Positions 1-64,000 of a stretch of DNA of 64,000 nt are shown here, piece after piece. The DNA is from the human T2T-CHM13v2.0 reference genome, Homo sapiens. Numbering within the stretch: the first letter of the stretch is position 1; each line of letters begins with the position of its first letter. Both the position numbers and the translations under genes were made by a program. The stretch lies in NCBI RefSeq assembly GCF_009914755.1, contig NC_060925.1; one strand, written 5' to 3'. Below the pieces are notes generated by a model, which was given only the letters and a program-made list of their open reading frames with translations, had not been told where the DNA came from and did not search any database.

Positions 1-76
1 TGATTCTCCTGCCTCAGCCTCCCTAGTAGCTGGGACTACAGGCATTATACAGGCATGCACCACCACACCCAGCTAA

Positions 77-545
<469 letters not shown>

Positions 546-836
546 TTGGCATTTGCTATAACAAAAGTACCCTAGAAAATAATATATATATAAAAGTTGG
601 CTTTTGCCAGTCTGACAAATGAAGGGTGAAGCTGCAGCAATATGTAGAGAGGCAAAGAGGAAGAAAACCCAAGATACACTCAGGGAAATAGAGAGTTTGG
701 GCCGGGCGCGGTGGCTCACGCCTATAATCCCAGCACTTTGGGAGGCTGAGGTGGGCGGAACACCAGGTCAGGAGTTTGAAACCAGGCTGGCCAATATGGT
801 GACACCCCGTTTTACTAAAAATACAAAAATTAGCTA

Positions 837-1016
<180 letters not shown>

Positions 1017-1189
1017 TTAATGGCATAATGCAAGATGAACTAAAGAAAGAACCAGATTTGTGTGACCTGATAAGGAGTTTGAACTTTGTTGTACAAGAGA
1101 AAGTGATTCCAAGCTGAAGAGAAATGATCAGGTGAGTGTTTTAGGAAGGAAACTATGTCATGAGCAAAAGGTGCAGGAGTGAAGGCAGC

Positions 1190-1726
1190 TATGGAATCAA
1201 TCCAAGTGTCCATCGATGGATGAACAGATAAAGAAAATGTAAGATACATACACAGTGGAGTATTATTCAGCCTTTAAAAGAAGGAAATTCTGTCATCTTT
1301 GATAACATAGATGAACTTGGAGGACATTACCTGGGCGAAATAAGCTAGGCACAGAAATACAAATGTCTCATGATCTCATTCATATGTGGAATCTAAAAAA
1401 GTCAAACTCATAGAAGCAGAGAGTATAATGGTGGTTACCAGGGGATGGAGGGTGAGAAGGAAGATTGGGGAGACAACAAAATTTCAGTTAAGAGGAATAC
1501 ATTCAAGAGTTCTACTATTGTACACCATGGTGACTACAGTTGATAACAATGTATTGCATACTTGCAGATTGCTAAGAGGATGAATGTTAATTGTTCTCAT
1601 ACAAATAAATGATAAGTATGTGAGGTGATGCATATGCTAATTAGCTCAATTTGCCATTCCACAATGTATACATATTTCAAAACATCATGTTGTATGCTAT
1701 AAATATATATAATTTTTATTTGTCAA
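1190..1726 (+). mobile_element. L1MA-type 3' end fragment
   Basis: atggaatcaatccaagtgtccatcgatggatgaacagataaagaaaatgt ... gaacttggaggacatta ... aaaacatcatgttgta. Confidence 0.85.
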
Positions 1727-1846
1727 CAGAGAGAGAGAAAAGGCAGGAAGACTGGGATAAGGGATACTGGTAAAGTCCATTGGGGTTATATAAACTGAGA
1801 CACTGAATTCAAACTGTGCTGGCAGATACAAAAAATGCTGAAGTTA

Positions 1847-2458
<612 letters not shown>

Positions 2459-3039
2459 TCAAAAAATAAAAAAAAAGTTTGAAACAGAAAATAAGAAAAC
2501 AAAATAAACTGGGTGTATATCGTCAGGATCATCTTTAGTTTTTTCCAGTAGTCCTTGTGGTACTACCACCGTTTTGTTAAATTCACCAGCCAAAGGTTTT
2601 TATTTTGTCTTAATATTTGATGAAAAGAAACTCCTGGTTCCAAACCAATAGGTAAATGGAGAGTACCTAAGACATAAGATAAAATATTGATAAATTCTCA
2701 GATGCAATTCTTCTTCTTCTTTAGGTCTTGCCAAGGGAGAAGTCATCACACAAATGTTTTTTTACTGCTCAGTCCAAAGCCCTCTTCTCAGATACAGACT
2801 GGCTTCTTTTGCTCCTCTTTTCTCTTGATGCAAGTCGGCTTTCCAATCCATTGTGATCACTACCACAGAATCTGTCATTCACGTGTCTTTTCCCTCGCCA
2901 TGCCACAGCCTCAGGGTAGAACCCTGTCCAAAGGCACCTTCCTCACTGTTCTGAAAAACAATCACCAGTCCCTTTTCCTTTAGGAATTGAGACACATCTA
3001 ATCACTTTAAGGAAAAAGAAAGGATGTAAGTGTTCCAAT

Positions 3040-3244
3040 CATCTCAGCAGAGTTGTCAGACATGTGAGAGAAGTAGCCATCTTGGACTTGGACACCAACA
3101 GCCTTCAGAAGACTTCAGACCTGGCCTCCCTCTGACCTGGAGCTGCCTGGCCAAGCCCAGCCAACCCTGAAAACCATAATGAGTTGTTGTCTAAAGCCAC
3201 TGAGTTTAGGGGTAGTGTGTTAGGAAGCAATAGATAACTGAACT
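3040..3244 (+). mobile_element. MLT1 (MaLR) LTR 3' fragment
   Basis: aagccactgagtttaggggtagtgtgttaggaagcaatagataactgaac resembles the MLT1 3' terminus. Confidence 0.7.
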
Positions 3245-3433
3245 AGAGGTAGTGCTAAGAAACAGACTACAGCACAGCAGAGGGTAAAACCAGTAAGGAA
3301 GTGATTTTAATAATCCAGGTGCTCTTGTTCAAGGATTCCCACTGCTCTTCAGATAAAGTTCAAAATACTTAGCATGGCCTACAAGGCCTTTTATGATCTC
3401 ACCCGTGCCTATAAGACCTTTTTTTTTTTTTAA

Positions 3434-6500
<3,067 letters not shown>

Positions 6501-8377
6501 TTTACCTCTGAATCCTTTAGTTATTTCAATAGTGCTGTTTCTTCAAGTCTGTTTAGAACTAAACCTGTTTTAGATACAAAACATTATGTGCCCACTATTT
6601 TGTTAAAATGTGGACTTTGCCATGTTTAAGTTCTAGGCTTCTCCACCCTTATTGTTTTAGAACACCTGAGTCAGGTATTGTGTCAAGTACTTAACATACC
6701 AACTAATCAACAACTCTGCTATGCAGCAATTCTTGTACTTAATTCTACTTATCATTTGAGGTTAAGTACACTGGCAACAGATGGCCTCTCCTTGGGACTT
6801 CCATCCCTTTCAGTACTTAGGCTCTTTCTAATTGTTCCCTATGGACTACATGATCTGCAAGTTAAATTTTCTCCCTGCTATCAAAAAACTGCTAATCAGG
6901 CTCTTCTGATTACATGGTATACTAAGGGAAATATCGTTTTTGCCTGTGAACCTTATCACTGGTAGAGACTTGAAAATACCATGTGCTCCTTTTGCATCTT
7001 TAGGCACTGCTAAATGTTTTTGCATCACTTTCTATCTCAATGACCCTATGAAAAAGGTGTTTTGCAGATGAGCAAACTACAACTAAACAAACTTACAAGA
7101 TAACGCAGCCAGGCAAATTGCAGAAATAATGACCTCACATACCCCTAACCACTATAATATACTTTATATTGGTTTTGCCTTGAGAACCACAAGGCTTCAG
7201 ATCCACAAGAGGGAAAACCAAGTATTAACAGAATTGAGCCAAACAATGACTCCAAGAAGATTCTTGATTTGGGTGTAAGCTGACCTGATTATTTAAAAAA
7301 CACAGTATGAAAAAAATTGACCAGATCTTGGTCTCATTCCTGGGAGTAACTGTACACAACTTCTCAATACAAATTTCATATTGGCCGGTGCGGTGGCTCA
7401 CATCTGTAATCCCAGCACTTTGGGAGGGCGAGGCGGGTGGATCACAATGTCAAGAGATCGACACCATCCTGGCTAACATTTTTAGTCTCTACTAAAAATA
7501 CAAAAAAACTAGCCGGGTGTGCTGGCAGGTGCCTGTAGTCCCAGCTACTCGGGAGGCTGAGGCAGGAGAATGCCATGAACCCGAGGAAGAGCTTGCAGTG
7601 AGCCGAGAATGCACCACTGCACTCTAGCCTGGGCGACAGAGCGAGACTCCACCTCAAAAAAAAAAAGAAAAAATATTTCACGGGATGAGTAGATGATGTA
7701 CCTCAACTCTTTCTTTGTGGCTATTTCAAATAATCTCAAGCAAACCTGAATTTTTTTCTGCTCAATTGAAGCAAAATAATTAACTTCCTGAAATCCTGCA
7801 ATATTAGTAATGAGGCCCCAAATTAAAGTCCACAGGCAAACACAGCAACACAAATTACCTTTAAGCATGAGCCTCAGATCTCGTCCTGAACCAATGCTTT
7901 AGTGAGCGCTTGCTTTGGCAGAACATACTGTAAAACTGGAATGTTTGTGTGAGGCCGGGCGTGGTGGCTCACACCTGTAATCCCAGCACTTTTGGGAGGC
8001 CGAGGTGGGCAGTTCACCTGAGGTCAGGAGTTTGAAACCAGCCTGGCCAACGTGGTGAAACCTAGGTGGCATTGAACGTTTTGAGATGGTGCCACCACGC
8101 TCCAGTCTGGGCAACAGAGACTCAGTCTCAAAAAATAGTAATAATAATAATTAGTGTGCGAGACTAACAGCTTGGCAAGTTTTAGTATAAGGGCTCCAAG
8201 AGTGAAGGGGACAGATAATTTGTGTACAATTTTTACTAACAGCTTTTAAGTCAGTTCCAGATTTTTCCTTACATTTAGATATTCTCAAAAATTACCCATT
8301 TCACACTCCATTATCAAATTTTATTTGACTTTGAGAAATTGACAGCCCTTCGTTATTACTCAGACCAATCAAAAACA

Positions 8378-8655
8378 CAGTAGAGTCCTCCCTTGTCTGT
8401 GAGGAGATAACATTCCAAGACCCCCCCACAGTGGATGCCCAAAATCACAAATGGTACCAAAGCCTAGCCTAGCCTACATGGCCTTTTTGGATGGCAAATA
8501 GCATATACAGCATGTATATGCTGTATCCAACATTCCCATCAGTATTCTGCCCAAGGTGGGAAGGACAGGATGCCTCTCAGAAAAGCACACAATTTAAAAA
8601 TTAATAACTCTGAGATTGTGGTTAACCATGGTTGCAGATAAGGGGATATTACTAT
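8378..8655 (+). mobile_element. MER44/Tigger7-like non-autonomous DNA transposon
   Basis: Termini cagtagagtcctcccttgtctgtg ... tgcagataaggggatattacta; internal ttccaagacccccc..gtggatgcc. Confidence 0.65.
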
Positions 8656-9044
8656 ATTGTTATTTGACTATACTTACTTGTGAAGCGATGTGTGACTATC
8701 TCATAAACATCATCTTATAATTCGTACATACAGAAGTTGGAAATACAAAATGCTATGTCTGAAATCCAATCAAGATGTAGGTAGTAATTGCTAAATAACA
8801 TGCTAATTTTAGAAATAAAAATTACAGTGAAGGCAAATATCTAAAATGGACCATAAAAATTGATCAGTAACTGAGACTGAAAGCAGCACTGCCAAGTCAC
8901 AATAGGATCCTGAATTATACTTAATCTGGTTCTGTGTCTGTAATACAGACCATCTTTTTTTTTTTTTAATGTCACTTTGAATACGTTGAAGTCAGGTAAA
9001 TTCTAGAAAATAAACGAGTACTAAAAAAACAAAAACAAAACCAA

Positions 9045-9143
9045 AGGATAATTAGGATAATGCCTTTATTAACGAGAATGAAACGTTCATTCCTCCTTCC
9101 ACTCCTTCTCGTTGGTTTTCTGGACACAGCTCACCTGATCCTG
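9045..9143 (-). other. SFPQ: SFPQ distal terminal exon (NAGNAG acceptor; poly(A) end approximate)
   Basis: CCCTTTAATTAG CAG| acceptor (exon starts 9143 or 9140); AATAAA at 9065-9070; U/GU-rich downstream element TTTGGTTTTGTTTTTGTTTTTTT at ~9023-9045. Confidence 0.78.
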
Positions 9144-9256
9144 CTAATTAAAGGGTATGATTACTCCAAAGGATACAAGAATCAGAGTTACCAAATTCTC
9201 AAACATAACATTATATAACTGTCAAGTGAACTAATACCAAAGAAATCTTATTAATC

Positions 9257-9558
9257 GGCCTGGCGCAGTGGCTCACGCCTGCAATCCCAGCACTTTGGGA
9301 GGCCAAGGAGGGCGGATCACAGGGTCAGGAGATCAAGACCACCCTGGCTAACATGGTGAAACTCTGTCTCTACTAAAAAATACAAAAAAAAATTAGCCAG
9401 GCGTGTGTGGCGGGCGCCTGCAGTCCCAGCTACTCGGGAGGCTGAGGCAGGAGAATGGCGTGAACCCAGGAGGCGGAGCTTGCGGTGAGCCAAGACTGTG
9501 CACCACTGCTCCAGCCTGGGCGACAGAGCAAGACTCCGTCTCAAAAAAAAAAAAAAAA
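9257..9558 (+). mobile_element. AluY in the last intron of the distal SFPQ isoform
   Basis: Diagnostic gagaatggcgtgaacc / ggcggagcttgc; target-site duplication aaatctt(a/t)..taat. Confidence 0.92.
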
Positions 9559-9589
9559 ATCTTTTAATGAATGAAAGAACATGGCATTA

Positions 9590-9967
<378 letters not shown>

Positions 9968-9987
9968 CTAAGAATCATTTAACTTAC

Positions 9988-10068
9988 CTAGAAACGTTGT
10001 CAGTCTGCTTGTGGCTTCCCTCCTTGATTGACTCACGCTGTGTGATGTCTTGAGAAGTATCTATCCAC
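9988..10068 (-). other. SFPQ: SFPQ downstream alternative exon (81 nt; non-coding after VRMIDVG*)
   Basis: GTTAAC branch-like motif, TTTTTTGTTACAG| acceptor and TAG|GTAAGT donor on a unique island between Alus. Confidence 0.82.
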
Positions 10069-10089
10069 CTGTAACAAAAAATGTTAACT

Positions 10090-10304
10090 TGCTCACTGCA
10101 GCCTCAACCTCCCAGGATCAAGCGATCCCTCCCACCTCAGCCTCCAAGGGAGCTGGGACCACAGGCACACACCACCACACCTGGCTATATTTTTTTCTGT
10201 AGAGACATGGTCTCACTATTTTGCCCAGGCTGGGCTCAAGCAATCCTCCCACTTCTGCCTCCCAAAGTGCTAGGAATATAGGTGTAAAGCCACCATGCCT
10301 GACC
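10090..10304 (-). mobile_element. Truncated AluJ-like element next to the 81-nt exon acceptor
   Basis: gctcactgcagcctcaacctccc ... cctcccaaagtgctagga; tail missing. Confidence 0.85.
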
Positions 10305-10681
10305 TTCTCCTACATTTTCTTAAGTAAAAAAAGAATCATGGAGTTTTAGATGGAGTCTAAAATTGAATTGAATATTGACAATATGGCCTATTCCCCTTAA
10401 GTCAAGTTTTCTTTTCTGTTCTTCTATGACCGTTATATAACCATCCACTTTTTAAAAATTCTATTGTTTGACATTTTTATAATGCCTCTCACTTGCTTTC
10501 TCACATACATCCCTAATTTCCAAACAAAAATAAAGGGATATTATCTTAGAAACGGTAAACATCTCAAATATCGAAGTTTCACTCCACATATCTAAATGAA
10601 ATTATTTAAATCAAACTCAAAAGCCTGTAGGGGTTAAGATTTCTAAAGGAAACTTACTTCATGTGAATGAGCACTCCAATA

Positions 10682-10705
10682 TCAGCCAACATCAATCATT
10701 CTTAC
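10682..10705 (-). CDS. SFPQ: Alternative C-terminus VRMIDVG* of short SFPQ isoform (PSF-F), within 48-nt exon 10658-10705
   Basis: TTCTTTAG|GTA AGA ATG ATT GAT GTT GGC TGA ... ATGAA|GTAAGT; in phase with exon 9; matches my recollection of the isoform F C-terminus. Confidence 0.9.
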   Translation of the reverse strand, partial: VRMIDVG

Positions 10706-13700
10706 CTAAAGAATAATAAGAAAAAGTTAATATAAAAGACAAGGGTATAAAATAAAGGTTTGAAAATGCTAGTCAACTTCAAAATTTAAAGAGTAAAAAT
10801 CCAGAGATAAAGATTGGGGGTAAGTTACAGCATAAAAAAATAGGAAGAAACTTCATGGTGGGGGGGAAATCTAAAATTATTCTTACATAAAATAAGTAGA
10901 CACCTGAATTAGAATGAAAACTGTATTTTCTTTAAAATGTAAAAGCCTGACTCTCAGTTTCACCAGTCTGAGCACAAGTTTGACTGCAACCCAAAATATA
11001 CTATCCCTTATGTGAAGGTATGTGACAACGTTGACCTCACCAAATGAGTTTTAACATCAGCTCTTTTTTCATATGAAAGCACATACCCTGCTCCCCATTC
11101 AAGTATGTCTTCCATTGTCAGGCAGGCTGACCACCTTCAGCAGGAGTCCTCCAAGAGTGCCCAACTCCCCTTCCCACAGTACACAACGCTGTAGTTGTTG
11201 TCCTGCAATCCTTTGTATTTACCTCATTCTTTCCCATCTAAGTCCTCACTGAGTTTTAAAGTTAGGGCTGGAAAAGCTATGCCTTACTGGGACAGCAAGG
11301 AACCAATTTTTTTCTGAGGGAGAAGACATTCACCTTCACTATATGCCTGGCAGGGCCACAGTGCACAAAACAAAGATCAGCCTTCATTCAAGTTCCAGGT
11401 TTTTCTTCCTCCCTGAATGATTACTGCAAAGGGTATATGAAGTAAGAGTTCCCTGTTGCACATGTACCATCCATAAGGGATACTATATCGTTTTGCATTC
11501 TTCCCCCCATTCTCCACATTGTCCTATCTTAAGTCCAAGCCCTTTTCACTCTCAAAAAAAAAAAAAAAAATATTTTTTTCAGCACTGGTGTTCAAAAGCA
11601 ACGTTTTTATGGTTAATGGTTTACCAGCAACTGTTGAGATTTCCAGTTGAGTCTTAAAAATTGCCAATCATTATCTAGCAGCAATGACAGATGATTAGGA
11701 GCAGTCAAATCCTCTGAATTCTTTCCCTAATAGGCAGCCATTTGAGAACTGCACTAGCTGACATCACTAAAACATTATCAGCTAAAGCCAAAACCAAATA
11801 AAGGCCCAGACCAACATCCTGGCTCTCTAAAACCTGTCCAAAATCATTAAGTGAAAGGCAGTAAATGCAGGACTGTGGATCATGTCACTGCAGCTGACAA
11901 TGATTAACAATAGGAGACATGCAACCCCCATTAAGGTTAAAAGTCCAAAACTAGTCACACGCATCTCTTTATTGGGGAAAAGTGAGACTATTATGCATTC
12001 TTGGTAGGTTTGCAACCTTGCATGAAGAGCACCCATTGCATTTCTTTCATCTTTCAGAAAGCACCGGTATCTGTTCCAAGGGCCTAACAGTACGAAAATA
12101 CATTCTGGCATCACACCTCTGAACCCAAGACTGTTCTCATTAAAAATAATTTTGGTTTGTAACAAAATTATGAAATACAATGCAAGCACCTCGGTATAGC
12201 ATTATTACTGAAACCACTTAATTCCCAGCTTTTTGAGTTTTTTAAAAAAACCCACTGCACTAAGATTCACAATTCATTGCTACATACAAATTAAAGCTAG
12301 TAAGAACACACTAACGTCACAAGTTTCTCATTCTAAAGTGCAAAAGCCTAATCATCTGAAAGTGAACAGGGTAAGGCAAAATTAACCCCCCACCCCAATA
12401 AAGTTCCTGAAGTCCATATATTATATACCAAGTACATTCTCTAAAAATTGTTACTGACTGGTAAGAAATAGACCTGAGTTTTTATTTCTAACACCCAATC
12501 ACTAAACCACGGCAGCAAGCACTGGCCACCGATTTAATGGATTACGACACAGGAAACCCCATCAGGGTTCTATGTAATTTAGTGATACTCATGTCACTAA
12601 TATTGAGCATTATACTTGATCTGCATTATATTGTTGATATGCAGAGGCTAAACTAGTCATCATTTGCTCTTTCATCTATCAGTAGAGTCCAAAGTTGTTT
12701 GCTTGAATGGACTACATGTTAAAGTACAAGTCTGTCCCCACCTTGTGAATTGCTTGCCAACGAGCAAGCTTTTTCTTGATACACAGAAGAAAAGTCTCAT
12801 AGTCATGAAGTTTTCATCAGCATTTATGCAAAGTAAACCACTTTCCAGTTACAGAGCAGAAACATTATACATGAAAACTGTCTCTCATGCATGCTAGCTA
12901 AAACCAGTTCAGAGACCAAGAAGTTGAAGTGAGGTCTGGAACAACAGTTGATGCAAAGTCCTAAGCAACAAAAGTTGTGCTTTTGAAGACTTAGGTTTTC
13001 TTGTAAACATTTTGGACTATAACATCACATCCCTAAAGCTAAGGGAACCAAATTCAAAAAGCTACTCTGAACATATGCAGTCATCCTACAGAAACGACGA
13101 TGTCTTATGATTGGGAATGATTCCCAACATGTATTCGACTGTAGTCAAGTCAATGTTCCACACCACCTTCCCCCAGGTTTAGAGTATAGACACATTTAGA
13201 CAAGTCCCATAACTTGAACTATTCACATTAGATTCCCATCTAAGCCCAAGTTAGTAACAATGGTGTTTTCATGAAGCCCATGTTTTTAAAAATTTTAAAT
13301 CGCATTACAAAAAAACCTGTACTTTTAGTTCAACTCAACTTGTAGAATTACCAAGATTGCATAATGAAATTACTGATATTGCCGATCTATGGGCAGGTCA
13401 GTTTGCTACAATAGAGACTAATTATCACATGCTATACGGTCCATGTCAAGGTGCTAAAAGCACCCTAGTTCCCAAGTATAGTTTAGTTCCCTCTCCCCCA
13501 CACCACTGATGTGTTCCATGTTATCTTCAGTTACAATGCAACTAAAGGAAACCACACAACTGAGTCAGATATACCAAAGAATCAAGTTTGCACTTTTTAT
13601 CTGAGAACTGCAACAGCACTGAATTCTGCCTGACAAATTACAGCTCTAACCCCACACCCACACAGTTTTGATGTAAGCTAGCTTTACCATACAAGTGTTA

Positions 13701-13803
13701 GGTGCTGCACTGTAATTTCATTGTCAGAAATGTGATGCCAGAATGCCCACGGAATAAAAGTACATACAAGTCACCAAGTTAGATTATATTGCTTGTTACC
13801 TAC

Positions 13804-13906
13804 CTGTATGCAGTCGGCAATGAGAATCTTGGAGCAAGCAGGAATACTACATCCGGGTCCTAATGTCCATTGCCATTTGCGGTACTACGTTCCTCACAGT
13901 TACGCA
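13804..13906 (-). other. SFPQ: Candidate 103-nt cassette (poison) exon of SFPQ
   Basis: TTTCTGCAG| acceptor, CAG|GTAGGT donor, CpG-retaining; in frame after exon 9 reads CVTVRNVVPQMAMDIRTRM* (TAG 13847-13849); pyrimidine tract is weak. Confidence 0.45.
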
Positions 13907-15874
13907 CTGCAGAAATGCTGGCTAAATGCAGTTATGTAGCAGGCCACTACTTTAATAGTGCATAATTGCAGTCCAAGAACACCAGAAAACATTCCGCCAC
14001 AACTTAGTGGCTTGCCCAAGAAAAGCCAAGTATCTAAATTTTAATCTGCCATAATATGCCACTTAAAAATTGCACAGGCGTAACATTACAATTTCCCCAT
14101 TTTTTAGCTGTTTATATTAGTGGTACAATACATCTATAAAGAGTGGTGGGGTTTGTAGTACTTCTTATGAGTTTAATGTTCTAAGCAAAGAGGATTATGG
14201 TTTCACTAACATGAGCCAATGGGCTATGCTTATAAAATACCTATTAAATACACTGGGGTCTTAACAATATGCAGTTTTTAAAGATTAGGAGAAGTATAAA
14301 AAACAACCAGTGTTCCTCTTAAAACAAAATTATGAGAAAGTGGAGAAGAGGAAATGGGGACAAGTGGTTTCTTTAAATGAAAAAAATGGCTAAAATACTT
14401 CAAAAATTGCTACCTCCCCTTTCCCACCCCAAGTTTCAGATCGACTTTTAGGAAACTATTAAGATTATTTAAATTCACATTAGGCTAAAAACTATCATAT
14501 ATACATTGAAGACTTATTGAAAGTCTATTTGAGTAAGCTTACAACCCTGAGTACATTGCTGTTTTAGTGATGAAAGTCAAATGTCATTTGAAACTAAGCA
14601 ACATTATTTGCTAAACAACGTTTAGCAACTCTACAGTCCACAGTAAGGGTATCAAAAGCCACAACTTTCAGGAGATTATCCATTAGCATCCTTCACCACT
14701 CTTCAAAGGTACAGTACTACCAAAAGCTTATTTTAGGGGGTCTGTGCCAGCATCCCTTATAAAGAAAGGCATGTAATCTGAAAAATAAACTGAAACATTA
14801 ATTTTATAGGCAGATTTTCCCATTTCCCGACCAGCCCCCACCCACACACATTCAAAGTTCACCCTCTGTGGGTGTCCCATGGAACACCCCTTATTTTCTT
14901 GTCTTTAGTAGAGTCCCTACTATATAATTCAACCAAACTGTAATGGATTCCTTTCTAATCAAGACCCTTGTTTCCGTACAGAAAATCTCTTATGTATCAC
15001 CAATTAATAACCTGTTTGGGGACAAAACTTCCTCACTGATATAATCATGGTAAAACTACTCATATTTCCGAGTGTGCTGGTGAATGATATAATGAGCATT
15101 ACTTTCTAATGAGATTCTCTCCCTTAGCACACCATGTACCTGTCAGTCATACAACCAGTATTTGGTGAGATGCTTTTATACACTAGTGTTTACTTTCAGC
15201 ATTATCCTGTTTCCTATGCAGAAAGTGCTCAGATTGTTCCAACAATAGGTCTCCTTTTGTACACAGGCACAATACTAAACTTCAGCATGTTAATAAAGGT
15301 TTGACTTAGAATTTTTCTTTTGCCAATTAGCACCAAGAAAAGAGGTGAAAAGGAGGAAGACACATTCCATAGTAAGAATTCTACAATGTACAGATTTGAA
15401 TGGAACGTAACTCAGAACAAAGCCAAACCATTCAATTACTTTACCTACTGTTAGGAAGCTGTTCCTCTAACATATTTACACTGGGAAATCAGGCTCCCAT
15501 TATACTAACAGGCAACAATAAACAATCTACTTTAATAGTCAAAGTCTCTTGTTCTAATGGAAGGGGGTTCAATGAAGTTGACAATTAACTGACAACACCA
15601 TGGAAACATTCCAAGCCTTTATGGTGGGAGGAAGGGATATTTGTACTGTGTAGCATGAGCAACTTTCTCCAGATTTAGTGCTACATGAAAACGAAACTAT
15701 GTGAAAACAAGTTAAATTTACAATAAGAATGATTATCTGCAACCCTATTTGTTAACAATCACCACTAGCTCTTAGAAGAGAACCAATAGATTTTTATAGT
15801 CCTATAGATTTTGCCCAACAGAAGTAGCACAAGGAGATGTAAAAGTTACAGAGTACAAATGTATATATAACTAA

Positions 15875-16186
<312 letters not shown>

Positions 16187-16264
16187 AGTTACTAAACCTT
16201 CTTACTTTCAAGTTTTGTTTTTTAGACTACACCCCATCTTTATAAATCACTTGAATACATGAAA

Positions 16265-17124
16265 AGACTTCATGTTTAACATCTTTAATTCAAATGTAAA
16301 AGTTCAATACAAGCCATTTATAGGGCTTGAGATTTGTTGGTCTTTTAAAAACAAGAAATGGGGAAATGCAACAAAATGACCTTTCCACTTTTCAAAAGCT
16401 TTCAAGTAAAGGATAGATCATAGGGCCATAAAAGATCCATTTAATCAAACCCACTTTCACCCCCTACCAATTGTCTTACACCCATTCCACAATCTTAATA
16501 CATATTCCTGAAGATTTACAGTTCAGCTTTGCTTACATAACCATTTAAAAAATACTTAGCACCAGCGTGCTTCCTATATGCCAAACAAATCATCAAACTA
16601 CTTCAATATGCATTTCTTCTTTTTAAAACAAAGGGGGCAATTATTTGTAGAAAGCAATACTTAGCCTCCAGATGCATTTCCCAGAAATGGCATATGCCAT
16701 TCAAAGGCCTAGACACTCTCATGCTTTCAATGTGGAATACGTAGCCTAATATGCATAGAAGCATGAATGGCAAAGTTGAAGATCAATATTATAACTATTT
16801 TTCTATTTATTTGAAGCACAGTAAAAAAAAAAAAATTGGTACACTTTGGAAATTCAGTGGCACAAGGTACACTGCCATAAACTTGAGGGACATTATACAG
16901 TAAAAAAGAAAAAATAAAGAAATAAAAAGGAAAAAAAAATTCTCCTGTTCCAAACACTGCATTACATAATTTTACCTGCCCAAACAGACCATTTACAAAT
17001 ATTAGGTCAATAAACTGCTAACATCCATAAAAAGATAGCTTTCTTACTAAAATGCAAGAATTTAAAAGATTGGTATCTAAACAAAAAAACAAAACAAACT
17101 GGAATGAAAGCCTAAATATCACAT
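16265..17124 (-). other. SFPQ: SFPQ main 3' UTR (3' end approximate)
   Basis: U-rich, repeat-free sequence after the stop; AATAAA at 16806-16811 and ATTAAA at 16440-16445 and 16284-16289 on the minus strand. Confidence 0.75.
16284..16289 (-). terminator. Probable main poly(A) signal ATTAAA
   Basis: Last canonical hexamer before the Alu at 15895-16186; gives a ~0.85 kb UTR. Confidence 0.6.
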
Positions 17125-17262
17125 CTAAAATCGGGGTTTTTTGTTTGGGCCTTCGTACTCTTCTCTCCCTCTACCATATCCTGCTGGAGTTCCAGGCCCC
17201 ATTCCTCTAGGACCCTGTCCACCCACAGGCCCCGCACCTCCCTGCCCAAAGCGCTCAGTACG
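17125..17262 (-). CDS. SFPQ: SFPQ exon 10 coding part (138 nt incl. TAG): C-terminus with basic NLS-like PNKKPRF
   Basis: CAATAG|CGTACT; RTERFGQGGAGPVGGQGPRGMGPGTPAGYGRGREEYEGPNKKPRF*; total CDS 2124 nt = 707 aa, the known SFPQ length. Confidence 0.97.
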   Translation of the reverse strand, partial: RTERFGQGGAGPVGGQGPRGMGPGTPAGYGRGREEYEGPNKKPRF

Positions 17263-19669
17263 CTATTGGAACAGTAATTAACAGTTCATTATAAGTAGTT
17301 GATGTCCATGTGTGTTAAGTAAATATTTTAGAAGGTTCCGTAGTCAACGTTCGTCGATACAATCACCAATGAGTCGATCCACAGGTACCGGGAACATAGA
17401 AAGGAAAAAAGGGTAATTTGAAAATTAGTTTACGGTAATACATGCCTTGTGGTATGTTCCCACTTGAGCCATTCTCATACACCTGTTTCAAAGAACAGAT
17501 CTTCCCTGTAGTGCTAAAAAATTTAAGAATTAGTGCAGATGTGAAAATCCATTCCAAAATGAGTTCTAAGAAATTTCACATCAGATTAACCCACTGAAAA
17601 ACTTGCAAACTCTCACTTTCAACGTCTGAACGGAAATTTAATTTCCAAGTAAGCCTAACAAGCCCAACCAGAGATTCAATTCACTCAATGAAGTGACAAA
17701 GACCTACTCACCAGTTAGTGGCATGTGCTGCTTAAGAAACCTTGTGCTTTTCAAGATCTTAAGACACATCTGCTAAGTTGCAGAAATCTTAAAAGGTTGA
17801 AAGTTTTAATAAAATGCTACCAGACTACAAAAAGAAAAAGCATAAGACTATAGATTTAGTCACTTAACCGGCACAGTAACTTGATCAAAAAAACTTATGT
17901 TGCCAAATTCTCACAGGCACACTACCTTCCGAGCCATCACTATATAACCAGAGACAATTACGTTCTCAGTACTATTCTATATTGTTGCAAACTAAATGAA
18001 CAAACCCCACCCACCTTCATCAGTCCATCTTTTCCCTTAGGTCTTTGAAAAGTGCAGACACTTTGCTGTAATTCCATGTTTTAGACACTTCCCGAACAGT
18101 GAAACACGAAGCTAAAGTAACTGCAATAAAGCAGTGAGTGACTTCACTATTCCCATCTAGTTTTAGGTAATTCTGGAGATAGAAGTTTTCAATAGAAACA
18201 TATGTGCCTAAATAGCAGACCCCTCAGGTATGCAAACACAGCAGCCTACACTTTTTCTCATTCCATTTATAATAGACCAGTTACTAAGAGTATTACTCCA
18301 AATAAAAAACTAAAAGGGCATCAGGGTTTAACTGTTCCTATACACAATTTCAACATTCTTTTAAACAAAATACTATTGAGCTACTCAACATGACTAAACT
18401 TTTATCCTTTGTTTTTCAAAATCTTATAAATTACAGGGTTTTTGGCTCATTGTTCTGTGTTCTACCTCTAAGAACTTAAAAAAAAGAAAAAGTTGGGGCT
18501 TTCATAATTATGTTAATTACACCAGCTGAGAACCCAGGAGCTATCAGCTACCTGTTATCTAGAATATAAACCTTTAATTGTGAGAACATAAGGTCAAATT
18601 AGATTTTACACATTACCTAACAATCTGTCTTTAGGAAGAATATAAACCAAAATGTTACCCACATACTCTGAAAAATCTAAAGAAAGCCCATAGTATTACA
18701 TTTTACCCAACCAGCCATTTATAATTCTAACTTTAATTCCCAAAAAGTCTTAGGTAGATTATAAACAGGTGAGGCCTTATACAAAATCCTTATGTTTCTA
18801 TTTATAAAATGAATCTTATGAGCTACTCACTGCAGCTCCCCTCCTTTGCCAAAAGCCTGTAGTGAACTCATCACATTCAACTCAGCTATAAAAATGCACT
18901 CTCTAAACCCACCAAAATTCAGTCCTAACGATTTGTAAAGCCCTAATGCAGCCACTCATACCAGTTCAACTGATTGTTCTAAGCATCTGACAGGCTATAT
19001 TCACAGCTGAAACATGATAGCATCAAGAAGGTTCAGATCAAATGCACACCATTAGTATGCTTAAAAATTGTTGATTTTTGCTACTCTGTAGCAAAATGGA
19101 GATGTCAGTTGATTTTAGAAGGTATACCTACAGACAGGCCCAACAGGTGGGAAACGACGAGTCAAAACACTCAATTCCCTTTTCATAGGATAGAAGCCAC
19201 ACCAAATATAGGTCAAAGTCCTACACATCACTAAAACGTGCCTAAAGCTTCAAACTACAAGTCTGATTCCTACTTATGGCAAATACCAGCTTAAAGAATG
19301 AGTTTGCCATTTGATTATTCTCACTTGGATGTAGAATAATCAGATACATTATCTAGCATCTAGAATTTGGATTTGCCATGCACTAGAGTTCAAAAGCACC
19401 TAAATCTACTTATTGCCAAAGGTAATTCCACATAATACTAACAGCATTGACTCCTTGTTGGCAACCGTTATCTGTTTAGGTTACCACACACCGAGTTCTT
19501 CTATGTTGCCAAAGTATTCCTCAATATTACATATTTATGTATGAAATTGGTAGGGGAAACTAAAAGAGGTCCAGTCACCTACTTAAAAAAACAAAACAAA
19601 ACAAAACAAACACACCTAAGTTGTGAAAATGAGAATTTCCTTGGTACTACGTCCCACAGGATACATTAC

Positions 19670-19791
19670 CATGTCACTTCCCATCATGGAACCACTCATG
19701 GTTGCTGGTGGAACGCCAGGATTAGCTTCATAACCTATGCCACCACCACCTCCTAGAGGTGGAAATTTCTGGCCTCCTGAACCATAGGGAT
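19670..19791 (-). CDS. SFPQ: SFPQ exon 9 (122 nt): Gly-rich C-terminal low-complexity region
   Basis: TTCTAG|ATCCCT ... GACATG|GTAATG; PYGSGGQKFPPLGGGGGIGYEANPGVPPATMSGSMMGSDM; ends in phase 0 (cumulative 1986 nt). Confidence 0.96.
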
Positions 19792-19871
19792 CTAGAAAAC
19801 AAAAATAGTGGTTACAACTCCACCAGGATACTACTCTCTACTTATATCATTAATTTAAATTTCACACTTAC

Positions 19872-19920
19872 CTCCCATGTTCATTGCTCCTCCGCCACCC
19901 ATTCGCATGTCTCTTTCCCG
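19872..19920 (-). CDS. SFPQ: SFPQ exon 8 (49 nt)
   Basis: TTGCAG|CGGGAA ... TGGGAG|GTAAGT; RERDMRMGGGGAMNMG. Confidence 0.95.
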
Positions 19921-20641
19921 CTGCAAGAAAAAAATTCCTTTCAATATACCTGCACTATACCCACAGCAAGCATTCTTAAGAACTGAGAAATTTTCAAGAG
20001 TTAAATAAAAAACATGGTAAAGTTCAAAAGTTCATCATGTGAATTATTTTTGAAATCAATATTCTGAAAACTAAGTTAGACTCAATTATCCAAAGACCTA
20101 CAAAACTTCCTATTCAAGGCCGGGAGCAGTGGCTCACGCCTGTAATCACAGCACTTTGGAAGGCCGAGGCAGGCAGATCACCTGAGGTCAGGAGTTCAAG
20201 ACCAGCCTGGCCAACAAGGCGAAACGCCATTTCTACTAAAAATACAAAAATTAGCCGAGCCTGATGGCAGGCACTTGTAATCCCACCTACTCAAGAGGCT
20301 GAGGCAGGAGAATCACTTGAACCCAGAAGGCAGATGCTGCAGTGAGCCAAGATCAAGCCACTGCACTCCAGCCTGGGTGACAAGAGCAAAACTCTCTCCA
20401 AAAAAAAAACCAAACAAACAAAAAAACAAAACAAAACAAAAAAACCAAGAAACAAAACACAAAAAAACTTCCTATTCAATTAAATCCTCTGACCCATACA
20501 AGGAAATCAAACATAATATACTTTGTTAGAAAAAAAGCAGAAAATAACTGTAATTTGATATTAAAATTTCCTGTAATTCCTTCTAGGTACCTGCAAGTTC
20601 TATAGACAACTCCAATTGGAAGGCAGTAAAGGCTGACTTAC

Positions 20642-20759
20642 TGGATCCATGTAGCCCATTCGGCTGTAACTTTCCTCTCTTTGGCGCCTCATTTGTTCTT
20701 CCATCTCACGTTGACGAATCATCATCTCTTCCTCTCTTCTACGTCGTTCCTCCTCTTGC
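20642..20759 (-). CDS. SFPQ: SFPQ exon 7 (118 nt): charged coiled coil
   Basis: TTCTAG|GCAAGA ... GATCCA|GTAAGT; QEEERRRREEEMMIRQREMEEQMRRQREESYSRMGYMDP. Confidence 0.97.
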
Positions 20760-21671
20760 CTAGAAATACCCATCAGGTACATAACTGAAGTGTTATCCAC
20801 ATCTTTTAGAATTCAATGTGAAGAAACCTAGCAGTTGACCTAAGAACTAGGTTAGCACTAAAAAACACAAAGGCTTAGAGTGAGCCTAGGGGCATAGTAC
20901 TAAAGACATTCTGGCAAATAATGTAGGCTTTATTAAGGATAATCTTACACTGTATTCGATTTTAAGTGTTAAACCAACACTGACATATTTAACCTTTGTA
21001 TTTTGCCTGACTGACCTGAAAAACTAAGTACATCTTTTCCCTAAATGTCAGAATATAAATGTTAGTGCATAAGTCAAGGATTAAGGCCAGGGTTGGTAGT
21101 TCATGCCTGTAATCTCAGTACTTTAGGAGGCCAGGAGTTTGACACCAGCCTAGGCAATATAGGAAGACTCCATCTCCACAAATACAAAAAAAATTAAAAA
21201 ATTAGCTGGGGGTGGTGGCCTGTGCCTCTAGTCCCAGCTACTCAGGAGGACTGCTAGAGCTGAGGAGTTTGAGACTGCAGTGAGCTATGATCATGCCACT
21301 GCACTTCAGCCTGGGCCCATCTCAAAAAAGGAAGAAAAAAAATGGCCAAGCGTGGCGGCTCATGCCTGTAATCCTAGCACTTTGGGAGGCAGAGACAGGT
21401 GGATCACTTGAGCTCAGGAGTTCAAGGCCAGCCTGGCCAACATGGCGAAACCCCGTTATCTACTACAAATACAGGAAGAATTAGCCAGGTGTCGTGGCGC
21501 ATGCCTGTAATCCCAGCTGATCGGGAGGCTGAGGCAAGAGAATCGCTTGAACCCAGGAAGCGGAGGTTGTGGTGAGCTGAGACTGCACCACTGCACTCCA
21601 GCCCGGGCAACAGAATGATACGTTTCAAAGAAAAAAATAAATGAAGGCTTAAACCTTAAACACAATTTTAC

Positions 21672-21756
21672 CTCAATTGCATTTCTTTACGTTTCTGCAT
21701 TTCTTGATTGTGAAGTTCTTCCATGCGTCTTAATTCTTCCTGTCGTCTCATCAGAT
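21672..21756 (-). CDS. SFPQ: SFPQ exon 6 (85 nt): coiled coil
   Basis: GTTCAG|ATCTGA ... ATTGAG|GTAAAA; [28 protein letters not shown]. Confidence 0.96.
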
Positions 21757-21854
21757 CTGAACATTGGAAAATATTTGGATTCACATTAACAAGGTTCTAA
21801 TAAGGTGAAAAACAATTGACCTTAGCAATGATGTTCACGCACAGGTCTTTTTAC

Positions 21855-22051
21855 CTTGGCGCAAAAGATTTGCCTGATGTTCATGATAGGCATCTTCCAT
21901 TTCACTTTCCAATTTGTCTTTTGCATCTTTCATGTTTTTTTCAACTTGTTCCCTTTGCTGTTTTTCCATTTCATCCAAAGACTTCCATCGCTGAGAATAT
22001 TCGTACTCAAACGTGCCATGCTGGGCAAAACGAGGAGGGGTTTCTCTCTCC
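21855..22051 (-). CDS. SFPQ: SFPQ exon 5 (197 nt): NOPS / coiled coil
   Basis: TGTTAG|GGAGAG ... GCCAAG|GTAAAA; [23 protein letters not shown]...HQANLLRQ. Confidence 0.97.
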
Positions 22052-22456
22052 CTAACAATACACAAAATTTTAACATGAACCGATTTGTGAATGCATACCA
22101 GAAAATACTTGCCCTAGTACTGATCTTTTTCCTGTTCTATTTCTTGTAAAGAGTACAAAAGGCAAAAATTTTCCTGATTCATCTATAAATATCTTCACAG
22201 CAAAAATACTCAGAACACTCAGTAAAAGAATGCAGGCACTGGAGATAAATCCTACCTTCCTCGTTTTCTAATTGTTTTCCTCTAGCCAAATTCCTTACCG
22301 AGGCTTATTTTTTCCACCCATAAAAATGTACTGTAGGCCACACGCGGTGGCTCACCCCTGTAATCCCTGCACTTTGAGAGGCCAAGGCAGGTGGATCACC
22401 TGAGGTCATGAGTTTAAGACCCATCTGGCCAACATGATGAAACCCCGTCTCCACTA

Positions 22457-22618
<162 letters not shown>

Positions 22619-22739
22619 TCAAAAACAAAACAAAAAAAAACGTACTTCAGCCAGGCACGGTGCATCATGCCTGTATCCCAGCACTTTGAGAGGCCGAGGT
22701 GGGCGACTCACCTGAGGTCAGGAGTTCGAGATCAGCCTA

Positions 22740-22942
<203 letters not shown>

Positions 22943-23166
22943 TTATTGCAGGGACAAAACAGGACTGCATGTGAATGTATCCACCTTAGAAGCAAACAGC
23001 TATCTGAATAACAGCTTCAAATCTTTCTCAGCCTGAGATTTTTTACTAATAAGCATATCCACATCAAATAATTTTGCATATTTTAAGCAAAATTGGAAAA
23101 TCACTAAAATAAATTTAACCTTTACACTTGATTTAAAAACTGCCAAAAAAGTTTAATCAATCTTAC

Positions 23167-23262
23167 TTTTGATACATTGGATTCTTCTGGGCAAGTTTTT
23201 CAGGAAGACCATCTTCATCATCTAGTTGTTCAAGTGGTTCCACAATGACTGGACGAGGAGTT
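23167..23262 (-). CDS. SFPQ: SFPQ exon 4 (96 nt): start of NOPS domain
   Basis: TATTAG|AACTCC ... TCAAAA|GTAAGA; [31 protein letters not shown]; phase fits neighbours. Confidence 0.96.
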
Positions 23263-23362
23263 CTAATAACAAAAATGGTTCCATCTTAGCTTTGTTCCAG
23301 TTTTATTGCCACCATTCTCATATAAGTTGATAGAAATTATTAGAATAAACAAGACAACTTAC

Positions 23363-23664
23363 GTCGTCAGTAAGAAAACACCTTCACTGCATCGTTCAAA
23401 TGCCTTTCTTGCTGCTGGCTTAGAAGCAAATTCAACAATGCCTTTCCCTGTAGATCTTCCACGATCATCCACTATTACAACAGCCCTTTCAATAGGACCA
23501 AATTGGCTAAAGGCTTCTTCCAACAGTTCATTGGAAACATAAGGTGAAAGATTACGAACAGAAAGGGCAGCAGCATGTGTGGCAAAGCGAACTCGAAGCT
23601 GTCTACCTCTCATGGGTGTATCATCCAGTTCGGCTTTGGCAATTTCAGCCAAAGCTCTAGATTC
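23363..23664 (-). CDS. SFPQ: SFPQ exon 3 (302 nt): end of RRM1 and RRM2
   Basis: ACACAG|GAATCT ... GACGAC|GTAAGT; [15 protein letters not shown]...LSVRNLSP...KGIVEF...GVFLLT. Confidence 0.97.
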
Positions 23665-24009
23665 CTGTGTATCAGAGACACTCATGTTAATGACCTCAAA
23701 ATTGGATGATGTCTACTCTTAAATTGTCATAGGCCTACTTCCTACTCCCTTTCTTCCTTCAGCTCAGTTCGACCATTACCTTTAGGCAGCACCCACTAAC
23801 ACCACTTAGTTTACCCACCCCACCCCTCTTTTCTCTTAGGTAGCAACAATTATGCATTATACCGCAAGCATTTTTCCTGTAAGAATGGTGAAAAATCTAA
23901 AAGATCAATTTATCCTCCCCAGTTTAAAAACCAAGCCTTCAGCGTTTGTAGTGACAAAAAAATCCCCCACCCTTTTTAATTCTACGTAAAATCAAACAAT
24001 TACACTCAC

Positions 24010-24198
24010 AAGCTTAATAAATCCGAATCCTTTGCCTTTGTTGATAAAAACTTCTCCTGGTTCTCCATATTTAGCAAATAGTCTTTTGAATTCATCCTCC
24101 GTGATATCAGCAGGTAGATTCCCAACAAACAACCGACATCGCTGTGTGTAAGTTTTCTCTCCAGGCCTCCTCAAGAGAGACAAATTGGCTTTAAACCC
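24010..24198 (-). CDS. SFPQ: SFPQ exon 2 (189 nt): RRM1 N-terminal part
   Basis: CATTAG|GGGTTT ... AAGCTT|GTGAGT; encodes RLFVGNL (RNP2) and KGFGFIKL (RNP1). Confidence 0.97.
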
Positions 24199-24540
24199 CT
24201 AATGAAAAAGGAAAGAAGTTTTCAAACACCAGAGACCTCTGCAAGTGAAAATCCCCAAGATAGTATTTGCTTATCTGAAACCTATCAGTTGCCTTTCTGT
24301 TCCGTTTGGTCAAAATCAAGGTTTTACTATGTGAGATTTCTAACATGAGCACTATCTTAACATTGAAAAAGGAGCCCCATCATCCAGAATGTTCGAGAAT
24401 AGACACACTTCCCCAAAGAGTAGACGTCCATCAGCAACTGTCACCCACATATGTTGAGTGTCCCTAAAAAAATCTAAATAGTATGAAAATTAAAATAGGA
24501 AAATAACACAAATCCAAATGCCACTGTAACCTACACGATC

Positions 24541-24855
24541 TGCGCCTGCGCTTTTATGGAACTTCCCGGTTCTCTCCAAACCTACGCCGCATGCTCTGCA
24601 TTACGCCAGTCCCAGGGACAGGATACCTTCTGCAGGGCCGACCACCGCGGCCCCGCGCTTCCTTCCGAAAGGAAACCTCCCCTAGCCTTCCGCCCGCCGG
24701 GAGAGCAAGGCCCGGCGGCGGCCAATCCCCCGCCGACCGACGGCCCCGCAGGCCGCCCCGCCCCCGCAGCGGCGCGCGCAAGCGCCCCTTCCGGCAGCCG
24801 ACAAAATGGAAGCCCAGCGCGGGGGCGGGGGCGAGGAGGGGGCCGCCGCCATCTT
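24541..24855. promoter_or_regulatory. Intron 1 motif cluster: YY1 and NRF1-like sites
   Basis: GCCGCCATCTT (YY1 consensus) 24845-24855; TGCGCCTGCGC (NRF1-like) 24541-24551. Confidence 0.55.
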
Positions 24856-24890
24856 AGGGGAGCCGACGCGTCGCTCCCATAGACACTCAC

Positions 24891-25718
24891 CTCCGAGTCC
24901 GAGATCTTCTCCTCGCTGCGGCCGCCGGGCCCGCCGGGCGGGGGCCCCTGGTGATGCTGCTGGTGGTAGGGCGGGTGGTGCTGGCGGCCCCCGCGGGGCT
25001 CCCCGCCGCCTCGATGCGGCGGCTTGGGGTGGCCGCCAGGCGTACTTAGGCCCGGGCCGCCACCTGGCTTCGGCCCGCCAGGCATTTTGCCGCCTTTGGG
25101 ACCACCCGGACCTGGGCCCTGCTTAGGCCCTGGACCCGGGCCCGGGACTGCCGCGGGCGGAGGCGGCGGGCCTCCGGCCTGAGGAGGTGTGGTAGGGACC
25201 CCGCTGCTTGGCGGGGTGGGTGGCGGCGCCCCGGGAGGGGCCGAGGTGACTGCAGGCGGCGGGGTCGGAGTCGGGCCTGGCCCGGACCCTGGCGGGGCCC
25301 CCGAGGTTGGTGGAGTGGCGGGCGGGGCCGAGCTGGAGGCTGGTGGTGCGCTGCCTACTCCGGGAGCGGGGCCGGGTCCCTGAGCAACGACGGGCTTGGA
25401 AGAGTCCTGCGGCGGTGGCGGCGGCTGCTGCTGCTGATGCGGCTGTGGATGCGGCGGCGGCTGATGCGGTGGCGGCTGCTGCGGCGGTGGCTGCTGCGGT
25501 GGTGGCTGTTGCTGCTGTTGGTGTGGAGGCGGTGGCGGGATCGGAGGCTTAGGGCCGCTCTGGCCCGGGCCAGGACCCATGGGGCCGCGATTCTGATTGA
25601 GGCCCATGCCGGGCGGCGGAGAACGGAAGTCGTGGAGGCCGCCGCGGCCGCCGCCTCCTCCACGCCTGTGGAAGCCACCACCGCCACCGCCACGACTCCG
25701 GAACCGATCCCGAGACAT
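24891..25718 (-). CDS. SFPQ: SFPQ exon 1 coding part (828 nt, 276 aa): RGG box and Pro/Gln-rich low-complexity N-terminus
   Basis: ATG (CAT at 25716-25718) opens MSRDRFRSRGGGGGGFHRRGG...EKISDSE, the recognisable SFPQ N-terminus; ends at donor GAG|GTGAGT. Confidence 0.98.
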
Positions 25719-25781
25719 GTCTGTGGTCAAGGGGCGGTCGAGGCAAAAGCGAAGAAGACGCTCAGGAAACGTGGAGGCCAC
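25719..25781 (-). CDS. SFPQ: GUG-initiated 21-aa N-terminal extension of SFPQ
   Basis: AAG GTG G (A at -3, G at +4), in frame and stop-free to the ATG: (M)ASTFPERLLRFCLDRPLTTD. Confidence 0.65.
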
Positions 25782-25793
25782 CTTGCTTCTCAC

Positions 25794-25955
25794 AAAATGG
25801 CGGATGACACAGGCGGCGCGCCGCCTTTGTCCTCGTCTTATATAGGCCAGCTGGCACGGCCCCGCCTACTCCACGATCGACAGCTCCAATAGCCAATTGC
25901 AATTACTATGCTTGATGACACTAAGTTGCGAACCTCTGATCATTCCTATTGGCCC
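25794..25955 (-). promoter_or_regulatory. SFPQ core promoter: YY1 site, TATA box, GC box, CCAAT boxes; TSS predicted ~25808-25815
   Basis: CCGCCATTTT (YY1) 25794-25803; TATATAAG 25837-25844; GGCGGGGC ~25859-25866; CCAAT at 25885 and 25893, ATTGG at 25948. Confidence 0.82.
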
Positions 25956-26705
25956 CTGGGTGAGAGGCGGGAGGCATGGGGGGACTGAAGTTTCCAGTTG
26001 GCCAGTGAGCGAAGAAGGCGTTGGCTGTAGGCCACTATGATTTGCTAGGAGAAATTTGAATGGGTATGCCAGGGCAATTTTCACTTGCGAGCAAATAACC
26101 AGGGCTCTATCCGCTCCTGCAGAGAAGCGTTGGAGGTCTCTTTTCTTTCTTGATTGTCCCTAGGAGCAATCTACTGATATCCTTGCCCAGAAAAACAGAT
26201 GTTTTCCGATTCAAAATCAGAAATTGAGTGCCTGCTGTCTACCCTACCTCGTGCCAACTCAATGAAAGTAGAGAAGTAAAATCTTACCGATTTCAAACAT
26301 ACGCAGTCTTAACTGATTTCATTATGGAACCTCATAGGAATACAGATTTATTGTAGCAGCATAAACTTTTCAATAGGCTTCTGTGGGTGCGCGCTTTGTT
26401 CAAAAAGAGCCCTTGTGTGTATGTGTGTATATATACACGTTTACAAACACCAATCACAGGAGGAATGTAAATATTCCACTCAACACTTTACGAACAGACT
26501 AAGGTACTTTTAAAAAATTACAATGTTAGGCTGGGCACTGTGGCTCACGCCTGTAATCCTAGCACTTTGGGACACCGAGTCGGGCAGATCACCTGAGGTC
26601 AGGAGTTCTAGACCAGCCTGGCCAACATGGCGAAACCCCGTCTTTACTAAAAAATACAAAAATTTGGCTGGGTGGGGTGGCTGACGCCTGTAATCCCAGC
26701 ACTTA

Positions 26706-27134
<429 letters not shown>

Positions 27135-27206
27135 TTACAATGTTACAATGTCTATAGGGTATTAACCAGTCAGATGCATCAATTATTTTTCTCTTATTTT
27201 CTTTGA

Positions 27207-27458
<252 letters not shown>

Positions 27459-27655
27459 TAGGCCTCCCAAAGTGCTGGGATTATGGGAGTGAGCAACCAC
27501 GCCCAGCCTGTATTTCACAATCTCCAGTTTCTTTGAGGTCCACAGACCTTTTGCGGAATAATTCCTCCCTCAACATTAGCTCATAGCTTCTATCTTCTTT
27601 TCTGCATCTAACTCTCTTCATTCAAGATCCAGGCGGGACCGGGTGCGGTGGCTCA

Positions 27656-27982
<327 letters not shown>

Positions 27983-28151
27983 TTACCTCCTCCATTAGTA
28001 TTTTCTTCTACCCTGTATCACCATCCAGTCTCCCATCCTCCCCTCATCACACTCACTCCTGATTGTTATTACCAGTAACTGCACTATCTCTGAAATCTTT
28101 AGTTCAAGCATGCCTCTTACTGATCATCCCTTTTCTTTCTGACTCACATAA

Positions 28152-28575
<424 letters not shown>

Positions 28576-28637
28576 TAAATCTTTTTCCCTGATACCACGA
28601 AAAATGTGTCTTTGCCCTTATCAAAGGGCAAACCCAT

Positions 28638-28748
28638 GGCTGGTCTGAGTGCGGCGGTGTTTACAACTAATTGATCACAACCAGTTACAGATTTATTTGT
28701 TCCTTCTCCATTCCCACTTGACTGGCACTATTTAAAAAAAAAAAAAAA
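28638..28748 (+). pseudogene. Y3 RNA (RNY3-derived) retropseudogene
   Basis: GGCTGGTCTGAGTGCGGCGGTGTTTACAACTAATTGATCACAACCAGTTACAGATTT... matches hY3; ~8-nt internal deletion, A15 tail, degenerate target-site duplication (GCAAACCC / GCAAATCC). Confidence 0.92.
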
Positions 28749-30461
28749 GCAAATCCTCTTCTTGTGCTATGGATTCCATCTACACAAGCCTTCACCAGAA
28801 TTTTTCTTTAGTCTATCAATTACTTCTATTGAATCATCACCATCCCGTTTCTTTTATGCTATCTCATCTTTGCTCCTTTTTGTAACAAAACTTTTTTTTT
28901 TTTTTTTTTTGCGACAGAGTCTCACTCTGTCTCAAAAAATCCTGGCTGGAGTGCAGTGGCATCAGCTTGCCTCACTGCAACCTCCGCCTCCTGGGTTCAA
29001 GTGATTCTCCTGCCTCAGCCTCCTGAATAGATGGGACCACAGGCACGTGCCACCATGCCTGGCTAATTTTTGTATTTTTAGTAGAAATAGGGTTTCATCG
29101 TATGGCCAGGCTGGTCTCAAACTCCTGACCTCATGATCCGCCTGCCTCAGCATCCCAAAGTGCTGGGATTACAGGCATAAGCCACCACGCCTGGCTTTTT
29201 TTTTTTTTTTTTTTTTTGAGACGGAGCCTTGCTCTATACCCCAGGCTGGAGTGCAGTGGCCGATCTTGGCTCACTGCAACTTCTGCCTTTTGGGTTCAAG
29301 CGATTCTCCTACTTCAGCCTCCTGAGTAGCTGGGATTACAGGCATGTGCCACCATACCCAGCTAATTTTTTTTTTGTATTTTTAACAGAGACAGGGTTTT
29401 GCTATGTTGGCCTGGCTGGTCTCAAACTCCTGGCCTCAAGTGATCCACCCGCCTAAGCCTCCTGAAGTGCTAGGGTTATGGGGGTGAGCCACCGCACCCG
29501 GCCATGTTTGTAACAACACTTTTAAAACAAGTTGTCTACACTCACAGTCTCCATTTCCTCACTTCTCTTTCCTCTTCAATCCACCCCAGTCTGTCCACAC
29601 TACTCCTCCTAAACTGTTGGGGAGGATACCAATGATTTCCATGTTGCCAAATCCAGTAAACACTTATCTATAGTCATCTTTTTTTTACCTGTTAGCAACA
29701 TTCAACATATATAGTAATCTGTCTTTTTTGAAGCACTTTTTCTTCACTGGCATTCTGTGACACCACACTCAGGATTTTTCTCTTCCTGCCTCACTGATCA
29801 TCCCATTTCCTCCTTGTAGGACCTCCAAACATTGAAATATTTTAGGACTCAGTTCTCGCCGGGCGCAGTGGCTCACGCCTGTAATCCCACTACTTTGGGA
29901 GGCCGAGGCAGGCGGATCACGAGGTCAGGAGATCGAGACCTTCCTGGCCAACACGGTGAAACCTCGTCTCTACTAAAAATACAAAAACTTAGCCAGACGT
30001 GATGGCGGGCGCTTGTAGTCCCAGGTACTTGGGAGGCTGAGGCAGAAGAATGACGTGAACCTGGGAGGCGGAGCTTGCAGAGCCGAGATCGCGCCACTGC
30101 ACTCCAGCCTGGGCGACAGAGCGAGATTCCGTCTCAAAAAAAAAAAAAAAAAAGGACCCAGTTCTGAGATATCCAGCTGTTTATTAGACATAGCCGCCTG
30201 GAGACTACTTAGTTGATGTATCAGATTTTTTTTTTTTTTTTTTTTGAGACGGAGTCTCACCCTGTCGCCCAGGCTGGAATGCAGTGGCGTGATCTCCGCT
30301 CACTGAAACCTCCACCTCATGGGTTCAAGTGATTCTCCTGCCTCAGCCTCCCGAGTAGCTGGGACTACAGGCACGTGCCACCACGCTAATTTTTTTTTTT
30401 TTTTAATAGAGACGGGTTTTTGCCGTGTCGGCTAGGCTGGTCTCAAACTCCTGACCTCGAA

Positions 30462-30812
30462 CAGCCTCCCAAAGTGCTGGAATTACAGGCATGAGCCACA
30501 GCATGCAGCCTGTTTCTTCACTTGTCTATTGTCTGTCTCCTCTGTTGGACTGAAACTCTGAGTTCTTTAAGGCTGTATCACTGGCACCTAAAACAGACAC
30601 TAGCACAGAGATAATAAACATTTGTTGAGTGAATGAATAAATAAAAGCATAATGGTGAAGAACAGGCTGTTTCCATCTGAGCAGGGTATTGTTCCAAGAT
30701 CTTTCACTTTTCTGACACACTTGCTTTTTGGGGACATTGTAAGGATTGTGTGAAATGTTTAGTACTTTCTAAGTGCTCAGTAAAGCCAGGTGCACTGGTT
30801 TGAGCCTGTAAT
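30462..30812 (+). repeat. Copy of local ~350-bp direct duplication (derived copy)
   Basis: Near-identical to 32333-32680; the ORF track shows the paired peptides MCQKSERSW(N/D)[10 protein letters not shown]. Confidence 0.95.
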
Positions 30813-31453
30813 TGAGCTCCTGGTCTCGAACTCCTGACCTCAAGTGATCCTCCCACCTCACCCTCCCAAAGTGTTGGGAATACAGGCATGAGCCACTACG
30901 TCTGACCGATATATCAGATTTAATATGTCCAACTTGGAGCTATTGATTTTATCAACTGAACCTATTCCTTCCCTCAAACTCTCCCAGCATAGTAAATAGT
31001 ACCACCTGGTTGTTCAAAACAAAAACCTAGAATTGGTCCTCTTTATAAAAATCCAAAGATTGGTTCTACCTCCAAAGTATATCTTGAATCCTCCCCCTCT
31101 ACCACTACATCCTAATCTTCTCCATCTCTATGTCTCACGTAAAGTCCTGCAACCACTAATATTTCGGTCTTCTGATCCATTCTTCACATGGCAGCTAGAG
31201 TGTTATTTGTTTATTTATCTATTTATTTTTTCTTTTTGAGATGGAGTCTCACTCTGTCACCTAGGCTGGAGTGCAATAGAGCGATCTCAGCTCACTCAAA
31301 AAAAAAAAATCAAATAATGTAATTTGTTTCCCCTATTTAAAGGCCCTCAATGGCTTCCCATTGTTGTTAGAATAAAATCCAAATACCTTAGCAAGGTCTA
31401 CACGTCCTGACTTGGTCTGACCCCTGCCTGCCTTCCCAGTCTTACCTCCCTAA

Positions 31454-31802
<349 letters not shown>

Positions 31803-32332
31803 CTAGCTATTCTTAAGATTTATCAAGTTACTTTACCTGTATGTTTTGCCTCAGGGCATTTGCACTTGCTCTTTACTCAGCCTGCAGTGTTCTCCCCACT
31901 CGCCCCGCCCCGGCTCTTTGCACAGATATCTTTTCTTAATCTTTTTTTTTCCTTCGCTGCTTTATGGAATGATCTCTTCATCCTTCTATCTGAGCTTGAA
32001 AATCACCTCAGAGAAGTCTTCTGTGCTCATCATCACATCCAAAGTAGGCTCCTCCTCTCTGTTATAACATCCTGTATGTAATATACATTATAGCTGTCTT
32101 CACAACTTGTGTTTTCTTGTTTATTTCTTTTTTCTCTTTCTTTTTTCTTTTTTTTCTTTTTTTTTTTTTTTTTTTTTTGAGACAGATTCTCACTGTGTCA
32201 CCCAGGCTGGAGTGCAGTGGCACGATCTTGGCTCACACACCCAGCTAATTTTTGTATTTTTAGTGGAAATGGGATTTCACCATGTTGGCCAGGCTGATCT
32301 CAAACTCCTGACCTTAAGTGACCTGCCAGCCT

Positions 32333-32680
32333 CAGCCTCCCAAAGTGCTGGAATTACAGGCATGAGCCACCGCATGCAGCCTATTTCTTCATTTGTCCAT
32401 TGTCTGTCTCCTCTGTTGGACTGAAACTCTGACTTCTTTAAGGCTGTATCACTGGCACCTAAAACAGACACTAGCACAGAAATAAACATTTGTTGAGTGA
32501 ATGAATAAATAAAAGCATAATGGTGAAGAACAGGCTGTTTCCATCTGAGCAGGGTATTGTCCCAAGATCTTTCACTTTTCTGACACACTTGCTTTTTGGG
32601 GACATTGTGAGGATCGTGTGAAGTGTTTAGTACTTTCTAAGTGCTCAGTAAAGCCAGGTGCACTGGTTTGAGCCTGTAAT
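32333..32680 (+). repeat. Copy of local ~350-bp direct duplication (source copy)
   Basis: Continuous with its flanking Alus on both sides, unlike the 30.5 kb copy. Confidence 0.93.
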
Positions 32681-33040
32681 CCCAGCTATTCAAAAGGCTG
32701 AGACAGGAGGACCACTTCAGGCCAGGAGTTTGAGACCAGCCTGGGCAACATAGCAAGACCCCATATCTAAAAAAGTAATAAGAAGAAGTTATCTGGGCGT
32801 GGTGGCAGGTGCCTGTAGTCCTAGCTACTTGGGAGACTGAAGTGGAGGGATCTCTTGAAGCCAGGACCCAGGAGTTGGAGGTTGCAGTGAGTTGTGATGG
32901 TGCCACTAAACTCTATCCTGGGTGACAGAGCAAGATTCTGTCTCTAAATAAAAGTTAAAAGTTTGGTATGTGTACCAAAAGAGTAATTATTTAATACTGT
33001 GAGTAATATCTACTTCAAATAATAGCCAGTATCAAAATAG

Positions 33041-33427
<387 letters not shown>

Positions 33428-34932
33428 TAATATTGAATTCTTATTACAACTCTGAGATTTATAGTATTATTTGCTCATCTTTCAGATTAAAAAACCACCA
33501 TTACTGTAATCCAAGGTAACATTATTCTTTCTCTCTCTTTTTTATTTCTTGAGAGGTGGAGTCTCATTATGTTGCCCAGGCTGGTCTCAAACTTCTGTGC
33601 TCAAGTGATCCTCCCACCTCAGCCTCCTGAGTCTACAGGCACAGGTCACTATGCCCAGCCAAGCTAACGTTGTTTTATTACATCCAGGATACACACTGGA
33701 AACTAACAATGTAACATGATTTCTCACCTAGACTTCTGCAAAAGCTTTCTGACTGGTCATCCCAATTGCCTTCCTCCTTCCTATTTTCCAGGCAGCAAGC
33801 AAATTATCATTTTTAAAGGCAAATCTGATGCTTCAGTTCCCCTCTTTTAAATTCCTTATTGTCTTCCTATTGCCCTTAGGAGAAAAAACAACCTCCTTAA
33901 CTCCTATGATGTCCCTCCATTCCCTGGCCATCGCATTCCTCCCCAGCCTCATCCCTGACTCCTGAATTCTTTGCTGTAGTCACACTGACTGCCTTTAGTT
34001 CTTTTAACTTCTCACGTTCTCACCTGAAATAGTATCTTCCTGGTCACCGTCTCCCTCCTTTATGGTTAGCTCTTATCCATCTTTCAGGACTTGACTTACA
34101 CTTGCCCTTCTCTGGAGGCCTTCTGTGACCCCAAGGACCAAGTTGCTGCATTTCATTAGCATCCTGTACTTTCACTCCTATAGTATTCATCCCACTTTAT
34201 TATAGAGACTTGCAAAATTGTACACTTTAGCCTGTAAGATCATGAGGACAATGACTGAGATTCTCTTTTAAGCACCAAATCCTCAGGGCCTAGTGCTGTG
34301 ATACTCTATATTTGAACAAATGAATAAGTGAATGAGCCCATTAATCTTTCCTTTTCTGAACCATTGAAGAATGTCCTCAACATAAATGACAAATTTCAGA
34401 TATTAAACACAACTCTGTAGTTCACATCTGTGGTCAATTATCATGCCTGAATAATATGTAGAACAATCTTTACCTTGTAATACTCTGAATGTGGGTGAAC
34501 TTACAGTTCAAACACTATAATTACAATAAAATGAAAATTATAATTATCCTCTTGTTTGAGTATTTATAAGGCCTAGAAGGGTAGGGGATGGAAATAATAT
34601 GCTTGATGAAACACGCTGCCGCTCTCTAATGAATATTAATTCAATTGACTAAATTTACATCTTCAGCTGTCCCCCAGGGCTTGAGAAACCATGTTGGTCA
34701 GCAGGTGTTAATTTAGCTTCGTAGTTCTCTTTTCCAACTTTGAAGAGGCTATTCAGTTTTCAGATCTATCAGCGCTTGTCTCTGAGGCTTCATGCACACA
34801 ATAGAGAGCTCAAATTATTTTGCTGGGGGCAGAAAAGGAGAGCTAAAAGAAGGACATCTAAGCTCCTCAAATGCACACTGCCTCCCCCAAGGAAGTGGCT
34901 CTTAGATGAGCCCAACTGGCAAACTCTAACCG

Positions 34933-34962
34933 TGCAGTAAAACCCTCACCACTAGGTGTCTC
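34933..34962 (+). promoter_or_regulatory. Candidate CTCF site with upstream (ZF9-11) motif
   Basis: Core CCACTAGGTGTC 34949-34960 preceded by TGCAGTA at 34933, a spacing typical of the U motif; lies in unique sequence. Confidence 0.6.
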
Positions 34963-35583
34963 AGTGGCTGTGCCACTTCCTCCATCTCCTTGGAAAGCAA
35001 ATAGCGGCATACACTCCATTACTCTATTGTTATTGAGCCTCCAAGCAAAGAACCTTTTGGAAGGGTTGATTTCAATACCTGGGTAAATTTTCCAGTAGAT
35101 CTAATCAGTATCTAGATTGCCTCTCTTAATGAGAGAAACATTGGATTAACTGCAGTGTCTTCCTCTGTTACTGCCTTCCTTTATTTAGGGAAAACGTGCT
35201 CTGTTTGTAGTACCTTTATTTATTTAATTATTTCTCCATCTAATTTATTTCTTTATTGTGTTGGGGGATGGGGAGAGGTCTTCCTTAGTCATGATGAGCG
35301 ACCCCATATTCATCACCTGTCACCCCCACACTGAACTAAATATCTTTCCAGGTTTTTTCCACACAGTTACTTTAGTCTTGAAGGCATTTATTTTCAGCTG
35401 CCCCTAAGTTTACCACTTGAACTGATTTTAAAGGTAAAAAAAAAAAAAATGGAGTTTAAAGACTCATCAAATGGAGGAAGATAGCTCAGAGGTAGGTATA
35501 AATTTTTACCATAAGTGTACTTCAGAAATTAATGAGAAAGGAAAGAAATATTCAACAAATGGTATTAGAGTATTTAATTTGCT

Positions 35584-35712
35584 ATATATGTATATATATG
35601 TATATATATGTATATATGTATATATATGTATATATGTATATATATGTATATATGTATATATGTATATATGTATATATATGTGTATATATATGTATATATG
35701 TATATATATATA
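35584..35712. repeat. (TA)n/(TATATG)n simple repeat
   Basis: Direct reading. Confidence 0.95.
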
Positions 35713-37337
35713 ATCAAACTGATTCTAGATGGATAAAAGAAATATGTGTATTTTTTAAACAAACCCAGAAAGAATGAGAAGAAAATAGAAGTGAATATCA
35801 GATCTTTGTCAGGAAGGGCAATTTTTAAGATTTACTCTGATAGAATAAATCACAAAACAAAATATTAGTAAATTTCCCTGCATGAAGATTAGAAACCACC
35901 AGGTTAAAAACCAAGACGATAATAAAAATTAAAAGTTAAATTGAAAAAATAATTGCAAGAAAAAATTATAATAAGTGGTTAATATCTTTCCTATGTAAAG
36001 GATGTGTACAATTTTATAAGAAAAATAATCAAGATCCCAATTAATAGCCAAAATAAATGAACTAACACATGGAAAATATTCATCCTCTGATGATAATTAC
36101 AGAACTAGAAATAAAAATGAGAGACTATTTTTCATCTAAGTTAACACAAATTTAAACAGCCACTACTGACATAATTCTTTTGAAAAATAATTTGGCAAAT
36201 TCATTTTCTCCCTCTCTCTCTCCTTTTCCCTCCCCCTCTCCCTCCCTCTCTGCATCCTCCCCGCTTTCATTCATTCATTTATTTAACAAATACCCTCTGT
36301 GTGCCTGCCAGGTGCTGGAATCTAGCCTAAATTCTAAATACAGAAAAATTTTATGTATAAATTTGTTCATCTCCACATGATTACTAATAGCATTAAATCA
36401 AAAACATCCTACATTGTCTACATTGTCATCCAGAGGCAAGGTCTTCTTTTGCTTAAGACAATCTTAGTTTATGTTTGATATCCCAGTATAATTAATAAAT
36501 AGTGCCCCCCCCCCCCACTAAGACAGCTTTCTGGCTGATAGCAGTCAAGTATCTTGAGGAAGGGCCAGTTTTTCTAATTTGTACAAAAGCACCATTGGGA
36601 TTAGCCACTGTCCATTAAGTTACTAAGGTTGGATGATTTCTGGTTTCCTATTTTTCTGCAATTTCTAGATTTTCTAAAATGGATTTTACGTGTGTGGGCT
36701 TTACGTGCATTAACTCATTTAATTTTCACAACCCCGTAATTATTTATTTTTCTTATTTCACCCCCTTTTTTTAAGATAAGGGATTAAGTCACCGAGAGTC
36801 ACATAGTTATGAAGTGATAGAACCAAGATTTACACCTGCATAGTCCATATCCAGACCTTTAAACAGCAAGTTATCCTGTCCATAGGGATAACTATATCCA
36901 GTTGGACTTCTTATTCATTTATGGGGGGATAAAGATTACCTATGCTCACAAATGTTATTTGGAAAGTACATACAAATAGTAGCCCCAAAATGTGTCTATC
37001 TCTTACAAACAAAATATGTTCTCTTAAGTCCACTAATTATAAATACATTGTAAATACAGTAATTGAAAATAAAATGCAAGAATTCATTAACAAATAAAAT
37101 GGAAGAATCCCAAATACCCAATTATGAATTATCTTTTTGATGTATAGTTATATCTGTTTAAATTTCTTTTTATTGGCCAGGCGTGGTGGCTCATGCCTGT
37201 AATCCCAGCATTTTGGGAGGTGGATCACTTGAGGTCAGGAGTCCAAGACCAGCCTGGCCAACATGGTGAAACCTCGTCTCTACTAAAAATTTAAAAAAAC
37301 AGCCAGGTGTGGTGGCGCACGCCTGTAATCACAGCTA

Positions 37338-37439
<102 letters not shown>

Positions 37440-37513
37440 CTATCTCAAAAAAATAAATTAATAAAAACTTATTTATATTTATTTTTTTATTTATTTATTT
37501 CACTCTGGGCTCA

Positions 37514-38059
<546 letters not shown>

Positions 38060-38292
38060 TAAATGGATTGATGGAAAAATAATATTTTTTGTAGGTCATG
38101 TGTGGTGGCTCATGCCTGTAATCCTAGCACTTTGGGAGGCTGAAGCAGGTGGATCGCTTGAAGCCAGTTCAAGACCAACCTGGGCAACATGGCGAAACCC
38201 CTATCTCTACAAAAAATACAAAATTTAACCGAGAGTCATGGCATGTGCCTGTAGTCCCAGCTACTGGGGAGGCTGAGGTGGGAGGCTTGCTT

Positions 38293-39025
38293 TAAGACAG
38301 GAGAGCCCCCTGGACCACTTCACAGGACTTGCAACAGGAGTGTGGCTCACTTACTCGGCTGCCATCCTGAAACCCTTTGTGGGAGGGGGAGCATGCAGGC
38401 AAGTGGGTGCTGGGGCTCTGACGAGAGCTTTTGGGCTCCATCTCCATGGTAGCATCTAAGGGTATGCTACAATTAATGTTCTTTTAGCAGTTTCTGTCTG
38501 CAGACAGCTAAGTGTTAACCAGCTCAGTGGAGAGTCAGGGTGACAGCCTTTTACACCTTTCCTTCTTGGTACCCAGGTCCTTTTCTGGTGCCCAAGAAGA
38601 ATCTGGCCACATGGACTTGAAGGATGGTGAATGTGGAGGTTTCATTGAGTGATAGAGGTGGCTGTCAGTGGGACAGGGAGCTAGAAAGGGTGTGGAGTGG
38701 GAAAATAATCTTCCCCTGGATTTCAGCCATCCCCAGCTGACCTCCTTTCTGATAGTCCAGCTGTCTCTTCAACATTCAGACGCTTCTTCTCTTCTCTCCT
38801 TCTCTGCCATGCTACTCTGCTCCTCTGCCAGTGGAGTTTGGGGTTTTTATGCATACAGGATGGTGGGCATGGCAAGCCAGGGTGGTTTTGGAAAAAGCAA
38901 CGTGTGGGTGGGAAAAGAGAGATGTAAAGCTCTTATTTAGGGCTGCAGCCCCAGGCTTGTGGGTGGGGCTTTTGCGGGGAACCACCCTCTTCTACCCAGT
39001 ATTTCCCTGCCTCTGGTCCATATCA
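38293..39025 (-). mobile_element. ERV1-class solo LTR (LTR27/LTR28/MER52 group) inserted into an AluJ
   Basis: Minus strand starts TGATATGGACCAGAGGCAGGGAAATACTGGGTAGAAGAGGG and ends CTCTCCTGTCTTA; Alu sequence stops at ~38292 and resumes at ~39026. Confidence 0.8.
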
Positions 39026-39114
39026 ACATGACCCCAAGAGGTTGAGGCTGCAGTGAGCCAAGATCACACCACTGCACTCCAGCCTGGGTAACACAGTGAG
39101 ACCCTGTCTCAAAA

Positions 39115-39180
39115 TACACACACACACACACACACACATACACACACACATATATATACATACACACAAATATATATATA
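39115..39180. repeat. (CA)n/(TA)n microsatellite in Alu tail
   Basis: Direct reading. Confidence 0.93.
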
Positions 39181-39270
39181 GATGTTTTTGTTACATGATT
39201 TATTGAAATTAAACATGTATCACTAATTAAATGGGCAAGTGTAAAAAATTACAGTTTATGAGTGTTATTA

Positions 39271-39598
<328 letters not shown>

Positions 39599-39645
39599 TC
39601 ACGCCTGTAATACCAGCACTTTGGGAAGCCAAGGTGGGCGGATCA

Positions 39646-39879
<234 letters not shown>

Positions 39880-39886
39880 CTAATAA

Positions 39887-40183
<297 letters not shown>

Positions 40184-40264
40184 TAGGATAACAGGCGTGA
40201 ACCACCACGTCTGGCAAAGAAAAGAAAAAAGCTTTATAAATACAACTGTATAATGTTGCCTTTA

Positions 40265-41172
<908 letters not shown>

Positions 41173-44100
41173 TCCTGAGAAGACAAGGAAACAATCTGGA
41201 AGGTCAGGGCCAAGCAGGCAAAATCACCTAGTCTGGTTGGTTTTTGGCAGGCATTCTGTGCACTGCAGGGGAGTGTTTGGGGCAAGCAGGATTAGCTTTC
41301 AATATTCTTCAGACCACAAAGGGGATAAGACACTGTGGTGGAAGCCAGGTTGGACACTGGCACTGCAGTAAACACAGTAAAAGAGCCTCGTCTCACCTGC
41401 TTCCCCCCAGACAGGCCCAGACTGAGGACTTAGCTCCAGGCTTACTGCCACTCTTCAAGGCTCTCATTATTATTGAATAACCTACCTTGGGCTCCATGAG
41501 CACCTTACTAACACAGGGGGCATGCCTATAAATCCTTTTGCCATCCTTCATTGCCCTATTCAGGATCAAGGTTGTGAGGATTAAGTGAAATAATGCATAT
41601 TTAGTAAAATGCCCGCCAAGAAATGTCAGCTATTTTTTCTTCAGCACCTCCATGCTCATGTGACCAGGAATGCAGTGGGCATGGGTTGATTAAAGGCCGC
41701 CTTCCTGGGACTTCCTTGGGCAGAGCCCATAATTTCTCCTTTGGGCTCCTAAATCTCCTGTTCTTTGTTTGTCACTATACTTACCACTCTACATTCTGTT
41801 TCAATTGTCTGCTTACTTGTGTGTTTCCTCCACATGGTTGTGAGTTCTCTGAAGGCAGAGATCACGTTTATCTTTTTTTTTTTTTTTTTTTTGAGATGGA
41901 GTCTCGCTCTGTTGCCCAGGCTGGAGTGCAGTGGCACCATCTCGGCTCACTGCAACCTCTGCCTCTCGGGTTCAAGCGATTTCCTGCTTCAGCCTCCCGA
42001 GTAGCTGGGATTACAGATGCCTGCTACTGCACCTGGCTAATTTTTGTATTTTTAGTAGAGATGAGGTTTCACCATGTTGGTCAGGCTGGTCTCGAACTAC
42101 TGACCTCAAGAGATCCACCCATCTCAGCCTCCCAAAGTGCTGGGATTACAGGTGTGAGCCACCATGCTCAGCCCGGGATCACGTTTTTCATCTGTGAATT
42201 CATATCTTAGGTGCTTGATGAATGTTTCATGACTGTTAAATAAAGTGAAGTATGTTGAAAAAAGTGTGCATTTTAGAGTCTTTTTTATTTTCTTTTCTGG
42301 TGACTTTTTTTTTTTTTTTTTTGAGACAGAGTCTCACTCTGTGGCCCAGGCTGGAGTGCAATGGTGCAATCTTGGCTCGCTGCAATCTCAGCCTCCTGAG
42401 TAGCTGGGACTACAGGTGCATGCCACCATGTCCAGCTAAGTTTTGTATTTTTTGTAGAGACAGGGTTTCACCATGTTGCCTAGGCTGATCTCAAACTCCT
42501 GAGCTCAAGCGATCCACCAGCCTCAGCCTCCCAAAGTGCTGGGATGACAGGTGTGACCCACCACACCTGGCTGCATTTTAGAATCTTTATAGGCCTGGAT
42601 TTGAATCCCAGCCTCATCATTATAGCTGTGTAACCATAGTAAGTTGCTTCTCTCAGAGTTTCGTCACCTAAAAACGGGGGCAATCATGACTCCCTTGTGG
42701 CATTGTTGTGAGGATTAACAAGGATAGAATAAGAAAACATGTATCCCCAGGACCTGGCCAATTTTAGGTGCTCAGTAAATGTGTTCCTTTCTAATAAGCA
42801 AAAGAGATGGAAACACAAATCTGGAGGCTGAGTTTCCTTCACTTGTAAAATTCTCATGGAGTCAGAATACATGAGGTCAATGTAAAGTACTCTGATGTCT
42901 TTGGCTAAGCAATGGTGCATTAGTTGAAGGGAAAGTCGTGTGTTTTGTTCCTGTGCTTAATGAAGCCCTCTCTGATAGTCTGACCTTACGGATGTAAATA
43001 CATTCTCCTTGGAGTTCATTCAAGGAATGCCACTCACAGGAGGGAGGGCCCAGGGAGGGAGTCATCAGGGAGGCCTGGGGCCAATCCCCCACCCCAGGCA
43101 GCTGCATTTTTTCCCAGTCCTCTATGTGGACACCAATAGACCCTGCTAAGTGCATCCTCCTCCTCCCCCCGGAGCTTCTTATGAGCCACCCCAACAAGAC
43201 CAAGCCTGGAAACAGGACTCAGGATTCACCAGGCCTGGCGGATGGCTGACAGCAAGGGCTGAGTCTGACAGAGGAGACTGTCTTTTAAACAGACACACAT
43301 CTGAGGCAGAGAGTGAAAGATGATGAGAAGGAGAAAGAAACCAGAAGGGTAAGTGGAGAGATTTTCCTACGAACGCCGATGTAAGCCAGATTCTGAGGTT
43401 GCCAGTACCTCCTCTGCAGTCCGGCATCGCCCACCTTGCAGCCCTCCCCCACTGCCTTTGTACTGCGTGCTGAATTTAGACCACAAGCCACGTGCCTGCT
43501 GCCTCTTCAGAGCCCACCTGGGAGTGAGGATCTGATGCTTCTGCAGCAGCCCGGTAATCCACTGCACAAAGTTAAACAGCCTGCGCCCTCTCTTCTCTGC
43601 AGCTGGCCTCCATTATCTGGAGTTAATGGCCAAAACTATGAACAGCATATTCATAACGCTGGATTAAATCCCGCAGCAACCCCTTTGGGCCATCATTTCA
43701 GCACCCGTCCACCACCGGCCACTGCCTTCTTTCCAAATGCCTTCCCACTGTTGCCTACTCTGGGGAGAATGGCCTCTTTTACTCCCTCTGTCTCCCCCGA
43801 GTTAACAAGTTTTTTTCAGAAAATTACCTCAGCCTCACAAGTCTGAAATCCTTGATTCTGAAAAAAGCTCAAAACCCTTATTTCTAAAACTTTAGCACCT
43901 CCCACCTCTTTTCTTGGGATCTCTTATCCAACTCTGTAAGAAAATTCCCCTATGCTATTTTCTCATGCTCTCAACATTCTCAAGGAATTGCCTACCTCCA
44001 GATGTCTGAAACCAGTTTCTTGGTCATGAAAGAAAAAATAAATAAATAACAAAAAACATGTCAGGCAATAAAAACAAATTTACTCTTGAGAGGCAATATA

Positions 44101-44532
44101 GCGTAGCTATTAAGAAGGACAGAGACTCTAAGGCCAGGCAGGATGGCACATGTCTGTAATCCCAGTGCTTTGGGAGGCTGAGGCTGGGGGATTGCTTGAG
44201 CCCAAGAGTTCAAGATCAGCCTGGGAAACATAGCAAGATCCTGTCTCTACAAAAATTTTAAAGATTAGCCGAGCATGGTGGTGTACACCTGTAGTCCTAG
44301 CTACTCTTGAGAGGCTGAGTTGGGAGGATCACTTGAGCCCAGGAGGTCAAGGCTGCAGTGAGCTATGATCACATCATCACTGCATTCCAGCATGGCAACA
44401 GAGTGAAATGCTGTCTCAAAAAAAAAAAAAAAAAAGTGGTGCGTAGACTCTAGATTGTCTAGGTTTTGAATCCTGGGTCTGCCGGTTACTAACTAGTTGT
44501 AAATGTTTTGTTAAGTCTCCCTTTTTGTTGTT

Positions 44533-44559
44533 TCTCTCTCTCTCTCTCTCTCTGTGGGT

Positions 44560-44603
<44 letters not shown>
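44533..44603. repeat. Compound (TC)n(TG)n microsatellite
   Basis: Direct reading. Confidence 0.95.
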
Positions 44604-44605
<2 letters not shown>

Positions 44606-45101
44606 CTTTTGTTTTTTTTAGAGACAAGTTCTTTCACTCTGTCACCCAGGCTGGAGTGCAGTGGTGCAATTATAGCTCACTGTAGTCTCAAACTCCTGGG
44701 TTCAAGGGATCATCCTTACTCAGCTTTCCAAGCAGTTAGGACTACAGGTATGCATCACCACACCCGGCTAATTTCAAAATGTTTTGTAGAGATGAGGCCT
44801 TGTTATGGCTGGTTTCAAACTCCTGGCCTCAAGCAATCCTCCCACCTCAAGCAATCCTCTCCGCTCAGCCTCCCAAAGTGCTGGGATTGCAGGCCTGAGC
44901 CACCATATCCAGCCTGGCTTTGTTAAATCTCTTAACCTCTCAGGGCTTCAGTTTCTTCAATATGAAATGCAAGAATACCGATAATATTTACCTTTATCAT
45001 CAGGAAGATTAAATGATTGTTTAAAGCACATAGAACAGCAGATAGCACATAAAACATACTGGAAAAATGCATGCTATTGTTTTACTGGAATGTAGACTTG
45101 A

Positions 45102-45401
<300 letters not shown>

Positions 45402-46218
45402 TGATCCACCTGCCTTGGCCTCCCAAATTGCTGGGATTACAGGCATGAGCCACCGTGCCTGGCCATTCCCAGTCTATTTAAACCCTATTGCAACCTTATC
45501 CCACTCTCCGATCTGGTCACCTGAATGCTTAATCTTACAAGGGTAAAGTACCTCTCATCAGTGAAAGAGGCTAAATGAACCCATCTGGTCAGAACTTTTT
45601 TGGTGAAACAGCAGTGGCTCAATTTCTGGATTTGAAAATATTTCAACTCGTGGAAATGAGAATGTCTGCAGAGTTGAATGAAGGAAGAGCAGGCCTCAAG
45701 AAGGAGAACAAGGACTGATTCAGAGGTTAGAAGGGTTGGCAGTGTCCACAAGCACAACTAAAGACGAGCTCAAATGCCTTGAAATTTTGCCCTTGTCTCA
45801 AACATGTTACGGTAGTTGTTACTCTGGAAGTCACCGATATCCCCTTTGAGCCAGTCCAGGCCTTTCTTCAGCCTTCATCCTTCTTGCAGAGGCCAGCTGT
45901 CACTTCTTGCTCCACACCGAAGCCTTTAAGTCCTAAGAGGTATGTTAAGGGCACAATGGCAAGGACACAGTCAAAAGGTTACAGGAAAGCTCTACAATGC
46001 CACAGAACCATGGAGATAATACCCAGGCCACAGAAAATGGAGGAAAAGGAATATAACTGTACCAAAAGTGGCTGGGACAGCTTTATTGCCTTCTCCCTTT
46101 TTTCTTTTGTATTTGTTTTCCCTACATTAGATTGGGGAGAGACTTTTCTCGGGAGGAGGTAACAGATTATAAATATATAGAGAAGTTTATAATGTTTTTG
46201 TTTCATGGCACTTACTGA

Positions 46219-46404
<186 letters not shown>

Positions 46405-47410
46405 TAGGATTACAGGTGCCCACCACCACGCCCGGCTAACTTTTGTATTTTTGGTAGAGATGGGTTTTCACCATGTTGGCCAGGCTGGTCTCGAACTCCT
46501 GACCTCAGATAAACTACCTGCCTTGGCCTCTCAAAGTACTGGGATTACAAGTGTGAGCCACTGCGCCCGGTTTCTTGTTTTTTTGTCTGTTACCCCACTA
46601 CAATGTAAGCTCCAGGAGGGGCAAGAACAGGCCCCTCTGTCTTGCTCATCCTTCTATCCCCTGCAACCAACAGAATGCCTGGCATATTGTTATAGATACT
46701 AACATAGAAAACAAACTATGCAAATGCTAGAAGGAGATATTAGGAAACATTTATTTTTCTATTCTTGGGGTTCATAAAACCTTCCTTAACAAAAGAGAAG
46801 ATCAAGAAGCCATGAAGAAAAAGATCACTAGATCTGACTACATAAAAAATGTAGGGCCAGGCACGGTGGCTCACACCTGTAATCCCAGCACTTTGGAAGG
46901 CCGAGGCAGGTGGATCACCTGAGGTCAGGAGTTCAGACCAGCCCTGCCCAACATGGTGAAACCCCGTCTCTACTAAAAATACAAAAATTAGCTGGGCGTG
47001 GTGGCAGGCACCTGTAATCTCAGCTACTTGGAAGGCTGAGGCACGAGAATCACTTGAACCAGGAGGCAGAGGTTGCAGTAAGCCAAGATTGCCTCATTGC
47101 TCTCCAGCCTGGGCAACAAGAGCGAAACTCTGTTTCAAAACAAAAAAAAATTTTTTTAGACATTCTATCTGAAGAGTAATAACATAATAACCAGCAATTA
47201 TTTATCACTTTATACATGCCAATTTCTGTTCTAAGCAATTTACATGTCTTAACTCATTTAAGCATCCTAGTGATCTTATGGTGCAAGCATTATGATTATC
47301 TGCCTTTTATAGATAGGAAATGGAGGCACAACAAGATTAAATACTTTGACCAGGTGTGGTGGCTCATGCCTGTAATCCCAGCACTTTGGGAGGCCGAGGC
47401 GGGTGGATCA

Positions 47411-47647
<237 letters not shown>

Positions 47648-48645
47648 TTAAATCTTTTGCTAGAGATCAAATAGCTATTAAGTGGTGGAGCCCAGTTTTG
47701 AACTCATCCAGTCTGGTTCCAGGGTTCATACTCTTGACCATTACATTATAGTTGCCCCTGAAATAAACATATGGCAAACAAAAAGGTAGTCTTCATAATG
47801 TGTATGAATTTTCACATATTAATAAGAAAATTACAAATAACCCAGTTGAAATATTTGGCAAGTAATAGGAGTCAAAAATTCACTGAAGAAGAAACACATA
47901 TGGTCAATAAATTTTCCTGCTTAATAAATAGCAATTCCTAAAACCATAACAATAGTAAGATACTGCTTTTTACCCTTTAGATTAGCAAAAAGTAAACTGT
48001 TGCTAATATCTAGTATTGGCAAGAGTGTAGGGAAGAGTAAACTGGTACAATTGCTTTCTTATTTTATTCAATGTGTTATTTTTCATTACACTTTCTATTG
48101 ATGTTGATTCTCAAGTTGTCCCAGATTTGGCCAGTGGAGCCTGTTCGAGCTAACTCATGTGTCCTCTTGACTTATGCCGTCATTCTTTGAGCACTATTTA
48201 CTGTCTGGCACACAATATCCACAGGCTCATTCTGTCCCAACTCTGGAATCGGTCATTTCTCTAGGGGGCTCTGTTCCTTTTGGAAACCAACTGTATTAAT
48301 TGCTGTTATATGTCATTGATTTCAGGTCCTCTTGAAAAGCTAGGAAATGAATGTATATACAAATGCTTAAGGATAAATTTTAATTAACATAAGACAGAAA
48401 TTGTATATACAGTATGGTAGTTTTCATTTAAAGCACACATGCAGATATAGCAAATTGCTGAATTATGGTGTTTGGGGTGATTTTTTTTTTTTCATTTCAA
48501 TTTGTATTCTAAAATTTTCAAAGTGTGGCCAGGCGCGGTGGCTCATGCCTGTAATCCCAGCACTTTGGGTGGCCGAGGCGGGTGGATCCTGAGGTCAGGA
48601 GATCGAGACCATCCTGGCTAACACGGTGAAATACCGTCTCTACTA

Positions 48646-49087
<442 letters not shown>

Positions 49088-49889
49088 TGAGAAGCTAGGA
49101 TTACAGGCACGCGCCACCACGCCCGGCTAATTTTGTATGTTTAGTAGAGATGGGGTTTCGCCATGTTGGCCAGGCCAGGCTTGAACTCCTGTCCTCAAGT
49201 GATCCACCCGCCTCGGCCTCCCAAAGTGCTGGGATTATAGGCATGAGCCACCGCGCCCCGCCTCTTTCTCTTTTCTCTTCTCTTCTCTTCTCTTTTCTTC
49301 TCCTTTTCTCTTGCTCTGTCACTCACACTGGAGCGCAGTGGTGTGATCTTGGGTTACTACTACCTCCACCCCCCCGGGTTCAAGCAGTTCTCGTACCTCA
49401 GCCTCCCAAGAAGCTGGGATTACAGGTATGCGCCACCATGCCCAGCTAATTTTTTTTTTTGGTAAGATGGAGTCTCGCTCTTGTCACCTAGGCTGGAGTG
49501 CAGTGTCATGATCTCAGCTCACTACAACCTCCACTTCCTGGGTTCAAGTGATTCTCCTGCCTCAGCCCCCCCAAGTAGCTGGGATTACAGGCGCCCACCA
49601 CTATGCCAGGCCAATTTTTGTATTTTTAATGGAGACACGTTTTCACCAAGTTGGCCAGGCTGATCTCGAACTTGTGACCTTAGGTGATCCGCCCGCCTCG
49701 GCCTCCCAAAGTGCTGGGATTACAGGCGTGACCCATTGCACCCAGCCAATTTTTGTATTTTTAGTAGAGACAGGGTTTTGCTATGTTGGCCAGGCTGGTC
49801 TCCAACTCCCGGCCTCAAGCAATCTGCCTGCCTCAGCCTCCCAAAGTGATGAGATTACAGGCGTGAGGCACCACACCCAGCCTATTTTT

Positions 49890-50690
<801 letters not shown>

Positions 50691-50693
50691 TAG

Positions 50694-52767
<2,074 letters not shown>

Positions 52768-52938
52768 AAGCTGGATTGCAATTATCCAGCCATGAAAGAT
52801 GGACATGGAAAACCCAGAAATCTCACACTCTAGTGGCCATTAACTATTACCTCCATATTACTATCAAAAATGTCAATGTGAACACCAGACATTCCTTTCT
52901 TTCTTTTCTTTTCTTTTTTCTTTTTTTTTTTTTTTTGA

Positions 52939-53232
<294 letters not shown>

Positions 53233-54559
53233 TAATGTCATCTGGCTGCCCACTGCTAAGGATTTTACACCAATAATTTTCACTCCACAGAGTCACCACC
53301 TTCATGCCATTTCCACCTTTCTTTTTCCAACCCCACTCTCCATTACCCTTCCACTCAGGAGAAAAACTAAACTCTTCAACTCAAAGTAGTTTAGCCACAG
53401 TCATGCCCTTAAGGTTTCGCCTTCACTCCAAGAGGATTTTACCAAGATATTTTTCCAAAGAAATACCTTCCCTTACAAAAATGGTTTGTTTTTTGAGATG
53501 GAGTCTCACTCTGCCCCCTGGGTTGCAGTGCAGTGGCAGGATCCAGGATCACTGTAACCTCCACCTCCTGGGTTCAAGCAATTCTCTTGCTTGAACCCCT
53601 AGAGTACCTGGGATTACAGGCATGTGCCACCACGCCTTGCTAATTTTTTGTATTTTTAGTAGAGATCAGGATTCACCATGTTGGCCAGGCTGGTCTCAAA
53701 CTCCTGACCTCAAGTGATCCACTCACCATGGCCTCCCAAAATGCTGGGATTACAGGCGTGAGCCACCACACCTGGCCACAAAAATTGCTAACATTTTCAG
53801 CACCTCTTCACTAAAACGTCCTCCCCACCAACAGACCCCTTGTGTTTCTTCACATGGCCACTAGGAGCATAGGCTGAAAATCATTGTTCACAGCAGGCTT
53901 CCTGGCCCCATATGAGACTATAAACATTTGAAGAGTGCCTACAGTTTTTCCCCTACATCCTTCTCCTCTCCCTCAACCTCTTCCCTCTCTCTTTTCCCAC
54001 CATAGGCTGCTCACCCCCCAAGCCTTCTTCTTGCCTTTGCTTTCCCAAAACAATTCAGCAACTGCATTTAACTAAGATATAAATAACAATGGGATGTCTG
54101 GTTACTAATTTCAGAGCCATATACATTTTAACAAGAATTAAAGACTGAAGCCTAGGAAGTGAATGTCTAAATGGGAGAATTCCATGGTTCTTGGGGGAAA
54201 TTCCTTCATCTTTCATATCATTCAGGCAAAAGAATGAGGTAAAAAATGAGCTTTTACTGAACAGCTTTGTATGGAAGGCTTGTATGCACTAGCATTCTAC
54301 ACAAGACTTTCACATGTCAGTGTATTTAGTTCTCACAATAATTATGGTGGCATTATTATGCCTATTTTGCACATTAATTGAGGCTCAGAGAGATTAAACA
54401 ATTTGAACCCAGATCTGTCTGATTTCTCAAACCTGTATTGTTTCCACTATAGCAGCTGTTAACATTTATGTACAGAAAAGAAATTAAGGATTGCTACAAT
54501 CTCAAGGGACCAAACTTCTAGAACCACCCCCAGACAGAATGGTTGCAAGAGATCAGTAA

Positions 54560-55088
<529 letters not shown>

Positions 55089-55616
55089 GTGAATAAACAG
55101 AAAAGAAAAGCTGTCATCCTACTTCCTACGACTGCCCATATTTTTGTAATTTTACAGCTTATTCACACTCTTGTCAGAGGCTGGGAACCAGAAAGGCTAG
55201 GATTCATTCTCCTAAATTATTCATTTAACAATTATTTATTGCATGCTTTCAAATGTGCCAGGCATAGGAAAGCAAACACATTGCTTTTGAAATGTATTAC
55301 AAGGGAGGGCAAAAGACTGTTGGAAGAAGATTTGAAAGCAATGGTTAAGAAGAGATTAGTTTTGAGAAATTATCTGAATAGCTGGTCGTTCGCATGGACT
55401 ATCAGGGTCCCCAGAGAGGTAGCTGCAATAATCTGGGACTACACTGGAATTGTTGGTTACACATGTGCTCTCATGTTACAGGCCTGGCCTGGAGGATATT
55501 TGTCCACATATGCTGGTCAAAGATGGAGAGGCAGTAAAACTGTTTCTCTTCTGCTACCAGTGAATAAGCCAGATCTTTAGCTTTTATCTTGCTGGGAGGA
55601 GATGCATTTCTATATT

Positions 55617-55970
55617 TGGAGTGGATCCAGGTTTTGTAGGGCCTGAGCTTTTGCAATTCCTGAGGCCCTTTCCAAGAAAGAGAATACAAAATTATGACTA
55701 CAGTATTAAGTATGCATGCGAATATTTGTTTGGAATGAGAAAAGACATCAAGACAAATTATTGAAGACAGAGATTCAGATCCCTCTTTTCTGAGATATTC
55801 CAGGCAATTTTTCGGAAATGCTTATGCAGAAATTCTTCTTGATTGCAAACCGCTTCCTCTCCTTCTCTAGAGCAGACTACAACTCCTAGCAACACCCATC
55901 TCTCAGAGGAGCCCCTGCAAGTGAGGGGCCCTGAAACTTAAGCTCCATTAACTTCAAAATAAATCCTCCT
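55617..55970. mobile_element. MER53-related non-autonomous hAT element
   Basis: gtggatccaggttttgtagggcctga ... tgcaagtgaggggccctgaaacttaagctccatta ... taaatcctcct. Confidence 0.55.
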
Positions 55971-56821
55971 TCCCTCCTTCTCTCCTTACAGGGCTTGGTG
56001 CTAATTTTTTTTTTTTTTTTTTTTTTTTTAAGACAGCCCAGGCTGGAGTGCATTAGCACCATCTCAGCTCACTGTAGCCTCGACCTACCAAGCTCAAGCC
56101 ATCCTCTTGCCTCAAAACCCTCCTCCACCCACTTCCTTGAGTAGCTGGGATTACAGGCTAGAGTCATCATGCCCAGCCTTGGTGCTAATCTTTGCTTCAC
56201 TGGCCTTTGCTGTAGGCTAGCTTCCGTAAATATGTACAAGGCCAGTTGTTTAACTGATTTATCTAGACAGCAGTCTCTTTTCTTTTTAATTAAAAAAAAA
56301 TTCTTTTTAAATGTAGAGATGGAGTCTGGCTACAGCCTAGGCTGGTCTCGACCTCCTGGGCTCCAGCAATCCTCCCGCCTCAGCCTCCCAAAGTGCTGGG
56401 ATTACAGGTGTGAGCCATAGCACCTGGCCTGGGCAGCGGTCTTGACAGAATAAACTCTGATGATGGTGGGGCATAGGTAGAGAAAATTGATTACTGAATC
56501 TGAGACAGTTATCTCACCCCATTCACCCTGGGGAATCTACAAGCAGCAAAGGGAGCTAACATAGTTTACATTATTTGCTACAGTCAGGCTGTGCAAGCTG
56601 GAAAATAATATTCTTTTGGCTTAAATTTATTAATTCAGTTAGGTTGCAAGGGGTGTCTCTCCCCTGCTATCCAGAAGTTCTCATAGACTGTTATCTTTTT
56701 TTTTTTTTTTTTTGAGACAGAGTCTCCCTCTGTTGCCCAGGCCGGAGTGCAGTGGCACGACCCCGGCTCACTGCAACCTCGCCTCCTGGGCTCAAGTGAT
56801 TCTCCTGCCTCATCCTCCTAA

Positions 56822-57013
<192 letters not shown>

Positions 57014-57648
57014 TAATACATACCAGGAAGGAGAATAAATAATTTCTTAGTAAACGCATTTTGTTTAATAGATAAAAACATGCTGTTCAAGAGAGGGGTA
57101 GTAAAAACGTTGAGAAGTAATAATCTGGTCCACGCACCTCACTTTAGACATGATAAAACTGAGGCCAGAGAAAGGAAGAGAGGTGTTCAAAACCATATAG
57201 ACAGGCAGTAGCGTAGCCAAAATAGTATTTCTCACCCAGGCTTCTTGTTTGACCAGACAACCTTCCCAGTTCAAAATTCTGGTTTCTAATAAAAGGCAGA
57301 GGAATGAGTCAGAAAGCCAAGGAGAATAATCTGTTAATTTAGCTTTGGAGCTATTGACAATCTGGTTGGGAGATGACAGGCCAGGCTACTTCTCTGCTGA
57401 GAGAAGTTATTTTTCTGCTGGAGAGTTATTTCTGTAACTTGTATCAAAAGCCTTTAACATATGTATGTGTCCTGACCCGGAAATTCCATTTCTTGGAATT
57501 TATTGTAAGGACATAATCAGAATGAGCACGATGATGTATATACATTGATGTTTATTGTAGCATCATTTTCAATTTTTAAAATATAGTCCAGGCGTGGTGG
57601 CACATGCCTGTAATCCCAGCATTTTGGGAGGCCGAGGCAGGCAGATCA

Positions 57649-58235
<587 letters not shown>

Positions 58236-58621
58236 TTAAATATTACATAAAACTAATATATAAATTAATATAAGTAGAATTATCAAGAAACCCAGTGATC
58301 CTTTTCCTACCAGTCCCTGCCCACTAGCTTCACTTCCCAGGATGTCAACTATATTACCTATATATTTTTTCTGAAATCTACTTTCATATCTCTTAATCAT
58401 ATACTGATACACTATTTTTTATTCCTCTTCCTCTTTTATTTTTATTTACTTTAAATTATTATTTTTTTTTTTGAGATGGAGTCTCACTCTGTTGCCCAGG
58501 CTGGAGTGCAGTGGCACAATCTCAGCTCAGGGCAACCTCCACCTCCCAGGTTCAAGTGATTTTCCTGCCTCAGTCTCCTGAGTAGCTGGGATCACAGGCA
58601 CCTGCCACCATACCAGGCTAA

Positions 58622-58876
<255 letters not shown>

Positions 58877-59061
58877 TGATTTTCCTGCCTCAGCCTCCCA
58901 AGTATCTGGAATTACAGGCATGCCCCACCACGCCCAGCTAATTTTGTATTTGTAGTAGAGATGGGATTTCACCATGTTGGCCAGGCTGTTCTCGAACTCC
59001 TGACCTCAGGTGATCTGCCTGCCTTGGCCTCCCAAAGTCCCAGCCTTGTTCTTCTTTTTAG

Positions 59062-59217
<156 letters not shown>

Positions 59218-60284
59218 TAAATTTTTGTGTAGAGATTGGGGAGGGGAGGGGGGAATGGATCTCACTATTTTGCCCAGGCTGGTCTTGAACTCCTGACCTC
59301 ATGAGATCCTCCAGCCTTGGCCTCCCAAAGTGCTAACATTGTAGGCATGAGCCATCGCTTCCCAGCCATGATTTCTAAACTTTAAACATTATTCATTGAC
59401 TTCTTAAGGTAAGTGATAATTTAGCTCCTAACACCCACCACTCCCTCTTCCTCTTTTCATTCTCCCAGTATCACAATTGTTCGTTGAATCAGTAATCAAT
59501 ATTTGCATTATTATGGTTTCATAAGCATTATTTACTTCTATGCCAATGAGTATACTATGCAATTTAGTTTTTGTCCTATTGTATTTTCCTACAGGTATTG
59601 CTTCACTTTTAAATTTGCTTAGTTTCCCTTATTCATACGATCAGCTTTCCTTATGTGTTCCACGATACACTGTATGCCTATCAATACTATTTTTCAACTG
59701 ATCAAATCAATTCCATTTCCCTGCCCCCCACCGACATTGCTGTTCCATAGCCCGCTACTACTACATTCTGCAGTAAGAGCTAGATGTCTAGGTCTGCAAC
59801 AAGATGTTACCACTGGACTTCTTTTCACCATTTTCTTGTGTTGTGTCTTCTGCTTCCTTGATCTTATTTCATTATCTTTGTAGGATTATTCCCTTATTTT
59901 ACTGCAGCACATCTCCCAGTTGCTTCTCTATTGAAGAGAGTTTCTAAGGTAAATCTACTGAATCTTTATAAAATGAAAATGTTTTGGCCAGGTGCAGGGG
60001 CTCACACCTGTAATCCCAGCACTTTGGGAAGCCAAAGCAGGTGGAATATGAGCTCAGGAGTTCAAGATCAGGCTGGGCAACATGGCAAAACCGTGTCTCT
60101 ACCAAAAAAAAAAAAAGAAAAAAAAATTGCCAGTTATAGTGGTGCATACCTGTAGTCCCAGCTACTGAGGAGGTTGAGGTGGGAGGATCACTTGAGCCCA
60201 GGAGGTGGAGGTTGTGATGAGTCAAGATCCACTGCACTGCACTCCACTGCACTCCAGCCTGGGCATCAGAGTGAGACCTTGACT

Positions 60285-60316
<32 letters not shown>

Positions 60317-60900
60317 AGAAAGAAAATGTCTTAATTCTATTCTCACACTTACTAGTATGGCTAGTTGAAGAAAATTAGATTGATCAGCCTGTTTCTCCCC
60401 CTCAATGTTTGAAAAGATTTGTTCGATTGTCTTTCAGCTTTCAATGTTACATTCTGCTTTCAGAATGTCATCTGTTTTCTCTCTCTGGAGACTTTGAGGG
60501 ATTTTTTTTTTTTAATATCTTGCAGTTTGAAATTTTTAGATGACGTGCCTTAGGCTGTAGAGATGGGGTCTCACTGTGATTCCAGGCTTTTAAAATTCAT
60601 ATGCTGGGCCCATTGGTAAGCTCTTTCAATCTGGAAACAATTTATCTTAAAAAAAAGTATATAAAATGTCAATTGTTTACAAATTTCTTGACACAGAAAT
60701 ATTAATAATATGGCTTGATTCCCTTAAACTTTTCTATATTACGTTATAAAACTTTCCAGAGTTTCAAGATGTAGACTAGAAAAGGAAACATTGATTGAGA
60801 TTACGAATGACCAAAGACATACTGAAAACTCTTTAAAATTATTATATCATGGCTCATGCCTGTAGTCCTAGCACCTTGGGAGGTTGAGGTGGGTAGATCA

Positions 60901-61163
<263 letters not shown>

Positions 61164-61476
61164 TTATAACACAATGATACCACAGCCCACGTCAAATATA
61201 CCCATTTCCTAATTTATCTTTTTCTCACATTCTTGTCATGTTAATTAATTAATTGATTTTGCATTTCTTTGGTTCTTCAGATGTGTACATGTCTTTTTTT
61301 TTCAAATTCTTAAAACCATTTAATTTGATGAGATCCTATAATATATTAGTATCTTCCATTTAAAATGTTTTGAGTTTTAAAGACTGGAGCTTAGAGGAAT
61401 CTTAGAATCTTGCATTCTTACATATTACCAGAGTGAAACAATTCCTTTGAATATTTGATACCTCACTTAATTTTGA

Positions 61477-61838
<362 letters not shown>

Positions 61839-62123
61839 TGAGTGGTAGTGTTCCCTGGGGGAGTATGAAAAGGCTCATGAGATCAAACCTGGATGATAAA
61901 GTCAGAAGGCTATGGAGAAAAGACTAGATTTCCCTTGTAACAAATTTTCTCCAGGTATTGGTAGCAACAACTGTTAGGACATCATAATACTAGTATTGTT
62001 TATTAATAACCATTCTGAGATTTGTCTAAATCCCCTTGTTGTATTTTATAATGCTTCCCTATTCAAATCTGTTCACTAAATACGTACTAAGGAAAGGGAA
62101 GGCTTTCCCATTTATTGTGGTCC

Positions 62124-62679
62124 TCCTACCGGATAGAAAGTCTTGACTACCAATTGTCCAGGTTCTTGGCACATTGAACAAAGAATGGAACAAAATGCAC
62201 AAACAAAGCAGCAAAAGAATGAAGCAATGAAAGCACAGATTTATTGAAGTGAAAGTACACTCCACAGAGTTGGAGACCACTGGAGCAAGAGCCCTGATTG
62301 TAATGTTCCTTGGGATTTTTATTGAATTAAAAGAGCATGGTAACACCCCTAAGTACCCTTTAGAGACCTCTGATTTGTATAGGTTATATCCTACACAAAT
62401 GAAGACTTCTGCCCAGGACCAGTCAGAGGGAGGATTCTGCCCAGGACCAATCAGAGGCATCCTGCCTGTGATGCATATGCAAATGAAGGTTTCAGAATAG
62501 ACCAATTACAGACATTCCTGTTCAGGATGTAGGGGAGGAGAGGTTCAGAAAGTGGGGGACATTTGGTCCCTCATTACTTTGTTGTGGAAAGGTGGGGTTT
62601 TCCTCTTAGTCCACTTCCAAGAAGGCAACCATGGGTTGGCCTTAGGCTTCCTGTCTCCAGACCCTATTCTCCCACCTCA
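62124..62679 (-). mobile_element. MER51-family ERV1 solo LTR
   Basis: Minus strand starts TGAGGTGGGAGAATAGGGTCTGGAGACAGG; AATAAA near the 3' end; 4-bp target-site duplication GTCC at 62120-62123 and 62680-62683. Confidence 0.85.
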
Positions 62680-63608
62680 GTCCTACAATGTCCCTGGAAC
62701 TAGGCTAGACATCAACAGATATGATCTTACTGAATCTTCCCAGGAACTTACAAGATGGGTGTCGTTGTTCCTACTTTACAGATGAGGAAACAGAAGTTAG
62801 GAGAACAGCTAACTTGCCCAGCTCACCCAAGGAGGCACTGTGCTAAGTATGCAGCAAGGGAAACAGGTTACCTGTTTCCTGTAAAAATCACCCTGGGAAT
62901 TTTTACAATCTAGTGAAAACACAGACACACAAATGACTAAATAGAGAACAAAGAAAATAAGTAGAAAGGTAAAGGGACAAATAAAATGCCCAGAGAGCCT
63001 ACAGAAAGGGACATTTTATCCTGACTTGGTGAGGGACAGGTGTTTGTGCTGAATCCTAAAGGACAAGTAGGATTTTTTTTGTTTTGTTTTTTGAGACAGA
63101 GTTTTGTTCTGTCACCCAGGCTGGTGTGCAGTGGCGCCATCTCAGCTCACTGCAACCTTCGCCTCCTGAGACCAAGCGATTCAGGCACCCACCATCACGC
63201 CTTGCTAATTTTTGTATTTTTAGTAGAGATGGGGTTTCACCATGTTGGCCAGGCTGATCTTGAACTCCTGACCTCAGGTGATCCGCCTGTCTTGGCCTCC
63301 CAAAGTGCTGAAATTATAGGTGTGAGCCACTGCGCCTGGCCCAACAAGTAGGATTTTAACAGAATGAAAAGGGGTTCCCAGAATGTGGCTTGAGCAAAAT
63401 CATAGAAGTGTGAAAGTGTATTTTGTGTGCGGAGTACAACAAATGTCATTGTGGTTAGAACACAGAGAAGGCAGAACAAAAAGGGGTAATACCGCCAGAT
63501 CATGAATGGTCTTGAAGGCCATGTTGTGGAGTGTAGACTTGTTTCTGAATGCAGGAAATATATAAGCAGAAATGAGGACAAAAATATTATGTCAATGCCT
63601 GGTTTAGA

Positions 63609-64000
63609 GCAATGATTCTCAAGGATTCCTGATTCTGGAGAATCCTTGAGACCTTTTCAGAGGGTTTATGAGGTCAAAACTATTCTTACAGTAATGATGA
63701 TAATAGTTATACTACCTTATTTGCCTTTAAAAATTGTGATAAAAATAACAAAATGTACCATCTTTGTACATTGAAAAATTTTAAATTTTATTTATTTATT
63801 TTTTTAGAGATGGGGTCTTGCTATGTTTACTAAGCTAGGGTACAGGCATGATCATAGTGCACTACAGCTCCAAACTTCTGGCCTCAAGTGATCTTCCTGC
63901 CTCAGCCTCCCGCGTAGCTGGGACTACAGACAGTATTTGTTGCCAATAATAAATCCAAGCTTTCACATAAAATTAGAAGTTTGGAAAAGTTGTATTTGCC
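63609..64000 (+). mobile_element. Charlie1-like DNA transposon fragments with an inserted Alu fragment
   Basis: caatgattctcaa ... gagaccttttcagagggtttatgaggtcaaaactatt; ttgccaataataaatccaagctttc. Confidence 0.55.

What the first reader, a model, noticed from the sequence alone, without database searches (positions are those of the whole stretch)
10658..10712. The PSF-F exon starts with a ready-made 5' splice site (AG|GTAAGA): a recursive-splicing-type exon
Seen: the acceptor TTCTTTAG is followed immediately by GTAAGA. Splicing exon 9 (ending ...CATG) to it rebuilds ATG|GTAAGA, closer to consensus than exon 9's own donor ATG|GTAATG; it would compete with AA|GTAAGT 48 nt later. Established: this is the layout of RS-exons, whose re-splicing is repressed by the exon junction complex. 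Inference: re-splicing would delete VRMIDVG* and join exon 9 to the 81-nt exon, giving ...VDRYFSRHHTA* with the stop only 45 nt from the last junction, under the 50-55 nt NMD rule. A two-step, EJC-sensitive splice could therefore turn an NMD substrate into a stable SFPQ lacking the exon-10 NLS-like tail. I do not recall this being described for SFPQ.
Basis: partly seen in the sequence, partly recalled or inferred. Interest (0 to 1): 0.8.

Follow-up and report, generated by a model that had tools for sequence, protein, structure and literature searches.

The report
SFPQ alternative exon resembling recursive-splice exon
A known 48-base alternative exon of the human SFPQ gene does begin with a ready-made splice-donor sequence, a layout shared by a few percent of human exons, but nothing available here shows that it is spliced out again in a second step.

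Summary
On the minus strand, exon 10705-10658 follows TTCTTTAG and starts GTAAGA. Joined to exon 9 it rebuilds ATG|GTAAGA, and its own donor GAA|GTAAGT lies 48 nt on. The reading frames and the 45-nt stop-to-junction distance are as stated.

The exon is already known. It is the first alternative distal exon of altSFPQ/PSF-F, an NMD-targeted, autoregulatory isoform that gives a 669-aa cytoplasmic SFPQ without the NLS (PMC12372870, PMC6547761).

It fits the sequence definition of a putative "RS-exon" (PMC6224609). That class holds about 3.4% of human exon junctions, and about 27% of those expressed in HeLa respond to EJC loss. Actual re-splicing could not be tested, because no RNA-seq, lariat data or vertebrate genomes were available.

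Indirect evidence leans against major use:
- The exon's own donor is strong (published MaxEntScan 9.82).
- The downstream intron is short (589 nt) and the upstream one long (8,964 nt).
- The published splice-variant analysis from exon 9 lists no 9-to-81-nt-exon junction, although an NMD-immune product should accumulate.

I found no paper describing recursive splicing of SFPQ's own transcript. Verdict: a real, ordinary member of a known class in an interesting gene, and a cheap hypothesis to test.

The parts
19670..19791 (-). SFPQ exon 9 (122 nt). It ends ...GACATG in phase 0. Its last three bases, ATG, supply positions -3 to -1 of the rebuilt donor. Its own donor is ATG|GTAATG, with the intron starting at 19669.
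   Evidence: and the hub annotation. By this donor matches 5 of 9 consensus positions, with a U1-duplex proxy of -6.4 kcal/mol.
10706..10730 (-). Acceptor of the 48-nt exon: TTAACTTTTTCTTATTATTCTTTAG. Positions -20 to -3 are 89% pyrimidine. The branch-point candidate is TTAAC, with its A at -22 (window 10727).
10658..10705 (-). The 48-nt alternative exon, known as the PSF-F exon or 'exon 11' / first alternative distal exon of altSFPQ. It encodes VRMIDVG followed by a stop (TGA at 10684-10682).
   Evidence: and the hub annotation. 662 + 7 = 669 aa matches the altSFPQ protein described in PMC12372870.
10700..10705 (-). GTAAGA at the very start of the exon. After ligation to exon 9 it forms the candidate recursive 5' splice site ATG|GTAAGA. 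In unspliced RNA the same bases read TAG|GTAAGA.
   Evidence: The rebuilt site matches 6 of 9 consensus positions, with a U1 proxy of -8.0, stronger than 8 of the 11 annotated SFPQ donors scored. The genomic context scores -9.4. No MaxEntScan score was computed.
10652..10657 (-). GTAAGT, the exon's own donor (GAA|GTAAGT), 48 nt downstream of the candidate recursive site.
   Evidence: 7 of 9 matches, U1 proxy -5.6. The published MaxEntScan score for this exact 9-mer is 9.82 (PMC8156830 Table 3). RefSeq exon 10658-17262 uses the same donor (hub annotation).
9988..10068 (-). The 81-nt exon that a re-splice would join to exon 9. The resulting frame reads VDRYFSRHHTA followed by a stop (TGA at 10035-10033), 45 nt before the exon's end. 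The acceptor is ...AAGTTAACATTTTTTGTTACAG, with its only nearby branch-point candidate A at -16 (10084). An Alu ends 22 nt upstream of the acceptor. The exon's donor is TAG|GTAAGT.
9049..9143 (-). Last exon of the alternative transcripts (acceptor at 9143 or 9140), carrying AATAAA near its end.
   Evidence: and the hub annotation.

Best explanation
The 48-nt exon is the known first alternative distal exon of the altSFPQ (PSF-F) isoform. When SFPQ pre-mRNA bypasses exon 10 and its poly(A) sites, exon 9 is spliced to this exon, then to the 81-nt exon and a last exon. This gives an mRNA whose stop codon is followed by two junctions. That mRNA is degraded by NMD as part of SFPQ autoregulation, and some is translated into a 669-aa cytoplasmic SFPQ without the NLS (shown in the literature). 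By sequence, the exon also belongs to the common class of putative RS-exons, because ligation to exon 9 rebuilds a good donor (shown here). I infer that this rebuilt donor is mostly silent. It would be repressed by the EJC laid down on exon 9 and matched by the exon's own strong donor and the short downstream intron. The exon therefore stays in once its acceptor is chosen, and re-splicing is at most a minor side reaction.
For: - Sequence, frames and distances.
- Identity with altSFPQ: 669 aa with seven unique residues; exon 9-to-11 splicing; a PTC followed by two introns; 20-fold rise with cycloheximide; RNA puncta rising from 2.23 to 26.24 per cell with an SMG1 inhibitor; autoregulation by SFPQ level (PMC12372870 sections 6-9).
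- Independent AS-NMD model for the distal 3'-UTR exons: PMC6547761.
- Class definition and base rates (PMC6224609). The threshold is MaxEnt 5.52. 1.7-4.9% of exons qualify, depending on threshold. There were 4,631 RS against 130,410 non-RS junctions. Only 26.8% of 1,105 expressed putative RS-exons skipped more after eIF4A3 knockdown. Sensitive exons tend to have weaker donors and lose the upstream intron first.
- This exon's own donor 9-mer scores 9.82 by MaxEntScan in a published table.
- Introns are 8,964 nt upstream and 589 nt downstream.
- The MAJIQ variant from exon 9 lists 9>10, 9>11 and intron retention only.
- My arithmetic: NMD removes about 11.8-fold of altSFPQ. Even 10% re-splicing into an NMD-immune mRNA would therefore give a product about 1.3 times as abundant as altSFPQ, which should have been noticed.
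- No RefSeq exon ends at 10706, while one ends at 10658 (hub table).
Against: - By consensus match and U1 pairing, the rebuilt donor is a good site. It scores -8.0 kcal/mol, against -5.6 for the exon's own donor and -6.4 for exon 9's donor, and is stronger than 8 of the 11 annotated SFPQ donors.
- The acceptor is strong (89% pyrimidine), a feature of EJC-sensitive RS-exons.
- PMC6224609 reports that sensitivity is not predicted by the RS-5ss score, and that some RS-exons are re-spliced even with the EJC present.
- The published MAJIQ description names 'well-expressed events', so a minor junction may have gone unreported.
- Transcript connectivity is not given in the hub table.
- I could not see supplementary figures or any read data.
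Confidence: 0.6

Rival explanations
1. The exon is a working RS-exon. After exon 9 is joined to it, the rebuilt ATG|GTAAGA is used with the acceptor at 10069, removing the 48 nt together with the 589-nt intron. The product ends ...VDRYFSRHHTA* (673 aa) with its stop 45 nt from the last junction, so it escapes EJC-dependent NMD. EJC occupancy on exon 9 sets the balance.
For: - The layout meets the RS-exon definition, with a good rebuilt donor and a strong acceptor (PMC6224609).
- The frames and the 45-nt distance are confirmed.
- 26.8% of expressed putative RS-exons respond to eIF4A3 knockdown, and some are re-spliced physiologically.
- altSFPQ is a strong NMD target yet is found on heavy polysomes. 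An NMD-immune sibling would therefore be biologically meaningful.
Against: - No read, lariat or reporter data exist for this exon.
- SFPQ is absent from the main text of PMC6224609. In the three supplementary files held, it appears only as an ENCODE knockdown entry.
- SFPQ is absent from the three supplementary files held for the lariat-based RS study PMC10156609.
- The exon's own donor is strong (MaxEnt 9.82), and the downstream intron is short while the upstream one is long.
- No 9>81-nt-exon junction appears among the events reported from exon 9, although a stable product should accumulate.
- The polysome and qPCR assays in PMC12372870 target exon 9-to-11 splicing, so the translated pool they see contains the exon.
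- Logical weakness: EJC loss also disables EJC-dependent NMD, so the switch adds little under the very condition that would trigger it.
Confidence: 0.2
2. Any exon 9 to 81-nt-exon mRNA arises by ordinary one-step exon skipping. Exon 9's donor pairs directly with the acceptor at 10069 across 9,601 nt, and the GTAAGA at the exon start plays no part.
For: - The 48-nt exon is short and alternative.
- The end product of one-step skipping is identical to that of recursive splicing, so junction reads alone cannot tell them apart (general point, made in PMC6224609 through its use of lariats and iCLIP).
Against: - The acceptor of the 81-nt exon looks weaker than that of the 48-nt exon: 67% against 89% pyrimidine, a single nearby branch-point candidate at -16, and an Alu ending 22 nt upstream.
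- The existence of the junction is itself unshown.
Confidence: 0.1
3. The GTAAGA is kept for a reason other than use as a recursive donor. Candidates are coding (Val-Arg of the VRMIDVG tail), membership of a broadly or ultra-conserved block around the exon, or a U1-binding site overlapping the acceptor that tunes recognition of the exon in unspliced RNA.
For: - PMC12372870 states that the first alternative exon is well conserved, whereas the two downstream exons arose in mammals. That would put the exon start before any acceptor for a re-splice existed.
- A preprint places a UCbase ultraconserved element near the SFPQ non-productive junction (10.1101/2025.06.15.659434). The coordinates are in a figure I could not see.
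- In genomic context TAG|GTAAGA has the best U1 proxy of the local sites (-9.4).
Against: - I could not align any other vertebrate, so I do not know whether GTAAG itself is conserved.
- No canonical poly(A) hexamer lies in the 589 nt after the exon in human, so a terminal-exon past is not visible here.
- The U1-tuning idea is pure inference.
Confidence: 0.1

Closest known systems
Annotated RS-exons whose recursive 5' splice site is repressed by the exon junction complex (Blazquez et al. 2018, PMC6224609; for example KPNA1)
   Same: The exon starts with GT... so that ligation to the preceding exon rebuilds a 5' splice site. It has its own downstream donor for exon definition. The predicted outcome of re-splicing is skipping of the whole exon.
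   Different: - The published set is mainly constitutive internal coding exons. This one is a minor alternative exon beyond the main poly(A) site and carries the stop codon.
[quoted passage not shown]
- No skipping, iCLIP or lariat evidence exists for it.
Cryptic RS-exons of long vertebrate genes (Sibley et al. 2015, as summarised in PMC6224609 and PMC7997972; the paper itself was not read)
   Same: A Py-tract AG|GTAAG site is followed within 100 nt by a second donor. The small exon carries a premature stop, so its inclusion leads to NMD.
   Different: - Those sites lie deep in very long introns of neuronal genes and are normally removed. Here the spanned intron is 9.6 kb and the exon is retained in the annotated isoform.
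- No saw-tooth read pattern could be examined.
altSFPQ / PSF-F AS-NMD autoregulatory isoform (Neeves et al. 2025, PMC12372870; Pervouchine et al. 2019, PMC6547761)
   Same: It is the same exon, the same 669-aa product with seven unique residues, and the same stop followed by two junctions.
   Different: In the passages and sections I read, neither paper mentions the donor-like start of the exon, recursive splicing, or an isoform that skips the exon. PMC12372870 has 0 occurrences of 'recursive'.
Drosophila intronic ratchet points (as described in PMC8605326 abstract and PMC6224609 section 15)
   Same: An acceptor and a donor are juxtaposed (YYYYNYAG|GTAAG), with a second donor less than 100 nt downstream.
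   Different: Ratchet points subdivide very long introns and leave no exon in the mRNA. In Drosophila, PMC6224609 found no EJC dependence for annotated RS-exons.

Membership tests
Putative RS-exon (definition of PMC6224609) | The last 3 nt of the preceding exon plus the first 6 nt of the exon form a 5' splice site with MaxEntScan above 5.52 | tested here: inconclusive
   The rebuilt site is ATG|GTAAGA. It has G at -1 and GTAAG at +1 to +5, matching 6 of 9 positions of CAG|GTAAGT. Its U1-duplex proxy is -8.0 kcal/mol, stronger than 8 of the 11 annotated SFPQ donors. MaxEntScan is not installed, and no published score for this 9-mer was found. From recall, sites of this form score well above 5.52, but the number itself was not obtained.
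Putative RS-exon (definition of PMC6224609) | Own downstream 5' splice site that defines the exon in the first step | tested here: met
   GAA|GTAAGT lies at 10660-10652. The published MaxEntScan score for the identical 9-mer is 9.82. The donor is annotated in RefSeq exons 10658-10705 and 10658-17262 (hub table).
EJC-sensitive (functional) RS-exon | Upstream intron removed before the downstream intron | not testable with these tools
   Needs paired-end nascent or total RNA-seq. The intron lengths (8,964 nt upstream, 589 nt downstream), the weak exon-9 donor and the strong exon donor suggest the opposite order, but this is inference.
EJC-sensitive (functional) RS-exon | The exon-skipped junction exists, rises on depletion of EIF4A3, RBM8A, MAGOH, RNPS1 or PNN but not UPF1, and depends on the GT at the exon start | not testable with these tools
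   No RNA-seq access. The published MAJIQ variant from exon 9 lists only 9>10, 9>11 and intron retention.
EJC-sensitive (functional) RS-exon | Spliceosome (PRPF8 iCLIP) on the exon-exon junction, or a lariat whose 5' end is the first base of the exon | not testable with these tools
   SFPQ was not found in the three supplementary files held for the lariat study PMC10156609. In the files held for PMC6224609 it appears only as an ENCODE knockdown entry. The held files may be incomplete.
altSFPQ / PSF-F first alternative distal exon | Spliced from exon 9; adds seven residues to give 669 aa; the stop is followed by two introns | tested here: met
   One search gives 662 codons plus VRMIDVG followed by a stop, with the stop at nt 24 of the exon. 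The 81-nt and last exons lie downstream (hub table). This matches the description in PMC12372870.
altSFPQ / PSF-F first alternative distal exon | NMD sensitivity and autoregulatory use | not tested
   Taken from PMC12372870 and PMC6547761. It is experimental and was not reproduced here.
Intronic recursive site of long genes (saw-tooth type) | Lies deep in a very long intron and leaves no exon in the mature mRNA | tested here: not met
   The span from exon 9 to the 81-nt exon is 9,601 nt, and the 48-nt exon is kept in annotated transcripts (hub table).

The most novel reading that the evidence does not exclude
The 48-nt exon is a true two-step switch inside SFPQ's autoregulatory loop. Junction-specific EJC or RNPS1/PNN occupancy on exon 9 decides between two outcomes. 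Either the distal isoform keeps the exon, giving NMD-degraded altSFPQ, or it re-splices it out. Re-splicing would yield an NMD-immune mRNA for a 673-aa, NLS-less, cytoplasmic SFPQ. That would give neurons a way to make stable cytoplasmic SFPQ and could contribute to SFPQ mislocalisation in ALS.
Probability: 0.1. Interest if true: 0.6.

Novelty: new member of a known kind. Interest (0 to 1): 0.38.

Why it matters
SFPQ dosage and nuclear-cytoplasmic distribution are tied to ALS and FTD. The distal-exon isoform was recently shown to be both the NMD arm of SFPQ autoregulation and the source of a cytoplasmic protein (PMC12372870). If the exon were re-spliced, the same splice choice could give either a degraded or a stable mRNA for NLS-less SFPQ. 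That would change how altSFPQ measurements are read, because junction-specific qPCR would miss the skipped form. It would also give a concrete case of recursive splicing used to evade NMD. If the exon is not re-spliced, it is one more silent RS-type junction among thousands. Either answer can be had cheaply from existing knockdown RNA-seq.

Tried and rejected
- MaxEntScan scoring: no such module on the script machine. Full-text searches for the three 9-mers gave a published score only for GAAgtaagt (9.82) and none for ATGGTAAGA or ATGGTAATG.
- Local RNA structure of the part-spliced intermediate: mean unpaired probability is 0.40 at the rebuilt donor and 0.42 at the exon's own donor, so it does not discriminate.
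- Inverted repeats around the exon: only short AT-rich arms, which I judged to be chance. One search was a strand slip, corrected.
- Rfam scan of 8500-20500: no family found.
- Retrocopies as fossils of spliced isoforms. The only other genomic copy of exon 9 (contig C24) is a processed copy of the canonical mRNA, with exon 9 followed by exon 10. The 81-nt exon and the 48-nt exon with its flanks are single-copy. This is uninformative.
- Supplement look-ups for SFPQ gave nothing relevant. PMC6224609 has it only as an ENCODE knockdown entry, and PMC10156609 has none.
- The earlier-findings tool was not open.
- Vertebrate conservation could not be tested, because no vertebrate genome other than this one is reachable. 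I ran no further search on it: isoforms differing only in the last 45 residues would be merged at 90% clustering.
- Literature searches for prior description:
  - SFPQ + 'recursive splicing': 12 papers, 10 listed. I read passages of 4.
  - SFPQ + PSF-F: 3 papers, listing only.
  - SFPQ + EIF4A3 and related terms.
  - SFPQ / RNPS1 / EJC / re-splicing: 46 papers, 20 listed.
  - SFPQ / NMD / autoregulation.
  - SFPQ / poison exon / ultraconserved.
  - None describes recursive splicing of SFPQ's own transcript.
Full report
**1. What is in the sequence**

SFPQ lies on the minus strand. Reading that strand:
- The annotated 48-nt exon runs from 10705 to 10658.
- It is preceded by ...TTAACTTTTTCTTATTATTCTTTAG and begins GTAAGAATG.
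- It ends ...CACATGAA and is followed by GTAAGT.
- Exon 9 ends ...GTGACATG at 19670 and is followed by GTAATG.

A script that read the annotated coding parts from the window gave these results:
- There are 1986 coding nt (662 codons) through exon 9, so exon 9 ends in phase 0.
- Exon 9 plus the 48-nt exon reads ...GSDM VRMIDVG stop, with the stop ending at nt 24 of the exon (TGA 10684-10682).
- Exon 9 plus the 81-nt exon (10068-9988) reads ...GSDM VDRYFSRHHTA stop, with the stop ending at nt 36 of 81. That is 45 nt before the last junction.
- The canonical tail from exon 10 ends ...EEYEGPNKKPRF.

**2. Is it more than chance?**

- The composite acceptor-donor motif YYYYNYAG|GTAAG occurs once in the window, at this site. 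The expectation is 0.41, and 34 of 100 shuffles had at least one match.
- AGGTAAG alone occurs 6 times against 9.6 expected. Three of the six are SFPQ splice sites: this acceptor, and the donors of exon 8 and of the 81-nt exon.
- None of the 9 canonical SFPQ junctions rebuilds a GT. Of the six alternative junction combinations I scored, three do: exon 9 > 48-nt exon (GTAAGA), and the weak GTGGAT at exon 9 > 81 and 48-nt > 81.
- The base rate matters most. In PMC6224609, an exon counts as a putative RS-exon if the junction with the preceding exon scores above 5.52 by MaxEntScan (section 30).
- Depending on threshold, 1.7-4.9% of human exons qualify. One figure legend counts 4,631 RS against 130,410 non-RS junctions, about 3.4%.
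- For a gene with about 12 junctions, that gives roughly a one-in-three chance of carrying one (my arithmetic).

The layout is real but not rare.

**3. Strength of the three donors**

MaxEntScan is not available on the script machine. As proxies I used matches to CAG|GTAAGT and the ViennaRNA duplex energy with the 5' end of U1. The U1 motif is recalled, and the duplex register is not constrained. Results:

| Site | Sequence | Matches of 9 | U1 proxy (kcal/mol) |
|---|---|---|---|
| Exon 9's own donor | ATG\|GTAATG | 5 | -6.4 |
| Rebuilt site | ATG\|GTAAGA | 6 | -8.0 |
| Exon's own donor | GAA\|GTAAGT | 7 | -5.6 |
| Genomic context of the same GT | TAG\|GTAAGA | 7 | -9.4 |

- The rebuilt site is stronger by this proxy than 8 of the 11 annotated SFPQ donors scored.
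- A published table gives MaxEntScan 9.82 for the identical 9-mer GAAgtaagt (PMC8156830 Table 3). The exon's own donor is therefore strong by the standard measure.
- No published score for ATGGTAAGA was found.
- Predicted accessibility in the part-spliced RNA is the same for both sites, 0.40 and 0.42.

**4. What the exon is**

The literature identifies it.
- PMC12372870 (Sci Adv 2025; sections 6-8, part of the discussion and passages read) describes altSFPQ.
  - It arises by exon 9 to "exon 11" splicing followed by two further exons (ENST00000470472 / NR_136703.2).
  - It is a premature-stop transcript that rises 20-fold with cycloheximide. Its RNA puncta rise from 2.23 to 26.24 per cell with an SMG1 inhibitor.
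  - It goes up when SFPQ is over-expressed.
  - It is translated into a 669-aa protein with seven unique C-terminal residues that lacks the classical NLS and is mainly cytoplasmic.
  - This matches 662 + 7 residues.
- The authors credit Patton et al. 1993 with a transcript consistent with it (cited; that paper was not read).
- PMC6547761 (passages) had proposed the same AS-NMD autoregulation through the distal 3'-UTR exons.

The NMD-substrate and NLS-less parts of the finding are therefore already in print. Neither paper mentions the donor-like start of the exon. PMC12372870 has 0 occurrences of "recursive".

**5. Does it work as a recursive exon?**

This cannot be tested here, because there are no read data, lariats or reporters. 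What bears on it is indirect.

For:
- A good rebuilt donor.
- A strong acceptor, with 89% pyrimidine and a TTAAC branch-point candidate at -22.
- 26.8% of 1,105 expressed putative RS-exons skipped more after eIF4A3 knockdown.
- Some RS-exons are re-spliced even with the EJC present, as shown by PRPF8 iCLIP and 287 candidate RS-lariats.

Against:
[quoted passage not shown] Here the exon's donor scores 9.82. The upstream intron is 8,964 nt and starts from a weak donor, while the downstream intron is only 589 nt.
- (b) The acceptor that the re-splice needs looks weaker: 67% pyrimidine, one nearby branch-point candidate at -16, and an Alu ending 22 nt upstream.
- (c) The MAJIQ variant that starts at exon 9 is described as holding 9>10, 9>11 and intron retention. 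NMD removes about 11.8-fold of altSFPQ. Even 10% re-splicing into an NMD-immune mRNA should therefore give a product about 1.3 times as abundant as altSFPQ (my arithmetic). Such a product would hardly go unreported, though the text speaks only of "well-expressed events".
- (d) RefSeq has an exon 10658-17262 that uses the downstream donor although the GT at 10705 lies within it. No annotated exon ends at 10706 (hub table).
- (e) SFPQ is not in the main text of PMC6224609. In its three held supplementary files it appears only as an ENCODE knockdown entry. It is also absent from the three files held for the lariat study PMC10156609. These files may be incomplete.
- (f) There is a logical point. 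EJC depletion also removes the mark that triggers NMD of altSFPQ. The switch would therefore matter only if controlled at this junction alone or by peripheral factors.

**6. Conservation**

- I could not align other vertebrates.
- PMC12372870 states that the first alternative exon is well conserved while the two downstream exons arose in mammals.
- A preprint places a UCbase ultraconserved element near the SFPQ non-productive junction, but the coordinates are in a figure I could not see.
- If the exon start predates the downstream acceptor, its conservation cannot be for re-splicing. This is a lead, not a test.

**7. Other checks**

- No Rfam family lies in 8500-20500.
- Inverted repeats around the exon are only short AT-rich arms.
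- Exon 9 has one other copy in the genome, a processed copy of the canonical mRNA on contig C24.
- The 81-nt exon and the 48-nt exon with its flanks are single-copy.

**8. Verdict**

- The exon is the known altSFPQ/PSF-F exon and, by sequence, a putative RS-exon. I rate it a new member of a known and populous class.
- The most likely behaviour is inclusion with a silent or minor recursive site (0.6).
- Real EJC-sensitive re-splicing has about the class base rate (0.2).
- I found no paper that describes it for SFPQ.
- The hypothesis is cheap to test on existing knockdown RNA-seq, and the gene is disease-relevant. That keeps interest moderate rather than low.
- Supplementary tables that I could not see might already list this exon. 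These are the RS-exon and lariat tables of PMC6224609, the RNPS1 tables of PMC9178013, and the figures of PMC12372870.

Noticed in passing
L002 (G000 contig C24, about 14,003,600-14,005,400): A processed (intron-less) copy of the canonical SFPQ mRNA. Exons 6, 7, 8, 9 and 10 lie contiguous at 76-88% identity. Exon 9 is followed by exon 10 sequence, not by the alternative distal exons.
   Followed up: partly
window 10091-10305 (- strand): An old Alu, in sense orientation relative to SFPQ, ends 22 nt before the acceptor of the 81-nt exon. Only AAGTTAACATTTTTTGTTACAG is left for the branch point and pyrimidine tract, which suggests the acceptor context was reshaped in primates.
   Followed up: no
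window 19616-19669 (- strand): The annotated extension of exon 9 reads VMYPVGRSTKEILIFTT followed by a stop. Its stop codon TAG forms positions -3 to -1 of the alternative donor TAG|GTGTGT. Joined to the 48-nt exon, it would rebuild TAG|GTAAGA.
   Followed up: no
window 10063-10068 (- strand): The 81-nt exon also starts with GT (GTGGAT). Its junctions with exon 9 or with the 48-nt exon therefore rebuild a weak donor-like site (4 of 9 matches; U1 proxy -4.6 and -2.8).
   Followed up: partly
window 10069-10657 (- strand): There is no AATAAA or ATTAAA in the 589-nt intron after the 48-nt exon. In human, the exon therefore has no obvious way to act as a terminal exon. The last exon (9049-9143) carries AATAAA.
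   Followed up: partly
window 23167, 21855 and 21672 (donors of SFPQ exons 4, 5 and 6): Several constitutive SFPQ donors are weak by consensus: AAA|GTAAGA, AAG|GTAAAA and GAG|GTAAAA, each 6 of 9 matches. The candidate recursive site is better than most of the gene's regular donors by the U1 proxy.
   Followed up: no
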